Of a DNA stretch of 64,000 nucleotides, positions 1-64,000 are shown piece by piece. A program made the position numbers and the translations under genes. The notes under the pieces were generated by a model, which did no database searches, was not told the DNA's origin, and was given only the letters and a program-made list of their open reading frames with translations. How positions within the stretch are numbered: the first letter of the stretch is position 1; every line of letters begins with the position of its first letter. Where the stretch lies: the NCBI GenBank assembly GCA_963832165.1, contig CAWHTE010000005.1, positions 96,001 through 160,000 of the forward strand. Direction: 5' to 3'. The DNA comes from an uncultured delta proteobacterium (GTDB lineage: Bacteria; Myxococcota_A; UBA9160; SMWR01).

Positions 1-984
1 GCCGAGCTCTTCTTCGGACTGCGCCGCGAAGACCGCGTCCTCGTTGCGCTCCCGCTCTTCCACTCGTTCGGGCTCGCGATCCTCTCGCTGCCCGCGCTCT
101 ACGCGGGCGCGACGGTCTACCTCGAGCCGCGCTTCGACGCCGCGCGCACGTGGCAGCGCGTGGCGTCCGAGCGGATCACGTTCCTGGGCGCCGTGCCCAC
201 GCAGCTCGCCGCGTTGCTCGCGGACCTCGAAGCGCGGGGCGACGCGACGCCGCCGCCTTCGCTGCGCTTCCTGTTCGGCGCGGGCGCTGCAGTGCCGGTC
301 GAACAGATCCGGGGCTTCGAGGCACGCGGGATCGTGCTGAAGCAGGGCTTCGGCCAGACCGAGACCTCGATTCTCTGTTGTCTCGACGCGAGCGATGCGA
401 TCCGCAAAGCGGGCAGCGTCGGGCGGCCCGTGTTCCACGCCGAGCTGCGCGTGGTGAGTCAGGCCGCGATCGACGGACCCGTCGAGAGCTGGGTCGATTG
501 CGCCGTGGGCGAGCCCGGCGAGATCGTCGTGCGCGGACCGATCACGATGCTCGGCTACTGGAACCGCCCCGACGAGACCGCCGCGACGCTGCGCGGCGAA
601 TGGCTGCGCACGGGCGACCTCGCCACACGCGACGACGAGGGCTTCCTCACGCTCGTCGGACGCGCGCGCGACATGTACATCTCGGGCGGCGAGAACGTCT
701 ACCCCGCGGAGGTCGAGGCCGCCTACGCGCAGCACCCCGCGGTGCGCGATATTGCGATCGTGGGCGTGCCCGACCCGCGCTGGGGCGAGGTCGGCCGCGC
801 ATTCGTCGTGCCACGCGACGGATGCGCAGTGGACGGCGAGGCGCTGCGCGCCTGGGGCGCCGAGCGCCTCGCCCGTTTCAAGCTGCCGCGCGACTTCGTC
901 GCGCTCGACACCCTGCCCCGCACCGAGACCGGCAAGGTTCAGAAGCACCGACTCTCGCAGGACGGGTCGGGCCGAAGGCCCTGA
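1..984 (+). CDS. Acyl-CoA synthetase / AMP-binding enzyme (FadD/MenE-like), 5'-truncated by window edge
   Basis: Frame is open from base 1 (AELFFGLRREDRVLVALPLFHSFGL). ANL motifs GFGQTET, GEWLRTGDLA, GRARDMYISGGENVYPAEVE, LPRTETGKVQK. Confidence 0.92.
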   Translation, partial: AELFFGLRREDRVLVALPLFHSFGLAILSLPALYAGATVYLEPRFDAARTWQRVASERITFLGAVPTQLAALLADLEARGDATPPPSLRFLFGAGAAVPVEQIRGFEARGIVLKQGFGQTETSILCCLDASDAIRKAGSVGRPVFHAELRVVSQAAIDGPVESWVDCAVGEPGEIVVRGPITMLGYWNRPDETAATLRGEWLRTGDLATRDDEGFLTLVGRARDMYISGGENVYPAEVEAAYAQHPAVRDIAIVGVPDPRWGEVGRAFVVPRDGCAVDGEALRAWGAERLARFKLPRDFVALDTLPRTETGKVQKHRLSQDGSGRRP

Positions 985-1005
985 CCCGCCGAAGCCGCGA
1001 CCTCC

Positions 1006-1590
1006 TCAGAACCGGAAGCGCAGCCCGATCACTTCCCACGAGTAGTAGAACGTGTCGTCGATCGGGTTGTCGTCGTGGATCCCCGCCGGGATCACGTTGA
1101 AGAGCATCTGGCTGCCCACCGCCACGGTCTCGTTGATGCGGAAGTCCACACCGAAGCCCGGGGAGAGCAGGAAGTGGGTGTCGTCGTCGTCGACGCCCTT
1201 GTAGACGTCTGCATCCCACCAGGAAAATCCGATTCCCAGATGAGCATACGGCTCGATGAATGAGACATCGGGGTCGATCAACTCGCCGAGGTCGGGCCAG
1301 TAGCGGGCAAAGAGCTGGGGTGAGACGATCGTGATGTCGTCGTCGATTCCCACTTCAGTGAGCAGACCCACCGACAACGGCTCCGCGACGCGGTAGTCGC
1401 CCTCGAAACCGAGCAGCAGCGAGGTCGGACTCGAGGTGAAGCCGAGGCCCGGCTTCAGCGAGAATGTTCCCTCATCGCGATAGCCATAGTCGCTGTTCGG
1501 CGTTTCCGCCGCGTACGGATCGTCCTGCGCCAATGCAGGAGCGGCGAGCAGCAACGCGATCACGAGCACACGTGTGGGTGAAAACCCCAT
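1006..1590 (-). CDS. Small outer-membrane beta-barrel protein
   Basis: Signal peptide (LVIALLLAAPALA), alternating beta-strand pattern (LLLGFEGDYRV, GFGVDFRI), C-terminal IGLRFRF with terminal Phe; GGAGG RBS upstream. Confidence 0.75.
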   Translation of the reverse strand: MGFSPTRVLVIALLLAAPALAQDDPYAAETPNSDYGYRDEGTFSLKPGLGFTSSPTSLLLGFEGDYRVAEPLSVGLLTEVGIDDDITIVSPQLFARYWPDLGELIDPDVSFIEPYAHLGIGFSWWDADVYKGVDDDDTHFLLSPGFGVDFRINETVAVGSQMLFNVIPAGIHDDNPIDDTFYYSWEVIGLRFRF

Positions 1591-1719
1591 TCGAACTTCC
1601 TCCTCTGTTCCCCGACGCTCGGGTAGGTAGCCACAGCGCGAGGCAGTCGCAACCCATGACGCACGATCGTGTCAGCCGTCACAAAACGGCGTTCTGTCGC
1701 GCCGACTCCGAAGGAGGAG

Positions 1720-1796
1720 TGGTAGCGGTGGTTGGACTCGAACCAACGACCTACGGCTTATGAAGCCGCCGCTCTAACCGACTGAGCTACACCGCC
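1720..1796 (-). tRNA. tRNA-Met (CAT), probably elongator
   Basis: Reverse complement GGCGGTGTAGCTCAGTCGGTTAGAGCGGCGGCTTCATAAGCCGTAGGTCGTTGGTTCGAGTCCAACCACCGCTACCA: 77 nt cloverleaf, anticodon loop TTCATAA, T-loop GTTCGAG, encoded CCA. Paired first base and no triple G-C anticodon stem argue against initiator; Ile2 not fully excluded. Confidence 0.95.
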
Positions 1797-1825
1797 CGAA
1801 AACGCGGCCGGGACGATACAACACA

Positions 1826-2467
1826 CTACGACTCTGGCGGAGGTATGGCCCCCTGTGCGGCTGTGCTCTCGCCCGGGCCACCCTTGAACACGGCCTTCTC
1901 GAGCGCCTCGAGCCGCCGGATCAGATCGCGGATCACGTCGGGCGACGGTCCTGCACTCGGTGCTGCGGCACTCGCGGGCGCGCCCGGCGGACCCGCACCG
2001 CTTGCGACCTTCGTATAGACGGCGACGCGATCCACGATCTCGTCGAGCTTCGGGATGATGTCGCCCATCGTGCCGCTCTGGATGAAGATGCGCCGTGCGG
2101 CGGCCGCCTCGGCTTCGCTCTTCACATCGAGCGGCAGGCAGTGCACGTCGAGGCTCGCGCCATCGCCGAACTGCGTGAACGCGCCGAAGATCAGATAGTC
2201 GCCGCCGCGCGCCTGGCCCCAGTCGAGCGCCTTCTTGAGCACCGTGGTGGCCGCGCCGGGATCCTCCACGCGTTCCACCTGCACGCGCCCGGTCTGCTCG
2301 AGGCGCGAAGAGATCATGTCGGTGATGCCGCGGCTCACGTAGCCGGGATTCGACGCCGCGGTGTGCACGACGATCGGCAGAATCACGATCCGCGTGCGAT
2401 CGGCCGCCGACGCGCTTCCGCTGAGCAGCAGCGCTCCCATGAGAGCCAGAACCTGCGCGACCCGCAT
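1826..2467 (-). CDS. Exported protein with CsgG/TolB-N-like alpha/beta domain
   Basis: Signal peptide ending SASA; pattern IVILPIVV...GITDMISSRL...DYLIFGAFTQFG...SLDVH resembles CsgG/TolB-N folds; Ala/Pro linker and short coiled-coil tail. Confidence 0.55.
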   Translation of the reverse strand: MRVAQVLALMGALLLSGSASAADRTRIVILPIVVHTAASNPGYVSRGITDMISSRLEQTGRVQVERVEDPGAATTVLKKALDWGQARGGDYLIFGAFTQFGDGASLDVHCLPLDVKSEAEAAAARRIFIQSGTMGDIIPKLDEIVDRVAVYTKVASGAGPPGAPASAAAPSAGPSPDVIRDLIRRLEALEKAVFKGGPGESTAAQGAIPPPES

Positions 2468-2485
2468 CAGGCGCGCGATACTAGC

Positions 2486-4155
2486 TCACTCGGCGTTCGG
2501 CTCGCGGGCGTCGAGCGGCAGACGCACCAGGAACGCCGCCCCGCGCCCCTCGCGGCTCGTCACCTCGATCGTGCCGCGGTGATCGGTCGCGATCCGGTGG
2601 CACACCATCAGGCCGAGGCCCGTGCCGGCGTCGGGGCCCTTCGTGGTGAAGAATGGATCGAAAATCAGCTCGAGGTGCTCGGGCTTGATGCCCGGGCCCC
2701 GTGTCTCGCACCTCGATCTCCACGCCGTTGCCGTCCGGGGCCGGGCCCGTGCGCACGATCACCTCACCCTCGGGCGGCGTGACCGAGAGCGCATTCAGCA
2801 CGAGATTCAGCACCACCTGGTGGATCTGATCGCGCGCTGCGACGATCTTGGGCGTCGCGGACTCCGCGCGCAGGATCAGGCCCACGCGGCCGAGTTCCGC
2901 CTCGCGGTGCAGCAGCGTCACGACTTCGCGCGCCACTTCGTCGGGCCCGAACGTCTCGTACGAGATCCCTCCAGCGCCGGCCTGCCCGAGCCGGCGCATC
3001 GTGCGCAGCAGCTCGCGGATGCGATCCACTTCCTTCACCGTCAGCGCGTGATACTCGCCCCAGAATTCGAGGTCGGCCTCGGCGCGCTTCGCGGGCGCCA
3101 TCGCGAGGAACGTGTTGATCGCCACGAGCGGATTGTTGATCTCGTGCGCGAGACCCGCGGCGAGCATGCCGAGCGATCCGAGCCGGTCGGCCCGCCGGAT
3201 CTGTTCGCGCGAGCGGCGCAGGTCTTCGACGAGGCGCGCGTTCTCCACCGCGATCGACGCCTGATTCGAGAGCCCCTCGATCAGCGTGATGTCGTCGGCA
3301 GTGAAGCGCCGGCCACCGCGGCGGTTGTCGACCGTGATCGCGCCCATCAGGCCGTCCTTGCCGAACAGCGGCGAGACGAGGATCTCGTCGGCCGCGACCT
3401 CCGATAGCCACTGCCGCACCACGTTCGAGTACTCGAGCAGGTGCTCGCCGCGCAGCGTGAGCGACATGCCGTCCTCGAGCCGCGAGACGAAGTCGTGCGC
3501 GTTCTCCACCGTGAACTTGAAGCGCTGCAGGCGCGAGGTCGATCTCGTCGGGCACCGAGGGAAGAACCCACTCGAGGGAGCGGTTCTTCGGGTTGCGCAG
3601 CAGGAGATTCGCGCCGTCGTAGCCGAGATCCCTGCGCATCGTGGCGAGGATCAACGCGAGCAGCCGATCGAGCTCGAGCTCGCGGTTGAGCATTCCCGAC
3701 ACGCGGTTCAGCACCGTGAGCTCGTTCAAGAGCTGCGAGCGCTCGCGATCGAGCGCGTAGGCCTCGATGCCGCGCAGCAGCGTGGCGCGCACGTCCTCGG
3801 GGTTCCACGGCTTCGGGATGAAGCGGTAGATCGACCCGTTGTTGATCGCGTCCTGGAGCGTTGCTGCATCGCCGTAGGCCGTGACCATGATCCGGATCGT
3901 CTTCGGATCGATCTGGGCCGCGCGCGCGAGGAACTCGGTGCCGGTCATGCCGGGCATCCGGTGGTCCGAGATCACCACCGCCACGGGCTGGGTGTTGATG
4001 ATCTCGAGGCCCGCTTCGCCGCTCGTGGCGGTGACGATGGAGAACTCGCGCCGGAACGTGAGCTCGAAGATGCGCAGGTTCTCGGGCTCGTCGTCGACAT
4101 AAAGGATCGGATACTCGCGCGGCTCGCGGAGCATCTCGGGGTTAGGCCGCATCAC
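2486..4155 (-). CDS. REC-GAF-HisKA-HATPase hybrid signalling protein (PhcR-like position); two apparent frameshifts near 3540 and 2692
   Basis: REC (ILYVDDE, VVISDHRMPGMTG, FIPKPW) in ORF 2764..4155. GAF end and H-box (LAHEINNPL) plus N-box in ORF 2481..3509. Removing one G near 2692 restores [32 protein letters not shown], ending in TGA at 2486-2488. Confidence 0.85.
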
Positions 4156-7021
4156 GCCCCTCGCCGTTCGAGCCGGGGTGATCCGGCAGCGGGAAGCGCA
4201 TCACCACGCGGGCGCCTTCGCCGTGGACCGAGCCGATATCGAGCGATCCGCCGTGCTCTTCCATGATCCGCCGGCTGATCGAGAGCCCGAGCCCTGAGCC
4301 CCGGCCGACCTTCGTGGTGACGAACGGCTCGAACAGCCGGTCGCGCACCTCGGGTGCCACGCCCGGACCGTCGTCCCGGATCTCCACGAGCACGGCGCCC
4401 TCCTCGGTGCGGGCCGTCACCCAGACGGATCCGGCCCCGCGCTCGGATTGTTCGAATGACTCGACCGCATTCTTGAGCAAGTTCAGGAAAACCTGGTTCA
4501 GGGCGCGCACATCGCCGCGGATCTGCGGGAGCCCCTCGGGGATATCCGCATGGATCTGGACCCCAGCCGACGTCAGCGTGTGACCCATCAGGCGCAGCGT
4601 CGTGCGCAGTCCGCGCGCCAGGTCGACCGGCCCCCGGTCGCGGGACCCCGGTGCAGCGAAGTCGCGCAGGTCGCCCACGAGCGCCGCCGTGCGGTCGAGC
4701 CCCTCGGTGACGATGTCGGTGAGCTCGGTGAGCGTGGCCGCGCTCTCGTCGAAGCCGAGCTTCGTGCGCAGCGCCTCGAGTGCATCGATCTGGCGGCGCA
4801 TCGCATCGGTGTCGCCCGGGTCGATCGCAGCCACCTGCTCGGCCACCTTGCGCACGTCAGCGACCACCGCGCGCAGCGTGCGGGCCGCGTTCATCGCGAA
4901 GTTCACGGGGTTGTTGATCTCGTGGGCGACGCCGGCCGCGAGTTCACCCACGGCCGCGAGCCGTTCTGCGTGGACGAGCTGAGCGCCGGCCTGCTTGAGC
5001 TCCTCCATCGTGGCCATGAGCTCTTCGTTCGTGGTCTCGAGCAGCGAGTTGCGCACCGCGAGCTCCTGCTGCGCGTGGCGCAGCCGGACGAGGGATCGCA
5101 CGCGTGCGAGCAGCTCGCGCGGATGGAACGGCTTGGTGACGTAGTCGTCCGCGCCGTGCTCGAGCCCCTGGATCTTCATCTCGCGCTCGGCCTTCGAGGT
5201 GACGAGCACCACGGGCACGCTCGCGAGCGCCGGGTCGCGCTTGATCTCCGCGCAAAGCTCGATACCCGTCATCTCGGGCATCATTACGTCGGTGAGCACG
5301 AGGTCGGGCGCATGCGCGCGCGCGGCCTCGAGGCCCTCGCGTCCGTTGCGCGCCACGCGCACGCGGAACTCCTGTCCCACCAGGTGGTGGAGCAGGCGCC
5401 GCATGTCGACGTTGTCCTCCACCAGCAGCACCTCGGGCGTACCGGGCGGATGGTCGGGATAGTTCGGCCGCGTCTTGCGCTTCCACTGCCCTTCCGCGCG
5501 CTCGACGTTCCGCTCGAGCTCCACGTACTTCATCTGTTCCCGCAGATGGCCATCATCGCTGGCATCGCTGTCGGTGCCTTCGCTCGCCTCGCCGTCGGGC
5601 TCGTCCTGGCGGAGCTCCGCTTCCATTCCCGCAATCGCGCTGCGCAGTGCCGGTGAGAGCTCTGCCGCATCGATCGCCTCGGACACCGCGTCTTCTGCCG
5701 CGTCGCTCTCGCCTGCGGGCAGCACCACGTGGATCTGCGCGCCATGTCCGAGCCCGTGGCTCTCCGCCCAGACGCGCCCACCGTGCAGCTCCACGAGCTC
5801 CTTCACGAGCGCGAGCCCGATCCCCGTGCCTTCGTATCGGCGCGTGTTCGAGCCATCGACCTGCGCAAAGCGGTCGAAGATGCGCTCGAGCTGGTTCGGC
5901 GGGATCCCCGCGCCGGTGTCCGCCACGACGATGTGTACACCGCCTTTCCCTTCGTGCACACCGTGCACCCGGATCGCGCCGCCACCGTCGGTGAACTTCA
6001 GCGCGTTGCCGAGCAGATTGACGAGGATCTTCTCGAACGCCTCGGGATCGGCGTGGATCTCGGGCAGCTCCTCGAGCCCCTCCACTTCGAGCCGCACGCC
6101 TTTTCGTTCCGCGAGCGGACGCGCGCCCGAGATGATCCCCTCGCACACCTCCGCGAGCCGCACGGGCCGCCGCCGCACCTGGAGCTGTTGGCTCTCGATC
6201 TTCGCGAGGTCGAGCAGGTTGTTGATCAGCTTGAGCAGCCGAAGCCCGTTGCTCTGCACGGTTTCCAGATAGCTTTGCTGCATCGGGTTGAGCTCGCCGA
6301 ACTCTCCACCCAGCATCGCCTCTACCGGTGCCAGCGTGAGCGTGAGCGGAGTGCGCAGCTCGTGGTGGATGTTCGCCGTGAAGCGCGACTTCGCGGCGTC
6401 GAGCTCTTTCAGCTCGTCGCGCGCGCGCTCGATCTCGCGGCGCTGCAGGAAGTCGGAGAAGCGCATGCGATCCAAAAGAGCGCAGGCGACAACACTCTCT
6501 GCACCCGCCGCAAGTGGAAACGCCAAAGCGAGCAAATAGGCGTGCCAGCTTAGAGCAGCAGACTCAGTAATCGGAAGTGCACCTAACCCCACAACAAGTA
6601 CAGCAACGATTCCGGCCGCTTGCATTGCTGTAAGCGGAAGCAATACGGGCATTCCCAGGAACAGCAGCATCAGGCCCGGCGTGTATTGCCCACCGGCCCC
6701 TCCCACAACCCCAATTACTTCCAGCAGCATCCATCCCGCGCAGAGCACGCCAACGATGCAAGACGCCTTGGGGTATCGGCTTGCTGTAAATGTGGCGATC
6801 GCAATCATTACAAGATCGCAGGCGACTCGTACCCAAAGCATGCGCAGGAACAGTTCTCGAAAGACGAACCAATCCAATGCCATGAACGCCGTGGTAAATG
6901 CGGCGACGATAAGCGCACCGTTCCGCGTCGCTCGCGGCAGTTCCGCTAGCTCAACGTGCGCGCGATATTCGGCGTAGGCGGATCTGGCCTGGCGGTCGAT
7001 GATACCCATCGCCTCCGCCAA
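4142..7021 (-). CDS. Membrane hybrid sensor kinase: multi-TM sensor, HisKA-HATPase, REC, second HisKA-HATPase
   Basis: About 5-6 hydrophobic segments in the first ~185 aa; NIHHELRTPL, NLLGNALKF, DTGAGI, GTGIGL; REC (LLVEDN, DLVLTDVMMP, YVTKPF); second AHEINNP, NLLKNA, DDGPG, GSGLGL. Confidence 0.93.
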   Translation of the reverse strand: MAEAMGIIDRQARSAYAEYRAHVELAELPRATRNGALIVAAFTTAFMALDWFVFRELFLRMLWVRVACDLVMIAIATFTASRYPKASCIVGVLCAGWMLLEVIGVVGGAGGQYTPGLMLLFLGMPVLLPLTAMQAAGIVAVLVVGLGALPITESAALSWHAYLLALAFPLAAGAESVVACALLDRMRFSDFLQRREIERARDELKELDAAKSRFTANIHHELRTPLTLTLAPVEAMLGGEFGELNPMQQSYLETVQSNGLRLLKLINNLLDLAKIESQQLQVRRRPVRLAEVCEGIISGARPLAERKGVRLEVEGLEELPEIHADPEAFEKILVNLLGNALKFTDGGGAIRVHGVHEGKGGVHIVVADTGAGIPPNQLERIFDRFAQVDGSNTRRYEGTGIGLALVKELVELHGGRVWAESHGLGHGAQIHVVLPAGESDAAEDAVSEAIDAAELSPALRSAIAGMEAELRQDEPDGEASEGTDSDASDDGHLREQMKYVELERNVERAEGQWKRKTRPNYPDHPPGTPEVLLVEDNVDMRRLLHHLVGQEFRVRVARNGREGLEAARAHAPDLVLTDVMMPEMTGIELCAEIKRDPALASVPVVLVTSKAEREMKIQGLEHGADDYVTKPFHPRELLARVRSLVRLRHAQQELAVRNSLLETTNEELMATMEELKQAGAQLVHAERLAAVGELAAGVAHEINNPVNFAMNAARTLRAVVADVRKVAEQVAAIDPGDTDAMRRQIDALEALRTKLGFDESAATLTELTDIVTEGLDRTAALVGDLRDFAAPGSRDRGPVDLARGLRTTLRLMGHTLTSAGVQIHADIPEGLPQIRGDVRALNQVFLNLLKNAVESFEQSERGAGSVWVTARTEEGAVLVEIRDDGPGVAPEVRDRLFEPFVTTKVGRGSGLGLSISRRIMEEHGGSLDIGSVHGEGARVVMRFPLPDHPGSNGEGRDAA

Positions 7022-7087
7022 TCGACCAATCGCGACTAATACTTAAGCCACGCTTCTGCGCGTGGCTCGCACGCGCACGGAGCCAGT

Positions 7088-9556
7088 CTACGGCCGGCGT
7101 GCGCTTACGATCACTGCTTGAGGGGGGTCGCCAAACCCTTGCCCCGCCTGGACTTCTACGAATCCCGCGTTCGCGACAGCAAAGCGAAGCTCCGATTCCT
7201 CCCAAAACCGGAAGCGCCCACTCTCCTCAAGATCAAGTAGCCGCGAACCATCGTTCAGAAAGTCACGCACAAGAGAATCAAAGGAGCTATCAACCGCCCT
7301 GCCGAGCAAAGTTCGGGCCTCAGGAGTCGCGTACTCGAGAAGGCCATCGTGGAAAAGCATCGTCGCGTCCGCATCCTGCACCATTGACGATAGAACTACG
7401 CGCCCACCAGGCATGAGAACTCGGTAGATCTCGCGAAGCAGCCGCTCAGGGCTCTCTACGTAGCTGATCAGCAGAGATGCGATTACTGCGTTGATTGACC
7501 CACTGGCGAGCGGAATCGCCATTCCTCTTCGGAGATCTAGGTTGCCAACACATTGCGTCGTCAAAACTTCACATTGCTCTTGTGTTGGATCCCTCCGCGA
7601 CCTAGCGCGAATCAGTGCATCCCGAACGAAATCGACCTCGATCACCTTGGCTCGTTTAGGCCCGAGGCCTCCGCGTAGACCTACGGAGAACTCGCCCGTC
7701 CCGGCTCCGAGATCCGCAACCCGCTGACCTTCTGCAAGCTGAAGCATCCGGACCTGCGCTTCCATGAAGTTTCGATAGGCGGCTGTTGCCGTAAGCAACT
7801 CCATACCTACGATACGACTTCGACCCAGCAGGTAATCCGCCCAGAACGCTCTCACATCAGGCTGCGCCAACGGGATTCTCGCCAGCTCCGCAGCGCGGGC
7901 GGCGGCAACGCGGGTGACTCGAGGCAGAACGCCGCTCTTCCGCTCGCCCAACGCCATCTCGCTGACCTCTTCCGCGATCAACTGAAATGTCGCAAGAGCC
8001 TTGTGCCCACTCCGCAGCTGGTGGCCAGTCGGAACTTCGATAATCCGCCTAGTCTCCGTGGGCCCGCACGACATGATCTCAATCACGCGGTTGAGATCCA
8101 TCCAGGCATCGTGTCGCCCGTGGATCCACGTGATCGGAATCTCGATGTGCGCCATTTCTCTCCGGGCGTCTTCCAGGAAGCCAATTCCGTTCTCTATCGC
8201 GTCCAAGCCCGTGTAGTCCATGTCAGCGACGACACCGGCTAGTTCGTGTCGACCAAATTTCATTCCTTGAAGCAGGCCACTTCCGAAGTCAATCCCACCG
8301 GAAATTGTCCTGAGCGCGGAATGCAAGTCAGCCATTCCGACGATTGAAACCCATCCGGAGACCCTATGATCGCGGGCGAGAGCATGCCTTGCTTCGACCG
8401 CGGCAAGGCTGAAAGTGACAAGGATGATCTTCCTTGGGGCCCGCGCTTGGTCGCTCAACAAGTAATCGACGGTTGCTGAGATATCCCGAGCCGCCTGCGA
8501 GAAGGTAAAGCGGAGATATTCGTCACCGGGCTGACGACAGTCTTGGTCAATGTGGGACTCTCCGCGCCGGTTAGTCCCGTCGAATCGAATTACCCGAATC
8601 GGCTCCCCGAGTCTTCGGAACGACTCCACGAGCGTCATCGCTAAAGGAAGCATCGTTTCCTTGGTGCGCCCCCACGCGGGTGGAATTATCACGCCAACAC
8701 CGTTCGAGTGCGCCCCCCATCTGTTCTCAATCGCACGAATTGACTCGCCTCGCTCGTTCTCGTACTCGACGACGTGCACCCGGTGCCGTCGCCTGTTAAT
8801 CGCGAAGCCCGCTTTCAGAGCAAGTGCGCTAACGCCCGCACGCGCAAGCTGCATCGTTTCGCGAACTGTCGGGCCACGACCGAGAATCTGATCTCGGCGG
8901 TCAACGTTGAGTAGCTCGCTCGTTGGGACGCTGCTTACTGACAGACCAACCTTCAACCATCCGGGCCGAGTGCTATCGGCGGTCCGATGACGGACGCGTC
9001 CAAATGCCGGCTCTCCCTCGTGACCAACTCGGAGCTCGATTTCGAGAGGAAGGCTCTCCGCCAAAGCCTGAGGCATCCGAATCCCAATGCCATGACGTGT
9101 CCGGTCCATCACCTCGACTTCGGACCATCTGCTTGGGGTTCCGCTCTGAATCATTACCCGGCGCGGATCCGCGTGACTCCGTCCGAGATCACGCCGCTCG
9201 GCGCGATAGACGGACCGGGGAATCGTTGCTCGCAGCGTTCGCGCTCCCACTGCGGAGACGGCTGAACATGCGAAGAAATACTGGGTACCGGCAAGCTCGA
9301 GGCTAAAGAAGAGCTGGGAGTTGGCATGTAGGCTGATGTTCGTCACGGCGAGCAACAGCGCGTTCAAATCGACGTGGAGAATCCTCGCTGTTCGGTCAAT
9401 CCCTGCGTTCAGCACACTTCCTTCTTGCGCTGCACGTTCCAGGATCGCCCGCACTTCGGTGGGATTCGAAATAGAATCCCGGTGGAGCGCTCCAAAGGTC
9501 TCGCTCGCAATGCGATCGAGTCTCTTCGTCGTCTCACCGCCTCTATGCGGCGACAT
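7088..9556 (-). CDS. Fusion protein: PilZ-type region + LuxD-like alpha/beta-hydrolase (acyl-ACP thioesterase) + class I SAM methyltransferase
   Basis: PilZ motifs RRDLGR (RxxxR) and DRTRHG (DxS/TxxG). Hydrolase: IRFDGTNRRGES, nucleophile elbow VTFSLAA, GRHDAW, TGHQL. Methyltransferase: VADLGAGTG, IEVDF, IPLASGSINAV, EIYRVLMPGGRVV. Confidence 0.8.
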   Translation of the reverse strand: MSPHRGGETTKRLDRIASETFGALHRDSISNPTEVRAILERAAQEGSVLNAGIDRTARILHVDLNALLLAVTNISLHANSQLFFSLELAGTQYFFACSAVSAVGARTLRATIPRSVYRAERRDLGRSHADPRRVMIQSGTPSRWSEVEVMDRTRHGIGIRMPQALAESLPLEIELRVGHEGEPAFGRVRHRTADSTRPGWLKVGLSVSSVPTSELLNVDRRDQILGRGPTVRETMQLARAGVSALALKAGFAINRRRHRVHVVEYENERGESIRAIENRWGAHSNGVGVIIPPAWGRTKETMLPLAMTLVESFRRLGEPIRVIRFDGTNRRGESHIDQDCRQPGDEYLRFTFSQAARDISATVDYLLSDQARAPRKIILVTFSLAAVEARHALARDHRVSGWVSIVGMADLHSALRTISGGIDFGSGLLQGMKFGRHELAGVVADMDYTGLDAIENGIGFLEDARREMAHIEIPITWIHGRHDAWMDLNRVIEIMSCGPTETRRIIEVPTGHQLRSGHKALATFQLIAEEVSEMALGERKSGVLPRVTRVAAARAAELARIPLAQPDVRAFWADYLLGRSRIVGMELLTATAAYRNFMEAQVRMLQLAEGQRVADLGAGTGEFSVGLRGGLGPKRAKVIEVDFVRDALIRARSRRDPTQEQCEVLTTQCVGNLDLRRGMAIPLASGSINAVIASLLISYVESPERLLREIYRVLMPGGRVVLSSMVQDADATMLFHDGLLEYATPEARTLLGRAVDSSFDSLVRDFLNDGSRLLDLEESGRFRFWEESELRFAVANAGFVEVQAGQGFGDPPQAVIVSARRP

Positions 9557-9699
9557 TCGTTCCTACCGCATCGTCTTGGCGAGAGACTGTCCGGGATCCC
9601 CGTACATGGCGGCCCATATATTCTCACGGCGGGGGGCCGGAAACGGTCTCTTTATACTACGCCCGTCTGAGCTTTCCAAGGCATCGGCGTCGGATCCCG

Positions 9700-12600
9700 C
9701 TAGGGAGCCTCGCGCAGTATCCGCTGCTCGAGGTTCCCCATACCGAGCGCCCTAGCTTGCTGCAGTGCCAGGCTCCAGTACTTCCGCCCGCTGCCCACAC
9801 GGTTCTGATCCAGCATCGAAGCGTTGTCAGCATACGTGTGCGCCAAGGCCGGGCCTGCTCCTGCCGCTCGATTCGCGACGATTGCCCTACGAAAGTGAGC
9901 CTGAGCGGTATTCCATTGACACATCAGGCCGGCTAGTACACCAAGGAATCGGTCGGTTGATCCCCAGCAGAAGCTGCTAAATCCCACGACCGCCATTTGT
10001 CCCGCAAAGCGCTCCCACAGGGAATACAGCTCGCGGACAAGCGCAGGAGACTCGAGCACTCGGCACGCTAGCGTCAGAGATCCTAGCGTCCCGAACCACG
10101 CGTTTCGTGGAAAGCTGCTCAGTGCACCTCTGGCAATAGCCGCCTCCATAACATCGCGTGCTTCATCAAGCTTTCCGAGTTCGCAATAGAGATAACAAAC
10201 ACCAGCCTGCCAGCCCTCTACTCTCGGAAAATCCGATGCGATTGCGACTACTGCGGGTTCAATCTCCTCCAAACCTCCCACATCAATCGCGGCCATAGCA
10301 CGCTGCAAAGCAAAACTGTGAAGCGCGTTCCGATCGTCAACCGCTAATCCCTGCCGTAGGAACTCCTCGCCATGCTCACGTGCCGCTGCATAATTCCCTC
10401 TCATTAGCGCGATAGTTGCCTGTAGCATCCCGACATACCAAGCGGCGCTCGGCCTGCGAGTTCGCTGAATCAAAGCTCCGAATCCACCAATCTCAATATC
10501 AACCTCACGCATCTCGCCAACCTGCCAAAGCGCAGTAATCCGGAGAATCGTCCGGAGGAGCGCCGTAGATCCATCCTCTGTATTAGCCGATGTGGATCGA
10601 CGAATGTGCTCATGCGGTGTTTCAACAGAATACAAGGCCAGGCTGCCTGCAGTCCTTGCGAACGAAACCATCTGCAAGTCTTCTCGCGCCTCAGCTGCGA
10701 CAATCGCTTCTTTTACAAGAGCCTTGAGTCGCTCCCGAGGCTCGTCGGACCAGTGAAGCGCCACAGCAAGTCTCGCAAGTATTCGCGGTCGCTCCCGCGC
10801 GTCGGCTGGAAGCTTTCCGAGCGCACCCTCAAGTAGCCCAACCAAGTCGCGGTCGTAGACCCCCGTCTCAATTGCCAATAGGTCCGGAGCAAACGACAGT
10901 GCAGCTCTAGCGCCGAGGTCAGGTCGCTTGCAGTGCTCCGCCAACCGAGCAGCTTCGATTAACGCGTTGCGTGAACTCTCGCGATTCCCAGCGAACCCGT
11001 ACGCCAAGCCCCGCTCCAAGCACAATTCACAGCGCAGCTCGCTGTCCTCTGGACACAGACGTTCCAAGAGGACGACCGCACGCTCGAGATGAGCCGCAGC
11101 TGAGTCGAATGCCGCCCGCTCAATGTCCCACCGAGCGGCACGTATTAAGTAGCTAATCGCCTTAGCGGCAATCGGAGTCGGATACGCGGCTGCGAAATGG
11201 CGCGCAATCTCAGCACTTAGGGGACCAAGCTCTACTCCAGCCATTTCCTCCATAGCGAGAGCGATGCGCCCGTTGTTCTCAGCGCGCTCCGCCGCCGTGA
11301 GCGACGCGCAGACAGCCTCTCTAACCAAGGCATGCGCGAATCGATAGTGACCGACTTCGTCGTCGTTTACACAAATGCCATGGTCTATTGCGACTTCGAG
11401 ACCGGCAAGAACTCGCGATGCATCCATCGCCAACGCATGCTCCAAGAGACCAGCAGAGAACTCTTTTTCAATCACGGCAGCCATTGCCAACAGACCCTTG
11501 ACGCTGGCGGGCAGCAACTCCGTCTGCCTCATTATTGAATCTCGAACTCCGCGCGGAATTGAGTACTCAAGAGGCTGCGCTGTCGTTAGAGATTCAAGGC
11601 GACCCGCATTCTCAAGTACATTCAGTACTTGCAAGACGAAGAATGGGTTTCCATTAGTCTTCGCGAGAAGGTCTCTCACCGCCTCAGCGCTCGGTTGAGT
11701 CCCCACGCGACGCTCGGTGATGATCGCCACATCGTTCGCACATAGACCCCCGAGCGTGATCAGTTCCGCACCTCGCGACCGGAGAACTGACGACACCATC
11801 CCGACACACTTTTGATAGCTACTTCCATGCGTCCTAAAAGTCCCAAACAGAAGCACGTGAGATCCATTCAACTCTGCTGCGAGATGCTGAAATAACAGCC
11901 TGGAAGCCTGGTCCGCCTCATGCAGATCATCGAGGAAGATCGCGATGGGCCCCAGCGATGAGAGCTTCCTAACGAGGGTCAGAATGCTCTCGAAGAGCCT
12001 ATGACGGGATGCTCGCGCGTCGTCCGTCGGACTACTTGCGGAGGGTGAGACTACTTCTTGCAGTTCGGGAAGAACCCAGGCGACCTCCTCAGCTCCATTG
12101 CTCATCGTGTGCACGATCCATTCTCGAGACTCACCTTCTACGAGCTGACGAAGTACCTGAGTCCACGGCCAAAGAGCCGGCGCTTCATCAGTGCCTACGC
12201 ATCTGGCGGATCCCACGCGGAAACCGCGATCGCTCGCGTGAGTTGCTGCCTGCAATAGGGCGGTCGTCTTTCCAATGCCGGCTTCACCAGTTGCAAGGAT
12301 CGTGCGATAGCCACCCGAAGCAGCATTGCTAAGCGAACGCTCCACAGATTCTAGAAATGACTCGCGTCCGAGGAACGAATGATCATCCTGAGTTCGCGAG
12401 CTTCTCTCTGCACGATCGAGCCGAACCAAAGCCGGTTCGACTTGCGCCACAAACTGCAGGCCATTCCCCCGAACTGTCCGAATGATTTGCTGAGCGTGTC
12501 CGGTGTCTCCAATGGCCCGTCTGACGGCGTGCACTGCAAAGCGAAGCGCCTGCTCGTTTACACGCACCCCCTTCCACACGGTGCGGTGAAGTTCCTCGCG

Positions 12601-12759
12601 CGAGACAACTCGGTTTCTGTTGTCGATCAGGTAGAACAGCAGGTCGAGTGGCCTTGCCTGAAGCTGTACTACACGTCCTCGCCGCAATAACAATCGTTCT
12701 GATCTGGAAAGTTCGTACTCGCCGAATCGAACGACAGCGACGTCCTCAAACGCGTTCAT
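9700..12759 (-). CDS. Transcriptional regulator: OmpR-type winged helix + STAND (AAA_16) ATPase + helical/TPR-like region
   Basis: N-terminal RFGEYEL...LDLLFYLIDNRNRVVSREEL...IIRTVRGNGLQF; Walker A GEAGIGKT; Walker B IFLDDLHEAD; TNGNPFFV; YRFAHALVRE. Start placed at ATG 12759 rather than 12828. Confidence 0.88.
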   Translation of the reverse strand: MNAFEDVAVVRFGEYELSRSERLLLRRGRVVQLQARPLDLLFYLIDNRNRVVSREELHRTVWKGVRVNEQALRFAVHAVRRAIGDTGHAQQIIRTVRGNGLQFVAQVEPALVRLDRAERSSRTQDDHSFLGRESFLESVERSLSNAASGGYRTILATGEAGIGKTTALLQAATHASDRGFRVGSARCVGTDEAPALWPWTQVLRQLVEGESREWIVHTMSNGAEEVAWVLPELQEVVSPSASSPTDDARASRHRLFESILTLVRKLSSLGPIAIFLDDLHEADQASRLLFQHLAAELNGSHVLLFGTFRTHGSSYQKCVGMVSSVLRSRGAELITLGGLCANDVAIITERRVGTQPSAEAVRDLLAKTNGNPFFVLQVLNVLENAGRLESLTTAQPLEYSIPRGVRDSIMRQTELLPASVKGLLAMAAVIEKEFSAGLLEHALAMDASRVLAGLEVAIDHGICVNDDEVGHYRFAHALVREAVCASLTAAERAENNGRIALAMEEMAGVELGPLSAEIARHFAAAYPTPIAAKAISYLIRAARWDIERAAFDSAAAHLERAVVLLERLCPEDSELRCELCLERGLAYGFAGNRESSRNALIEAARLAEHCKRPDLGARAALSFAPDLLAIETGVYDRDLVGLLEGALGKLPADARERPRILARLAVALHWSDEPRERLKALVKEAIVAAEAREDLQMVSFARTAGSLALYSVETPHEHIRRSTSANTEDGSTALLRTILRITALWQVGEMREVDIEIGGFGALIQRTRRPSAAWYVGMLQATIALMRGNYAAAREHGEEFLRQGLAVDDRNALHSFALQRAMAAIDVGGLEEIEPAVVAIASDFPRVEGWQAGVCYLYCELGKLDEARDVMEAAIARGALSSFPRNAWFGTLGSLTLACRVLESPALVRELYSLWERFAGQMAVVGFSSFCWGSTDRFLGVLAGLMCQWNTAQAHFRRAIVANRAAGAGPALAHTYADNASMLDQNRVGSGRKYWSLALQQARALGMGNLEQRILREAP

Positions 12760-12897
12760 GAATTCATTATCCCATGCGAGCCGTTCTTCTAGTTGCCCCG
12801 AGGGGCACGGGGACTTCCGAAACAACAAACTGCTAACGAATCGCCGGAGGCGCCAAGTCTATGCTCCTCGTCACCCCAGAACGCCGAGGACGGCCTA

Positions 12898-14151
12898 ATG
12901 CAGCTCACTGAACGCAGCCGGGTCCTAGTCGCTGACCCCATCAGAGAGAACCGTGGAATGCTCGTCGAGACCCTCTCCTCGTGCGGAATGTCATGCATTG
13001 AAGCTGTGGACGGAGTATCTGCTTGGCGGTGCTTTACGGCAGATAGACCAGACCTCGTCTTGGCAGCCTTGCAGCTTCCTGGTCTAACTGCCCTTGACCT
13101 ACTCGCTCGCATTCGCGACGTCTCGACCACCCCATTCGTCGTTCACGCTCCCGCCGGCGAAATTCCCGCCGCCATCACTGCAATCCGCCGTGGTGCCGCC
13201 GATGTCATTCCCTTCCCTTGTCACGCGGACGAGCTATCCACCCGAATTAAGGCCGCGCTTGCGACTAACCCCGAACGCCGTCGCCGGACAGAAGCACCCG
13301 AATCGTTTGCAGGGCGAAGCCAAGCAACCTCGCGGATCCGAGAGCAAATCAGAGCGCTCGCTGGCTTGCGAATTCCAGTTCTGTTCTGTGGCGAAAAGGG
13401 TACCGGTCGCGACCACGCAGTTCGCTGCCTCGCACAATTGGACGGCGTGGGTGCGAATGATCTATTCAAAGTGTCGCCTGTTACCGGACGCCCCCTAACT
13501 CGCCATGAGGCATCAAAAGCAATCTACATCGATGAGATAGAGCGGCATTCTCGAGTAGACCAAGCCTACTGGTGCGAACGAATCAGCGACTCCGAAAGGG
13601 CCGCACAGGATGCTCCTCGGAGAGTCATCGTTTCAACGAATTCTGATCTAGACAGACTCTCGAGGCGAGACGAGTTCGATCCCAAGCTCGCCGGGATCCT
13701 CCTCCGCTTCGTGGTCAACATTCCGCCGCTTCGCGCTCGCCGTGAGGACCTAATTCCCCTTGTAGAGAGTCTCGGACTTCACGCCTCGCGCCGAATAGGG
13801 CGACCGAATACCAGATTCACTACACCTGCGCTGAAGCTATTGCAGCAACAAACATGGCCGGGGAACGTGTCTCAGCTCGCAGCGCTCATTGAGAAGCTTG
13901 TTGCATTTTCTCCCGACGGCTTGATCACTAGACGCCTCGTCTCGGCCCTGATCGAGGAAGCGCCAACGGGTGTCCCTTCGCTCCGCCGGAATGCGCTACG
14001 CCTTCAGCGCGACGAACTCCTCGCAATCCTCGACCAGACCGGCGGGAACCTCGCAGAGGCGGCTCGACGCATGAATATGAGCCGCGGCGCGGTGATCTAT
14101 CGCGCGCAGAAGTTTGGCCTGCTGGCGAAACGCGTGCGCGCGAACCCCTGA
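12898..14151 (+). CDS. Atypical NtrC-like regulator (pseudo-receiver, degenerate sigma54 AAA+, Fis-type HTH)
   Basis: REC-like N-terminus; GEKGTGRD, YIDEIE, IPPLRARREDL, WPGNVSQL; C-terminal GGNLAEAARRMNMSRGAVIYR. GAGGA RBS precedes ATG 12898. Confidence 0.85.
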   Translation: MQLTERSRVLVADPIRENRGMLVETLSSCGMSCIEAVDGVSAWRCFTADRPDLVLAALQLPGLTALDLLARIRDVSTTPFVVHAPAGEIPAAITAIRRGAADVIPFPCHADELSTRIKAALATNPERRRRTEAPESFAGRSQATSRIREQIRALAGLRIPVLFCGEKGTGRDHAVRCLAQLDGVGANDLFKVSPVTGRPLTRHEASKAIYIDEIERHSRVDQAYWCERISDSERAAQDAPRRVIVSTNSDLDRLSRRDEFDPKLAGILLRFVVNIPPLRARREDLIPLVESLGLHASRRIGRPNTRFTTPALKLLQQQTWPGNVSQLAALIEKLVAFSPDGLITRRLVSALIEEAPTGVPSLRRNALRLQRDELLAILDQTGGNLAEAARRMNMSRGAVIYRAQKFGLLAKRVRANP

Positions 14152-14152
14152 A

Positions 14153-15160
14153 TCAAGCCCCTGCGAGAGGGACCTTTCGCACCTTCACACCCGCCTCTCG
14201 CAGTAGATCGAGTGACGTCTGACCTAGCGGGTAGTCGGCGTTGTACACAACTTCGGTGAGGCCGGAATTGATGATCATCTTGGTGCAGATCAGGCAGGGG
14301 CTGAAGGTGGTGTAGAGGGTCCCGCCCTTCACCAGGACCCCGTGATAGGCGGCCTGGGTGATGGCGTTCTCCTCGCCGTGCGAGCACAAGCACTCATCGA
14401 GGCGGGTTCCGCCTTCCGCGAAGCTATTGCAGCGCGGACAGCCGCCCTCGTTGCAGTTGAGCGTGCCGCGCGGGGTTCCGTTGTAGCCCGTGGAGATGAT
14501 GCGGCGGTCGCGCGTGATCACGGCGGCCACCTTGCGCTTCACGCAGTTGCTGCGCGACGCCACCACGCGCGCAATGGCCATGAAGTATTCGTCCCAGCTA
14601 GGTCGTTCAAAAAAAAAGGAGCGCTCCAGCTGCGCCTGCACCTGGGCGTGTAGCTCAGCGAGCGTGCCGTCGTTACTCAGCGTGGTGTCGGCGAGCGCAT
14701 GCACGGCGAGGAGCTGTTGCGCGGCGGGGTCGGCGCCGCCGAGCTCGCGGCCCTCGAGCTCGCGCAGCTGTTCGAGCGTCTGCGGATCGCCGCCGCGCCC
14801 GCGCGCGCGCATGCGTGCTAGGCGAACGTTTTCGTCGGCGTCCACCCACCAGAGCTGGAAGCGACTCGTGCGCGCGCGCAGCACCTCCACCTCGGCAGGG
14901 TGGCGCACGGAATCGATCACGTAGTTGCGGTCGGGCAGCAGCTGTTCGGCGAGCAGCGTTGCCAGGCCACCGGGCCCGCGCGCCTGCCGGATCGCATTAC
15001 CGGCATCGATCATGCGCTCGCGCGTCTCTTCCTGGCCTTGGCGCCGCAGCTCGTCACGGATCACATCGGACAGCGACAGCGCGTAGAAGCTGCGCGACTG
15101 AAGGAAGGCGAGCACCTCACCCTTGCCGGCGCCGTTGCGGCCCGAGAGCCCGATGATCAT
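14153..15160 (-). CDS. P-loop kinase-like domain fused to dCMP/deoxycytidylate deaminase
   Basis: N-terminal IIGLSGRNGAGKGE, VIDSVRHPAEV; C-terminal RPSWDEYFM, TGYNGTP, SHGEENAI, SPCLICTKMI (Zn-binding H-x-E / PCxxC). Confidence 0.92.
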   Translation of the reverse strand: MIIGLSGRNGAGKGEVLAFLQSRSFYALSLSDVIRDELRRQGQEETRERMIDAGNAIRQARGPGGLATLLAEQLLPDRNYVIDSVRHPAEVEVLRARTSRFQLWWVDADENVRLARMRARGRGGDPQTLEQLRELEGRELGGADPAAQQLLAVHALADTTLSNDGTLAELHAQVQAQLERSFFFERPSWDEYFMAIARVVASRSNCVKRKVAAVITRDRRIISTGYNGTPRGTLNCNEGGCPRCNSFAEGGTRLDECLCSHGEENAITQAAYHGVLVKGGTLYTTFSPCLICTKMIINSGLTEVVYNADYPLGQTSLDLLREAGVKVRKVPLAGA

Positions 15161-15282
15161 CTCGCCCCCTCTCCTCGCGCTCCCATTCTACCAATGAGGT
15201 CGCCGCCGGGTCCCACCGGAATCGAGCCGCGCGGGGTTCCCTCTGGGGATTCCGAGGGTCGCTCGAGCGATCGCCCATCCCT

Positions 15283-17217
15283 GTGACCGTGACCATGACC
15301 TGTGACCGGATCTGTCACACCCGTCCCGCACGATGGAAGCTGCCCCGGTCCCGGGGAGTGAGCATCGTGGTCGACGGAAGCGGAAGCGCGCTGAGACGAG
15401 CGCGCTCGCGAGTGCCGACGTTCGAGACGGTCGCGCGATCGCGGGTCGCACCGCGGCTGCTCGGGATCGAGCCGCGCCGGTCTCCGCCGCCCCGGTCCGA
15501 GGATCTGGATGCGGAGCTCTACCAGCTAGCGCACTCGGCCGGTCCGCTCCGGCGCGCTCTCGCGCGGGTGGCCGGGAGATTGGTGGCCGTGCGCGGCTGG
15601 GAGCGGCTCGGCTTTGCGCGGCTCGCGGATTACGCGGTCGAACGTGCCGGAATCTCGCCGCGCGAGCTGCGAGACCTCGCCCGCGTCGATCGTGCATTCG
15701 AGTCTCTGCCGAGGCTCGAACAGGCCTTCCTCGCGGGTGAGATTGGCTGGACCGAGCTGCGCCTGCTGTGTCGCGTGGCGCAGCCCGACGACGAACGCGA
15801 GTGGCTCGCGCGCGCCTCGCGCCTCACCGCGTCAGCACTCGCACGCGAGGTGCGCCAGGTGGATCGACGCGCGCGAGAAGCCTCCGCGGGGATCGGCGCA
15901 CCCGAGGAAGACGATGAGCGCAGCGTTGGCGTGATCGTTCGCTGCACACCGTCGGTGCGCGCGCGCTGGTGGCACGCGCGCCAGGTCGCCAATCGCGTCG
16001 CGGGGCACACGCTCTCGGCCGGCGCGTTCCTGGAAGCGGTGACGGCCGAGGTGATCTCCGCGGTCGGGTTCCAGGGCGAGTCATCCAACGACTCCAAATC
16101 GGCGCCGCCGGCGATGAGCCACGAAGACTTCGAGCTGTCACGCGCAGACGCCAAACGAGTGCCACCCCAGGCGCCGCTCCAGCCCGGCCCACCTCCCCCA
16201 TTCATCACCTCACTCACGCACGACATCGAGAACGCGGATCCCTTCGAACTCGATGCGCGCCTGCGCCGCGCCGTCCGCCGTGAAACGCGCCGCCTCGCTC
16301 ATCTGGCCGCCCGGCTCGAGCAGGCCGTCGTACTCGGGCTCCCGCGTGCCATGGGATTCGCAAGCCTCGACATCTACGCCGAAGAGCGCCTGGGCATCGC
16401 CGCAAGCCGCGCGCGCGCATTGTTGAGGGTCTCGCGCGCGGCTTCCGAATGCCCGCCGCTTCGCAAGGCCTTCGCCACGGGTCGGCTCTCGTGGGTGCAG
16501 GCGCATGCGCTCGTTCCGCTTCTATTCGAGACCGCCACCCGCCGCTATCGCGAAGCCTGGGTTCTTCACGCCGAGCGCGTGAGCGTGCGGCGCCTGTCGG
16601 ACGACATCGAGCGCGCACTCGGCACCGGAGTCTTCGAGCCTCCGTCTCTCGCGCCGCCGCCTTGTCCGTCGGACCCCGTCGATCTCCAAATCGGTGCCAT
16701 CACACACCCGCCCTCGGATCGAGAGCACCCCGTCCCCCAGACCGAGCGGGTGCGCTTGTTCGTCGCCGCCTCGCTCGAGGTGGCCCACCTGTTCCGCGCG
16801 GCACTCGCCATCGTGCAGCGGAGGCTCGAGCACCTCCGGCGACGCCCCGCCTCCCAAAGCGAGGCACTCGAAGCGATGCTCGCGCACGCGGTCGCCACCT
16901 GGGTCGCGCAGGATCCCCACGATCACGCGCTGCGCGACCACCGTGTCTTCGAGCGAGACGGCTGGCGCTGCACCGTTCCGGGCTGCTCGTCCTACCGCAA
17001 CCTCCACGGACACCACATCGTGTTCCGCTCCCAGGGTGGTACCAACGCACTCAGCAACCTGACCACGCTCTGCTCGTGGCACCACCAGCGCGGTGTTCAC
17101 GGCGGCGTCATCTCCTGCTCGGGGCGGGCTCCCCATGCGTTGCATTTCGCGCTCCTGCTCCGCCCTAACCACCTGCCGCTGCTCTGTTATGGCCCGGGGG
17201 AGGTGCGCATGGGCTGA
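15283..17217 (+). CDS. DUF222-like domain HNH endonuclease (start uncertain)
   Basis: C-terminal VFERDGWRCTVPGC...LHGHHIVFRSQGGTNALSNLTTLCSWHH; two copies of a GFA-x-L-x2-YA-x-ER-x-GI helical domain. The true start may be ATG 15333 with a frameshift near 15490. Confidence 0.8.
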   Translation: MTVTMTCDRICHTRPARWKLPRSRGVSIVVDGSGSALRRARSRVPTFETVARSRVAPRLLGIEPRRSPPPRSEDLDAELYQLAHSAGPLRRALARVAGRLVAVRGWERLGFARLADYAVERAGISPRELRDLARVDRAFESLPRLEQAFLAGEIGWTELRLLCRVAQPDDEREWLARASRLTASALAREVRQVDRRAREASAGIGAPEEDDERSVGVIVRCTPSVRARWWHARQVANRVAGHTLSAGAFLEAVTAEVISAVGFQGESSNDSKSAPPAMSHEDFELSRADAKRVPPQAPLQPGPPPPFITSLTHDIENADPFELDARLRRAVRRETRRLAHLAARLEQAVVLGLPRAMGFASLDIYAEERLGIAASRARALLRVSRAASECPPLRKAFATGRLSWVQAHALVPLLFETATRRYREAWVLHAERVSVRRLSDDIERALGTGVFEPPSLAPPPCPSDPVDLQIGAITHPPSDREHPVPQTERVRLFVAASLEVAHLFRAALAIVQRRLEHLRRRPASQSEALEAMLAHAVATWVAQDPHDHALRDHRVFERDGWRCTVPGCSSYRNLHGHHIVFRSQGGTNALSNLTTLCSWHHQRGVHGGVISCSGRAPHALHFALLLRPNHLPLLCYGPGEVRMG

Positions 17218-17266
17218 CACCGAAAAAACTCTGCCCGGTCGCAGCGAGACGCACTAGGATGCTCGC

Positions 17267-17812
17267 ATGCGCATCGTACTCGACCTGTCCGACAAGGATG
17301 TCCGCTACTTCCGGAGCTGCCTCCAGACCGTCAAGAAGGGGGAGCTCTCTTCAGACGAGTCCGTGGTCCTGAAGGCGGCTGCCGATCTGATGGCCCAGGT
17401 CGCCGAAGCCGAGGCCCCCGAGTACGTCCAGGAGCGGATCAGCAAGCTCGCTCAGCTGGTCAAGATGCTCGAAGACCAGCGCTGGCGCCTCACCGGCAAC
17501 GATCGTGCGCGCGTGCTGAACGTGCTGGCGTACTTCGTCGATCCGGACGACCTGATCCCGGACCGGATCCCGGGCCTCGGCTACCTCGACGACGCGATCA
17601 TGGTCGAGCTCGTACTCCAGGAGCTGCGCCACGAGCTCGAGGCCTATCAGAAGTTCTGCGAGTTCCACGAAACCGCCAAGCGCGATCCCGAAGAGCTCGA
17701 GCGCAAACGCGTCCAACTCCAGGCGCGCATGCGCCGCAACCGCCGCGGCGATCGCAACCGCCGGCGGCTGCTGCGCTCCAGCGATCGCAAGGCACCGGTC
17801 GGCCTCTGGTGA
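17267..17812 (+). CDS. YkvA / DUF1232 family protein
   Basis: Signature LAYFVDPDDLIPDRIPGLGYLDDAIMV. Confidence 0.88.
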   Translation: MRIVLDLSDKDVRYFRSCLQTVKKGELSSDESVVLKAAADLMAQVAEAEAPEYVQERISKLAQLVKMLEDQRWRLTGNDRARVLNVLAYFVDPDDLIPDRIPGLGYLDDAIMVELVLQELRHELEAYQKFCEFHETAKRDPEELERKRVQLQARMRRNRRGDRNRRRLLRSSDRKAPVGLW

Positions 17813-17828
17813 CGCTACCGCCGCGCGA

Positions 17829-19406
17829 TTAGTTCACGCGGCGCTGGTGCCCCTTCCAATACGGCTCGCGCAACTCGGTCTTGAGGATCTTCCCCGACGG
17901 GTTGCGCGGCAGCGCCGCAATCCGATCCACCGAAGTCGGGCATTTGTACTTCGCGAGCCGCTCGCGGCAGTAGTCGATCAGCTCCTGGTCGCTCGCGACC
18001 CGATCCTGCGCATCCACCACGATCGCCTTCACCGTCTCGCCCCAGCGCTCGGACGGCACCCCGATCACCGCCACGTCCGCCACCGCGGGGTGGCTCATCA
18101 ACACGTTCTCGATCTCCGCGGGATAGATGTTCTCACCGCCCGACACGATCATGTCCTTCACGCGGTCGTGAATGAACAGGTATCCGTCGCGTAGATAGCC
18201 GGCGTCGCCCGTGCGGAACCAACCCCGCCCGTCGGCGCCGCGTCCTTCCGGGAATGCCTGCGCCGTCGCCTCCGGATTGCGCCAGTAGCCCTTCATGTTC
18301 TGTGCGCTGCGCACCCACACCTCGCCGACCTCTCCATCGGGAAGATCGCGGTGGCTCTCGGGGTCGACGATCCGGATGTCGACATCCCCCCACGCCCGAC
18401 CCGCCGAGCGCAACAGCGTCGCGCGCGGGCCACCCGGATCGTGGTCGCGCTCGAACAGCGCCACCACACCCCCCGTGGTCTCCGTGAGCCCATACGCCTG
18501 CACGAACCCACAGCCGAAGCGCTGCATCGATTGCACCAGCACCTCCTCGCTGATCGGCGACGCGCCGTACACGATCGTGCGCATCGATGAGTAGTCGACG
18601 CGCTCGACACCCGGCGTAGCGAGCAGTATCTGCAGCACCGCCGGCACGAAGAGCGCGTTCGTCACCCGGTACTCCGAGATCAGGCGCAGGACCTCCCCCG
18701 GCACCACCTCGCGCACGATGATGTTGATCGCGCCATTGCACAGCCCCGCCAGGCCCCACCCACTGCCCGCGATGTGGAACAGCGGCATCGCCACGAGATT
18801 CACGCTCTCGGTGTCGAACGACCACGTCTTCGCGCCGATCTCCATCGCCGTGAGAAAGTTGCGGTGGGTGAGCTCGACGCCCTTCGGAAGCCCGGTGGTG
18901 CCCGAGGTGTACAGCTGGAAGCAGGTCTCGTCGGGATCGCACGCGAGCATCGGGTCGGTGGCAGGCGCGTTGCGCTGCCAGTCCGCATAACCCACCTGCC
19001 CCGCCGCGGCCGGGCTCCCGAACACCACCACGCGCGAGACCTGCGGCAGGTTCATCTGCGCCACGTGGCCCAGGAACTCCTCGCCCACGAACAGCACCTT
19101 CGCCTGCGAGTGATCGAGGATGTACTCCATCTCCCGCGCGGCGAGCCGCCAGTTCACTGCGAGTGTCACCGCCCGAGCCATGGCCGCGCCGAACAGCACA
19201 GCGAAGAACTCCGGGCCGTTCTTGTCGAGGACCGCCACGCGGTCCTGCGGCCCCACCCCTTCCGCCGCGAGCATCTGCGCCACGCGCGCCGACTCGTCGC
19301 GGAGTTCGCGGTAGGTCCACACCCGATCGCCCGCGATCAGCGCACGGCGGTCCCCGCGCTCACGGGCATGGCTGCGCACGACGTCGGCGAGGCCGGCAAA
19401 CACCAT
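17829..19406 (-). CDS. Long-chain fatty-acid--CoA ligase
   Basis: YTSGTTGLPKG, YGLTETTG, WFRTGDAG, DMIVSGGENIYPAEIE, LPRNPSGKILK; ATG 19406 with GGAGG RBS. Confidence 0.93.
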   Translation of the reverse strand: MVFAGLADVVRSHARERGDRRALIAGDRVWTYRELRDESARVAQMLAAEGVGPQDRVAVLDKNGPEFFAVLFGAAMARAVTLAVNWRLAAREMEYILDHSQAKVLFVGEEFLGHVAQMNLPQVSRVVVFGSPAAAGQVGYADWQRNAPATDPMLACDPDETCFQLYTSGTTGLPKGVELTHRNFLTAMEIGAKTWSFDTESVNLVAMPLFHIAGSGWGLAGLCNGAINIIVREVVPGEVLRLISEYRVTNALFVPAVLQILLATPGVERVDYSSMRTIVYGASPISEEVLVQSMQRFGCGFVQAYGLTETTGGVVALFERDHDPGGPRATLLRSAGRAWGDVDIRIVDPESHRDLPDGEVGEVWVRSAQNMKGYWRNPEATAQAFPEGRGADGRGWFRTGDAGYLRDGYLFIHDRVKDMIVSGGENIYPAEIENVLMSHPAVADVAVIGVPSERWGETVKAIVVDAQDRVASDQELIDYCRERLAKYKCPTSVDRIAALPRNPSGKILKTELREPYWKGHQRRVN

Positions 19407-19441
19407 GGGGGGCCACCTCCGGCCCCATCCTACACCCAGGC

Positions 19442-20698
19442 CTACGCCCCCGGGCGCGCGGGATGAACTCGATCCGGCGGCGCCAGAGGGGCACCCGGGT
19501 CGCGCTGTGCCGCGATCAGGTCGAGCATGAGGAGCAGGAACGTGGTGAGCCCGAACACGAAAGCGAGCACCACGAGCAGAGACGCGAGCAACGCGCGTGA
19601 CCAGTGCATCGTCACGTGTCCGGAGCGCAGATATTCGGCAACCCCAGGCGACGCGATCCACACCGCGCTGCCGAGCAGGATCGCCTCCGCGATCAGCCGA
19701 TTGCGCCGATTGAACAGCGACAGCGCAGAGCCCGTCACCCCCGCCTCCGCGCGCGCGCGCCCGTGCGCGGCCGACGCGATGCCCTCCGCCACCACTGCGG
19801 CCATCCCGACCACTGCCGAGGTCGTCGCGAACAACGACGCGAGCAGGAGCCGATAGATCATCCACTCGTGCAGCCGCCCCTCGCTCGCGTAGAACTGGAT
19901 CGGCTGCGCCGCCACCGAGAGCGCCACCACCGCGAGCGCCGCCGCGGCGAGCAACAGCGGCCGTGCGGGTCGATACGCCACCGCCGCCTGCACGATGCAC
20001 GTGAGGAAGCGCAGCCCATCGCGCAGCACGTGCAGCTTCGATCGCCCGACGCGCTCGGCATACGGCATGGGCAGCTCGACCATCCGCAGCTTCCCCTCGA
20101 GCAGCGCGCGGGCGCTCATCGCAGGTGTGAAGTGGAGTCCCGCGGGCAACGGGTACAGATCGCGCAGCGCCGACCGCCGGATCACGCGCATGCCGCTCGC
20201 GGTATCGCCGGGACGCTGCTTCGCGAGAATGCCGAGGATCAACGCGAACAGCGTGTTCCCGATCGCTCGAATGCGCGGCATCTCGCTATCGCGGCCCATG
20301 CGCGAGCCGAGCGCGAGATCCGCGCCCTCCGTCTCGATCGCACGCGCAAGCGTTCCGAAGAAACGCGGGTCGCACGTGCCATCGGCATCCATGAACCCGA
20401 GCAGCTCTCCGCGCGCGTGCGCAAACCCGCTCTGGATCGCTGCGCCATAGCCGCGGTTCGCATCGAACGCGAGCACGGTCACGGCCTCGATGCCGCGCGC
20501 AATCTCCTCGGTGCGGTCGGTCGAGCCATCGCTCACTGCGATGATCTCGACCGTGTCGAGTCCGGCCTCGGCGATGATCTGCGCGCGCGCCTCGCAGCAG
20601 CGGCGCAGCGTATCGCCGATCGCCTGCTCCTCGTCGAGAGCGGGCACCACGATCGTCAACATGGGTCGAGGCCCGATTTGAGATCCAGCCGCGGTCAT
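19442..20698 (-). CDS. Glycosyltransferase family 2 (polyprenol-phosphate sugar transferase-like) with C-terminal TM helices
   Basis: IVVPALDEE, VSDGSTDRT, NRGYGAA, FMDADGT, DTASGMR, ERVGRSK; ATG 20698 overlaps the upstream stop (ATGA). Confidence 0.9.
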   Translation of the reverse strand: MTAAGSQIGPRPMLTIVVPALDEEQAIGDTLRRCCEARAQIIAEAGLDTVEIIAVSDGSTDRTEEIARGIEAVTVLAFDANRGYGAAIQSGFAHARGELLGFMDADGTCDPRFFGTLARAIETEGADLALGSRMGRDSEMPRIRAIGNTLFALILGILAKQRPGDTASGMRVIRRSALRDLYPLPAGLHFTPAMSARALLEGKLRMVELPMPYAERVGRSKLHVLRDGLRFLTCIVQAAVAYRPARPLLLAAAALAVVALSVAAQPIQFYASEGRLHEWMIYRLLLASLFATTSAVVGMAAVVAEGIASAAHGRARAEAGVTGSALSLFNRRNRLIAEAILLGSAVWIASPGVAEYLRSGHVTMHWSRALLASLLVVLAFVFGLTTFLLLMLDLIAAQRDPGAPLAPPDRVHPARPGA

Positions 20699-21378
20699 GA
20701 CCCCTTCACCGCCACCACGTAGTACTGCGCTCCCAGCGGCAGCGATGCGAACCACGGCTCCAGGAAGCGCAGCCAACGCAGCGCACGCGGAAACACGAAG
20801 AGAAAGCGCGGGCGCGAGGTGTGCGCGAAGCCGCCCTCGCGCAGCAGGCGCCGCACCTCGCCCGGACCCACCGGCACGGCGTCGCGGTCGAACTCGATCC
20901 GCGCCATCACCCAGCGCGTACCGGGGTTCCAGGGCGTGTTCTCCATCAGCGCGAAGCGCCCACCCGATACGAGCGCGCGGTGCAGCGTGCGCACCACGCC
21001 CAGGCGCTCTGCGGGTCGGATGTGATGAAAGACGCCGTTCGCATAACAGAGGTCGAACGCGTTCTCCTCCGCGAAGTCGCGCAGCAGCGCGAACCGCACG
21101 CGCTCGCCCCCATGCAGCCGCCGCGCGTGCTCGATCGCGTTGGGCGCCGTGTCCACGCCGAGCACCTGCGCGGCCGGAAACACCTGCGCGAGATGTGCGG
21201 CCGTGTCGCCGATGCCACATCCGAAGTCGAGCACGCGGCGCGGCTCGAAGCCGCCGAGCTGCGCGCGCAGATCCCGCACGCGCCCCGCCATGAAGTAGTC
21301 GCGGCTCTCACCCGAGAGCCGCAGCCCGCGCTCGAGCATGGCATCGTACTCGTGGCTCTTGTCGAATAGCCGCTCCAC
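20695..21378 (-). CDS. Class I SAM-dependent methyltransferase
   Basis: VLDFGCGIG, LGVD, FDLCYANGVFHHI, ENTPWNP. Confidence 0.9.
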   Translation of the reverse strand: MERLFDKSHEYDAMLERGLRLSGESRDYFMAGRVRDLRAQLGGFEPRRVLDFGCGIGDTAAHLAQVFPAAQVLGVDTAPNAIEHARRLHGGERVRFALLRDFAEENAFDLCYANGVFHHIRPAERLGVVRTLHRALVSGGRFALMENTPWNPGTRWVMARIEFDRDAVPVGPGEVRRLLREGGFAHTSRPRFLFVFPRALRWLRFLEPWFASLPLGAQYYVVAVKGS

Positions 21379-21399
21379 CTCGCGCAGGATACCGGCGCC

Positions 21400-21876
21400 C
21401 TACTCGCCGCCAACACCACCGAGCGGGACCTCGGTGGTGTACTTGATCTGCTCCATCGCGAAGCTCGAGCTCACGTCGTGGAGCTCCGCGGTGCGGATCA
21501 GCTGCTTGTAGATCCGGTCGTAGTCGGCCACGTCGCGCGCGAGCACCTTGAGCAGGTAGTCGGTCTCGCCGCTCATGCGGTAGAGCTCGACCACCTCGGG
21601 AATCCGCCGCACGCCGCTCGCGAAGCGCTCGAGCCAGCTCTCGTTGTGCTGGTCGGTGCGAACGGACACGAACACGGTGAGCCCGACGCCGAGCTGCGCG
21701 GCGTCCACGATCGCGACGCGGCGCTGGATCACCCCCACGGCCTCGAGCCGCTTGATCCGCCGCCAGCACGGGTTCTGGCTGAGCCCGACGCGGCTCGCGA
21801 TCTGCTCGACCGGGCGCGCGGCGTCGCGCTGGAGCTCCTCGAGGATCCGGCGGTCGATCGAGTCGATTTTCACCAT
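21400..21876 (-). CDS. Lrp/AsnC family regulator (DecR/YbaO-like)
   Basis: IDRRILEELQRDA, VGLSQNPCWRRIKRLE, EVVELYRMSGETDYLLKV, SSFAMEQIKYTT. Confidence 0.92.
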   Translation of the reverse strand: MVKIDSIDRRILEELQRDAARPVEQIASRVGLSQNPCWRRIKRLEAVGVIQRRVAIVDAAQLGVGLTVFVSVRTDQHNESWLERFASGVRRIPEVVELYRMSGETDYLLKVLARDVADYDRIYKQLIRTAELHDVSSSFAMEQIKYTTEVPLGGVGGE

Positions 21877-22010
21877 GGCACCGCCCCCTTTCGATCATTT
21901 TCTCCCATGAATCTGCCAGAGGATGCATCACTTTGGGAGGTAGCCGGGTCTCCCAGGGTATACGTTTTGCCGATGTAACGGCTTTCCCGATGAAACGAGC
22001 TGGAGATCCC

Positions 22011-23180
22011 ATGGCCACCGCCCGCGGCTACGAGGACCCGGAGCGCTTCCGCTTCGCCGGCGCGATGGAAGGCGTCCCGGAGCCTGTCGTTCCGGGGCCC
22101 ATGGTTCCGGGGTTCATGGGTTGGCGCGTGCATCCCGCGGTCCCCCTGCTTCCGGGAATCGCGCTCGCCGCGGTCCTGGCGCTGCTCGCGGTGGCCGCGA
22201 GCGACTGGATCGGCGTGACATGGCTCGGCTTCGCACAGAGCCCGGTCCCGCCCGCACTCGTGGCCATCACGCTCGGGCTCGCGATCCGCAACGCGATCGG
22301 ACTGCCCGCCACCTACGACCCGGGGCTGCGCTTCTGCGTCCAGCGCGTGCTGCGCGTCGGTGTCGCGCTGCTCGGTCTGCGCCTCTCGCTCGCGGCGGTC
22401 GGCGAGATCGGCCTCTCCGCACTGCCGATCGTCGCGGCCTGCATCGCCACCGCGCTCGCGCTCGTGGCGCTCGTGACGCGCTGGCTCGGACTGCCCGCGC
22501 GCCTGGGCACTCTGATCGCCGTGGGCACCGCGATCTGCGGCAACAGCGCCATCGCGGCGACCGGCCCCGCGATCGGAGCGCGCGATGACGAGGTGAGCTA
22601 CGCGGTGGGCTGCGTCACGCTCTTCGGCCTGTTCGCGCTGATCGCCTATCCGTTCCTGTCGCAGATCCTGTTCGCGGGCGATCCGCACCTCGCGGGCCTG
22701 TTCCTCGGCGCCGCGATCCACGACACCGCACAGGTCGCGGGCGCGGGCACACTCGCCGCGCAGCACCTCGGCAACCCCACGGTGCTCGAGACCGCGGCGG
22801 TCACGAAGCTGCTGCGCAACGCGTTCATGATCGTCGTGGTGCCGGGCGCAGCGTGGTGGCACCAGCGCGGCATCGCGGGCGCACGCGTACGCATGCCGCG
22901 TCTCACCCAGGCCGTGCCGCTCTTCGTGATCGGCTTCCTCGCGCTCGCGCTGCTGCGCACGCTCGCGGATCTCTCCGGCGGCGAGCCCGTGCAGCGCCTG
23001 ATCGCTTCAGGGCTCTCGCTCTCCGCGATCTGCCTCGCGGTCGCGATGGCCGCGATCGGGCTCGGCACCAATCTGCGCAAGTTGCGCGGGCTCGGCCTGC
23101 GTCCGCTCGCGGTCGGGTTCGCGGCCGCGCTCACGGTCGGCGCCGTGGCGATTGCGCTGATCCGGGTCACCGCTTCGTAG
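22011..23180 (+). CDS. YeiH / UPF0324 family putative sulfate/sulfite exporter
   Basis: LRVGVALLGLRLS, GTAICGNSAIAA, GAAIHDTAQVAGA, VTKLLRN, AMAAIGLGT; about 10 TM; GGAG RBS before ATG 22011. Confidence 0.9.
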   Translation: MATARGYEDPERFRFAGAMEGVPEPVVPGPMVPGFMGWRVHPAVPLLPGIALAAVLALLAVAASDWIGVTWLGFAQSPVPPALVAITLGLAIRNAIGLPATYDPGLRFCVQRVLRVGVALLGLRLSLAAVGEIGLSALPIVAACIATALALVALVTRWLGLPARLGTLIAVGTAICGNSAIAATGPAIGARDDEVSYAVGCVTLFGLFALIAYPFLSQILFAGDPHLAGLFLGAAIHDTAQVAGAGTLAAQHLGNPTVLETAAVTKLLRNAFMIVVVPGAAWWHQRGIAGARVRMPRLTQAVPLFVIGFLALALLRTLADLSGGEPVQRLIASGLSLSAICLAVAMAAIGLGTNLRKLRGLGLRPLAVGFAAALTVGAVAIALIRVTAS

Positions 23181-23190
23181 AGTTCCAGTT

Positions 23191-24494
23191 CTAGAGCTCG
23201 CGCCGGAACGGCCGCATGATCCAGTTCACGGCCTTCTGGCGCCAGGGCCGGTTCTGCCAGTCCTCGTACGTGAACTGCTTCGCGCGTTCGAGGTCGTCCG
23301 CGAAGATCCGCGCCTGCTCCGCTGCGAACCGTCGACCGAACACGTTCACATTGATCTCGTCGTCGAGCTGAAACGAGCGGTTGTCGAAGTTGGTCGACCC
23401 GAGCGATGTGAAGGCATCGTCGACGATCATCACCTTGCAGTGGAACATCGTCGGTTGGTAGCGATGGATCTCGACGCCCGCGCGCAGCAGGTCGCCCCAG
23501 AGCGCGGGCGACGCGGCCTTCACGAGCGCGCTGTCCAGGTGCTTGCCCGGCACGATGACCTGGACCTTCACGCCGCGCTCGGCGGCCTGCACGAGTGATT
23601 TGATCGTCCCCGGATTGGGCACGAAGTAGGCGCTCGACACCTTGATCGAGCGCCGCGCCGAGGCGATCGCGATCCGGTACATGAGCTCGATGTTCTCGGT
23701 CGCCTCCTGCGGCGACCCCTGGAACACGTGTGCGCGATGCAGGCCGGTCCTTGCGAGCGCGGGGAAGTACGCATCCCCGTGCAGGAGCTCGCCGCCCGAC
23801 TCGAGCCAGTTGACCACGAAGACGGCCTGCAGCTGCGCGACCACGGGGCCCGTCACGCGAAAATGGGTGTCGCGCCAATGCTCGGGGGAGCCGCGTCTCC
23901 GAGCCATTCGTCGGCGATCCCGACGCCGCCCGTGAAGCCGACCTCTCCATCGACGACGAGGATCTTGCGGTGCGTGCGGTCTTCGACGTTGGCCAGCGCT
24001 CGCCATCGCGTCGGGTCGTACCACGGCAGCTCGTGGTAGAGATTGACCTCGACGCCGGCCGCCTTCATGCGCTCGAGATGGTCCGCGGTCTTGCGCGCGC
24101 TGCCGATCCAATCGATCACCACGTGCGTCGGGACGCCGGCCCGCGCGCGCTCGGCGAGCGCATCGGTGAACTGATTGGCGACTTCTCCATCCCAGTACAC
24201 GAAGGTCTCGAACGTGATCGAGCGCTTCGCCGCACGGATCGCCCGCAGCATCGCCGGGAAGATCTCGTCGCCGTTGCGCAGCGTCTCCACGCGGTTGCCG
24301 CGGACCACCTGCGATCCCAGCAGGTGGCCCACGGCGCGCTCGAACTGCGGGCTGTCCACGGGATAGGTGTGCTCGATCTCGAAGTGCGGGTCGTTGGGCC
24401 GCAGCATCGGGATGTCGCGGATCACGGGACCCGTGCATCCGAGCGCGAGCCCGGCAGCCAGGAGCAGGAGAAACGCAGCGGCGCGGCTATGCAT
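23191..24494 (-). CDS. Cardiolipin synthase-like phospholipase D (ClsB-like), frameshift near 23892
   Basis: Two HKD motifs in different frames (RTHRKILVVDG; MFHCKVMIVDD...GSTNFDNRS); WRDTH; lipobox-like LALGC near the N-terminus. Confidence 0.85.
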
Positions 24495-25407
24495 GGCCAC
24501 CGAGCCGCCCGCGCACCTCGGCCACGCCATCGATCGCTCGCTCCGGCGACTCGGCCACGGCCATCACGTTGAAATCGCGCGCACCCGCGTCGCAGTACGG
24601 CGCCAGGAAATCTGCAATCCGCGCGGGCTCGCCGTACGGGCAGTACTTCTCGAATCGCTCGAAGGGAATCCGATACATCCCTTCCATTACTCGGGAAAGT
24701 CGCTCGCGCGCCGCCGCGCGATCGGCGTCGAGCCCCACCCATACCTGGAGCCCGTGCCGCCACGCGACGCCGCGCCCCGCCCCTTCGGCCTCCACCTCCG
24801 CGCGCGCCTCCGAGAAACGCCGCGGCGAGCACCACACACCGAGCCAGCCATCCCCGAGTCGGCCCGCGCGGCGCAGCGCGGCGCTCGAGCGTCCACCCAC
24901 CACGATCGGCACGGGCGGGTCCGGTGCGGGCCGGATCCAGGCCTGCTCGAACGCGAAGAACTCGCCCTGATGACTGACCGGCTCGCCGCGCAACAACGCG
25001 CGCAGCGCCGCGAGCGACTCGTCGGTGCGGCGCCCGCGCGTCTTCGGATCGACGCCGCAGATCTCGATCTCGCGGCGATCCTCTCCGCCGACGCCCACAC
25101 CGAGCACGAGCCGGCCCGGCGCCGCCTCGCACAGCGTCGCGATCTGGCGCGCCACCGTCACGGGATGCCGCAGCGCGAGCAGGTACACACCGATGTGCAC
25201 GGCGATCTCGGGTGCGAGTGCCGCGATCATCGCCGCCTGCACGAGCCCGTCCATCCCGAAGCCCGTGTGGAAGCTCACGTGGTCGGCCACGAACACGTGG
25301 TCGAGCCCCGCGCCCTGCGCGCGCAGCGCGAGTGCCCGCCGTGTGTCGAGCGGCCCGACCTCCACGTGGATCCCGACGCGCACGCGCTCCTCGCGCTCGT
25401 GCGTCAC
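24487..25407 (-). CDS. LLM-class flavin-dependent oxidoreductase
   Basis: GLDHVFVADH, RHPVTVARQIATL, GRLVLGVGVG, PIVVGGRSSAALRRAGRLGDGW; GTG 25407 overlaps the upstream TGA. Confidence 0.88.
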   Translation of the reverse strand: MTHEREERVRVGIHVEVGPLDTRRALALRAQGAGLDHVFVADHVSFHTGFGMDGLVQAAMIAALAPEIAVHIGVYLLALRHPVTVARQIATLCEAAPGRLVLGVGVGGEDRREIEICGVDPKTRGRRTDESLAALRALLRGEPVSHQGEFFAFEQAWIRPAPDPPVPIVVGGRSSAALRRAGRLGDGWLGVWCSPRRFSEARAEVEAEGAGRGVAWRHGLQVWVGLDADRAAARERLSRVMEGMYRIPFERFEKYCPYGEPARIADFLAPYCDAGARDFNVMAVAESPERAIDGVAEVRGRLGGHA

Positions 25408-26540
25408 AGCTGCGTGATGTCCGTCTCGAGCCCCAGGAGCAGCCGGCCCGTGAGCTCGAGCGTGGCAGCGCTCACCATCATGTGCTGCGTCGCCACGTGC
25501 ACGTCGCGGAACACCCGCTGCAGCGGCGAGCGGTGGTACACCGACGTCCCACCTCCGAGGTCGTACATCAGGTCCACCGCGTCCGCGCACGCGCGCGTGG
25601 CGTGCGTGGTGGCGAGCCGCACATCGCGCCGGTGCTCCGCTTCGATCCGCCCGTGCGCGCACGCGTTCTCCCACGCGCGCTCGATCGCCTCGTAGTAGAA
25701 CGCGCGCGCCGAGCGCAGCAGCGCCTCCGCGCGCGACACGTCGCTCTGCGTCGCGGCACGCGCGGCGAGCGGCCTCGCACTGCCCTGCGGCGTCTTCCCA
25801 CCCGCGATCTCCACGAGCGCGTCGATCGCTGCACGCGCGAGCCCGAGCGCGACGGCGGCAATTCCCATCGCGAGCAGTCCGAACTGCGGAAACGCGTAGA
25901 GCGGCCGCTCGAGCGGCCCATCGACGCCGATCCCGACCGCCCTCGCGTCGGGAACGAACAGGTTGTTCATCGCGAAGTCGGTGCTGCCCGTGCCGCACAG
26001 CCCCGAGACGTGCCAGGTGTCGAAGAACTCGATCTCGGTCGCGGGCGCAATCATCATGCGCGACCGCGGCGTGCCGTTGCGCAGGAGCTCCGGCTGTCCG
26101 TCGCGGATCACCTCGCAGCCGCCCATCACCCAGTCCGCGTTCTGCGTGCCCGACCCCCACTGCCAGCGGCCGTTCACGCGGAACCCGCCCGGCTCCGCAA
26201 CCGCCTTGCCGCGCGGCGCGAACACGCCGCCCAGCAGCACCTCGGGCTTGTGGAACAGCGCGCGCGCCGAATCGGGCGGCAGCAGCGCGAGCACCGTTCC
26301 CGAGGTCGCACCGATGAATACGCACCACGCCGACGATCCATCCGCCTGCGCGAGCGTCTCGATCGTGTACATCGTGTCCGAGGGCGGCAGCTCGAGACCG
26401 CCGTACACCTCGGGCACGCACATGCGATAGAACCCCGCGCGCGCAAAGCTCGCCGAGAGGTCCGCTGGAATCCGGCGCGCGCGCTCGATCTCGTCCCCGC
26501 GCGCGCGCAGCTCGCCCCTCATCGCGCGCGCTGCAGTCAC
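25404..26540 (-). CDS. Acyl-CoA-dehydrogenase-fold flavin-dependent hydroxylase (HsaA/IacA-like); start uncertain (26567, 26540 or 26522)
   Basis: VPEVYGGLE, LAQADGSSAW, VNGRWQWGSG, DTWHVSGLCGTGS, SPLQRVFRDVHVATQH. Confidence 0.88.
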   Translation of the reverse strand: MTAARAMRGELRARGDEIERARRIPADLSASFARAGFYRMCVPEVYGGLELPPSDTMYTIETLAQADGSSAWCVFIGATSGTVLALLPPDSARALFHKPEVLLGGVFAPRGKAVAEPGGFRVNGRWQWGSGTQNADWVMGGCEVIRDGQPELLRNGTPRSRMMIAPATEIEFFDTWHVSGLCGTGSTDFAMNNLFVPDARAVGIGVDGPLERPLYAFPQFGLLAMGIAAVALGLARAAIDALVEIAGGKTPQGSARPLAARAATQSDVSRAEALLRSARAFYYEAIERAWENACAHGRIEAEHRRDVRLATTHATRACADAVDLMYDLGGGTSVYHRSPLQRVFRDVHVATQHMMVSAATLELTGRLLLGLETDITQL

Positions 26541-26551
26541 GGTATCGACGG

Positions 26552-27211
26552 TTACTTCGCGCCCCACTCCGCTCCCCAACGATCCGAAAACGCGAGCTTC
26601 GCGACCGGCCGGCGCGAGAGCGGGCCGTGCCCTCCTCGGAGCGGGTACCCGATCGGCACCGCCGCCGCGGTGGCCCACGGCTGCGGAATCTCGAGCAGCG
26701 CACGCACCTCGGGCTCGGCCTCGCACAAGAGCGTCGTGAGCACACAGCCGAGCCCTTCGGCGCGGCACGCGAGCAGCGCGTTCTCGACCGCGGTGTAGAT
26801 CGACGCCCCGCCGACCACCGAGACGCGGTCCTGCGCGAGATCGGTGATCACCATCATCTTGGGATTGAAGCAGAACACGAGCACGACGGGCGTGTCGGCG
26901 AAGTGCTCGGCGAGGTAGTCGCCCGACTCGACCATGCCCAGGGTGCGCTTGCGCAGCGCCTCGGGCGCGCCCTCGAGCTGCGCTATGTGCGCCTTCGAGT
27001 ACGCAAACCAGCGCACCGAGTAGAGATCGCCCAGGCGCCGCACGAGTTCGCGATCGCGCACCGCGATCACGCGCCACGGCTGTACGTTGCCGCCCGTCGG
27101 CGCCCAGCTCGCCGCCTCGATCACGCGCTCGAGCACGGGCTCCGGGATCGGGTCCGGCCGCAGCCGCCGCACCGCGCGCAGCGTGCTCATCGCCTCGTAG
27201 ACATCCACCAT
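26552..27211 (-). CDS. Nitroreductase family protein
   Basis: TLRAVRRLRPDPIP, APTGGNVQPWRV, ENALLACRAEGLG, VPIGYP. Confidence 0.9.
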   Translation of the reverse strand: MVDVYEAMSTLRAVRRLRPDPIPEPVLERVIEAASWAPTGGNVQPWRVIAVRDRELVRRLGDLYSVRWFAYSKAHIAQLEGAPEALRKRTLGMVESGDYLAEHFADTPVVLVFCFNPKMMVITDLAQDRVSVVGGASIYTAVENALLACRAEGLGCVLTTLLCEAEPEVRALLEIPQPWATAAAVPIGYPLRGGHGPLSRRPVAKLAFSDRWGAEWGAK

Positions 27212-27212
27212 C

Positions 27213-28001
27213 TCATCGCCCCTTGAAGACCGGAGTTCGTTTCTCGCGCAGCGCCGCGAGCGCCTCGCGGTGGTCTTCGCTCTGGAACGTCACGATCTCG
27301 AGCGCCATCGCGGTGTCGAATGCGGTGTTGAGCGCATCCTTCACGAGCTTGTTCACGGCCTGCTTCGTGTAGCGCACCGCGAGCGGCGCACCGGCCGCGA
27401 GCCGCGCTGCAAACGCGAGCGCCTCCGCCTCGAGATCTGCGGCCGGCACCACGCGGTTCACGAGCCCCATCGCGAGCGCCTCCGCGGCCGTCACCGGATC
27501 GCCCGTGAGCAGGTACTGCTTCGCGCGCGCGGGCCCGAGCACGAGCGGCCAGATCGCCGTGCCGCCGTCGCCCGCGACGATTCCCACCCGCACGTGCGGG
27601 TCGGCGATCGTGGCCGTATCGGCCATGAAGATCGCATCGCACAGGAGCGCGAGCGAAGCGCCCAGACCCACCGCGGGTCCGTTCAGCGCCGCCACGATCG
27701 GCAGCTCCACGTCGAGCAGATCCCAGATGATCTGCTTCCCGTCGCGGCGCAGGTGATCGAGCTTCTCGAGATCGTCGAGCGTGGGGAACCAGCGGAAATC
27801 GCCGCCCGCGCTGAACGCGCGCCCGCGCCCGACGAGCAACACCGCGCGCGCCTCGGACTCTCGCTTGAGGTCGCGAAACAGCTGCGCGAACTCGCCGTGC
27901 AGCAGCCCGTCGACCGTGTTCAGCTCGCTCGTCGGATGCGCGATCGCCACGCGCAGCACGTCGCCGACGCGGTCGAACTGGAGCGCGCGATAGTCCGCCA
28001 T
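27213..28001 (-). CDS. Enoyl-CoA hydratase/isomerase family protein
   Basis: GRAFSAGGD, PIVAALNGPAVGLGASLALLCD, DPHVRVGIVAGDGG, EKRTPVFKGR. Confidence 0.92.
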   Translation of the reverse strand: MADYRALQFDRVGDVLRVAIAHPTSELNTVDGLLHGEFAQLFRDLKRESEARAVLLVGRGRAFSAGGDFRWFPTLDDLEKLDHLRRDGKQIIWDLLDVELPIVAALNGPAVGLGASLALLCDAIFMADTATIADPHVRVGIVAGDGGTAIWPLVLGPARAKQYLLTGDPVTAAEALAMGLVNRVVPAADLEAEALAFAARLAAGAPLAVRYTKQAVNKLVKDALNTAFDTAMALEIVTFQSEDHREALAALREKRTPVFKGR

Positions 28002-29275
28002 CACGCCGCCTTGCGCGCGAGGTCGGCCGGCAGCGCGCGCGCGGCGAGCAGGAAATGTACGGCCCCCCAGATCCCCATCACGAGCAGCACGCAGAGCAGC
28101 GAGTAACGCACCGCCTCGTCGCCGTGCGCCGCGAACACGTAGTCGTTCAGCAAGCCGATGCTCTGCGGGCCCAGCGCGAGCCCGATGATGTTCGTCACGA
28201 ACATCAGGATCCCCGCCGCCACCGCGCGCATGCGCACGGGCGCGAGCGTCTGCACCGCCGAGAACACGGGACCCTGGTACATCGCGGCGATCACCACGCC
28301 CGGGAACGCTAGCAGCAGCGCGAGGTTCGGATCGTCCATGAGCAGGAACGTGAGCGTGAACGGCAGCGGCCCCGCGCACGCGATCGCAGGCACCCACATC
28401 CACCAGCGCACGTCGCGCCGCCCGAGCCGGTCGGCGATCACGCCGGCTAGCACCGAGCCGATCGCGCCGCCCACGCCGAGACCGAGGCCGATCTTCGTGC
28501 CGAGCTCGCCGCCGGTCATGTCGTGCACGAGGCGCAGGAAGCTCGGCGCCCAGACCACAAACGCATAACCTGAGAACGCCGTGAATCCGATGCCGAGCGA
28601 GAGATGGATGAACGAGCGCCGCGTCGCGAGAAACCTCACCACCTCGCCGACTTTCGGCGCTTCGCCCGTCACCGGCACCGCCTCCTGCGCGCCGCGCAAC
28701 GGCTCGCGGACCGTGAAGCGCACGATCAGCGCGAGCACGAGACCGGGCAGCCCAACCACCATGAACGCCGCGCGCCAGCCCCAGAGCTCCTCGATCCAGC
28801 CGCCGACGACCAGGCCCACGAGCACGCCGATGTGGATACCCATGGAGTAGACGCCGAGCGCAGTGGCTCGCTTCTGCACGGGGAAATAATCAGCCAGGAG
28901 CGAGTGAGCGGGTGGCGAGAGCGCGGCCTCGCCGACGCCCACGCCGATCCGCGCCAGCGCCAGCTGCGTGAAGCTCTGCGAGAGGCCCGAGACCGCAGTC
29001 ATCCCGCTCCAGAGCGTCAGCCCGATCGCGATCACCGAGCGACGGATCCAGACGTCCGCAAGCCGCGCGATCGGGATGCCCAGGACCGCGTAGAAGATCG
29101 CGAACGCGGGCCCGGCCAGGAAACCCATCATCGAGTCGGAGGCGCCGAGCTCCTCCTTGATCGGCACCAGCAGGATCGAAATGATCTGGCGGTCGACGAA
29201 ATTGATCACGTACGCGAGGAACAGGATCGCGAGCACGTAGTTCGCATATCCGGGCCGCGTAGAACCGGCTTGCAC
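28001..29275 (-). CDS. MFS transporter (spinster-like)
   Basis: INFVDRQIISIL, GIPIARLAD, ARIGVGVGEA, WGWRAAF; about 12 TM. Confidence 0.92.
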   Translation of the reverse strand: MQAGSTRPGYANYVLAILFLAYVINFVDRQIISILLVPIKEELGASDSMMGFLAGPAFAIFYAVLGIPIARLADVWIRRSVIAIGLTLWSGMTAVSGLSQSFTQLALARIGVGVGEAALSPPAHSLLADYFPVQKRATALGVYSMGIHIGVLVGLVVGGWIEELWGWRAAFMVVGLPGLVLALIVRFTVREPLRGAQEAVPVTGEAPKVGEVVRFLATRRSFIHLSLGIGFTAFSGYAFVVWAPSFLRLVHDMTGGELGTKIGLGLGVGGAIGSVLAGVIADRLGRRDVRWWMWVPAIACAGPLPFTLTFLLMDDPNLALLLAFPGVVIAAMYQGPVFSAVQTLAPVRMRAVAAGILMFVTNIIGLALGPQSIGLLNDYVFAAHGDEAVRYSLLCVLLVMGIWGAVHFLLAARALPADLARKAA

Positions 29276-29338
29276 GGGGCCAGCCTACCAGAAAGCCCAC
29301 CACAACCGGGGGGCATCGCGGGCTACGCTCGCGCTCGC

Positions 29339-30925
29339 GTGGAACGAACCGAGGCGTCGCGACCGAGTTCCTGGGCGTGGCCGGTCGCCGCGTTCGTGCT
29401 GGCGGGTCTCGCCTACGCACCGCTGTGGCGTCCGAGCCTGTTCGTGCCCTCCCGCCTCGGTTTGGATGCGGCATTCGATGCGGCGCTGTTTCGCCCCGCC
29501 CCGATGCCCGCCCTGCTCGTGCTCGCGATCGCGGGCTGGCTCGCGTGGCGTCGGCGCGGGCGTCTGTGTGCACTGCCGGCGCACCGCAGCACCGGGCTTG
29601 CCGCAGCCGGGTTCGCCATATCCGCAGCCGTCGCCGCGTGGGCTGCGCTCACTCAATCGGCCGACCTCCTGTTCGGATCGGCCGCGGCACTCGTGCTCGC
29701 CTTCGGAGCCGCGGCGCGCGGGCGCGCGGGCTCCCGCGTGCTGCTCGCTCCCTCGCTCACGTTGCTGCTCGGGCTCGCGATCCCCGAACCGCTCGAAGCT
29801 GCGCTGGTCTGGCAGCTGCAGCGCTGGGCCACACAGCACGCCACCGATCTCCTGCAGATCATCGGACGCACCGCCGAATATGCGGGCGTGATCATCGCGT
29901 CGGGCGGTCACGAGTTCCAGGTGATCGATGGCTGCAGCGGGCTGCGCGGAATCCTGATCCTCACGCTCGTCGCGTTGATCGTGCGCGAGCTCTTCGCGCG
30001 TGCGGGCGCGCGCGAATGGCTGCTGCTCGCGATCGCGCCGCTGCTCGGCCACGCGCTCAATCTCGTGCGGATCGCCTGGGTCGCCACGAGCGATCACCCC
30101 GAAGAGCTCGCGGGATTCGCCGGCGATCACACGCCGCAGGGGCTCGCGGTGCTAGGCGCCGGAACCCTGATCTTGTACGCGACTGGCGCTGCACTCGCGC
30201 GGAGCCACATCGCAGAAATCGGGCAGATCGGACAAATGACGCACGTGCGCGCAGCGCCGAGCGTCCCGACGTCGGGCGCCGGCACACTGCCGTGGCGGGC
30301 CACAGCCATCGCGCTCGCCGCCCTCTGGGCGATCGCTTTCGCTGTACCGCCGTTCCCGGCCGCCGCGACCCATGCCGACCTCGCCTTCCCCGACGCGGGC
30401 GCGGGCTGGCAGAGCGAGGCGGTCGCCGCTGACCCGATGTTCATCGGAACGCTGCTGCCGGGGCAGTCCGTGCATCGGCGCTATCAGAAACCCGGCCAGG
30501 ATGGGCGCGTCCGCGTCGTCGAGCTGTTCGTCGCTACGGAGGTTCCGGACCTGCCGGAGCTGCACACGGGTCACCTCTTCACGTCGAAGCTCGCATGGCC
30601 CGGGGCACCGTGGTGGCTCAAAGAGCTCCGCCGCACTTCGCTCGATCCGCTCGGCCGCGACGTCTGGCTGTCGCAGGCGGCCTTCGGTCTCGGCCCCCAG
30701 CACGCGCTCGTCTACGTCTGGCTCCCCCGCGACGAGGGGCTCGCGCGCGAGTCGCTGCGCGCACTCTTTGCGCTCGACTCGAGTCCGTGGCGGCGCGTTC
30801 GACCGCGCGCGGTCGTACAGCTCATAGCTCCCACGCCCCAGGGCGGCCCCGTCGCCTACGACATCGCCAAGCGCACGCTCGACGCGTTCGTCTCCGACTT
30901 CCGCGACTCGCTCGCGGCGCTGTAA
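29339..30925 (+). CDS. Exosortase (EpsH-like) fused to C-terminal EpsI-like domain, copy 1
   Basis: Multi-TM protein with Cys-Arg-His triad motifs VIDGCSGLRG, LNLVRI, GDHTPQG; soluble C-terminal domain. GTG start inferred. Confidence 0.85.
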   Translation: MERTEASRPSSWAWPVAAFVLAGLAYAPLWRPSLFVPSRLGLDAAFDAALFRPAPMPALLVLAIAGWLAWRRRGRLCALPAHRSTGLAAAGFAISAAVAAWAALTQSADLLFGSAAALVLAFGAAARGRAGSRVLLAPSLTLLLGLAIPEPLEAALVWQLQRWATQHATDLLQIIGRTAEYAGVIIASGGHEFQVIDGCSGLRGILILTLVALIVRELFARAGAREWLLLAIAPLLGHALNLVRIAWVATSDHPEELAGFAGDHTPQGLAVLGAGTLILYATGAALARSHIAEIGQIGQMTHVRAAPSVPTSGAGTLPWRATAIALAALWAIAFAVPPFPAAATHADLAFPDAGAGWQSEAVAADPMFIGTLLPGQSVHRRYQKPGQDGRVRVVELFVATEVPDLPELHTGHLFTSKLAWPGAPWWLKELRRTSLDPLGRDVWLSQAAFGLGPQHALVYVWLPRDEGLARESLRALFALDSSPWRRVRPRAVVQLIAPTPQGGPVAYDIAKRTLDAFVSDFRDSLAAL

Positions 30926-30952
30926 GATCGCCCCCCGCCGTCGAGGTCGCGA

Positions 30953-32152
30953 ATGTCGAAGTGGAACATCGCAATACTCGGGGTCGTCGCGGCCGTAGCC
31001 GGCTTCGCGCTCGGTCGCGGCACCGCCACCCACTCGAGCGACTCGAGCGGAACCGCGCCGAGCGGATCTGGGGCACCGGTCTCCGCCGAGCAGGTGCGCA
31101 CCGAGCTCGCTGCGATGGTGCGCGAGCCCGCCACGCTCGCGAACGCACAGCGGCTCGCGAACCGCCTCGCAGAGCTCGGGCCTGCAGCGGTGCCCGCGAT
31201 CCAGCCCACGCTGCGCGATCCGAGCGAGAACATCGATTCCGCACGCGCGCTGCTGCTGATCCAGTTCTGGGTCGATCGCGATCCCAAGAGTGCAGCGGAT
31301 TGGGCCGTGGCCAATGCGCCGTTCCTCTACAAATCGCTCGCGCTCCGACTCGCTATCGAGCGGCTCGCGGAATCGGATCCGCAAGCCGCGCGCCGCCTCG
31401 CGGGCAGCGACAGTCAGCTGCTGAAGCCGCTCGTAAAGGGATGGGTGCGGTCCGGTCAGCCCGGTCTCGAGGATTGGATCCGCGGCTTCGGAGTCCGGTT
31501 CGATCGTCAGAAGGCACTCGGTGCGTACGCGCGTGAGATGATCCGGCGCGAGGGCGTGCCGGCGGTCGCCGCCTGGGCCGACGCGCTGCCCGACTCCGAT
31601 GACGGGTTCAAGCTCGACGCGATCCGGCGCGTGGCCACCGAGCTCACCTACGCCGATCCCGAGGCGGGCGCTGCGTGGTACGAGAAGCACCGCAGCGGAC
31701 CCTATGGCGCGGACCTGCTGCTCGCCGTTGGCAACGCGTGGGTGGCCGTGGACGGTCCCGCAGCCATGCGCTGGCTCTCCGAGCGCGAGCCGGGCCCGGA
31801 GCGCAACGGCGCGGTGCTCGACGCGGTGCGCTCATGGGGGATGAGCGACTTGAACGACCTCACTCGCTGGACTCCCGCGCAGAAGGGCGAGCCGGTTCCG
31901 TCGTGGTTCCAGCCGGGTCTCCCGATCTACGCCAAGCTCATCGGAGCCAAGCAGCCCGCCGAGGGAATGGCATGGGCGGAGCGGATCGAGGATCCCTCCA
32001 CGCGCACGCTCACGACGGTGCAGGTTGCGCGCCGCTGGCTCCGGCTCGACAAGCCCGCTGCCGAGGCATGGCTCGAGCAGTCGCCGCTCTCCGAGGCCGA
32101 CCGCGCCCGCGCGAGGACGCCGCTCACTCCTGGCGCGAAGCCAGCGCCCTAG
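30953..32152 (+). CDS. Membrane-anchored/exported alpha-helical repeat protein (W-x3-DP-x-AA-x2-W repeats), paralog 1
   Basis: N-terminal hydrophobic anchor; repeats WVDRDPKSAADW, YADPEAGAAW, WVAVDGPAAMRW, WLRLDKPAAEAW; aligns by eye to 33493..34740 and 59535..60784. Confidence 0.8.
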   Translation: MSKWNIAILGVVAAVAGFALGRGTATHSSDSSGTAPSGSGAPVSAEQVRTELAAMVREPATLANAQRLANRLAELGPAAVPAIQPTLRDPSENIDSARALLLIQFWVDRDPKSAADWAVANAPFLYKSLALRLAIERLAESDPQAARRLAGSDSQLLKPLVKGWVRSGQPGLEDWIRGFGVRFDRQKALGAYAREMIRREGVPAVAAWADALPDSDDGFKLDAIRRVATELTYADPEAGAAWYEKHRSGPYGADLLLAVGNAWVAVDGPAAMRWLSEREPGPERNGAVLDAVRSWGMSDLNDLTRWTPAQKGEPVPSWFQPGLPIYAKLIGAKQPAEGMAWAERIEDPSTRTLTTVQVARRWLRLDKPAAEAWLEQSPLSEADRARARTPLTPGAKPAP

Positions 32153-33344
32153 CCCGCCGCGTCACCAACCGGTGACACAACGCGAGCACGGCCAACGCCA
32201 CCACGGCGCCCGCAACTGCACCAGGCTCCGGAATGTCGAAGAACAGGAAGGCGCGGTTCGCGTTCGCTCCCGTCAGCGAGCGCACGCCGATCGCCCCCGC
32301 AACGAGCGCGAGCCGACCCGCGCCCTTCGCGGTGCGCTTGTCGTAGCCGGCGATCATGTACGACTCGTACGACGCCCCGGTATCGACCTTCACCGTCAGC
32401 TTGCCCTGCGTGAGCGGCCCGCCGAACGTGGCGGTGGTGCGGTTCGAGAGGGCCTTGTCCCCACCGAGGGTGCCGATGAACGTGACGATCCCGCAGCTGT
32501 TGAAGAACACGGGTGCCTTGACCGGCCCCTTCCCGACGTTGCGTTGGAAGTAGGCGCCGAACCCCATGCCCTGCTGGCCGCCCATCGACGGCGCATAGCC
32601 CTCGACGAAGAATGCGCCGCCGCCCGGTGCGCCGATCGCGGCGTCGAAGTGCCCGCCGAGCTTTCCGCTTCCGGGCCCGCCGAGCATCTTGCCGACGCGC
32701 GTGTACTTCATGAAGCCCGGAATGATCTTCACCGTGTAATTCGGTCCCGGGCAGCCCGGCGCATTCGTTGCCGACACGGTGCCGCAGGTGTGGATGATCA
32801 CCGACGCGTGATTGTCTGGGACGCTGCATCCTGGATTCAGGCCCAACTCCACGGTGGCCGTATAGCCCGGGCACCACGAGACCGTGTTGGGGCCGGTGCG
32901 GCCCTTCGCACCACCGGGCGGTGCGGGAATGTTTCCGCCCGAATGGGGCTGGAGCGGAGCTCCGCCCGGGCCCGGGAAGTAGAGCTTGACGTTGGTGTAG
33001 ACCTGCAGCGCGAGTGGGTTCTGTGTCATCACGCCCTGCACCTTGCCGCTGTACGGATTGCCCGGACCGCGCAGCGTGAACTGGCTCGGCGGCAGCTTGA
33101 TCGCGCCGTTCGCATAGGTCGTGATCCTGGCGTTCTTGACCGCCTTGACGCCCTTGATGCCGCCCTTCGGCAGACACGCTGCATCCATCGGCGTGCCCTT
33201 GGGTCGGATCGGAATCGGGAGGCCGCTGCCGATGTAGAACTGGAGCTGCCCCGAGACCGGCCGCTTCACCTGCGCGGCTGCCGGATCAGCCCCGACCAGC
33301 GACACGAGTGCGCAGACTAATAGACTCGAGGTTCTCCCTGTCAT
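32124..33344 (-). CDS. PEP-CTERM sorting-domain surface protein, cargo 1
   Basis: Signal peptide; C-terminus FDIPEPGAVAGAVVALAVLALCHRLVTRRAR (PEP, TM helix, basic tail). Confidence 0.85.
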   Translation of the reverse strand: MTGRTSSLLVCALVSLVGADPAAAQVKRPVSGQLQFYIGSGLPIPIRPKGTPMDAACLPKGGIKGVKAVKNARITTYANGAIKLPPSQFTLRGPGNPYSGKVQGVMTQNPLALQVYTNVKLYFPGPGGAPLQPHSGGNIPAPPGGAKGRTGPNTVSWCPGYTATVELGLNPGCSVPDNHASVIIHTCGTVSATNAPGCPGPNYTVKIIPGFMKYTRVGKMLGGPGSGKLGGHFDAAIGAPGGGAFFVEGYAPSMGGQQGMGFGAYFQRNVGKGPVKAPVFFNSCGIVTFIGTLGGDKALSNRTTATFGGPLTQGKLTVKVDTGASYESYMIAGYDKRTAKGAGRLALVAGAIGVRSLTGANANRAFLFFDIPEPGAVAGAVVALAVLALCHRLVTRRARALASRQE

Positions 33345-33492
33345 GGCGCGTACCTCCGCAGCTCCACCGTACCGCTGCTCGGCGTCGGCAGCCGCACTCG
33401 CTCCGAGGTTCAGGGGCTCACGTTCCGCTTCGCGTGGCTCGGCGACGCAGAGTGAATCCGCGCTAGTCTCGGCCGCCTCGCGAGGTGAAGCC

Positions 33493-34740
33493 GTGTCGAA
33501 CGAGAATCGATTCTCCCTTGCCGCCGTGCTAGCTTCGGCCGGCGTCGGCGCCGTCCTCGGTGCCGGGCTCGTTCATGCGATCGCAGGCCGCAGCACCCCC
33601 ACCGCATCCGAGCCGAGTGCCGCACCGGCGCAGAGCGCCGAAGAGGCGGGCCGCGCGATCGCGGAGGTACTGCGCGCGCCCGCGTCGACCGAGAGCGCAG
33701 CGGAGCTCGCACAATTGCTGACTCGGCTCGGCCCCGAAGCGGTCGGCGCGATCGCACCGATCATCCTGGATCCCAGCGAGACGCTCGACGCGCCGCGCGC
33801 GATGCTGCTGACCCAGTTCTGGGCCGACCGCGATCCGTTGGGCGCCGCCAAGTGGGCCACCACGCTCGCGCCTGCGGCCTACCGCCCATCCATGCTCGAT
33901 GTCGCGGTCGGCAAGCTCGCCGAGACCGATCCGCAGCAGGCGGGTCCATTCGTGGGCGGGATCTCGGGACCGAACACGAACCTGATCAAGCCGTTCGTGC
34001 ACGGCTGGGTGCTGTCCGAAAAGCCCGGGGTCGAGGACTGGGTGCTCAACCTCGGCTACGGCTTCAAGCGCCAGAAGGCGCTCGGTGCGCTGATGCGCGC
34101 GAGGATCGCCAAGGATGGCGCGCCGGCCGCGATCGCGTGGTGGGAGTCGCTGCCGGAATCGGAAGACAACTTCAAGCTCGAGGCGTTCCACCGCCTGACC
34201 ACCGAGCTCGCGTACGCCGACCCCGACGCGGGCGTCGCGTGGTACGAGCGGCACCGCGAAGGGCCCTATGCGGACGGTCTCATGGCGCGCGTGGCGCGGG
34301 CTTGGGTCGCCGTCGATGGACCGGCGGTGATGCGCTGGCTGTCCGAGCAGCCCGCGGGCCCGGAACGCGACGGTGCCGTGGTCGATACGACGCGCAGCTG
34401 GGGCTCCGCCGACCTCGCCGCGGTCCGACGCTGGATGCCCAGCGCCGACCGGATCGAGGACTGGTTCCAGCCCGGCTTGCCGCTCTTCGCGCGGCAGATC
34501 GCGTTCGACGAACCGCTCGAGGGGATCCGCTTTGCGGAGCGGATCACCGACGAGGAGCGCCGTCGTACCACGATCGTCCAGATCGCGCGCCAGTGGCGCA
34601 TGCGCGATGCGGCCGCGGCCGAGGCGTGGATCGCGCAGTCGCCGCTCTCGGAAGAAGATCGCGAGCGCGTGGTCCAGGTCACCGCCCCGCGCAATACGCC
34701 AAGGCGCGAGATCGAGCCCGAGCCCGATCCCGCTTCTTGA
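33493..34740 (+). CDS. Alpha-helical repeat protein, paralog 2
   Basis: GAGGTG RBS before GTG 33493; shares RQKALGA, FKL(D/E)A, TELxYADP, WVAVDGPAxMRWLSE and WFQPGLP with paralog 1. Confidence 0.8.
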   Translation: MSNENRFSLAAVLASAGVGAVLGAGLVHAIAGRSTPTASEPSAAPAQSAEEAGRAIAEVLRAPASTESAAELAQLLTRLGPEAVGAIAPIILDPSETLDAPRAMLLTQFWADRDPLGAAKWATTLAPAAYRPSMLDVAVGKLAETDPQQAGPFVGGISGPNTNLIKPFVHGWVLSEKPGVEDWVLNLGYGFKRQKALGALMRARIAKDGAPAAIAWWESLPESEDNFKLEAFHRLTTELAYADPDAGVAWYERHREGPYADGLMARVARAWVAVDGPAVMRWLSEQPAGPERDGAVVDTTRSWGSADLAAVRRWMPSADRIEDWFQPGLPLFARQIAFDEPLEGIRFAERITDEERRRTTIVQIARQWRMRDAAAAEAWIAQSPLSEEDRERVVQVTAPRNTPRREIEPEPDPAS

Positions 34741-34765
34741 CGACCTCAGTCCGTCCCGATCGCGA

Positions 34766-36061
34766 CTACCGCCGGCGATTCATCCCGCGGTGACACGCAA
34801 CCAGCACGAGCAGCGCCACCGCCGCGCCCGCAACCGCGGTCGGCTCCGGGACGTTGAAGTTGAGCACGCCGTGGTTCGCGTTCGTTCCCGTGAGCGAGCG
34901 GACCGAGATCGACCCGGTCACGAACTGCACCTTGCCGGCGCCCTTGCGGCCGAGCGGCGTGACGCCGCGCTTGTCGTAGCCCGTGATCGCGTACGTCTCG
35001 TTGTCGCCCTTGCCGGTCGCCACCTTGATCGAGAGCATGCCCTGCGTGACTGGGCCACCCCAGCTGCCGGTGAGGCGGTTCTCGGCGACTTTCAGACCCT
35101 GCTGAGCGCCGAGCTTGGACACCAGGCCACACGCATCGGCCATGACGGTCAGGAACAGCGGCCCCTTGCCCGCGTTATTCTGGAACACCTGCCCGAACGA
35201 GCCACCGATCGCGGGATCGGCCTTGTTGCTGATCGGGATGTGGAACGCACCGAGCGGGCTCGCGCCAATGATGATGCTGGCTTTGCCTTGGAGGCTCCCG
35301 TTGGCGGGCCCGCCGAGCATCTTGCCCGTGCGCGTGTACTTCATGTAGCCGTTCACGGCTCTCGTCATGTAGCCCGTACCCGGGCACGGATTCGGCGACG
35401 AGTAGCAGCTGTGCAGCCGGACCTGGTTGCCCTGGGTCTTCGCACATCCGGGATTGATTCCGCTGATCACCGCCGCGGTGGAGCCCGGACACCAGGAGAT
35501 CTGGTCCGGACCGGTGCGGCCGCTCATGCCGCCGTACTTGCGCGCCTTCGCGGGCGGTGCGCCCGCAGCGTGCGGATAGAGGCCCCGCGTCGGGGTCATC
35601 GTCATCGACGGGAACGGCACCTGGATCTGGACGTTCGTCATGACCTGGAGCGCGATCGGGTTCTGCGACATCACCCCGATGATCTGTGGTGCATAGGCCT
35701 TCCCGGCGGGCCCGCGCAGCGTGAACGCACTGGTCGGGAGGCGCACCCGGCCCGTCTCGAACGACGTCGCGAGCGCGCCGGGCTTCGGATTGATGCCCTT
35801 GATACCCCCCAAGGGCTGCATCGTCATCGTGATCGCGCGGCCGTCCGGCTTGATGCACGGATTCACGACGGCAGCGCCCATCGCGGTCCACTTCGTGCGC
35901 TCTTGGATCGGAACCTGGAGCTCGCCACCGATCTGGAAGCGCAGATTGCTACCCGAGATCGGCCGCTTCACGGGCGTCAGGGCCTGCGCGCCGCTCGCGG
36001 CGATCGCGCAGCATAACACCAACCATGCGATCTGGAACGCGCGGGCGCACCCTGCTGGCAC
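34766..36061 (-). CDS. PEP-CTERM surface protein, cargo 2
   Basis: Signal peptide; C-terminus NFNVPEPTAVAGAAVALLVLVACHRGMNRRR. Confidence 0.88.
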   Translation of the reverse strand: MPAGCARAFQIAWLVLCCAIAASGAQALTPVKRPISGSNLRFQIGGELQVPIQERTKWTAMGAAVVNPCIKPDGRAITMTMQPLGGIKGINPKPGALATSFETGRVRLPTSAFTLRGPAGKAYAPQIIGVMSQNPIALQVMTNVQIQVPFPSMTMTPTRGLYPHAAGAPPAKARKYGGMSGRTGPDQISWCPGSTAAVISGINPGCAKTQGNQVRLHSCYSSPNPCPGTGYMTRAVNGYMKYTRTGKMLGGPANGSLQGKASIIIGASPLGAFHIPISNKADPAIGGSFGQVFQNNAGKGPLFLTVMADACGLVSKLGAQQGLKVAENRLTGSWGGPVTQGMLSIKVATGKGDNETYAITGYDKRGVTPLGRKGAGKVQFVTGSISVRSLTGTNANHGVLNFNVPEPTAVAGAAVALLVLVACHRGMNRRR

Positions 36062-36390
36062 GGCAGACTCCCTCGTCGACCGCAGTAGATCGCGCTTCGT
36101 CTCCTTGCGACTACCGCCGGCGATTCATCCCCCGGTGACACGCAACCAGCACGAGCAGCGCCACCGCCGCGCCCGCAACCGCCGTCGGCTCCGGGACGTT
36201 GAAGTTGAGCACGCCATGGTTCGCGTTCGTTCCCGTGAGGGATCGGATCGAGATCGAGCCGGTCACGAACTGCACCTTGCCGGCGCCCTTGCGGCCGAGC
36301 GGCGTGACGCCGCGCTTGTCGTAGCCCGTGACGATGTACGTCTCGTTGTCGCCCTTGCCGGTCGCGACCTTGACCGTGAGCATGCCCTGC
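34766..36390. repeat. Near-identical direct repeat of the 3' ~270 nt of cargo 2 (34766-35044) and cargo 3 (36111-36389)
   Basis: Both begin ctaccgccggcgattcatccc...gtgacacgcaaccagcacgagcagcgccaccgccgcgcccgcaaccgc and share long identical runs such as cacgaactgcaccttgccggcgcccttgcggccgagcggcgtgacgccgcgcttgtcgtagcccgtga. Confidence 0.9.
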
Positions 36391-37415
36391 GTGCCCGGGA
36401 TGCCAAAGCTCCCGCTGGAGCGGTTCGAGGCGACCTTCAGGCCCAGCGGCCCGGAGACTTTGTTGATTAGGCCGCACGCATTGGCACTGACGAACGCGAA
36501 CCCAGGGCCCTTGCCCGGATTCTGCTGGAAGATCTGTCCGAACGAGCCGCCGAACGCCGGATCGACGTTGATGTCGAGCGGGACTATGAACGCGCCAGCC
36601 GGGCTCGCGCCAATGACCGCGTTGGCTTTACCGTTGAGCCTCCCGTTCGCGGGCCCGCCGAGCATCTTGCCCGTGCGCGTGTACCTCGCGAAGCCATTGA
36701 CCGGCCTCGTCATGTAGCCCGTACCCGGGCACGGATTCGGCGACGTGTAGCAGCTATGCAGCCGGACCTGATTGCCCTGCGTCTTCGCACATCCGGGATT
36801 GATCCCGCTGATCACCTCGGCGGTGGAGCCCGGACACCAGGAGAGCAGGTCTGGACCGGTGCGGCCGCTCATTCCGCCGTATCTACGCGCCTTCGCCGGC
36901 GGAGCGCCGGTCAGGTGCGGGTATACGCCGCGCGTCGGGGTCATCGTCATCGACGGAAATGGCACCCGGATCTGGAAGTTGGTCGCGACCTGGAACGCGA
37001 CCGGGTTCTGTGCTTTCACCCCGATCACCTGGGTCGCATAGGCCTTCCCAGCCCCCGCGCGCAGCGTGAATGCGCTGGTGGGGATGCGCACCCGGCCGGT
37101 GGCGAACGACGTCGCGACCGCGCCGGGCTTGGGATTCACGCCCTTGACGCCGCCGAGCGGCGACATCGTCATCGTGGGCACGCGGCCGTCCGGCTTGACG
37201 CACGGGTTCACGACGGGAGCGCCCATCGGTGTCCACTTCGTGCGCTCCTGGATCGGAATCTGGAGCTCACCGCCAATCTGGAAGCGCAGATTGCTCCCGG
37301 AGATCGGCCGCTTGACCGCCCCCGCCTGCGCGTGCGCGGCACTCGCAGCGATTAAGCTGATACCAACTAACATGAAGAAACCGAGCCGAGCCTTGTGGGC
37401 GCACCCTGCCATCAT
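36111..37415 (-). CDS. PEP-CTERM surface protein, cargo 3 (tandem duplicate of cargo 2)
   Basis: AAGGAGGAG RBS before ATG 37415; signal peptide; C-terminal sorting signal identical to cargo 2. Confidence 0.9.
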   Translation of the reverse strand: MMAGCAHKARLGFFMLVGISLIAASAAHAQAGAVKRPISGSNLRFQIGGELQIPIQERTKWTPMGAPVVNPCVKPDGRVPTMTMSPLGGVKGVNPKPGAVATSFATGRVRIPTSAFTLRAGAGKAYATQVIGVKAQNPVAFQVATNFQIRVPFPSMTMTPTRGVYPHLTGAPPAKARRYGGMSGRTGPDLLSWCPGSTAEVISGINPGCAKTQGNQVRLHSCYTSPNPCPGTGYMTRPVNGFARYTRTGKMLGGPANGRLNGKANAVIGASPAGAFIVPLDINVDPAFGGSFGQIFQQNPGKGPGFAFVSANACGLINKVSGPLGLKVASNRSSGSFGIPGTQGMLTVKVATGKGDNETYIVTGYDKRGVTPLGRKGAGKVQFVTGSISIRSLTGTNANHGVLNFNVPEPTAVAGAAVALLVLVACHRGMNRRR

Positions 37416-37506
37416 GGCGGACTCCTCCTTCGCGTGAATCGCGTAGAGTCGCACTGTAACAGGAGTTGTGTAGGGTCTGGTAGCGCTAAGTGGTTAGCGT
37501 TACTAA

Positions 37507-39705
37507 CTATTCCTGCCTCTTCTCGGCGCTGACCGGCTTCTTCCGACCCTCGCGCAGCGTGCGAGCCTGCGCGGATGTCTCGGCCGCCTTCGCGGTGTCG
37601 CCGCGGCCCGCATGGATGCGCGAGAGCCGCTCCCAGGCATCCGCCCCGCCACCGAGCCGGACCGCGCGGCGCGCCAGCGCGAGCGTCTCGTCCGAGAAAT
37701 CACCACGCCCCACCCGAAGCTCGACGATCTGGTTCGGGATCTCTCGCGCGAGCGGGTGCTTCGGCAGTGCGGCGACCAGCCGCGCCTCGGCGTCGCTCGC
37801 GCGCCCCGCCGCCGCGAGCGCACGCGCAGCGCCGATCTCGGCCTCCGCGTCCGTGCGGTCTGATGCCGCGGCGCGATCGAACAGCGCGAGCGCCTCGTTC
37901 GGATCGCTCGCGAGCCGCGCCAGCCCGAGCAGTGCGCCTGCGTTCTGCGCGTCGCGCTCGAGCGCACGCGCGTAGGCCGCGCGGACCTCCTCGCGCGGCG
38001 CACCGGTAGCTTCGAGCGCGCGTCCGAGCACCTCCTGCCAGTCGGCCTCGCGTGGATGCGCTGCGGCCGACTTGCGCACCGCGGCGAGCGCCGATCGCGC
38101 GTGATCGCCACCCGCCTGCTGTGCGATCTGCACGAGCGCGCGCGCGATGGGTGCTGCCTTCGCGTCGCGCAGCCGCGCGATCGCCGCGTCGACAGCCCTG
38201 GGCTCCTTGAGTCGAACGCGCAGCTCGAGCACGAGCAGATCCGCCTCCGAATCGCGCGGCACGTCGGGACCCGCGAGCATCTCGAGCGCGAACTGGAGAT
38301 CTCGTTCTGCCGCGTAGAGCTGGGCCAGGCGAGTGCGCGCCTCGATGTCTCCGGGCGTGATCCGGATCGCATAGCGGTACTGCTCGATCGCGCGATCGAA
38401 ATCGCCGCTCGCCTCCGCGGCGACCGCGGCCAGGAAGCGCGCGTTGCCGTTGTCGGGCCACACACGGAACGCCTCTTCGAAGTGCTGATTCGCGCGCTGG
38501 TAGTCGCCGCGATCCTGCGCGACGCGCGCAAGCACGAGCGCGCGGTGCGCCGGCACCGTCATCTCGCGCGCGAGCTGCTCGGCGCGATCGAGTTCTCCCG
38601 CGAGCAGCAGCGCGTCCGCATACTCGAACGCGAGCTCGGGACCCATGCCGCCCAGCTCGCGCGCGGTCTTCATCGCGCGGTCGGCCGCCTCGAGCCCCTT
38701 CGCATAGTCCCCGAGCGCCTGGAAGTGCTCGGCGAGCTCGAAGCCGCCCATCACGGCGCGGTGCGGCTCCTCGGCCTCCGCCTCCTCGCGCAGCACCGCC
38801 TCGCCCTCCTCGGGCTTGCCCGCGTCGCGCAGGCGCGCGGCGAGCGGCGAGCGATACGAGTCCGCAGTCGGCTCCTTCGCGAGTGCGGCGCGCAGCACGT
38901 CGATCGAGTGCTCGCGATCGCCGCGATCGTAGAACTCGACCGCGTTGTTCACGACGTCCGGGTGGCTCGGAAAGCGCGTGAGGCAGTCCTTCCAGAGCTC
39001 CTCGGCGCGTTTAGCGGCCTTCGGGTCCTTCTCGAACGTCGCCTTCTCTTCCGTGAACACGGCCCGGGTCGCGCAGTGCCAGGCGGCGAGCTCTTCGCTC
39101 GTCTCGCTCTCCGAGAGCTGCTTGCCGAGATCCTCGATCGCGACCTCGACGTCGTCGATCCGGTCCATCGCGAGCAGCGCGAGGATGCGCGGCTTCTGCG
39201 CGTCGAGGCGGTCCGGCTCGAGCTCGAGCGCGCGCTCCGCGTCCGCGAGCGCGAGCTCGAGCTCCTTGCGCGCGCGCGCGCGCGCCTCCGCGCGCACGAG
39301 CAGCATCGGCACGTTGTCGGGCTCGCTCTCGAGCACGCGGTTCGCCACGTCGACCGCCCGGTCGTAGTTCATCGTCTGCAGCGCGCCGTACGCGAGCCGG
39401 CTGCCCGCGGCGACCTTCCACTTCGGGTCTTCCATCGCCTTCTCGAGCGCAAACTCCGCTTGCGTGACGTGGCCGAGCGTCGCGAGTGCGGCTCCGTACC
39501 GGAACTGCACTTCGGGATCGTCTGGCCGGTCCTCGATCAGCTCGCGCAGCGGCTCGAGGGAGCCGTAGAGATCGCCGGCCTCCTGCAGCGCGCGAACCTC
39601 GGCGAGGCGATCGGTCTCGCCGCAGGCCACGCCCGCGATCGCGGCCGCGGTGGCGAGCAGCAACACGCAGGCATTGCGAACCAGCGGCGATTCGATCGGG
39701 CGCAC
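37507..39705 (-). CDS. TPR-repeat lipoprotein (PrsT-like role by context), copy 1
   Basis: Lipobox-like AGVAC after a hydrophobic stretch; many TPR-like units (DRAIEQYRYAIRITPGD, AAYARALERDAQNAGALLGLA). Confidence 0.82.
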   Translation of the reverse strand: MRPIESPLVRNACVLLLATAAAIAGVACGETDRLAEVRALQEAGDLYGSLEPLRELIEDRPDDPEVQFRYGAALATLGHVTQAEFALEKAMEDPKWKVAAGSRLAYGALQTMNYDRAVDVANRVLESEPDNVPMLLVRAEARARARKELELALADAERALELEPDRLDAQKPRILALLAMDRIDDVEVAIEDLGKQLSESETSEELAAWHCATRAVFTEEKATFEKDPKAAKRAEELWKDCLTRFPSHPDVVNNAVEFYDRGDREHSIDVLRAALAKEPTADSYRSPLAARLRDAGKPEEGEAVLREEAEAEEPHRAVMGGFELAEHFQALGDYAKGLEAADRAMKTARELGGMGPELAFEYADALLLAGELDRAEQLAREMTVPAHRALVLARVAQDRGDYQRANQHFEEAFRVWPDNGNARFLAAVAAEASGDFDRAIEQYRYAIRITPGDIEARTRLAQLYAAERDLQFALEMLAGPDVPRDSEADLLVLELRVRLKEPRAVDAAIARLRDAKAAPIARALVQIAQQAGGDHARSALAAVRKSAAAHPREADWQEVLGRALEATGAPREEVRAAYARALERDAQNAGALLGLARLASDPNEALALFDRAAASDRTDAEAEIGAARALAAAGRASDAEARLVAALPKHPLAREIPNQIVELRVGRGDFSDETLALARRAVRLGGGADAWERLSRIHAGRGDTAKAAETSAQARTLREGRKKPVSAEKRQE

Positions 39706-39728
39706 GCGCGGACTATAGTCCCACCGCC

Positions 39729-41132
39729 ATGAACGAGCCGCTGCGCAACCGACGCTGGCCGTGGCTGCTCGCCGCAGCCGTGATCGTCGTGGTGTTCGTC
39801 TCGACGTTCACGCAGATCAACCTGCCCGGAGACTGGCGCCCCCGCGGCGGCGCCGACGAGATCGCCGCGCTGCACCAGCGCCGCGACGTGAACCTCCTGT
39901 TCGTGCTGGTCGATACGCTGCGCTCGGATCGGCTCGGCAGCTACGGCTATGCGCGCGACACGAGCCCCGAGATCGATCGTCTCGCGGCCGGCGGGATCCG
40001 CTTCGCGCATCACCTCTCGCAGTCCTCGTGGACGAAGTGCTCGATGGCCTCGCTCTGGAGCAGCTTGTTCCCCGCGAAGAACGGCGTGACCCGGTTCGAC
40101 GACATCCTTTCGGCCGATGCCCAGCTGCCCGCCGAGGTGCTGCGCGAGGCCGGCTTCCGCACCGTGGGCATCTACCGCAACGGCTGGGTCGCGCCCACGT
40201 TCGGCTTCGATCAGGGCTTCGACGTCTACACTCGCCCGACGATCGGGCCCCGGCCACCGGCACTGCGCCAGGCGAACCCGACCGTCTCCGACCGCGGGAC
40301 CGACGAAGACGCGGTGAGCTCCGCGCTCGAGTTCCTGCGCGTGCGCGGCCGTGAGCGCTGGTTCCTCTACCTGCACCTCATGGACGTGCACGAGTACACC
40401 TACGACGAGCAGAGCGCGTTGTTCGGCGGCGCGATCTCGGACGTCTACGACAACGCGGTCCGCTGGACCGACAGCGTGCTCGGCGTGCTGTTCGCCGAGC
40501 TCGCCGCGCAGGGCTACGCGGAGAACACGATCGTGGTGATCGCCGCCGACCACGGCGAGGCATTTCTCGAGCGCGGGTTCGAGGGCCACGCGCGCAACGT
40601 GTACCCGGAGGTGACTACGGTCCCGTTCGTGATCTCGCTGCCGTTCCGGCTCGACCCGGGCCTCGTGATCGATGCGCGCACGAGCAACGTCGACATCTGG
40701 CCGACACTGTTCGACCTGCTCGGCTTGACCGTGCCGGCCGACGCCGACGGCCGCTCGCTCGTGCCCGTGGTGCTCGCGACAGCGCGCGGCGAGCCGAGCC
40801 CCACTTCGGATCCGATCGGCATCGCCCACCTCGACCAGAACTGGGGTCAGCGTCGGCGCAAGCCCGCACCCAACGTCGCGGTGCGCGAGGGACCCCTGCG
40901 CTACGTGCGCGTGACGGCTCCGGACGCCACGGAGGAGCAGCTGTTCGACGTGCAAGGCGATCCGATCGAGATCCACGACCGCGCCGCCGAGCGGCCCGAC
41001 GACGTCGCGCGGCTGCGCGCCATCGTCGACGGCTACCTCGCAGCTCCGCCGCGCTGGGGTGCGCCCGAACGCCGCGAGCTCGAGGAGATGGAGCTCAACC
41101 AGCTGCGCGCGCTCGGCTACGCGGTTCCGTAG
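39729..41132 (+). CDS. Sulfatase / alkaline-phosphatase-superfamily protein with N-terminal TM anchor
   Basis: FVLVDTLRSD, SSWTKCSMASL, GFDQGFD, YLHLMDVH, AADHGE, DIWPTL, QLRALGY. Confidence 0.88.
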   Translation: MNEPLRNRRWPWLLAAAVIVVVFVSTFTQINLPGDWRPRGGADEIAALHQRRDVNLLFVLVDTLRSDRLGSYGYARDTSPEIDRLAAGGIRFAHHLSQSSWTKCSMASLWSSLFPAKNGVTRFDDILSADAQLPAEVLREAGFRTVGIYRNGWVAPTFGFDQGFDVYTRPTIGPRPPALRQANPTVSDRGTDEDAVSSALEFLRVRGRERWFLYLHLMDVHEYTYDEQSALFGGAISDVYDNAVRWTDSVLGVLFAELAAQGYAENTIVVIAADHGEAFLERGFEGHARNVYPEVTTVPFVISLPFRLDPGLVIDARTSNVDIWPTLFDLLGLTVPADADGRSLVPVVLATARGEPSPTSDPIGIAHLDQNWGQRRRKPAPNVAVREGPLRYVRVTAPDATEEQLFDVQGDPIEIHDRAAERPDDVARLRAIVDGYLAAPPRWGAPERRELEEMELNQLRALGYAVP

Positions 41133-41165
41133 GGCGGGTTGGGCCAAAAAAGGGCGTAACCCGCC
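41133..41165. terminator. Hairpin between convergent sulfatase and TonB receptor genes
   Basis: GGCGGGTT (41133-41140) pairs with AACCCGCC (41158-41165); directly follows the sulfatase stop. Confidence 0.4.
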
Positions 41166-41175
41166 ACCCGTCGAG

Positions 41176-43782
41176 CTAGAACGTGAACACCACGTCGACG
41201 CCGTAGGTGCGCGGGTCGCCCACGTAGTGCAGCGTGGTCGAGAGGAACGTGGTGGCGTCGGCTCCGAGCTGGCGCACGGCTTTGTCCTCGATGTTGCGCA
41301 CCCAGACCGAGACGACCGGATTCTGCGTGGGCGGCGCGTACGAGAGCCGCGCGTTGTGCATCCAGTAGTCCTTCTGCGAGAACGTGTGCTTCGGCACGCG
41401 GAACGTCCCGTCGCCGCGCGGAATACCGCGCCCTTCCGTGACGTCGAAGAAGTTCTCCGACGTCCAGACGCCGTCGTAGCGCGGAATGATCGCGCCGTAC
41501 TTCCAGAGCGGAATCGCCTGCTCGAGCGAGAAGCTGACCTTGAACTGCGGAGAGTTGAGCAGCCGATTTCCCGTCGCGTCGACCTCGCGAACGACCGTCA
41601 CGACGGTATCGCCGATCGTCCGCTGCTCGACCTGCTGCTGGACGAAGTCCACGAAGTGGCTCTCGAGCCAGCTGCCGCGCACGTTCCAGAACGCGCCCGG
41701 CCACGGCTTCGCGACCAGGTCGAGCTCGGCGCCGTAGACCTCGGCGTTGTCCACGTTCAGCACCACGAACGCGGGCAGCGTGCCGAAGTCGGTCTCGATC
41801 GTGAACAGCTGGTAGTTCGAGTAGGCGTAGTAGAACAGCGAGAAATCGGCGTCGAGCATGCCGCCGAACCAGCTCGCCAGGAACCCGGTCTCGAACGCGT
41901 CGATCGTCTCGGGGTCCGCCACCGAAACCCCGTCGATCCGCGGCGGCGAGGTGGCGTTGTAGTGGCCGGCCTTCCAGCCGCGCGTGTACTTCCAGTACGA
42001 CCGCGCATCCTCCGTGAAGTTGTACGTGAGACGCAGCGTGCCGGTTGGCGCGTTCCACGCCTCGTCGGGGTTGAAGTAGGCAGGCCGGCGCTGGGCGCGC
42101 TCGGGTCCGTTGTTGAGGCCCGAGAGCGTCATCATCCGAAGCTCTTTCTGCTCCCAGTTCCAGCGCACGCCGCCGTCGATCACGAAGTCGTTCCAGAGAT
42201 CGCGCTCGAACTGCCCGTAGACGGCCCAGCTGCGGATCTGCTGCGAGTACTTGCGGCCCGAGATCAGGAACGCCGCCGTGTCCTGGCGCAGCGTGATGTC
42301 CTGGAGCGCGTTCAGGTCCTCGTACAGGAACAGCCCGCCGAACTCCCAGGTGGCCGGGTCGAAGTCGCCGAGGTCGCCCGAGAACGCTAAGTCCTGCGTG
42401 AGCTGATAGAGGTCGTCGTCCTGCGCGACCTCGGCCAGGACGGTCGGCGAGAAATCGAGGTCGACGTCGATCAGGCGGTCGTAGGTCGCGTAGCCCGTGA
42501 CCGTGCGCAGGTCGATGCCGTACGGCAGGTAGTACTCGCCGCGGATGTAGGTGGAGAGCACCTCGTTCCGGGTCGGACCGACCCGGTCGTAGTAGCCGAT
42601 GTAGGGCTCGTCATCGAGATTCTTCGCGAGATCCGACTCGTTCAGCTCGATCGCGATCGGCTGCAGCCGGTTCACACAGGCGCTGACGGTGATGTCGCAG
42701 TCGGCGACCTCGTGAAACCGCTTCAGCTGCATCAGCGCGACTTCGGGCTTCTTGTACCCGAGGATGTCGGTGCTGCCGAACGCCTGACCCGACGTGCCGT
42801 AGGCGTGTCCGAGCCGCGAGCGCTCGTGCAGCTTCGCGTACTGCACCCCCGCGAGAAACGAGCTGTCGAGGCCGGGCTCGAAGCGGAACGTGCTGCGCAA
42901 TGCGTAGACATGGCGGTCGTTCGCCTCATCGGGGAGCCCGGCCGGTACGTTGGGGGCCGAGCTGCTGAAGATGTTGAGGCCCGTGCCGCCGGGTGATATC
43001 GGAGGGACCCCTCGGATCTCGGTGGCACGGCACCGCGCGATCGGAATGCCCACGAACGGCCGCACGAACCCGATGCGCTCGGCGGCCAGCCCTCCGCAGC
43101 CGTTCTCGACGAAGCCGTCGCGATCGATGTAGCGGAACGCGAGGCGCGCTGAGAGGATGTCCTTCCAGATCGGCGCCTCGACGCCGCCCTGGTAGTCCTG
43201 GTAGTTGTAGTTGCCGGCCGTGGCGATCCCGAAGCCATTGAACTGCCCGGTCGGCTTGCGCGAGTAGAGCTTGATCGCGCCCGCGGAGGCGTTTCGCGCG
43301 AGGCCGGTCCCTTGCGGCCCGCGCAGCACGTTGACCGCCTCGACGTCGAAGATCGTCGGGAGCTGGAGCCCCTGTCCGGAGAGGTTCACGTCGTCCTGGT
43401 AGATCGCCACCGACGACACCGCGTTGGCGTTGAAGTCGTTGAGCCCCACGCCGCGGATGAAGAACGACGGCGTCGTCGCGCCCGACGAGACGATCTCCAA
43501 GTTCGGAGTGAACGCGGCGAGATCCTCGATGCTCTGCGCGCCGAGCGCCTGGAGATCGGCCGCGTTGAACGACGTGACCGAGTCGGCCGCCGTGAAATCC
43601 ATCGACCCCTGCGTCGTCCCGCGCACGACGATCTCTTCGACCTTCTGGCCGGGGGCTCGCGCCGCGCCGCCCGGCGGCTGTGTATCCGGCGTCTGTCCCT
43701 GAGCGGTCGGGGGCAGACCCGTGAGCACCACGGCGGCGGTGAGGATCGCCGCCGCAAGCGACGTCCCGAGCGATTTCGACAG
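41176..43782 (-). CDS. TonB-dependent outer-membrane receptor (start uncertain, about 43782)
   Basis: TonB box VEEIVVRG; plug FFIRGVG, VNVLRGPQGT; GWKAGHYN, PETIDAFETG; C-terminal GDPRTYGVDVVFTF. The ORF-track extension to 45255 is a shadow of plus-strand genes. Confidence 0.9.
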   Translation of the reverse strand: MSKSLGTSLAAAILTAAVVLTGLPPTAQGQTPDTQPPGGAARAPGQKVEEIVVRGTTQGSMDFTAADSVTSFNAADLQALGAQSIEDLAAFTPNLEIVSSGATTPSFFIRGVGLNDFNANAVSSVAIYQDDVNLSGQGLQLPTIFDVEAVNVLRGPQGTGLARNASAGAIKLYSRKPTGQFNGFGIATAGNYNYQDYQGGVEAPIWKDILSARLAFRYIDRDGFVENGCGGLAAERIGFVRPFVGIPIARCRATEIRGVPPISPGGTGLNIFSSSAPNVPAGLPDEANDRHVYALRSTFRFEPGLDSSFLAGVQYAKLHERSRLGHAYGTSGQAFGSTDILGYKKPEVALMQLKRFHEVADCDITVSACVNRLQPIAIELNESDLAKNLDDEPYIGYYDRVGPTRNEVLSTYIRGEYYLPYGIDLRTVTGYATYDRLIDVDLDFSPTVLAEVAQDDDLYQLTQDLAFSGDLGDFDPATWEFGGLFLYEDLNALQDITLRQDTAAFLISGRKYSQQIRSWAVYGQFERDLWNDFVIDGGVRWNWEQKELRMMTLSGLNNGPERAQRRPAYFNPDEAWNAPTGTLRLTYNFTEDARSYWKYTRGWKAGHYNATSPPRIDGVSVADPETIDAFETGFLASWFGGMLDADFSLFYYAYSNYQLFTIETDFGTLPAFVVLNVDNAEVYGAELDLVAKPWPGAFWNVRGSWLESHFVDFVQQQVEQRTIGDTVVTVVREVDATGNRLLNSPQFKVSFSLEQAIPLWKYGAIIPRYDGVWTSENFFDVTEGRGIPRGDGTFRVPKHTFSQKDYWMHNARLSYAPPTQNPVVSVWVRNIEDKAVRQLGADATTFLSTTLHYVGDPRTYGVDVVFTF

Positions 43783-43857
43783 GGGGCGCGCCTCTTTCCT
43801 GGGCCCGAGCCGCTCGATTGCGTCTTCGGGTGTGGAGTGTGGTAATGCTAAGCGCCC

Positions 43858-44892
43858 ATGCTCCCGCGGGTCAATCATCTTCTCGCGCACCCGATCGGCT
43901 TCTGCATGCTCATGGCGACCCTGTGGCTCACCGCACCGGCTGCACGTGCCCAGGAAGCAGCACTGTTCGCCGACGACCGCTGGATTCCCTCGCTCGCGAT
44001 CACGAGCGGCGCGATCTGGGGACGCCAACACGCAACTGTGTCGTCCGACTGCCGCGTTCCCGGCAGCGAGGCGCCCACGTCGTGCGATCCCGCGGAGCCG
44101 GACTACGGCAGCGTGCTGCGCGAAGGCGACAGCGACGACGAGCGGATCGTGACGCCCTATGTCGGCGGAAATCTCTCGCTGATGGCTCCCGCGTTCCCCG
44201 TGCTGGGCCGGCCGCGCCTGTTCGCGGGCGTCGAGCTGCCGTACCAGTTCGGGATCGACCGCAACGTCGCGCAGAAGCAGCGGCCGACCGGGCTGCGCGA
44301 GCCCGACAATCCCGGCGTGACCGAGGCACTCGACGAGACCTCGCTGCTCGGCCAGGGCAGCCGGACGCGCTCCGAGGTCCAGGGGCTCACCTTCGGCGCG
44401 AACGCGGGAGTCTCGTTCGCGTTCGAGGCGTTCCGGCGCCAGTTCCGCTTCCGGTCCGCGGTCAACTACCTCCGCATGGAGATCGACCTGCGCGGGCGTG
44501 TCGAAAGCCCGCTCTGCGTCAACAATCACCCGAGCGACGCGACGCGCGACACCTGTGATCTCGATGGCATCCAGTTTACCGGCACGGACGGCTTCACGCG
44601 CATCGTCACGCTGAAGGCCCACGACGCGCAGTGGTTCGACGGCGTGGGCCCGAGCTTCGACCTCGAGATGGATACGGGGCGCTTCGGACCCTACCTGCTC
44701 TCGCTCTTCCTCACGGGCGGCGGCTACTACGTGTTCAGCGACCGCGACATGGCGCTCTCCACGACGAGCACGATCGGGCCGGATACGCTCGGCGATCCCG
44801 TCGATTACCACGCAGACTTCACGTTTCGCGTGAATCCGTGGCTGTTCCGCGCCGGGCTCGGGCTGCGCTTCTCGTGGGTTGGCTACGACTAG
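43858..44892 (+). CDS. Exported, probable outer-membrane beta-barrel protein with Cys pairs in loops
   Basis: Signal peptide (LWLTAPAARA); amphipathic strands (FGANAGVSFAF, LSLFLTGGGYY, FRAGLGLRFSW); Cys pairs DC...SC and LC...TC. Confidence 0.65.
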   Translation: MLPRVNHLLAHPIGFCMLMATLWLTAPAARAQEAALFADDRWIPSLAITSGAIWGRQHATVSSDCRVPGSEAPTSCDPAEPDYGSVLREGDSDDERIVTPYVGGNLSLMAPAFPVLGRPRLFAGVELPYQFGIDRNVAQKQRPTGLREPDNPGVTEALDETSLLGQGSRTRSEVQGLTFGANAGVSFAFEAFRRQFRFRSAVNYLRMEIDLRGRVESPLCVNNHPSDATRDTCDLDGIQFTGTDGFTRIVTLKAHDAQWFDGVGPSFDLEMDTGRFGPYLLSLFLTGGGYYVFSDRDMALSTTSTIGPDTLGDPVDYHADFTFRVNPWLFRAGLGLRFSWVGYD

Positions 44893-47260
44893 CCGCCGGG
44901 AGATCGCGTCGCCCGCGCTGATCGTGCACGCGGCGGCGCTCGCGGTCGTGGGCGCCGTGCTGGTCGCCGCTGCGCAGCCGCTTCTCGCCGAGGACACGTG
45001 GTGGCACCTCGCGATGGGGCGCGCGTACGCCGAGTCCGGACCGTGGCTCGGCGCGGACCCGTTCCTGTTCACGGCGGCAGGTCCCCCGGCGCCTGCCGCC
45101 TGGGCGAGCGACCTCGCGCTGCACGCGGTGGAGCGCGTGCTCGGCTTCACGGGGCTGCGCGCGCTCCAGGCGATCCTCGTCGCAGCAATCCTCGGCCTGG
45201 CTTGGCGAGCGCTCTGGCGCGCGTCGCAATCGCGCGTGTTCGCGAGCCTCGGCACCGCGCTGTTCGCGGCACTCGCGGCCTATCGCCTGTTCCAGCTGCG
45301 CCCCGAGCTCGTGACGCTGCTCGCAACGGTCGTGTTGCTGGGCGCGCTGGCGCGCCCGCCGAGCGCGGCGCGGCCGCTCGCGCGACTCGCAGCCACGGCG
45401 CTCGGATTCGCGCTGTGGGCGAACGCGCACGGCGGCTTCGTGCTCGGACTCGCCCTGCTGGGTGCGGCGGCACTGGCCGCCGCGCTCGCGGCGCTGCGCG
45501 CCGCCGCGCCGCCCGAGACGATCGCGCGCGCGCGGCAGCTCGGCGCCGCGTTCGGCGCGGCACTCGTCGGCTCGCTCGCGAACCCGCTCGGAGTGCGCGC
45601 GCACGCGCTCTACTTCGCGGCGGGCGGCGGCGCGACACCCGAGCTTTCGTGGATCGCCGACGAGTGGTCGCCGGTGCGGCTGCTCGCGCTGCCGGTGGCG
45701 AACCTGCCGCCGAGCGCGACGAGCTGGGCGATCGTGTGGGTGCTCTGGGTCGCCACGCCTGCCGCGCTGTGGCTGCACGTACGCGCTCGGCGGGCGGCGC
45801 GCACGTCGGTCCCGCTCGATCCCGCGCTATTCGCGGTCGCCGCGATCTCGCTCGTGGCGATGCTCGCGGCCGTTCGGCTCGTGTGGCTCGGGATCGCGCC
45901 GCTGCTCGCGGTCGGACAGGTCGCGCGCGCACTCGGTTCGGACCCGGCCGCGCGTCGCGCGTGGGCGTGGGCCGGCGTCGCTGCGGCGCTGCTGCTCGCG
46001 CCCGCGTTCGCGCGGCTCGGCGACTGGCCGATGATCTCGCGCGGGATCCATCCCGCCGTCTATCACCGCCCCTACCCGCCCGAGAAGTTCCACGCCCACG
46101 CCGTGTGGTTCATGAGTGATGCCCAACTCGAGGGTCGGCTCTGGAACGACTATCAGAGCGGAAACTTTCTTGGCTACTGGCTCTCACCGCGCCTGCAGGT
46201 GTTCGTGAACGGCTCGCTCAACGTGCCCGCCGCCGTGATGGGCGACGGCACCGCGATCCGCGCGCGCACGGGCCGACCCGGCGAGCGAGACTTCGCGGAC
46301 CTGCTCGATCACCATGCCATCGACGTGTTCTTCGCGACGGGCGATCCGAGCATCCCGCGAGCCAATCAGCCCGAACGCTACACCACAGCGCATCTCGAGA
46401 ATACACGCGGCTGGCTCACGGTATTCCGCAACGTCGACAGCGCGGTCTATCTGCGCGCCGACGAGCGCAACCGCGCGAATCTCGAGCGCGTCACAGCCTA
46501 CTACGCTCGCGAGCGCATTCCGTTCGACCCAGGGCTCGGCTTCGACGCGCAGGCGGTCATCACGGCGTCCCCGGGCTGGGCCGCCGCGCACGGTCTCCTG
46601 CCCACCGATTGGCGCGAGCTCGATGCGGCGGCGGGCTCGCCGCACGCCGCAGAGCGCGTTTCCGCGCGCGCGCGCCTCGCCACGCTCTACGCGCTGCTCG
46701 GCCTGTACGAGCAGTCCGCTGCGATCGATCGCGAGCTTCTGCACGAGCGGCCGCGGTCGCTGTTCGCGGCGCGGCGGCTCACCTGGACGGCGCTCCATCG
46801 CCTCCGCGGTGCGGAGCTCGACGCCGCCGTGGACGCGCTCGAGGCGCTCACCCCCGCTCCGGGCACGCTCGCGAATGCGCTCGTCGAGGCAGCGCACATC
46901 GTCCCCACCCTCGACGACGAAGCCGCGCGTGCGCTCGTGGCGCATCTGCCGCTGTTCACTGAGTTCGAGTCGGGTCAGACGCTCGCGGCATTCATGGCTC
47001 CACCGCCGCGTCGTCGTCCTCGGCCTCCTCGGGCTCATCGCGCTTTCGCTCCCCGCGCGCGGCTCTGCGCGCTTCGTCCGCAGCCGCGTCGACCAGCCAC
47101 GACGCGCCCGCGGGCGGCCGCTTGCCCGCCACCAGCGCCTGCGCGTTGCGCAGACCCGCGGCACAGCGCTGGATGCCGATCGGAGCGATGCCGCAGCGCT
47201 GCCAGAAGTCCAGCAGGCGATTCGCGTCGAACGGAGCGGCATGCGAGTAGTACGCGATGA
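44879..47260 (+). CDS. Polytopic membrane protein, GT-C-like glycosyltransferase; 3' end uncertain
   Basis: EDTWWHLAMGR, DPFLFT, QLRPEL, LWANAHGGF motifs typical of GT-C-like proteins. The tail after about 47000 overlaps the convergent gene and looks non-native. Confidence 0.6.
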   Translation: MATTSRREIASPALIVHAAALAVVGAVLVAAAQPLLAEDTWWHLAMGRAYAESGPWLGADPFLFTAAGPPAPAAWASDLALHAVERVLGFTGLRALQAILVAAILGLAWRALWRASQSRVFASLGTALFAALAAYRLFQLRPELVTLLATVVLLGALARPPSAARPLARLAATALGFALWANAHGGFVLGLALLGAAALAAALAALRAAAPPETIARARQLGAAFGAALVGSLANPLGVRAHALYFAAGGGATPELSWIADEWSPVRLLALPVANLPPSATSWAIVWVLWVATPAALWLHVRARRAARTSVPLDPALFAVAAISLVAMLAAVRLVWLGIAPLLAVGQVARALGSDPAARRAWAWAGVAAALLLAPAFARLGDWPMISRGIHPAVYHRPYPPEKFHAHAVWFMSDAQLEGRLWNDYQSGNFLGYWLSPRLQVFVNGSLNVPAAVMGDGTAIRARTGRPGERDFADLLDHHAIDVFFATGDPSIPRANQPERYTTAHLENTRGWLTVFRNVDSAVYLRADERNRANLERVTAYYARERIPFDPGLGFDAQAVITASPGWAAAHGLLPTDWRELDAAAGSPHAAERVSARARLATLYALLGLYEQSAAIDRELLHERPRSLFAARRLTWTALHRLRGAELDAAVDALEALTPAPGTLANALVEAAHIVPTLDDEAARALVAHLPLFTEFESGQTLAAFMAPPPRRRPRPPRAHRAFAPRARLCALRPQPRRPATTRPRAAACPPPAPARCADPRHSAGCRSERCRSAARSPAGDSRRTERHASSTR

Positions 47261-49922
47261 ACTGCTCGGTCGCCTTCCATGCGACGCGGGGCCGGATCCG
47301 GGGTCTATCGGTCGTCGCCGCGGGCTCGAAGAACCACGAGAGCTGGCGCACGAGCCGGGGCCCATTCTCGCCCGGCAGCCGGCCGAGGAAACGCCGCAGC
47401 GCGGGCGTACCCGGGTTTGCGCGGAACCACTGCGTCGCGAGCGCTCCGCACGTGCTCGCCTCGCACGCCTCCGCCGTGATCTGAGCCCGGAGCGGCTCGG
47501 GAACCATGCCGTCGAAACGCGCGAAATAACGGCGCACGAGCGAGTTCTCCGCGCCCGCACGCGCGGCCGCGCCATAGCCCGTGAACGGCAGCCACCCCGA
47601 ATTTCCGATCAGGAACGCACGGCCGGCCTCGTGCGACAGCCGCGGGTGATAGAGCGAGTGCACGGGCCCCTCGAGCGCAGCGCCGTGCACGACGCCGAGC
47701 GGGAGTGTCTCGTGCGCGAGCAGCTCACCGAGCTCCGACAGCTCGATCCTCGCGAACGCAGCGCGGAAATCCGGCTGCGCAAATCGCGCCTCGACGCGCG
47801 CGAGGTCGAGCGCCGAGGCCCCGTCCCGGAAGCCCAGCAGCAGGATGTCGGCGAAGTTCACCGACCAGACCGCGACGTGATCGAACACGGATGCGTAGGT
47901 CCGCAGCACGAGCTCGATCGCCTCCGGGCTCGTCTCGTAGAGGTGGTACCACTGGCCGTACACGCCTTGCGGAGTGAGCCGGTCGCGCGCCTCGGCGAGG
48001 AACTCGCGCGAGAACAGCATCTCCACTCCCGTGACCCATGGATTGCTGGGCTCCGATACGATCACGTCGAACTGGCGCCGCTGCTTCTGCAGCGCTCGAT
48101 ACGCGTCGCTGCGCACGATCCGGATCTTCGGGTGGGTCGTGACTCCGCCGTTCGTCTCGTCGAAATAGGGGGCCGCGTCGATCACGCCGCGCGAGATCTC
48201 GGCCACGGTCACGCTCTTCGACTCGTCGAGCGCGGCGAGCTCGCCGGCTGACACCCCCATGCCGAAGCCGATCACGAACGCGTTCTCCGCGCGGCCTGCG
48301 AACAGCGCCGGAACCAGCGCCGCCATCGCCATCGTCGAGTAGTCCAGGTCGCTGTTCCCGTCGGATTTCCCGTTCACGAAGATGCTGCGCGAATCCTTAC
48401 CCGCGATCGCAATGTTCAAGACCGCGACCGAGCTGTTGGGATCGTCGTCGTAGGAGAGCGGCTTCTCCCATTCGTGCTGCGGCATCGCCGACGGGCCCGA
48501 GTAGGTCCATGCTTCGGGCTTGCGCTCACGGAACGTCCCCGCAATCAGGTAGGCGACGTCCCAGGCCCGAAACGATCCCACGAACAGCAGCGACACGAGC
48601 AGCAGCGCTCCCGCGCCCAGCAGACCGATCCGCGGCAGCTCCCGCAGCGTCGCGATCGCCGCCGCGAGCGCGAGCGCAGCGACCCCCACGCGATAGACCT
48701 GGTGCAGGTCGAGCCAGTAGAACAGTGCATATCCGCCGATCAGCGCGCCCGCGAGCGATCCGAGCGTGTTGATGCTGTAGAGCCGGCCCGCCTGTCCGCC
48801 GAGGTCGCCCACCTCGCGCCGCAAGGCGTGGAAGAGCAGCGGAAGTACCGCACCCGAGAGCACCACCGCGGGCCCGAGCGCGAGCCAGAGCAGAGCGAAC
48901 GCCGAGGCGTAGTAGACGGGAAAGATGGCGTCCACGTCGCGGAACAGCGAGCGCAGCACGTGCGTCCAGTACGGTCCAGTCTCGAGTGCGAAGTAGAGCG
49001 CGGCAAATGATCCCCAGAGCAGCCACAGGACCGCGATCAGCACCCCGCGCCCGATGCGCGGCAGCGCCGAGACCGCGAAGCTCCCGAGCGCGATGCACGA
49101 CACGAACACCGAGACGACCATCGAGAACGTGTATTCCGAGGATCCGAACGAGAGTCCCGCGACGCGGATCGCGACCGTCTGCAGCACCATCATCGCGAAG
49201 CCCACGAGCAGCGCGACCGCGCCGTAGGTGGCCGCGGCGCCGCGCGGCAGCTGCACAGGCGCACCCGGCTCGAGCACGGCGAGCTCGCGGCGCTTAGCAC
49301 CGAGCAAAGCGAGCGCCGCCCCGGCCGCGAGGTTCACGGCTCCCGCCGCATACAGCATCCCCTCGAGTCCGAGCCAGCGCAGCAGCACGAAGCCGGTCGC
49401 GAGGGCACCTGCAAACGCGCCGGCGGTGTTGGAGGCGTAGACGAGCGCGTGCAGCCGCGTCGCATCGGCGAGGTTTCGCGCGAGCGCCTGAGTCAGGATC
49501 GGAATCGTCGCGCCCATGAGCATCGCGGGCGGCACGATCAGCAACGCCGAGAGCGCGATGTCGACCGCGAATGCGAAGCCGCCGTCTCCGGTCGGGAGCC
49601 ACACGGAGGCGCTGCGCACGACCGGGAACAGCGATGGGAACGCGAGCGCCCACAGCCCGATGCTCGCCTCCACCACACCATAGACTGCGAGCAGCGGCGC
49701 GGGCCTCCCGCTGCGCTCGCCGCGCGCCACGAGCGTTCGCGCGAGCGCGCCGAGCGCCCAGTAGCCGAGCGAGAGGCCGCCCAGGAACAGGCCGAGCACC
49801 GCGGCCGTCGCCTCGCTATGCGCGCCGAGCAGGATCCCGAGGTACTTCTGCCAGGTCACCTCGTAGGCGAGCCCGGTGAAGCCCGTGATGGCGGTGAGCG
49901 CGAGGACGAGCCAGCGCAGCAT
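46992..49922 (-). CDS. Fused MFS-like membrane domain / spermidine-synthase-like SAM enzyme, copy 1
   Basis: GFTGLAYEVTW, MGATIPIL, LVYASNTAGA, LYSINTLGS; catalytic-domain motifs VIGFGMGVS, VAEIS, SDAYRAL, FDVIVSEPSNPW, LFSREF. Confidence 0.88.
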   Translation of the reverse strand: MLRWLVLALTAITGFTGLAYEVTWQKYLGILLGAHSEATAAVLGLFLGGLSLGYWALGALARTLVARGERSGRPAPLLAVYGVVEASIGLWALAFPSLFPVVRSASVWLPTGDGGFAFAVDIALSALLIVPPAMLMGATIPILTQALARNLADATRLHALVYASNTAGAFAGALATGFVLLRWLGLEGMLYAAGAVNLAAGAALALLGAKRRELAVLEPGAPVQLPRGAAATYGAVALLVGFAMMVLQTVAIRVAGLSFGSSEYTFSMVVSVFVSCIALGSFAVSALPRIGRGVLIAVLWLLWGSFAALYFALETGPYWTHVLRSLFRDVDAIFPVYYASAFALLWLALGPAVVLSGAVLPLLFHALRREVGDLGGQAGRLYSINTLGSLAGALIGGYALFYWLDLHQVYRVGVAALALAAAIATLRELPRIGLLGAGALLLVSLLFVGSFRAWDVAYLIAGTFRERKPEAWTYSGPSAMPQHEWEKPLSYDDDPNSSVAVLNIAIAGKDSRSIFVNGKSDGNSDLDYSTMAMAALVPALFAGRAENAFVIGFGMGVSAGELAALDESKSVTVAEISRGVIDAAPYFDETNGGVTTHPKIRIVRSDAYRALQKQRRQFDVIVSEPSNPWVTGVEMLFSREFLAEARDRLTPQGVYGQWYHLYETSPEAIELVLRTYASVFDHVAVWSVNFADILLLGFRDGASALDLARVEARFAQPDFRAAFARIELSELGELLAHETLPLGVVHGAALEGPVHSLYHPRLSHEAGRAFLIGNSGWLPFTGYGAAARAGAENSLVRRYFARFDGMVPEPLRAQITAEACEASTCGALATQWFRANPGTPALRRFLGRLPGENGPRLVRQLSWFFEPAATTDRPRIRPRVAWKATEQFIAYYSHAAPFDANRLLDFWQRCGIAPIGIQRCAAGLRNAQALVAGKRPPAGASWLVDAAADEARRAARGERKRDEPEEAEDDDAAVEP

Positions 49923-49940
49923 CGCGAACCGTGGGTGCGC

Positions 49941-50357
49941 TTAGAACTCGCCGAGCGGTCGCGAGTAGAAATACTCGCCGGGCTCGCGCACGAAACGCTC
50001 GTAGGCGTCGCCCATGCTCTCTTTGCCGTTCGGCGCCGTCATGATCACGGCGGGCACATACAGCAGCGCGCCGGCCACCAATGTGATCGCGGCCATCGGT
50101 CGGATCAGCACCAGATCGATCCCGATGTCCGTGTTGTGGACCACGGGGGTGTACCAGTGCTTCTCGGCCGGTGCCGGGGCTTCCTCGCCCTCGGCCTCTT
50201 CCGCGGTGGTCCCCTCTTCCGCGGTCGTTTCAGCCGCGGTCTCCTCTGCGGGGGTCTCCTCGTCCGCCGCCCATCCCGGAGCGGGCACGAGCAGACCTGC
50301 GACCAGCAGCGCGGCGGCGATCCGGCGCACCGGGCTCGGCGGGGTCGATTGGCGCAT
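49941..50357 (-). CDS. Small exported/membrane protein with acidic linker (DLVLIRP...RPLGEF type)
   Basis: Signal peptide, Glu/Thr/Ala-rich linker, then DLVLIRPMAAITLVAGALLYVP...FVREPGEYFYSRPLGEF. Confidence 0.65.
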   Translation of the reverse strand: MRQSTPPSPVRRIAAALLVAGLLVPAPGWAADEETPAEETAAETTAEEGTTAEEAEGEEAPAPAEKHWYTPVVHNTDIGIDLVLIRPMAAITLVAGALLYVPAVIMTAPNGKESMGDAYERFVREPGEYFYSRPLGEF

Positions 50358-50425
50358 GCGCGGCCAGCTTACCAGAAAGGCGACCGGGTCGAGTGGGAAA
50401 TGCACGGTGATATCCTCGCGAAACC

Positions 50426-52390
50426 GTGTCGGAATTCGCCGTCGTTGCGGTCCTCGGGCTGCTCGCGGGATCGCTCGCAGCGCTCACCGCGCGCCGCCGC
50501 GCATCCGACCGACGGCTCGCCGCGGCGCTCTTCGCGCTCGGCCCCGGGATCGCCGCGTGTGCGCTGATCGCAGCGGCCGCGAGCCATCGCGTACCGCCCT
50601 CGCCGCCCCCGCCGCGCGACCTGCCGCTCGAGGAGCCCGCGCCCGATGACACGAGCTCGGCCGCGTGTCGCTCCTGTCACCCGGAACAGTATTCGAGCTG
50701 GCACGCCTCCTATCACCGCACCATGACGCAGACCGCCTCGGCGCGCGCGGTGATCGGCGATTTCGGCGACGTGCGCGTCGCGTTCGGCGGCGTCGGCTAC
50801 CGCCTGTTCGAGCGGGACGGTCGGTTCTTCGGCGAGATTGCACCAGTGCGCGGGGTCGCGTCGGGTGGCGACGAGGTGGTGGAGCTCCAGCAGACCACGG
50901 GCTCCCATCACATGCAGGTGTACTGGTTCGCGAGCGGAGCCGGGCGCATGCTCGAGGCGTTCCCGCTCGTCTACCTGCGCGACGAGCGCCGCTGGATCCC
51001 GCGCGTTTCGGCCTTCGTCACGCCGCCCGATGCAGACGCGAGCCGCGCCTCGGTCTGGAACTACACGTGCATCGCCTGCCACACCACTCATCCGCGCCCT
51101 CGCCTCTCCGGGTCGCAGATCGCGAGCGCCGATTCGCATGTGACCGAGCTCGGCATCGCGTGCGAATCGTGTCACGGCGCGGGCCGCGAGCATGTCGAGG
51201 CCCATCGCTCGCCGCTCCATCGCTACCGCGCCCATTTCTCAAGCGATCCCGATCCCGCGATCGCCAACCCGAGTCGGCTCTCCCACGTGCGCTCGTCCCA
51301 GGTGTGCGGCCAGTGTCACGCCGTGAAGATCTTCCACTCCGACGAGCAGGCTCGCGAGTGGGCCGAGAACGGTTTGGCCTTCCGCCCCGGCGACGATCTC
51401 GAAGTTGCGGCCAACGTGATCTCCAACGCGACGCTCTCGCGCCCGTTCACGCAGCGCACGATGCGTGCATTCCCGGACCTCGTGCGCGGCGCGTTCTGGG
51501 ACGACGGCATCGTGCGCGTGGTCGGCCGTGAGTACAACGCGCTGCTCGAGTCGCCGTGCTATCAGCGCGGCGAGCTGTCCTGCCTCTCGTGCCACACGCT
51601 GCACAAGCCGGTCGATGACGAACGCGAGCTCTCGCGCTGGGCCGATGATCAGCTCTCTGCGGGAATGGAAACCGATCGCGCGTGCCTCCAGTGTCACGAG
51701 CGCTTCGAGGACGCCGCGACCGCCGCCGCGCACACCCATCACGACCCGGATTCGAGCGGCAGCGAGTGCCAGAACTGCCACATGCCGCACACCGCCTACG
51801 GCCTGCTCAAGGCCGTGCGCGGTCACGAGATCGGCACGAGCCCGCGCGCGGCGACCGCAGGGCCGGGCAGCGAGCGCCCCAATGCCTGCAACCTCTGCCA
51901 CCTCGACCGCCCGCTCGGCTGGGCGGCCGATCACCTCGCGCGCTGGTACGGCCAGGAGCTGCCCGCGCTCGTCGAGGACGACCGGCGGATCGCCGCGGGC
52001 GTGCGCTGGGCGCTCGAGGGGGATGCGGGCGTACGCGCGCTCGTGGCCTGGTCGATGGGGTGGAAGCCAGCCCAGCACACGGCGGGAACGCAATGGCTCG
52101 TCCCCTACCTTGTACAGCTCATGGAGGACCCCTACGACGCCGTGCGGATCATCGCGACGCGATCGCTGCGCACGCTGCCCGGGTACTCGGACACGCGCTT
52201 CGACGAGCTCGCCGATCCGGACGCGCGAGCGCGTGCGACCGCGGCGATCCGCGAGCGTTGGGAGTATCGGCCCCCCTCGGCGGAACATGCGGCGGCGACG
52301 CTATTCGATGAGCGCGGCGAGATCGATCCGGTCGAGCTCGCGCGTCTGCTGCAGCGCCGGGACAACCGGCCGATCAACCTCGCGGAGTAG
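50426..52390 (+). CDS. Membrane-anchored octaheme cytochrome c with C-terminal HEAT-like segment
   Basis: Eight CxxCH motifs: CRSCH, CIACH, CESCH, CGQCH, CLSCH, CLQCH, CQNCH, CNLCH; two N-terminal hydrophobic helices; LMEDPYDAVRIIATRSL. Confidence 0.92.
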   Translation: MSEFAVVAVLGLLAGSLAALTARRRASDRRLAAALFALGPGIAACALIAAAASHRVPPSPPPPRDLPLEEPAPDDTSSAACRSCHPEQYSSWHASYHRTMTQTASARAVIGDFGDVRVAFGGVGYRLFERDGRFFGEIAPVRGVASGGDEVVELQQTTGSHHMQVYWFASGAGRMLEAFPLVYLRDERRWIPRVSAFVTPPDADASRASVWNYTCIACHTTHPRPRLSGSQIASADSHVTELGIACESCHGAGREHVEAHRSPLHRYRAHFSSDPDPAIANPSRLSHVRSSQVCGQCHAVKIFHSDEQAREWAENGLAFRPGDDLEVAANVISNATLSRPFTQRTMRAFPDLVRGAFWDDGIVRVVGREYNALLESPCYQRGELSCLSCHTLHKPVDDERELSRWADDQLSAGMETDRACLQCHERFEDAATAAAHTHHDPDSSGSECQNCHMPHTAYGLLKAVRGHEIGTSPRAATAGPGSERPNACNLCHLDRPLGWAADHLARWYGQELPALVEDDRRIAAGVRWALEGDAGVRALVAWSMGWKPAQHTAGTQWLVPYLVQLMEDPYDAVRIIATRSLRTLPGYSDTRFDELADPDARARATAAIRERWEYRPPSAEHAAATLFDERGEIDPVELARLLQRRDNRPINLAE

Positions 52391-52429
52391 ACTCTGCGCG
52401 AGAATCACCGCGCGGACCCACGGCGCTCG

Positions 52430-52873
52430 ATGGACGAAACCGAACCGATGCACAGCTCTCGACTCGCCGGCTCTCTGGTCCGGTTCGGCCTGTGGTCCCT
52501 GCTCGCCTATCTCACGCTCGGTCTCGCGCTCGAGGCGCTGCACGGCTTCAAGGTGCGCTGGTATCTCGAGTTCGAAACGCGCAGGCTCTTGTGGACCCTC
52601 GCGCATGCGCACGGCGTGCTGCTCTCCGTGCTCGCGATCGGTCTCGGCATGCTGCTGCGCGCCTCGCATCACGGCACCGCGACGTGGCCGCGTGCCGCGG
52701 CTGCATGCCTGATCGCGGCCACGATCCTGTTGCCGGGCGGCTTCCTGCTCGGGGGCATCTACATCTACGGCGGAGATCCCGGTCTCGGCGTCGTGCTCTC
52801 GCCGATCGGCGGAGCGCTGCTCTTTGCGGGCGTGCTGTTGACTGCGCTCCACTACCGACCGGGCGAGGATTGA
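52430..52873 (+). CDS. Small 4-TM membrane protein with membrane His residues
   Basis: Four hydrophobic segments; LEALHGFK, LAHAHGVLL, LLPGGFLLGG. Confidence 0.7.
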   Translation: MDETEPMHSSRLAGSLVRFGLWSLLAYLTLGLALEALHGFKVRWYLEFETRRLLWTLAHAHGVLLSVLAIGLGMLLRASHHGTATWPRAAAACLIAATILLPGGFLLGGIYIYGGDPGLGVVLSPIGGALLFAGVLLTALHYRPGED

Positions 52874-54876
52874 GCGCGGCTCGTCCCTTGGCGCGGAGGC
52901 GATCCCGGCTCGCGCTCGCGGGCGCGCTGGCGTTCGCTGCCGCGTGCGGCGGCGAGCACAGCGCCGAGCCCGCGCCCGGGGCGGGAGCCACGGGCGACAT
53001 CGACGAGCGCCTGGGCCTCTCGCGCGACGCGAAGCTCGAGATCTTCGAGACGATGCGCGCCGAGATGGCGGCGCCGCGCCACCCCTCGGACGGCGGCGGG
53101 CGCGCGTGGATCGATTCGGTGGAGAACGCGTCGGGCGAGCCGATCGCGCTGCGCGCGGGAGATCGCGCGCGGATCCGCCTCACCTACGAGGCAGGCCCAC
53201 AGGGGATCGCGAAGGGCGGCTCGCTGGCATTCCGCGTCTCGCCGTGGTGGGGATGGGATCCGCCGCAGCCGCTCGACCGCGCGGCACCCGGCTTCACCGA
53301 GGTGACCACGCCCGTCGCCAGACTCCGGTTCCTGTTCGGATGGGACGGCCAGGTCCTCTCGGTCGTGTTCCGCGACCGGCGTCTCGCACCCGGGGAGCGG
53401 ATCCAGTTCACCTACGGTGCCGGACCCGCGCTCGCGGCCGTCGATGTCGACGCCGAGCGCGGCGAGCGCCTCTGGTTCGCCGTCGACGGCGACGGCGATG
53501 GCGCGCGCCGCTACCTCGCGCAATCGCCCAGCGTCGACATCGCCGCGGGTCCGCCTGCGCGCCTGCGCGTGGTGCTGCCGACGGTCGCGCGGCCCGGAGA
53601 TCGCGTCGCTGTGCGCGTCTCCGTGCTCGATCGCTTCGGCAACGCGGGAGTGCCGTTCGCGGGCGAGGTGCAGCTCTCGAGCTCGGCGGGTCTCGAGCTG
53701 CCGCGCGTGCTCGGATTCGCCGTGGCCGATCGCGGCCAGAAGCGCGTCGACGCGCTCGCCGCCGGATCGGGCGTATTCCGCACCACCGCAAAGGCATCGT
53801 CTCCTGCGCTCGCCAAGCCGCTCGCCGCACAGAGCAACCCGCTCACCGTGGCCGCGAACGCGCCGCGACTCTACTGGGCCGATCTCCACGGCCACTCCCG
53901 CCTCTCCGACGGAACCGGCACGCCCGAGGACTACTACCGCTATGCGCGCGACATCGCGGGACTCGACGCGGCCGCACTGACCGACCACGACCATTGGGGG
54001 ATCGAGTACCTCGATGAGCAACCCGCGTACTGGGACGAGATCCGCGAGGCGGCGTCGCAATTCGACGAGCCGGGCCGCTTCGTGACCCTGCTCGGCTACG
54101 AGTGGACGAGCCTGCTGCACGGTCATCGCCACGTGCTCTACTTCGGCGACGACGGTTCCGTGCTCTCCGCGTTCGATCCGCGCTACCAGACACCGAACCA
54201 GCTCTGGGACGCGCTGCGCGGGCAGCCCGCGTTGACCTTTGCCCACCACTCCGCGGGCGGGCCGATCTCGACCAACTGGCGCTACCGGCCCGATCCCGAC
54301 CTCGAGCCCGTCACCGAGATCGTCTCGGCGCACGGCAACAGCGAATCCCCCGACGCGCCGCTGCCGATCTACGATCCGGTCCCGGGCAACTTCGTGAGCG
54401 ACGTGCTCGCGGACGGCGTTCGTCTCGGCTTCATCGGGAGCGGCGACAGCCACGACGGTCATCCGGGTGCGAGCCATCTCGATACGCCCCACGGCTTCGG
54501 CCTCGCCGCGATCTGGGCCAGCGAGCTCTCGCGCGAGTCGATCCGGCGTGCGCTCATGGAGCGGCGCGTCTATGCGACCAACGGCGCGCGCATCCTGCTC
54601 GAGGTGGCACTCGACGGCGCGCCCATGGGCAGCGTGATCGACGCCGCCGCCCCCGGCGAGCGCGCGATCCTGCACGTGCGAGTGGTCGCCGAGGCACCGC
54701 TCGAACGCGTCGATCTCGTGCGCCGCGCCGAGACCACGGCGCTGCCGCTCGCGGGCGAGCTCGAGTGGCGGAGCGAGCAGCCGATCGCGCCGCTGCGCGC
54801 AGGGGACCATCTCTACGTGCGCGTGGTCCAGCGCGATGGCGGTGCCGCATGGTCCAGCCCGATCTTCGCGCAATGA
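52870..54876 (+). CDS. Lipoprotein PHP-type metallohydrolase (CehA/McbA / DUF3604-like)
   Basis: Lipobox FAAAC; YWADLHGHSRLSDG, LTDHD, GYEWT, GHRHV, GSGDSHDGHPG, AWSSPIF; TTG start overlaps the upstream stop. Confidence 0.85.
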   Translation: MSAARPLARRRSRLALAGALAFAAACGGEHSAEPAPGAGATGDIDERLGLSRDAKLEIFETMRAEMAAPRHPSDGGGRAWIDSVENASGEPIALRAGDRARIRLTYEAGPQGIAKGGSLAFRVSPWWGWDPPQPLDRAAPGFTEVTTPVARLRFLFGWDGQVLSVVFRDRRLAPGERIQFTYGAGPALAAVDVDAERGERLWFAVDGDGDGARRYLAQSPSVDIAAGPPARLRVVLPTVARPGDRVAVRVSVLDRFGNAGVPFAGEVQLSSSAGLELPRVLGFAVADRGQKRVDALAAGSGVFRTTAKASSPALAKPLAAQSNPLTVAANAPRLYWADLHGHSRLSDGTGTPEDYYRYARDIAGLDAAALTDHDHWGIEYLDEQPAYWDEIREAASQFDEPGRFVTLLGYEWTSLLHGHRHVLYFGDDGSVLSAFDPRYQTPNQLWDALRGQPALTFAHHSAGGPISTNWRYRPDPDLEPVTEIVSAHGNSESPDAPLPIYDPVPGNFVSDVLADGVRLGFIGSGDSHDGHPGASHLDTPHGFGLAAIWASELSRESIRRALMERRVYATNGARILLEVALDGAPMGSVIDAAAPGERAILHVRVVAEAPLERVDLVRRAETTALPLAGELEWRSEQPIAPLRAGDHLYVRVVQRDGGAAWSSPIFAQ

Positions 54877-56390
54877 AGCGGCTCGCCGTACCCGTACTGG
54901 TGTTCGCACTGGGCGCGCTCGCCTATCGCGCGCTCGTACTCGTGGCATTCGCGCGCCCGAGCGCCCAGCAGATCGAGAGCTGGCTGTTCCGCCCCACGCA
55001 GCTCCCCGCTGCGCTCGTGTTGGTCATCGCTGGCTGGCTGCTCTGGCGAAGGCGCGAGCAGCTGCGCGCACTGCCGAGTGCGCCACATGCGGTGCAGAGC
55101 GCGGTTCTCGCGATCGCGAGCACCGGGCTCTACGCGTGGGCGCTGCTCACCCGCACGCCCGACCTCCTGCTCGCGTCGCTCGCTGCGCACGTCCTGGCGC
55201 TCGCGAGCATCGCGGGCGGGCCGCGCGGCGTGCGGACGTGTCTGCTTCCGGCCGCCGTGCTGCTGATCGGCGTGCGCATTCCGGGACCGCTGCGACACGA
55301 GGTCGTGTGGGCGCTGCAGCGCTCGGCCGCCTGGGCGTCCCACGGGCTCCTCGATCTGATCGGCAGCGATTTCATCCGCGAGGGGATCGTGCTGCGCGAC
55401 GCCGAGCACGTGGTCCACGTGATCGACGGCTGCAGCGGACTCCAGGGCATCCTCACGCTCACGCTGATCGCGATCCTGGTCGGAGAGCTCGTCCAGCTCC
55501 CGAGTCGGCGTCGATGGCTGCTCGCGGCGAGCGCGCCCGCGATCGGCTTCGCGCTCAATGCCGTGCGCGTCGCCTACATCGCGCTCTACCCGGGCGCGGA
55601 GGCCGCCCTCCAGGGCGGCCATACACTCCAGGGTGTTGCAGTGCTGGCGGCCGGCACCGCGATCCTCTACGCGGTCGGTCACCTCGCCGCGAGTCCGGAC
55701 AGCGATCGCGACATTGCTCCCCCCGCGCCGGCCGAGCGCCCGACGGGCTCACAGCTCGCCGGGGTGGCGCTGATCGGCCTCGCGGCAGCGCTCTCGCTCG
55801 TGCTCTCTCCGTTTCCTCCTCGCAGCGGGGTGTTCGAGCCTGCCGAGATCGAGTTCCCCGAGATCCGCGCGGATTGGAGCAGCCGGCCGCTCGTCGCCGA
55901 GCCCTACTTCATCGGGCCCCCGGCTCCCGGCGAGCGGCTGACCCGCCGCTACGAACGCGCATCGCCGACGCCTCCGCCGCAGCTCATCGATCTCCTGATC
56001 GCGATGGATCCCGAGCGCCCTCCCGACGACGTGGGCCACCTCTTCTCCTCGCAGCTCGCGTGGCCGGGCCCCGATTGGGAGGTGCTCCACCGCAGCCGCG
56101 CCCGGATCTGGGACCTCGACCTCGACGCGGAGTACTCGGTCGCGTGGCGCGGAAGCGGTGCCGAGCGCGCCATCACCTACACCTGGCGCGTGCGCGAGGG
56201 CGGATTCTGGCGCGAGTGCTGGCGATCGCTGCTGGCGCTCGAAGCGAGCCCGTTCCGGCGCGAGCGCAAACGCGCTGTGGTTCAGCTCGTCGCCTACTCG
56301 GTCACCGATCGTCCGGCCGAGGTAGACCGCGCGAAGCAACGGCTCGACCGCTTCATCACGTTCTTTCGCGACGACCTGAGCGCGCTCTGA
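54873..56390 (+). CDS. Exosortase (EpsH-like) fused to EpsI-like domain, copy 2
   Basis: VIDGCSGLQG, LNAVRV, GGHTLQG; shares GHLF-x-S-x-LAWPG, RAVVQL and FRD-x-L-x-AL end with copy 1; ATGA overlap with the upstream gene. Confidence 0.87.
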   Translation: MKRLAVPVLVFALGALAYRALVLVAFARPSAQQIESWLFRPTQLPAALVLVIAGWLLWRRREQLRALPSAPHAVQSAVLAIASTGLYAWALLTRTPDLLLASLAAHVLALASIAGGPRGVRTCLLPAAVLLIGVRIPGPLRHEVVWALQRSAAWASHGLLDLIGSDFIREGIVLRDAEHVVHVIDGCSGLQGILTLTLIAILVGELVQLPSRRRWLLAASAPAIGFALNAVRVAYIALYPGAEAALQGGHTLQGVAVLAAGTAILYAVGHLAASPDSDRDIAPPAPAERPTGSQLAGVALIGLAAALSLVLSPFPPRSGVFEPAEIEFPEIRADWSSRPLVAEPYFIGPPAPGERLTRRYERASPTPPPQLIDLLIAMDPERPPDDVGHLFSSQLAWPGPDWEVLHRSRARIWDLDLDAEYSVAWRGSGAERAITYTWRVREGGFWRECWRSLLALEASPFRRERKRAVVQLVAYSVTDRPAEVDRAKQRLDRFITFFRDDLSAL

Positions 56391-59300
56391 GGTCCGCGCG
56401 CACGCGCTCGAGGCGCGGGCGCCAGTCGTCCGTGCCCGATGTGGGCGCGGCACCCGCTCCGTCCGCAGCCAGCCGGTCGGCGATCTCGAGCGCGCGCTTC
56501 ATCAGATCGCTGCCGCGCTCGGTCGGCGGGGCGAGCTCGGCGATTCGCGCGAGCGTCGGCCAGGCCGATTCGGGCAGACCGGCCGCAACCGCAGCGCGCG
56601 CGTGCAACAGCGCGTCCTCTCCGTGCCAGAAATTTCGCAACACCGCGTCCTCGATCGCGACGGCCTCCGCCGCGTGGCTGCGGTCTCCCGACTCCAGGCG
56701 CCAGCGCGCACGCAGCCGCGATGCTTCGCGGAACAGTGGGTCGCCGCGCCCGATCTGCGCGATCTCGGCGTCGAGCTCGGCGACGCGCGACCAGTCGCGC
56801 TCGTCGGCGCGCCGCCAACCCGCGATCAACGCGGCGGCGGGCGCGTCGAGCGCGCTCTCCGAGAGCTCGGGTATCGGTCCGCGCGCAAGATCGGTGCGCC
56901 GGCTGAGCACGAGGCCGCGCAGCGCGTCGCGATCGCCCGGTTCGATCGCGAGCGCGCGCGCAAAGTGCCGCGCCCCGCTGCGCGCGCGGTTGTTCGTGAC
57001 CTCCACCCAGCCCTGACCGCGCTCGGCGGCTGCCCCGCCGTCGCCCCGCGCGAGCTCGAGGGCGCGGTCTGCACCGCCTCGCAGTACGAGGGCGCGCAGC
57101 ACGGCGCCGCGGTCGAGGTCGCCCCGCGCGTCGCGGAGCGGATCGTGCGGAGCGACCAGCGCGCGGAGAGAGCTCTCTCCGAGCGCGCGGTCTCCGAGCC
57201 GCCACGCGCGCGATGCGAGCTCGTTCTCGTCGTCGCTGTTCGGCGGCGTGCCGCGCGCGAGCTCGCGCGCGCCGTCCTCGTCGAGCAACCACGCGCTCGC
57301 GAAGTCCTCGACGCGGAACAGGCCGTCACGCGCGTAGTCGTCGGGTGTCGCCGCCAGCGCGCGGGCGGCGCCCGCGAGCCCTGCGATCGGCGCGGGTGAT
57401 GCCGCGAACAGCACACCCCGCTCGCCGGGCCAGTACACCTCCACGTGGCCGAATACTTCGACGAGCGCCGAGAGCAGTGATTGCAACAGCGCCTCGTCGA
57501 TGAACGGCATTCCGATCCACTGCACGAACACGCCATCGGGCTCCAGCCGCGAGCGCACCAGGGAGAAGAACTCACGCGTATAGAGATGGGACGCGCCCGC
57601 GGTCCATGGATGCGAGGGTTGGGACACGATTGCGCCATAGCGCTTCGCGGTGAGTGCAAGCGACCCGCGCGCGTCCCCGAAGTGCACGCGCACGCGTGGG
57701 TCTGCGAGCGGGTCGCGCGCGCGAGCGCCCGACAGCACGCGATTGGCCGCGAGCACCTCGGGCTCGAGCTCGATTGCGTCGACCCGCTCCACGCTCGAGG
57801 GCACCGACTCGAGCGCGGTCGCACCGCCCAGGCCCACCACCAGCACTTCCCTCGTCTCGGGGCGCACGAGCGTGGGCAAGAGTCCCAGCCAGCGCGCGAC
57901 GATGCCCGGCAGCGGCACGACACCGGCGCGATCGATTACCGCCTCGGGCAGTCCGTTCGTGGCGAGGCGGAACAGCGCTCCCTGGTCGGTCAGCATCACC
58001 GTGCTCGAGCGCCCGACCGCCGTGTACAGGATCTCGCCCGCGAGCGGTGCGCTGCGCAGCGAGGACTGCCGCAACAGCGCCTCGGGCCGCGTCGGCGGCA
58101 AGAGCGGCAACACGCCCAGCGCCGCAATCGCAACCGCAGCGAGAGCCGCGCGGCGCGGTGCGGCAAACCACGCGCTGGCCACGGCGAGCAGCAGGCTCAC
58201 AGCGACGCCGAGCGCGAGCGTCCCCTCGAAACCCAGCTGCGGCAGCAGCACGAACCCCGCTCCGAGCGCGCCCGCGATCGCTCCGATCGTGTTCCACGCG
58301 TAGACCCGAGCCGTCGCGCGCGTCGTCTGTTCGGGCGCGAGCGTGAGCCAGCGCACGGCGAGCGGAAACGTCGCGCCGATGCAGAGCGTGATCGGCAGCA
58401 GCGCTGCCACTGCGATCGCCGCGCTCGCGAGCGGCGCCGCAGGACCGGCGGAGAGCCAGCGCTCGAGCGCGGGCACCCGGTCGGCGAGAGCGAACGCGCC
58501 GTACGAAGTGAGCGCGATCCCGAGCTGCGCGAGCGCGAAGCCGGTGCGCGCGCGCTCACGCGTGCGCGCGAACCGCGCGGCGGCGGTGCTGCCGAGCGCG
58601 ATGCCGAGCAGAAAGCTCGCAAGCATGGTCGCGAACGCCGCCAGGCTCGCGCCGAGCACGTGACCCAGCAGACGGGTCCAGAGCACTTCGTACGCGAACG
58701 AGACCGCACCTGACACCGCCATCGCGGGCAGGATCCACGCCGCACGGGCGGCCGCGCGACCGGATCGATCGGAAGCTTCAGACTCGGACCCGGACTCGAC
58801 CGCGAGCGCGGGTGCGGCGCCGCGCGCGGCGACTGCTGCGAGCGCGAACACCGCGCCGTTCAGGCCGGCGCCGACCCAGACCGCGCGCCGCAGACCGAGC
58901 TCGGGAATCAGCCAGAACGCGGCGCAGAGCGTGCCCGCGATTGCGCCGGCCGTGTTCATGGCGTACAGGCCGCCCACGCGCGCCGCGATCTCGCGATCGC
59001 TGTGCACCGCATAGCGCGCGAGCAGCGGCAGTGTGGCGCCCATGAGCGCGGTCGGCAGCAGGAGCACCGCGAACGAACCTGCGAGCTGGAGCAGCGCGTT
59101 CGCGGCGGAGCCGTGCTGCAGCTCCGCCGCGCCGCCGAGCAACCCCACGTACAGCGCACCCAGCGCGCGAATGCCCAGGGGCACCGCGAGCGCCGAGACC
59201 GCGATCGCGAGCTCGAGCCATCCATAGAGCCAGACCGGTCGGCGCACGCGCGGGGCGATCCGCGCAGCGACCGCTGCGCCGAGCGAGAGACCCCCCATGT

Positions 59301-59442
59301 AGGCGGCGAGAACGGCCGCAACGGCCAGCTCGGAGGTCCCGAACACGAAGCTGAGCTCGCGCGTCCAGACCGTCTGATAGAGCAGCGCCGCGAAGCCCGA
59401 CAGCGCGAAGCAGGCGAGCAGCAGCGCGAAGCGCAGATCCAT
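56356..59442 (-). CDS. Fused MFS-like membrane domain / spermidine-synthase-like SAM enzyme, copy 2
   Basis: SGFAALLYQTVW, MGATLPLL, LYAMNTAGA, YEVLWTRLL; VVGLGGAT, AIELEPEV, GDARGSL, YGAIVSQPSHPW, LYTREFF; TPR-like tail. Confidence 0.88.
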   Translation of the reverse strand: MDLRFALLLACFALSGFAALLYQTVWTRELSFVFGTSELAVAAVLAAYMGGLSLGAAVAARIAPRVRRPVWLYGWLELAIAVSALAVPLGIRALGALYVGLLGGAAELQHGSAANALLQLAGSFAVLLLPTALMGATLPLLARYAVHSDREIAARVGGLYAMNTAGAIAGTLCAAFWLIPELGLRRAVWVGAGLNGAVFALAAVAARGAAPALAVESGSESEASDRSGRAAARAAWILPAMAVSGAVSFAYEVLWTRLLGHVLGASLAAFATMLASFLLGIALGSTAAARFARTRERARTGFALAQLGIALTSYGAFALADRVPALERWLSAGPAAPLASAAIAVAALLPITLCIGATFPLAVRWLTLAPEQTTRATARVYAWNTIGAIAGALGAGFVLLPQLGFEGTLALGVAVSLLLAVASAWFAAPRRAALAAVAIAALGVLPLLPPTRPEALLRQSSLRSAPLAGEILYTAVGRSSTVMLTDQGALFRLATNGLPEAVIDRAGVVPLPGIVARWLGLLPTLVRPETREVLVVGLGGATALESVPSSVERVDAIELEPEVLAANRVLSGARARDPLADPRVRVHFGDARGSLALTAKRYGAIVSQPSHPWTAGASHLYTREFFSLVRSRLEPDGVFVQWIGMPFIDEALLQSLLSALVEVFGHVEVYWPGERGVLFAASPAPIAGLAGAARALAATPDDYARDGLFRVEDFASAWLLDEDGARELARGTPPNSDDENELASRAWRLGDRALGESSLRALVAPHDPLRDARGDLDRGAVLRALVLRGGADRALELARGDGGAAAERGQGWVEVTNNRARSGARHFARALAIEPGDRDALRGLVLSRRTDLARGPIPELSESALDAPAAALIAGWRRADERDWSRVAELDAEIAQIGRGDPLFREASRLRARWRLESGDRSHAAEAVAIEDAVLRNFWHGEDALLHARAAVAAGLPESAWPTLARIAELAPPTERGSDLMKRALEIADRLAADGAGAAPTSGTDDWRPRLERVRADLRARSGRRERT

Positions 59443-59534
59443 GCGAATCAAGACTCCCGGCAGAGCGGTCGGCCGCCGACTCTAACCCAACAATCCCCCT
59501 TGCATCTCGTATCGCTGGGGTAATCTCGCAGCCC

Positions 59535-60784
59535 ATGAAAACGAGCTACTCCACAGCGGTTCACTCCACCACGGCTCTGTTGCTCGCGACGCTCGCGATC
59601 ACCGCGTGCAGCGACGCATCGGACCCGCCCTCCGCGAAATCCGGAGCTTCGGCGTCGTCGATCTCCTACGACGAGCTCATCGCGCTGATCGCCGATCCCG
59701 ACGAATTCTCGAAGGCGAGGAAGCTCGGCGAACTCCTGCCCAGCCTGGGCCCGGACGCGGTGCCGACGGTCAAGTCCGTGCTCGCCGAGGCGGCCCCCCT
59801 CGAGATGGGCGCCACCGAGTTCGAGCTCTTGCTGCGCTACTGGGCATCGCATGAGCCCAGGGAGGCTTCGCTGTACGCGCTTGCCGAATCCCCGCGCGGA
59901 TACCGCTGGGCCGCCGTCCACGCCTCGCTCACCACCTGGGCGCGCGGGAATCCCCAGGAGGCCCTCGAGGCCACGCGGATCTACACGTTCGAAGAGGGCG
60001 ACGTTGGCGCCGCGGCGATGGTCGCGCTCGTGCGTGGCTGGATCGAGTCGGGCAAGCCCGGGATCGAGGAATTCATCCACGACACCGGCATGGGCATCCA
60101 GCGCCAGCGCGCGATCTACGCCTACTCGATCGCGAAGATCCGCAAGGATGGGACCGACGCGGCTCGTGAAGTGGGCCGAGGCGATCCCCGACGACGACCC
60201 GACCTACAAGCTCGAGGCGTTCCGCAACGTCGCGACCGCGCTGACTTCGGTCGACGTGAAGGCCGCGAGCCGGTTCTGCGACGCGCACTGCGAGGGGCCG
60301 CAGGGATCCAACCTGCGCAAGCGGATCGCCAACCGCTGGGTGGAGCAGGACGGGCCGGCCGCGCTCGCGTGGCTCTCGACCGCGCCCGATAACCGGGACA
60401 CTGAACTAGCGGTGCATGCCGCCTACCGCGTCTGGGGGAACCGCGATCGCGCCGCGGCGATGCGCTGGGCTGCGGAGAAGCTCGCCGGTCCGAATCCGCC
60501 CGAGGCATGGCTCGAACCCCTGCTTCCGGTCTACGTGCAGCTGCTCGGGAAGGACTCGCCCGTCGAGGCGCTCGCAGTGGGTGCCACGGATCGAGGAGCC
60601 CGGGAACCGCAACGCGCTCACGATCGAGATCGTGCGCAACTGGCGCCACCGCGACGAGGCCGCCGCGGAGGCGTGGCTCAGCAAAGCCTCGCTCGACGCC
60701 GAGACGCTCGAGATCATCCGCCGCCCCGAGAACAACGTCGAGCGGCGTCTGCGCCAGCTCGAGAAGCTCGACAATCCGAGCTGA
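59535..60784 (+). CDS. Alpha-helical repeat lipoprotein, paralog 3; frameshifts near 60161 and 60574
   Basis: Lipobox AITAC; LVRGWIESGKPGIEE, RQRAI (frame 1); YKLEAFR, WVEQDGPAALAWL (frame 2); WRHRDEAAAEAWL (frame 3). Collinear with paralogs 1 and 2. Confidence 0.8.
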
Positions 60785-60812
60785 GCGCGTCCGCGCAGCG
60801 AGACGGATGAAT

Positions 60813-60845
60813 CCCGGGGCGGGCCGACGTGCGGCCCGCCCCGGG
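60813..60845. terminator. Perfect 14-bp GC hairpin between convergent genes (probable bidirectional terminator)
   Basis: CCCGGGGCGGGCCG-ACGTG-CGGCCCGCCCCGGG between stops at 60784 and 60868; no U-tract. Confidence 0.6.
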
Positions 60846-60867
60846 CGTCAGATCCAGAGAGACAGAC

Positions 60868-62027
60868 CTAGCGCGAGCGCCGTCGCACGATCGCGTGGCA
60901 GATCGCCAGCATCGCGAGCGCACCGCCAGCGCCGAGCACCGCGCCCGGCTCGGGCGCGATGTTGTACTGCACCCAGCTCCGGTTCGAGTTGCCCTTCGAG
61001 AGCGTCCGGTTGCTCAGCGCTCCGGAGACGAGCGAGAGCGTGCCGACTCCGCCCACGCGCCCGTCTTTACCCGTGATCGTGAACAGCTCCGGCGTGGCCG
61101 CCGCGGCCGCATCCGACAGCGTGATCATGCCGGTCGTCCACGGGAAGCCCCAGCTCGTGGCCATGTTCGTGAAAATGCCGCTCGTTCCACCGACCGCTTG
61201 CTTCGACTGCCTGATGAGACCCATCGCGGTCGGCGCGCTGACATTCACCTTGCCCGGACTCATCGCCTTCACCGGGAAGGTCTTGTTCGTGTACGGCGTC
61301 ATCGGGCCCAACAATCGCGGCACCCGCGGCTGCCTTCGAGTTCGGGAACGCGAACACGATGTCTGCTACGCAGTTCGCTTGAGCGCCGCCGAAATCGGGG
61401 TGTACGCACGGCGCCATCCCGCCGAGCGCCAGCCACACCTTGATCGGCGTCACGTCGTCGACGCGTGTGGCAGAGCCGCCGCCGAACTGGTTGACGGTCT
61501 TCGTGTAGATGACGAACGACCCACCCACGGGGCCAGGCAGTACCAGAGGAGTCGCACCGCCGGCGCGGAAGCCCTTCTTGAACACCGCGTTGTCGGCCAC
61601 GCCTCCGACCGAAGTTACCGGGACCCGAGAACAGGATGTTCGTGCGCACCTGCATCACGTTCGGGTTGTTGAGCTGAACGCCCGCGAAGAGCGGCCCGGG
61701 GGCCAGCCGGAAGAACTGCCCCGGTTGGACCGTCATCTGCTTCGGATCAACGCCGTTCGTCTGCTTGACCCGCCCGAGCGGGATGGCGGGGATCAGCAGC
61801 GGCGGGAAGTTCATTCCCGTGCCGATCGCGCCACCCATGCTGAGCTTTCCGCCGTCGACGGGGTTCGTAGCGGCTTGCACCGGCAGCGGCAGACCACCTC
61901 CGATCTGCGCCTGAGCACCTCCGCTGATCGCGTATTCCGTCGTCTGCGCTTGCGCCGCACCCGCGAAAGCGATCGCGACTAACAGGCACGCAACGCGGAG
62001 CGACTTGCTATGGAACGACATAGTCAT
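60868..62027 (-). CDS. PEP-CTERM surface protein, cargo 4; frameshifts near 61620 and 61307
   Basis: AAGGAG RBS and signal peptide; QIGGGLPLPV, NPNVMQVRTNI, RAGGAT, YTKTVNQFGG, WGFPWTTGM, TGKDGRVGGVGTLSLVSG match cargos 1-3; ends IAPEPGAVLGAGGALAMLAICHAIVRRRSR. Confidence 0.83.
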
Positions 62028-62134
62028 CTCTCCTTGACGAGGAGCCCCGCAGGACCCCTCTGGGTTGGATCCAACCGAGCTCAGTCCAACATATTTTGCG
62101 GTGTGGAGTCAATAGATAGATGGGCTAAGCGCAT

Positions 62135-64000
62135 CTATTTCCCCTCGGGGACCGCGTCTTGGTCCTCACCCGACGATCCTTTCTCCCGCAGTGCCCGCGC
62201 GCGCTGGGCGATCTGTTCGGCCTGCTTCGCCTCGCCGCGCTTCTCGTAGACCTTCGCGAGCAGGTCGAGCGCATCCGCACCCCCGCCGAACCTCGCGGCG
62301 CGGCGTGCCCGATCCAGCGTGCGATCCGTCGCCAGACCGCGGTCCAGATCGATCGAGGCGCGCAGCGCGGCCGCCTCGCTCTCGAAGGGGTGGGCGCCCA
62401 GCAGCGCGTCGAGCCGTTCGGCGGCGGGATCGGGCTGGCCCGCCGCGATCAGCGCGCGCGAAGCCAGGATCCCGAGCTTCGGATCGCTGCCGTCGGCGGC
62501 GATTGCGCGGTCGAACAGCGCCAGGGCCCCTTTCGGATCGCTCGCGAGCGCGAGGCGTCCCATCCCCGCGAGCGCGCGCGCCTGGTTCGGATCGAGCTCG
62601 ACGGCTCGCGCATAGGCAGCGCGCGCGGCCTCGGCTTTGTCGCCGCGCAGCTCGAGATCGAGACCTCGGATCTCCTGGAATACGGCCGCGTTCGGGCGAG
62701 CGCGCAGCGCGGACGTGAGCTCGGCCGGCGTCTCGCGCCGACCGGCCTCGTGCGAGAAGCGCACGAGCGCGCGCAGCGCGTCGGCGTTGCGCGGATCCTC
62801 GAGATCGACCTCGCGCGCGTGGCGCCGGAGTACCTCGACAGCCGCCTTCGGCCCCCCCGAGCTCTCCGAGACACCGCTCGCCGCTTCGGCGAGCCCGCGC
62901 GCGGCCGCGTCCGGCTCCAGGGCCACGAAGCGCGACCAGGTTCCGTCGACCTCCTCGGGAGTGCCGAGGCGTCCCACGACCTGCAGCACGAGCAGGCGCC
63001 CCTGCGGCTCGAGCGGCTTGTTGTCGAGATCGCGCAACAGCTGCGCCGCGAAGCGCGCTTTACCCTCCGCGAGGAGCAGCATGGCGGCGCGCGTGCGCGC
63101 CTCGGTGGCGGCGGGATCGATCCGGATCGCGGTCCGGTACTCCTCCATCGCACGGTCGAAGTTCCCGAGGTCTTCGGCCGCGCGCGCCGCGTAGTAACGC
63201 GTCCACGGATTGTCGGGCCAGATCCGGAAGCCCGCGTCGTACTCCGCGAGAGCACGTGCGGGGTCCCCCTGCTTCTGCGCCACTCTCGCGAGGATCATGT
63301 GCTGATGCGCGGGCACAGTGATGCTCTCTGCGACCTGCTTGGCGCGATCGAGCTGGCCTGCGAGCACGAGCGCATCCGCGTACTCGAAGCGAAGCTCCGG
63401 AGCGACCGGTCCCGCCTTCTCGTTGGCTTCGAGCGCATGCTCCAGCGCCTCCGCCGCGCCGCCGAATTCCTGCACCGACATGCGGAACTTGCCGAGGTCG
63501 CGCCAGGCGCCCGCGGCGGTGGCCGGGTCCTCGACGCGCGTGGCCGCGCGCAACAGCTCGTCTCCCTCGGCGGTGCGTCCGGCCACGTGCAGACGAGCGG
63601 CCAGCGTGCTCCGGTACGCCTGCGCGCTCGGCTCGCTTTGGAGCGCGGCGCGCAACACCGCGGTCGACTGCTCGAACTCGCCGAGACCGTCGTGGAACTG
63701 GATCGCCTTCCACACCACCTCGGGTGAGCTGGGATGGTCCGCGAGGCAGTTCTTCCAGATCGAGCGCGCGCGCTCGATGTCGGCGCTTTCTTCGGTGAAG
63801 ATCGCCCGGGTCGCGCAGTACCACGCGCGCACGCTCTCGGGCGATTCCACCTCGTCGATCCGGCGCTCGAGCTCGGCCATCGACGTGCGCACTTCGTCGA
63901 TCCGGTCGAGCAGCAGCAGCGCGACGATTCGCGGCTCGTACGCGACCACCGAGTCGGGATCGAGCTCGAGCACGCGGTTCGCGTCGGCGAGCGCCTGCTC
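62135..64000 (-). CDS. TPR-repeat protein, copy 2 (5'-truncated by window edge)
   Basis: Collinear with 37507..39705 (W-x-CATRA-x-FTEE, PEL-x-FEYADAL, VPAH, FR-x-WPDN, ARRA-x-R-x-GGGADA). Confidence 0.85.
   Translation of the reverse strand, partial: EQALADANRVLELDPDSVVAYEPRIVALLLLDRIDEVRTSMAELERRIDEVESPESVRAWYCATRAIFTEESADIERARSIWKNCLADHPSSPEVVWKAIQFHDGLGEFEQSTAVLRAALQSEPSAQAYRSTLAARLHVAGRTAEGDELLRAATRVEDPATAAGAWRDLGKFRMSVQEFGGAAEALEHALEANEKAGPVAPELRFEYADALVLAGQLDRAKQVAESITVPAHQHMILARVAQKQGDPARALAEYDAGFRIWPDNPWTRYYAARAAEDLGNFDRAMEEYRTAIRIDPAATEARTRAAMLLLAEGKARFAAQLLRDLDNKPLEPQGRLLVLQVVGRLGTPEEVDGTWSRFVALEPDAAARGLAEAASGVSESSGGPKAAVEVLRRHAREVDLEDPRNADALRALVRFSHEAGRRETPAELTSALRARPNAAVFQEIRGLDLELRGDKAEAARAAYARAVELDPNQARALAGMGRLALASDPKGALALFDRAIAADGSDPKLGILASRALIAAGQPDPAAERLDALLGAHPFESEAAALRASIDLDRGLATDRTLDRARRAARFGGGADALDLLAKVYEKRGEAKQAEQIAQRARALREKGSSGEDQDAVPEGK

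Follow-up and report, generated by a model that had tools for sequence, protein, structure and literature searches.

The window analysed here, a stretch of 64,000 nucleotides, carries three adjacent genes for a putative signal synthase, a hybrid sensor kinase and a second, REC-containing kinase. They are co-oriented and tightly packed, as the original prediction had described: open reading frames and domain calls place 66 bp between synthase and sensor, and the start of the third gene overlaps the sensor stop by 14 bases. The genes, their domains and the flanking features are listed in Table 1. A scan for the sigma-54 promoter pattern returned matches at chance level, none of them upstream of the synthase gene.

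Table 1. Features of the locus, in window positions.
Feature	Position	Strand	Basis
TolB_N-like gene, conserved downstream flank	1826..2467	-	domain search, relatives compared
Gene 3: REC-GAF-histidine kinase, PhcR/LvrB-like layout plus GAF, frameshifted twice in the assembly	2486..4155	-	
Hybrid sensor kinase, 959 aa: 6TM input, HK1 (H220), REC (D578), HK2 (H700)	4142..7021	-	
Six-helix membrane input domain of the sensor, PhcS-homologous, MASE8-like, adenylyl-cyclase/ImcA 6TM fold, within low-GC block	6422..7021	-	profile and model
Low-GC variable block, from dCMP deaminase gene to sensor kinase core	6450..14150		GC profile, relatives
Putative signal synthase, 822 aa: PilZN/PilZ region, LuxD-like thioesterase, class I SAM methyltransferase	7088..9556	-	
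SAM methyltransferase, aa ~565-822 of synthase, DLGxGTG at 615-621	7091..7864	-	Pfam, alignment
LuxD-like alpha/beta hydrolase, aa ~258-540 of synthase	7937..8785	-	fold search, alignment
PilZ-type region, aa ~15-215 of synthase	8912..9514	-	motif alignment, Atlas
Winged-helix/AAA (STAND-type) regulator, upstream, co-oriented, within low-GC block; in 16/54 related loci	9700..12828	-	
Degenerate REC-AAA-Fis regulator, divergent, within low-GC block	12793..14151	+	domain search
dCMP deaminase fusion gene, conserved upstream flank, in 22/54 loci	14153..15160	-	domain search, survey

The synthase had been predicted as a thioesterase–methyltransferase fusion, and both parts were recovered: the methyltransferase domain matches Pfam at E 2e-12, and the fold search with the hydrolase domain places LuxD first (1THT, E 2.5e-13). 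The protein also has a part that had gone unnoted, an N-terminal PilZ-type region of about 200 aa. PilZ domains of the c-di-GMP type are defined by the motifs RxxxR and [D/N]xSxxG. Both lie here on a beta-barrel, with RxxxR (R122, R126) and the looser [D/N]xxxxG (D151, G156) kept in all 104 aligned homologues, and the strict form [DN]x[SA]xxG in 88 of them; the window's protein has T at the S position. The best Atlas matches of the region are PilZ clusters, and the genome holds 11 GGDEF matches above the cut-off. Judged from these motifs, the synthase is probably gated by c-di-GMP.

The LuxD-like part has an alpha/beta hydrolase fold with a putative catalytic triad, S383-D483-H512, which, like the SAM and PilZ motifs, is invariant in all 104 homologues. 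Its match to PF02273 is weak (E 0.03; 13.9 bits, below the Pfam gathering score of 20.3), and esterases and acyl-peptidases rank close behind LuxD in the fold search. Such enzymes would suit a locus that eavesdrops on foreign lipids and hydrolyses or methylates them in a quenching or detoxifying role, as would an input domain related to a sensor of fatty-acid esters. However, the fused methyltransferase, the exporter, and the ACP/acyl-ligase neighbours at one related locus (L041) point to synthesis, and we consider eavesdropping very unlikely.

The synthase did not prove to be PhcB-like, as had been supposed. Candidate homology to PhcB was rejected, since only 119 columns of generic SAM core align. 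The methyltransferase domain scores 24–26 bits against PhcB and 60–78 bits against generic methyltransferases, while full-length PhcB scores −1.8 bits with the thioesterase profile and at most 2.3 bits with the PilZ profiles, all within the range of shuffled sequences. PhcB-named proteins are absent from the 120 methyltransferase matches listed, which is a weak test. The nearest solved relatives are of the UbiE-like, MitM, RebM and CmoA types. Because the domain is no closer to PhcB than generic methyltransferases are, carboxyl methylation as in PhcB is something that we infer by analogy.

The same circuit might therefore be built on other chemistry. The LuxD-like domain could transfer the acyl chain to an amine or alcohol, in keeping with the name ‘acyl transferase’ of LuxD's Pfam family, and the SAM domain, given its relatives and its lack of any special link to PhcB, could methylate N, C or hydroxyl; the signal would then not be a fatty-acid methyl ester. 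Yet no acceptor-making gene recurs beside the synthase, the genes upstream of it serve fatty-acyl tailoring, and among the sensor's relatives is one that detects a methyl ester. This variant is accordingly rated unlikely, and a methyl ester is kept as the simplest product.

The sensor is, as predicted, a multi-TM double-kinase hybrid, in which the domain search found HisKA/HATPase twice along with a REC domain. The suggestion that its membrane part resembles PhcS was upheld by HMM comparison. Against a profile built from 42 input domains, the PhcS orthologue of Paraburkholderia graminis gains 73 bits over 192 positions; the maximum among 500 shuffles is 9.6 bits, and MMPL membrane proteins score 0.1 bits. 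HHalign gives the pair a probability of 97.7%, and 50 of 201 positions are identical to the profile consensus. This comparator, a protein of 445 aa used in place of the Ralstonia one, was reached solely via an intermediate homologue; its operon is taken to be phc because the last gene, WP_114158450.1, is listed as a PhcQ homologue (PMC6989110 Fig S1). Another match to the input family (E 2e-21) is a JGI protein with the name ‘sensor histidine kinase PhcS’. On these profile comparisons, the input domain is homologous to PhcS. A tblastn search of plasmids with the window's own input domain returned nothing at E 10, and the phcS primer (PMC6989110 Table S4) found two chance matches, in unrelated genes, among metagenome contigs.

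The model of the input domain (pLDDT 95) matches AC5, ImcA and the membrane adenylyl cyclase 6R3Q with Z of 14–16 over 184–194 residues; Foldseek gave no match at E ≤0.001, its best rows being ImcA and Rv1625c. MASE8 (PF20968) is listed for 24 of 32 longer homologues and reaches E ≤0.1 in 7 of the 42 members, with no match in the window's domain, in its own genome or in controls, and NCBIfam holds no meaningful model for the domain. Many unrelated kinases carry a domain of this 6TM family (2108 representatives at E ≤0.001), and the fold occurs on ImcA as well, so that a 6TM domain alone need not mean a lipid ligand.

The third gene was predicted to complete an order like that of phcB, phcS and phcR. 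The layout of methyltransferase, membrane kinase and REC-kinase does stand, and the domain search finds REC, GAF, HisKA and HATPase in gene 3. However, the gene is broken here, spanning three frames with breaks near 3520–3535 and 2700, and an intact third gene was therefore rejected; in relatives it is mostly a single open reading frame of about 552–561 aa. The sequencing runs listed as containing the sequence include no RNA run, and three DNA runs with 6–9% of the words do not resolve the frameshifts. An obligatory three-gene operon was likewise rejected, since gene 3 is present in 23 of 37 loci.

The association of synthase and sensor is firmer. In the neighbourhood survey that had been called for, 39 of the 40 loci that could be judged (those with at least 3 kb downstream) have a sensor of this family after the synthase, which argues that the arrangement is not due to chance. 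It adjoins the synthase in 7/8 distant loci too, and adjacency is kept under several gene orders. An MMPL exporter gene adjoins in 28/40 loci, LolA-like genes occur among the neighbours, and 12 of 54 loci have fatty-acid tailoring genes upstream (desaturase, P450, diiron oxygenase, cyclopropane synthase or acyl-ligase/radical-SAM). The window has neither an adjacent exporter nor an adjacent tailoring gene, and its MMPL orthologue lies elsewhere in the genome. Taken over the related loci, the neighbouring genes point to fatty-acyl chemistry and export.

Neighbours such as MMPL, LolA-like, cyclopropane synthase and desaturase genes are typical of envelope lipid pathways. They would fit a structural or defensive envelope lipid exported by the MMPL/LolA-like route, with the kinase monitoring lipid in its own membrane as feedback rather than sensing other cells. 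Distances also correlate more strongly between synthase and MMPL (rho 0.76) than between synthase and input domain (rho 0.42). Against an envelope lipid, the family is patchy, occurring in 14 of 41 relatives and 22 of 201 in a phylum sample, and the repeated exchange of input domain and enzyme resembles the specificity groups of agr and phc. An envelope role thus seems distinctly unlikely.

Such an exchange appears to have left a mark on base composition. GC falls from ~0.69 to ~0.58 between ~6450 and ~14150 (the block averages 0.584, the genome 0.696 with sd 0.019). One edge of the low-GC block cuts the sensor gene at the junction of input and kinase. Third-position GC in the window's sensor is 0.59 for the input domain and 0.86 for HK1, and among 40 sensors it is at least 0.12 lower in the input in 14 and never the reverse. 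Homology to same-genus genomes ends at 6432–6472, the start of HK1. Neither repeats bounding the block (none convincing) nor a phage search with a relative's sensor-kinase DNA (short pieces only) gave more.

Across genomes, the input domain follows the synthase tree and the kinase follows the flanking genes. For the input alignment, the synthase tree is worse by 81 lnL and the core tree by 217 (n = 18), or by 127 and 608 (n = 37); HK1 shows the opposite, with deficits of 232 for the synthase tree and 27 for the core tree (n = 18), or 538 and 149 (n = 37). Where an MMPL gene lies between synthase and sensor, the input favours the synthase tree over the MMPL tree by 79 lnL (AU p 2e-5, n = 19); with six MMPL-upstream loci added the difference is 23 lnL and not significant (p 0.12, n = 25), and these p-values overstate the support because related loci are not independent. 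Input and synthase are congruent only in part: the input alignment prefers its own tree and rejects that of the synthase, nearest neighbours agree in 18 of 37 loci, and the same-genus genome G001 breaks the pairing, with an input domain 58% identical to the window's and a synthase 38–46% identical.

Enzyme and input domain thus appear to have been exchanged jointly among lineages, the kinase core being retained. The PhcB and PhcS proteins of Ralstonia cluster according to signal type, PhcR and PhcQ according to phylotype (PMC8578825). Alternatively, linkage alone might be responsible. The input domain would then ride along with transferred DNA, the conserved kinase being the first recombination anchor, and enzyme and sensor would have no ligand in common. 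The end of same-genus homology at the start of HK1 and the discordance of G001 are what this would produce; adjacency under several gene orders, in 39/40 and 7/8 loci, and the closer tracking of the synthase than of the intervening MMPL gene are not, and linkage alone is judged highly improbable. Since the enzyme gene stands beside a PhcS-related sensor whose input domain appears to be exchanged along with it, the pair likely makes and detects a methylated fatty-acid signal.

On balance, we favour, with reasonable though far from full confidence, a Phc-like circuit for a lipid signal, with a synthase that is new and probably gated by c-di-GMP. The LuxD-like domain would take an acyl chain off ACP or CoA via S383, and the SAM domain would add a methyl group to this chain, most simply at the carboxyl so that a methyl ester results. 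Binding of c-di-GMP to the conserved PilZ motifs would gate output in one direction or the other, and the MMPL transporter, whose orthology is observed, would export the product. The 6TM domain would bind the lipid in the membrane and set HK1, and a relay from H220 to D578, modelled on LvrAB, would control HK2, together with the REC-GAF-kinase in loci that have it. A single exchanged block would comprise the enzyme, the input domain and any tailoring genes, the kinase core being left in place, and the observed mosaic would thereby give lineage-specific signal types.

If so, Phc-type lipid-ester signalling would reach beyond Burkholderiaceae into an uncultured lineage of Myxococcota, where a different, self-contained synthase would link second-messenger state to signal output. 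More tentatively, c-di-GMP-gated thioesterase-methyltransferases and PhcS-type receptors may form an undescribed but widespread lipid language of uncultured myxobacterial lineages and beyond. Its words would be tailored (desaturated, hydroxylated or cyclopropanated) fatty-acid esters, and the enzyme, the tailoring gene and the receptor head would be exchanged in a single cassette whose breakpoint falls within the kinase gene. Cells would then fall into lipid pherotypes, producing their signal according to whether they are motile or sessile, and the 6TM fold of adenylyl-cyclase type would gain dozens of natural ligand–receptor pairs. According to PMC13532016, the way in which PhcS perceives its ester is unresolved, and according to PMC12414865 no modulator is mapped to an adenylyl-cyclase membrane domain; natural synthase–receptor pairs with varied tailoring enzymes would allow 6TM ligand specificity to be tested in E. 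coli. A single gene that leads from acyl-ACP to methyl esters could also find use in biotechnology. No description of a PilZ-thioesterase-methyltransferase/sensor system was found in the literature searched, which lay mostly outside subscription journals and bioRxiv supplements.

Among known systems, LuxD, a myristoyl-ACP thioesterase (PDB 1THT, PF02273), resembles the synthase in fold and in the Ser-Asp-His residues that are invariant there. However, identity is 16%, the Pfam match is below the cut-off, the domain is fused here to PilZ and methyltransferase parts, and no lux genes recur near the synthase in related loci. The kinases follow the order of LvrA/LvrB in Leptospira, an HK-REC-HK kinase and then a REC-HK kinase without DNA-binding domains (PMC5863495), and LvrA is the best NCBIfam match to the sensor (331 bits, against a cut-off of 1200). 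Unlike the 6TM sensor, LvrA is cytoplasmic with a PAS input, and the word ‘methyltransferase’ is absent from the main text of PMC5863495. The six-helix design is common to adenylyl-cyclase-type 6TM domains and to the lipid-signal sensors CqsS/LqsS, whose ligands are lipophilic but are hydroxyketones, unlike the ester proposed here (PMC4821796).

The agr locus of Staphylococcus aureus offers an analogy only: its hypervariable region covers the genes that make the signal and reaches into that of the sensor (PMC10482373), as here, but its signal is a peptide and the proteins are unrelated. The Phc quorum-sensing system (phcB-phcS-phcR-phcQ; Ralstonia, Cupriavidus, Paraburkholderia) is nearer. In both, a methyltransferase gene directly precedes that of a membrane kinase with a homologous input domain, a REC-kinase gene often follows the sensor, and synthase and sensor vary together. 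In contrast to Phc, the synthase described here adds PilZ and thioesterase parts and is non-homologous beyond the SAM core; the sensor is TM-HK-REC-HK, whereas PhcS is TMD-D/PAD-HK with a single kinase. An MMPL exporter and tailoring genes are linked, the loci surveyed have no PhcQ-like gene, and the third gene carries a GAF domain and is optional.

Three genes lie on the minus strand in the arrangement of the original prediction (see the table). The structural model of the first, the synthase (pLDDT 89), comprises two beta-rich N-terminal domains, then a hydrolase and then a methyltransferase, and its top Foldseek match is LuxD, a myristoyl-ACP thioesterase. A homologue search returned 392 proteins at E <=0.001 among 8000 candidates. 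The best 120 of these all exceed 650 bits, and 104 of the 120 were aligned, 16 shorter or partly covering ones being excluded. S383, D483, H512 and the SAM glycines are invariant in 104/104 aligned homologues, as are R122, R126, D/N151 and G156, which we take to be the PilZ motif. Despite these residues, the N-terminal PilZ-type region is the least conserved part of the synthase (mean column identity 0.46). An Atlas search with this region returned PilZ clusters, and 11 GGDEF matches over the cut-off occur in the same genome. The enzyme would release an acyl chain and methylate the product at a presumed site, probably gated by c-di-GMP.

Genes of the locus and related genes elsewhere
Feature	Position	Strand	Remark
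Synthase, 822 aa	7088-9556	-
Sensor kinase, 959 aa	4142-7021	-
Gene 3, REC-GAF-kinase region	4155-2486	-	14-base overlap with sensor stop
STAND-type regulator	9700-12828	-
REC-AAA-Fis regulator	12793-14151	+
HNH-domain gene, multi-copy	15283-17217	+	adjoins dCMP deaminase gene
tRNA-Met	1720-1796	-	immediately downstream of TolB_N-like gene
tRNA-Thr call	25049-25139	-
MMPL exporter, same genome	G000:C7:342256-344560 (L055:8173-10464)
Paraburkholderia graminis phc-like operon	L093:523-1545		on conjugative plasmid
Upstream sensor	L007:508-3309
Upstream sensor, second copy	L019:4076-6670

In the predicted structure (pLDDT 95), the input domain of the sensor has six helices; AC5, ImcA and a further membrane adenylyl cyclase match it at Z 14-16. 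A profile built from 42 input domains found 2108 representatives. Among 20 matches looked up, five clusters carried names: one was called 'sensor histidine kinase PhcS', three bore a generic histidine kinase name and the fifth was an ATP-binding protein. Through one match we reached an operon on a Paraburkholderia graminis plasmid, made up of a methyltransferase, a kinase and two receivers; its last gene is a PhcQ homologue according to Fig S1 of PMC6989110. The H-box of this operon's kinase, at H233, lies near the position given for Ralstonia PhcS (H230) in PMC13532016. The proposed PhcS-like sensor holds, because the profile scores 73 bits against this PhcS orthologue, far above 500 shuffles (<=9.6 bits), the reversed sequence (-0.3) and MMPL proteins (0.1). 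The synthase had been likened to PhcB, which it is not, since the PhcB-like protein of the same operon aligns over the SAM core only. In that operon, a cyclopropane-fatty-acid synthase gene lies just upstream and a 134-aa receiver occupies the phcR position.

Neighbourhoods were compared in 54 loci, most of them from MAGs whose titles name Myxococcota or Deltaproteobacteria. The sensor lies within about 3.7 kb after the synthase in 39 of the 40 loci with room downstream; in the 40th, L054, a hybrid kinase with a weak input match follows directly. Distant synthase homologues (912-1112 aa) have the sensor directly downstream in 7/8 cases. By hand count, an MMPL gene is adjacent in 28/40 loci, and gene 3, the STAND regulator and dCMP deaminase are present in 23/37, 16/54 and 22/54, respectively. 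The synthase family is patchy, occurring in 14/41 relatives and 22/201 genomes of the phylum (both counts include the window's own genome). Sensors of the same family also occur upstream of the synthase, as the only one seen beside short downstream DNA (L007) or as a second copy (L019), and are possibly second receptors. Eleven loci have other record titles, such as Spirochaetales or Acidobacteriota (L003, L007, L009, L016, L017, L024, L031, L035, L039, L042, L052); some are possibly mislabelled or misbinned, because some share the same flanking genes.

Of 98 candidate upstream ORFs, the 52 scanned, picked by closeness to the synthase, include desaturases (4 loci), P450s (3), cyclopropane synthases (2), an acyl ligase with a B12 radical-SAM protein (2), a diiron oxygenase (1) and LolA-like proteins (4), alongside many unrelated genes. 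Four ORFs near the synthase (L025:7504-9807, L028:6062-8392, L020:8159-9118 and L027:3199-4077) had no Pfam match at E 1e-4 and could represent additional tailoring genes or artefactual reading frames. MMPL proteins are exporters, and would export the product. The window itself lacks one; the MMPL gene of its genome lies elsewhere, shares 45% identity with cassette MMPLs, falls inside their clade, has resident codon use (GC3 0.92), and adjoins acyl-ligase-like and TetR-like ORFs, as read from sequence only.

The synthase lies in a cassette of low GC (0.584 over ~6450-14150, against 0.696 genome-wide), one of only 5/2187 windows as low. Its boundary falls within the sensor, where GC3 jumps from about 0.5 to 0.87 near codon 180, and DNA homology to three same-genus genomes ends at 6432-6472 (at 6767 in a further one, G001). 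Compared with the sensor of G003, also of this genus, HK1 is 75% identical and the input domain 36%. Of 40 sensors, 14 show a GC3 step of 0.12 or more and none shows the reverse, with L007 and L050 excluded because their best matches are not the adjacent sensor parts. Contigs of two same-genus genomes end at the input/kinase junction (G004:C264 end; G005:C161 start and C39 end), and those of G005 also break at the end of the dCMP deaminase gene, as expected of strains differing in the cassette; neither assembly yielded the synthase. The STAND-type regulator travels with the cassette, its GC3 lying below that of HK1 in 12/13 loci. The REC-AAA-Fis regulator has a shortened AAA part and a receiver apparently without the phospho-accepting Asp, and its output is possibly phosphorylation-independent; a gene 34% identical occupies the same place in G001. 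Related copies of the HNH-domain gene occur at several places in same-genus genomes.

Across loci, the input domain tracks the synthase rather than the kinase core. In partial Mantel tests (n=18), input-synthase correlation given core was 0.37 (p 0.017) and input-core given synthase 0.05, against 0.43 for HK1-core and -0.31 for HK1-synthase; these and the following p-values overstate the significance because loci share ancestry. In the larger set (n=37), there is also a correlation between the input and the kinase tail of the same sensor (0.30, p 0.002). Tree tests (1000 replicates, fewer than the program advises) point the same way, yet exact congruence is rejected. Where MMPL lies between the genes (n=19), input still tracks synthase; over 25 loci, the input tree difference between synthase and MMPL is not significant, though the partial correlation reaches significance (0.36, p 0.001). 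G001 is a counter-example to the pairing. Synthase-sensor pairs may form specificity groups.

The reading frame of gene 3 is interrupted near 3520-3535 and near 2700, so that the gene spans three frames; in most relatives it is a single ORF of about 552-561 aa. Frameshifts in 5/105 other loci probed in this genome (not counting gene 3 or its antisense match) indicate that the assembly contains indels. The breaks may nevertheless reflect gene decay rather than assembly error, because two within one gene exceed the background rate (about 0.07 expected by our estimate).

With moderate confidence, we read the locus as a lipid-signal circuit of the proposed form, in which the sensor would bind the product and pass the signal through a phosphorelay. 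The remaining probability is shared jointly by other chemistry, envelope-lipid feedback, quenching or linkage.

A literature search for this synthase-sensor system found no description of it; the locus is a real feature. Related literature includes PMC10904736 (ImcA), PMC13269768 (LvrB), PMC9102662, PMC6580516, PMC4821796, PMC12414865 and bioRxiv 10.64898/2026.07.10.737566. The window kinases share their cytoplasmic layout, HK-REC-HK plus REC-HK, with LvrAB as described in PMC5863495. The mosaic cassette pattern parallels those of agr and of Ralstonia phcB/phcS, as described in PMC10482373 and PMC8578825. The system would work similarly to Phc, yet it is no member, differing from it in both synthase and sensor layout.

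Follow-up and report, generated by a model that had tools for sequence, protein, structure and literature searches.

In the 64,000-nucleotide stretch of DNA analysed here (the window), an 822-residue protein encoded at 7088..9556 on the minus strand and the membrane kinase encoded directly downstream of it probably form a lipid signalling pair akin to the Phc system, a reading to which we assign a probability of roughly 0.6. The synthase of this pair would be of a different kind, self-supplying and likely controlled by c-di-GMP, and would be exchanged together with the sensor as a cassette. An earlier note on this DNA had regarded the protein as an enzyme acting by itself and had overlooked the adjacent PhcS-type receptor, whose presence points to signalling and not to bulk lipid production.

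The candidate signal synthase combines a PilZN–PilZ module, a LuxD-like α/β hydrolase and a class I SAM methyltransferase. A PilZN (YcgR-N-like) barrel (9221..9514, minus strand; about residues 15–112), recognised from an AF2 model and Foldseek matches to MrkH, YcgR, PP4397 and the YcgR-N domain, is followed by a PilZ barrel (8933..9205, minus strand; residues 118–208) with R122xxxR126 and D151xTxxG156. The hydrolase (7937..8785, minus strand; residues 258–540) has a predicted triad of S383, D483 and H512 and the non-GxSxG elbow TFSLA, and the methyltransferase (7091..7864, minus strand; residues 565–822), which lies outside the PhcB family, carries DLGAGTG and D642. The codons of R122 (9191–9193), R126 (9179–9181), D151 (9104–9106), G156 (9089–9091), S383 (8408–8410), D483 (8108–8110), H512 (8021–8023) and D615, the first residue of DLGAGTG (7712–7714), agree with the open reading frame and residues described in the earlier note. 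R121, R122, R126, G156, S383, D483, H512, D615, G617, G619 and D642 were each found in 111/111 aligned homologs, and position 151 is D or N in all 111; the features described in the earlier note are confirmed. The complete pattern RxxxR..[DN]x[ST]xxG lies within the first 230 residues in 104 of the 111 homolog rows; as a background, 400 of the 8,388 six-frame genome ORFs of at least 300 residues have a similar pattern at some position. Because of this difference and the invariance of the key residues, the motifs go beyond chance.

Hydrolase and methyltransferase are fused in the whole enzyme family. A search for shorter forms gave 37 matches, mostly on short contigs, and demonstrated no stand-alone hydrolase; the hydrolase–methyltransferase pair was found in no plasmid record, and a single-protein scan of named genomes matched 1 locus. 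Beyond its own phylum, the enzyme's range is judged from Atlas cluster labels, which show forms of 555–563 residues in Verrucomicrobiota and Omnitrophota and of 874–910 residues in Nitrospirota. Nothing joining LuxD, a methyltransferase and PilZ was found in the open-access literature.

The N-terminus had previously been taken for a single PilZ domain; its RxxxR and DxTxxG motifs are indeed present, but the fold is a two-barrel PilZN–PilZ pair of the YcgR/MrkH type. The profile match of PilZN to PP4397 is weak (E 0.043). In the window enzyme, the PilZ domain has drifted to DRTRHG, as against DxSxxG in the family, and its N-terminus gives no Pfam PilZ match, whereas 61 of 85 homologous N-termini do. 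The enzyme has the β-barrel with RxxxR and D/NxSxxG of a PilZ receptor, with Thr for Ser in the window protein. It shares these motifs and the two barrels with YcgR, MrkH and PP4397, but those receptors act on the flagellar motor or on DNA, whereas the window's module, predicted to bind c-di-GMP, is fused to enzymes. PixB of Myxococcus xanthus, with two PilZ domains and a GNAT acetyltransferase, is by its description also a myxobacterial PilZ–enzyme fusion, although its catalytic domain is unlike that of the window enzyme; it binds c-di-GMP in vitro and so offers a precedent for gating, while PlpA exemplifies that PilZ motifs are no guarantee of c-di-GMP binding (both PMC8316039). GGDEF matches above the cut-off number 11 in the genome, and in 7 of 14 distant loci (4 by scan, 3 by clustering) the gene that follows the kinase is of GGDEF/EAL/HD type. 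The enzyme is likely under c-di-GMP control through the PilZ module. No open-access text linking PhcB with PilZ and c-di-GMP was found.

For the middle domain, the LuxD-like assignment stands. LuxD (1THT), the Vibrio harveyi myristoyl-ACP thioesterase/acyl transferase, was its top match by Foldseek, by VIA-align (Z 29.6, rmsd 2.6 over 274 residues; runner-up Z 25.9) and by profile comparison (E 4.7e-9), in which the nucleophile and acid motifs align to 1THT and the printed alignment stops just before the His. The window hydrolase has the LuxD fold with a Ser-Asp-His triad and a non-GxSxG elbow, and shares the elbow and acid motif with LuxD. Identity to LuxD is just 16–17%, and feruloyl esterases and monoacylglycerol lipases come next at Z 23–26. 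Against Pfam PF02273 (Acyl_transf_2) the window protein scores 13.9 bits, under the cut-off of 20.3; among family members, 5 of 29 match at E ≤ 0.05, P0259 lies above the cut-off with 28.6 bits, and the match is present in 100% of the members of the look-alike Atlas clusters. Unlike LuxD, the window domain is fused to PilZ and a methyltransferase, at a locus without luxCE or luxAB.

The next gene downstream encodes a 959-residue membrane hybrid kinase (4142..7021, minus strand) composed of a membrane sensor, HisKA–HATPase, REC and a second HisKA–HATPase; this candidate receptor has the layout of PhcS fused to PhcR. Its multi-pass membrane sensor domain (6422..7021, minus strand) is PhcS-related and MASE8-like. 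A profile built from enzyme-linked sensors alone gave the Paraburkholderia graminis PhcS-like protein WP_114158448.1 100.7 bits, with a best unrelated match of 9.0 among 27,994 of our own ORFs, and hhalign of the sensor with the same protein gave 99%. The reference here is the P. graminis protein and not Ralstonia PhcS; it is called PhcS-like by its operon, its His at 233 and its partner's R22, where the PhcS His is at 230 in strain OE1-1 (PMC11960443) and a PhcB R22C variant is on record for GMI1000 (PMC6989110). With this reference, the enzyme has a PhcS-homologous membrane sensor kinase directly downstream, as in Phc loci. The sensor family serves other partners too, which weighs against the reading: the same sensor is seen in structure 8WCN, a P. 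aeruginosa-type diguanylate cyclase. LvrA, the top NCBIfam match of the kinase (331 against a cut-off of 1200), was rejected as its model, since LvrA is reported to have no membrane segments (PMC5863495).

The linkage of the two genes extends well beyond the window. In 30 of 32 genome loci the enzyme is followed downstream by the kinase; of the other two, one reaches the contig end after an MMPL gene and L063 has no kinase. Of 80 metagenome loci, 52 are of sufficient length to be informative, and 50 of those have the sensor, as counted with a profile from the genome loci only. Among 193 genomes of the order, the enzyme was found in 79 and a related receptor in 95, the sensor being present in 76 of the 79 enzyme-positive genomes. 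These counts bear on a highly improbable alternative, namely that the enzyme is a stand-alone metabolic one, making bulk fatty-acid methyl esters (FAME), or fatty acid for unlinked LuxC/LuxE-like proteins, and that the kinase is a mere neighbour. The earlier statement that luxCABE genes are lacking holds for the locus (neither the fetched loci nor the window's first 22 kb gave a LuxC- or LuxE-like match), but unlinked LuxC-like (4) and LuxE-like (2) matches lie elsewhere in the genome, in favour of such a metabolic role, as do the loci where the kinase is missing (1 of 32 genome loci, 1–2 of 52 informative metagenome loci). A link of the enzyme to LuxC/LuxE was rejected for want of such a gene at the loci; moreover, even in distant families the enzyme goes with a single sensor family, and enzyme and sensor have a common history (see below).

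Where sister kinases occur without the enzyme, its place is commonly taken by a PhcB-family methyltransferase gene, seen at 31 of 40 loci taken from the top of the match list and not at random (23 of the 31 genes were in the profile that counted them), and at 0/31 enzyme loci with the sensor and 0/80 metagenome loci. Other partners at the 40 chosen loci were PKS genes (2), a PilZ–acyltransferase-like gene with a separate methyltransferase (2) and none evident (2). Many homologs of the slot's PhcB family bear the JGI name '3-hydroxypalmitic acid methyl ester biosynthesis protein'. A quick tree, whose long branches make deep placements unsure, groups 22 rows in one kinase clade (SH-aLRT 100): 17 of these kinases are linked to the enzyme, 3 to PhcB, and 2 lie at contig ends. 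A genome of the window's family (G345) has PhcB at the orthologous site. Among the open-access literature matches listed, phcB in myxobacteria was not found.

The enzyme is itself no member of the PhcB family: under profile A4 of that family the window enzyme scores 9.0 bits, as against 290 bits for the PhcB-like protein of P. graminis, and only the Rossmann cores can be aligned. None of the carboxyl-methyltransferase models (BioC, Mtf2 and JHAMT types) matched above its cut-off, and all NCBIfam matches fell far below (BioC, 30.5 bits against 184.95), which lowers the case for family membership, not for activity. Carboxyl methylation is suggested by context; a fatty-acid methyl ester is the favoured product because the enzyme fills the slot of PhcB-family methyl-ester synthases beside the same sensor type. 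Rather unlikely, in our estimate, is that the same synthase–receptor pair works by other chemistry: acyl transfer to another acceptor, c-di-GMP-switched make-and-break ester hydrolysis, or non-carboxyl methylation. LuxD is described as an acyl transferase that moves acyl groups from ACP or CoA to a serine (PMC6279958), the closest profiles of the methyltransferase are generic (ArsM, UbiE, BioC), esterases rank just below LuxD and other synthase types occupy the same slot; yet the commonest other partner of the sensor, also inside the window's kinase clade, is the PhcB-family methyl-ester synthase, and hydrolase and methyltransferase stay fused family-wide. The two steps predicted for methyl-ester formation are those of an engineered route in E. 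coli, where the thioesterase BTE and DmJHAMT perform release from ACP and then SAM-dependent methylation (PMC4823748), with two foreign enzymes in place of one natural polypeptide; as a signal synthase, the latter may have low flux.

The slot is bounded by a TolB_N-like gene (1826..2467, minus strand) on its conserved left flank and a kinase/dCMP deaminase gene (14153..15160, minus strand) on its conserved right flank, which adjoin in G183, leaving an empty slot. A REC–GAF–histidine kinase (2481..4155, minus strand), likely the next relay step, has two frameshifts (near 3530 and 2700) relative to a same-genus ortholog. A low-GC block (6480..14150; 58% GC, where the genome averages 70%) includes a winged-helix and STAND ATPase regulator (9700..12828, minus strand), present at some related loci only, and a protein with REC, a degenerate sigma-54 activator and Fis HTH (12793..14151, plus strand). 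Its left end, placed approximately, falls inside the kinase gene at the boundary between sensor and core; GC3 is 0.63 (foreign) in enzyme and sensor domain and host-like, 0.87–0.88, in the kinase core. The ends show no informative repeats. Among the sequencing runs none with RNA was listed, and two DNA runs cover the region thinly and are uninformative on cassette exchange and frameshifts.

Between the window and the same-genus G349, the sensor is 38% and the core 72–75% identical. Sensor identities correlate with those of the methyltransferase at 0.81 over 17 loci (0.65 over 10 loci with one clade collapsed) and with those of the sensor's own core at 0.37 (−0.18). Judged by these identities, the history of the sensor across relatives follows the methyltransferase and not its own kinase core, and enzyme and sensor domain likely move jointly as a cassette onto a resident core. 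Enzyme GC3 is clearly below that of the distal core in only 5 of 29 loci. Membrane sensors generally vary more than kinase cores, and physical linkage by itself can yield shared history. In the agr and comQXP pherotype cassettes, the signal gene and the receptor's sensing part are exchanged together, with a breakpoint inside the kinase gene; those are peptide systems of Gram-positive bacteria, and the likeness carries no claim of homology.

Many related loci encode an MMPL/HAE3 transporter (16 of 32 genome loci, 38 of 80 metagenome loci), a lipid context that also speaks for the signalling pair. Together with the cyclopropane synthase, desaturase, P450 or AurF-type genes of some loci, it would suit an envelope or surface lipid exported by MMPL, with the kinase monitoring a lipid of the cell's own membrane and no cell-to-cell signal. 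We consider this distinctly unlikely: half of the loci, the window's included, have the kinase and no transporter, and exchange of enzyme and sensor onto a resident core fits the pattern reported in PMC8578825, in which PhcB and PhcS co-vary whereas PhcR and PhcQ follow the host.

The preferred Phc-like pair shares with phcBSRQ of Ralstonia, Cupriavidus and Paraburkholderia a SAM methyltransferase gene directly upstream of a membrane kinase whose sensor is homologous, a REC-plus-kinase module downstream and similar co-variation. The REC–HisKA–HATPase fused to the sensor kinase and the REC–GAF kinase that follows may correspond to PhcR and PhcQ. In contrast to Phc, the synthase is no PhcB homolog and includes a LuxD-like hydrolase of its own as well as an intact PilZN–PilZ module, sensor kinase and REC-kinase form a single polypeptide, and an MMPL transporter is often present. 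In this pair, the hydrolase would release a fatty acid, supplying the methyltransferase, which would convert the lipid into the signal, likely under c-di-GMP control. The signal would be exported, perhaps by MMPL where present, and sensed by the adjacent kinase, which may pass phosphate to the REC–GAF kinase in the window or, in distant relatives, to c-di-GMP enzymes. Cassette swaps of enzyme and sensor would yield strain-specific signal dialects.

A wider reading, which we hold tentatively and at somewhat less than even odds, is that Myxococcota-type bacteria have a widespread, undescribed lipid quorum-sensing family. A PhcS-type receptor would be paired with interchangeable PilZ-fused synthases (thioesterase–methyltransferase, PhcB-type methyltransferases, acyltransferase plus methyltransferase, PKS), with synthase–sensor swaps breaking in the kinase gene, c-di-GMP gating the enzyme directly and the uncharacterised PhcB N-terminus being a degenerate PilZ remnant. 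Phc signalling is described as confined to Ralstonia and its kin (PMC8578825); here, within one order, 95 of 193 genomes carry a Phc-related receptor, in most cases alongside a synthase from a different family (79/193). The natural thioesterase–methyltransferase fusion could serve one-step methyl-ester production. If true, an autoinducer synthase controlled directly by c-di-GMP, and a lipid synthase exchanged together with a sensor domain in the manner of pherotypes, would be of interest for quorum sensing; as the receptor–synthase pair is widespread in the order, a lipid signal of this uncultured group could be tested by expressing two genes.

The 822-aa ORF on the minus strand at 7088-9556 was translated, and all motifs that the earlier note had read in this enzyme were found where it had placed them. 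The AF2 model (pLDDT 89.1, pTM 0.89) bears out the LuxD-like middle domain proposed there: LuxD (1THT) ranks first in Foldseek, in VIA-align against 48,161 chains (Z 29.6, rmsd 2.6 over 274 residues; next 25.9) and with a hydrolase-only profile (E 4.7e-9; next match 3.1e-6), although the two hydrolases are only 16-17% identical. Pfam Acyl_transf_2 scored under the cut-off for the window protein. The N-terminus, modelled alone, matches the structures of MrkH, YcgR, and PP4397 and is therefore assigned as a PilZN-PilZ pair; the PilZ fold called earlier thus stands, but as a pair rather than a single domain. Pfam PilZ matches 61 of 85 homologous N-termini and gave no match on the window enzyme's own. 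At the C-terminus lies a class I methyltransferase that family searches did not assign to any specific family. Searches of the open-access literature turned up no description of this architecture.

At E ≤ 0.001 the enzyme has 312 homologs; among the 120 listed, at least two bear names of Myxococcota or Deltaproteobacteria MAG proteins, which suggests that the window's genome is a member of this group. Aligning 111 of them showed no variation at the PilZ arginines, the Ser-Asp-His triad, or the SAM motif. A profile made from the catalytic region matched 557 clusters at 50% identity (E ≤ 1e-30), the best 150 of which were examined. Distant members carry an extra N-terminal PilZ domain and often a 110-aa insert within the methyltransferase. 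Of 301 genomes searched in the phylum, 34 carry the enzyme, the window's own among them.

Flanks were fetched for 32 of the 33 other enzyme-positive genomes. In 30 of these loci the next gene downstream, or the next after an MMPL transporter gene, encodes a kinase of ~850-950 aa that has a multi-pass membrane domain; of the other two, one ends with its contig, and L063 is without a kinase. As an independent test, 80 metagenome loci were searched with a sensor profile derived from the genome set, placing the sensor directly adjacent in 27, after a gap in 22, and elsewhere in the locus in 1, with 2 lacking it, 9 ending after the MMPL gene, and 19 too short. Among 193 genomes of the order, which are kin and not independent trials, the enzyme is present in 79 and the sensor in 95, with 76 carrying both. 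One locus (L058:1642-8713, G260) has three tandem sensor-family matches downstream of a single enzyme gene.

Pfam MASE8 matches 4 of 27 sensor members. With matches in 134 of 301 genomes, the sensor family is more widespread than the enzyme, and we therefore also retrieved 40 sensor kinases that score highly but have no enzyme gene beside them. In 31 of these sister loci lies a PilZ-type plus methyltransferase gene of the PhcB family (23 built the counting profile and 8 were found with it), many homologs of which bear the JGI name "3-hydroxypalmitic acid methyl ester biosynthesis protein". A Paraburkholderia graminis plasmid encodes a PhcB-family protein (468 aa), then a kinase, then two response regulators. 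Residue 22 of the protein is the Arg that is mutated in GMI1000 PhcB and that PMC6989110 calls conserved in Paraburkholderia homologs; the kinase has His at 233, and OE1-1 PhcS is described with His at 230 (PMC11960443). Given gene order, Arg 22, and His 233, we take the pair as PhcB-like and PhcS-like. Against the profile of enzyme-linked sensors this kinase reaches 100.7 bits, versus 9.0 for the highest-scoring unrelated ORF of the 27,994 in the window's own genome. The PhcB profile gives the window enzyme 9.0 bits, and the Rossmann core alone is common to the enzyme and that family, which rules it out as a PhcB member. Judged from these sequence comparisons, the candidate receptor is therefore related to PhcS, and the enzyme fills the PhcB slot without being homologous to PhcB.

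In alignment A4 of the PhcB family, the N-terminus of the P. graminis protein (L111:6437-7843) aligns with the PilZ barrel of myxobacterial members, which have Pfam PilZ matches there; it is without the PilZ arginine motif and contains the conserved R22. Six loci (L085, L087, L089, L091, L093, L099) encode a hybrid kinase of 850 aa and, after it, a REC-kinase of 375-396 aa; sizes and layout resemble Leptospira LvrA/LvrB, and these loci have a membrane sensor and an upstream synthase gene.

In the proposed mechanism, S383 would take over the acyl chain of an acyl-ACP or acyl-CoA and free the acid, with the LuxD route through Ser114, as described in PMC6279958, as an analog; the methyltransferase domain would then methylate it. 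c-di-GMP may act via the PilZ pair, for which PixB is a myxobacterial precedent and PlpA a warning (PMC8316039). The product would exit by diffusion or through the MMPL transporter, which is present at 16 of 32 genome loci and 38 of 80 metagenome loci and absent at the window locus. The membrane kinase would sense it and relay to the REC-GAF kinase or to a c-di-GMP turnover protein, present at 7 of 14 distant loci; in the latter case a feedback loop would close. The window's REC-GAF histidine kinase (2481-4155) has two frameshifts relative to a 566-aa same-genus ortholog, reflecting either error or decay. Cyclopropane fatty-acid synthase genes (L044, L071, L072, L073, L209, L210, L218, L223, L111) adjoin both synthase types, the Paraburkholderia locus included, and a desaturase, a P450, and an AurF-type oxygenase each occur at single loci; acyl-chain tailoring is a possible role for these genes. 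LuxC-like and LuxE-like genes lie elsewhere in the window's own genome (G000:C7:710367-712624, C4:260975-263010, C11:726084-727292), adjacent to each other on C7 and C4.

PhcB-family genes were found in none of the 31 sensor-bearing enzyme loci and none of the 80 metagenome enzyme loci. A quick tree built for 72 kinases places the window kinase in a clade (SH-aLRT 100) that has 17 enzyme-linked, 3 PhcB-linked, and 2 contig-end members. A genome of the same family, G345, has the left flank, REC-GAF kinase, and hybrid kinase as in the window, and beyond the latter an MMPL gene, a cyclopropane synthase gene, and a PhcB-type gene; in G183 the slot is empty and its two flanking genes are adjacent. 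In the order, 19 genomes have the sensor but not the enzyme; 7 of them carry a PhcB-type gene, and three genomes carry both synthase types. Other occupants at the sister loci are PKS genes (2 of 40) and, also at 2 of 40, a separate methyltransferase together with a PilZ protein whose C-terminal domain looks acyltransferase-like and is without a family match. Such a gene set, the third type in the synthase slot (L087:6898-10300, L093:6665-9886), comprises an 807-819 aa multi-PilZ protein, its C-terminal domain unassigned and acyltransferase-like in appearance, and a separate 265-aa methyltransferase. PKS genes adjoin PhcS-type sensor kinases at L105:9582-13601 and L106:6634-13359, and an Enterobacter ludwigii plasmid PKS (L113) has a terminal PhcB-type methyltransferase domain. 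On a Pseudanabaena plasmid (L112:4962-7581), a PilZ-less PhcB-type methyltransferase is convergent with a related sensor kinase and response regulator, with a Tn3 transposase alongside.

The window at ~6500-14100 has a GC content of 58% versus 70% for the genome, within the lowest 0.2% of 7.5-kb genome windows. The enzyme and the sensor domain both have a GC3 of 0.63, the kinase core one of 0.87-0.88, and the change falls near kinase codon 180. The same sensor/core step appears at L043, L047, and several same-family loci; at others, G345 among them, sensor GC3 equals that of the core (0.95, 0.96), so that membrane codons alone do not explain it. For the enzyme itself, just 5 of the 29 loci compared show a clear GC3 drop. 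Same-genus sensors are 38% (G349) and 58% (G351) identical to the window's, versus 72-75% and 69-73% for the cores. Over 17 loci from the order, the identity of the sensor correlates with that of the methyltransferase at rho 0.81, versus 0.37 with that of its own contiguous core; with one clade collapsed (10 loci), the values are 0.65 and -0.18. In Ralstonia, PMC8578825 describes PhcB and PhcS as clustering by signal type, and PhcR and PhcQ by phylotype. Joint transfer could imitate co-evolution in the sensor-methyltransferase correlation. A 644-aa HNH-domain protein (15283-17217) lies just outside the low-GC block.

For exchange of a signal gene together with the sensing part of its receptor, agr and comQXP are the comparison systems. 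What the window contributes is the breakpoint visible inside the kinase gene, the allele differences within one genus, and the same-family PhcB replacement together with an empty site.
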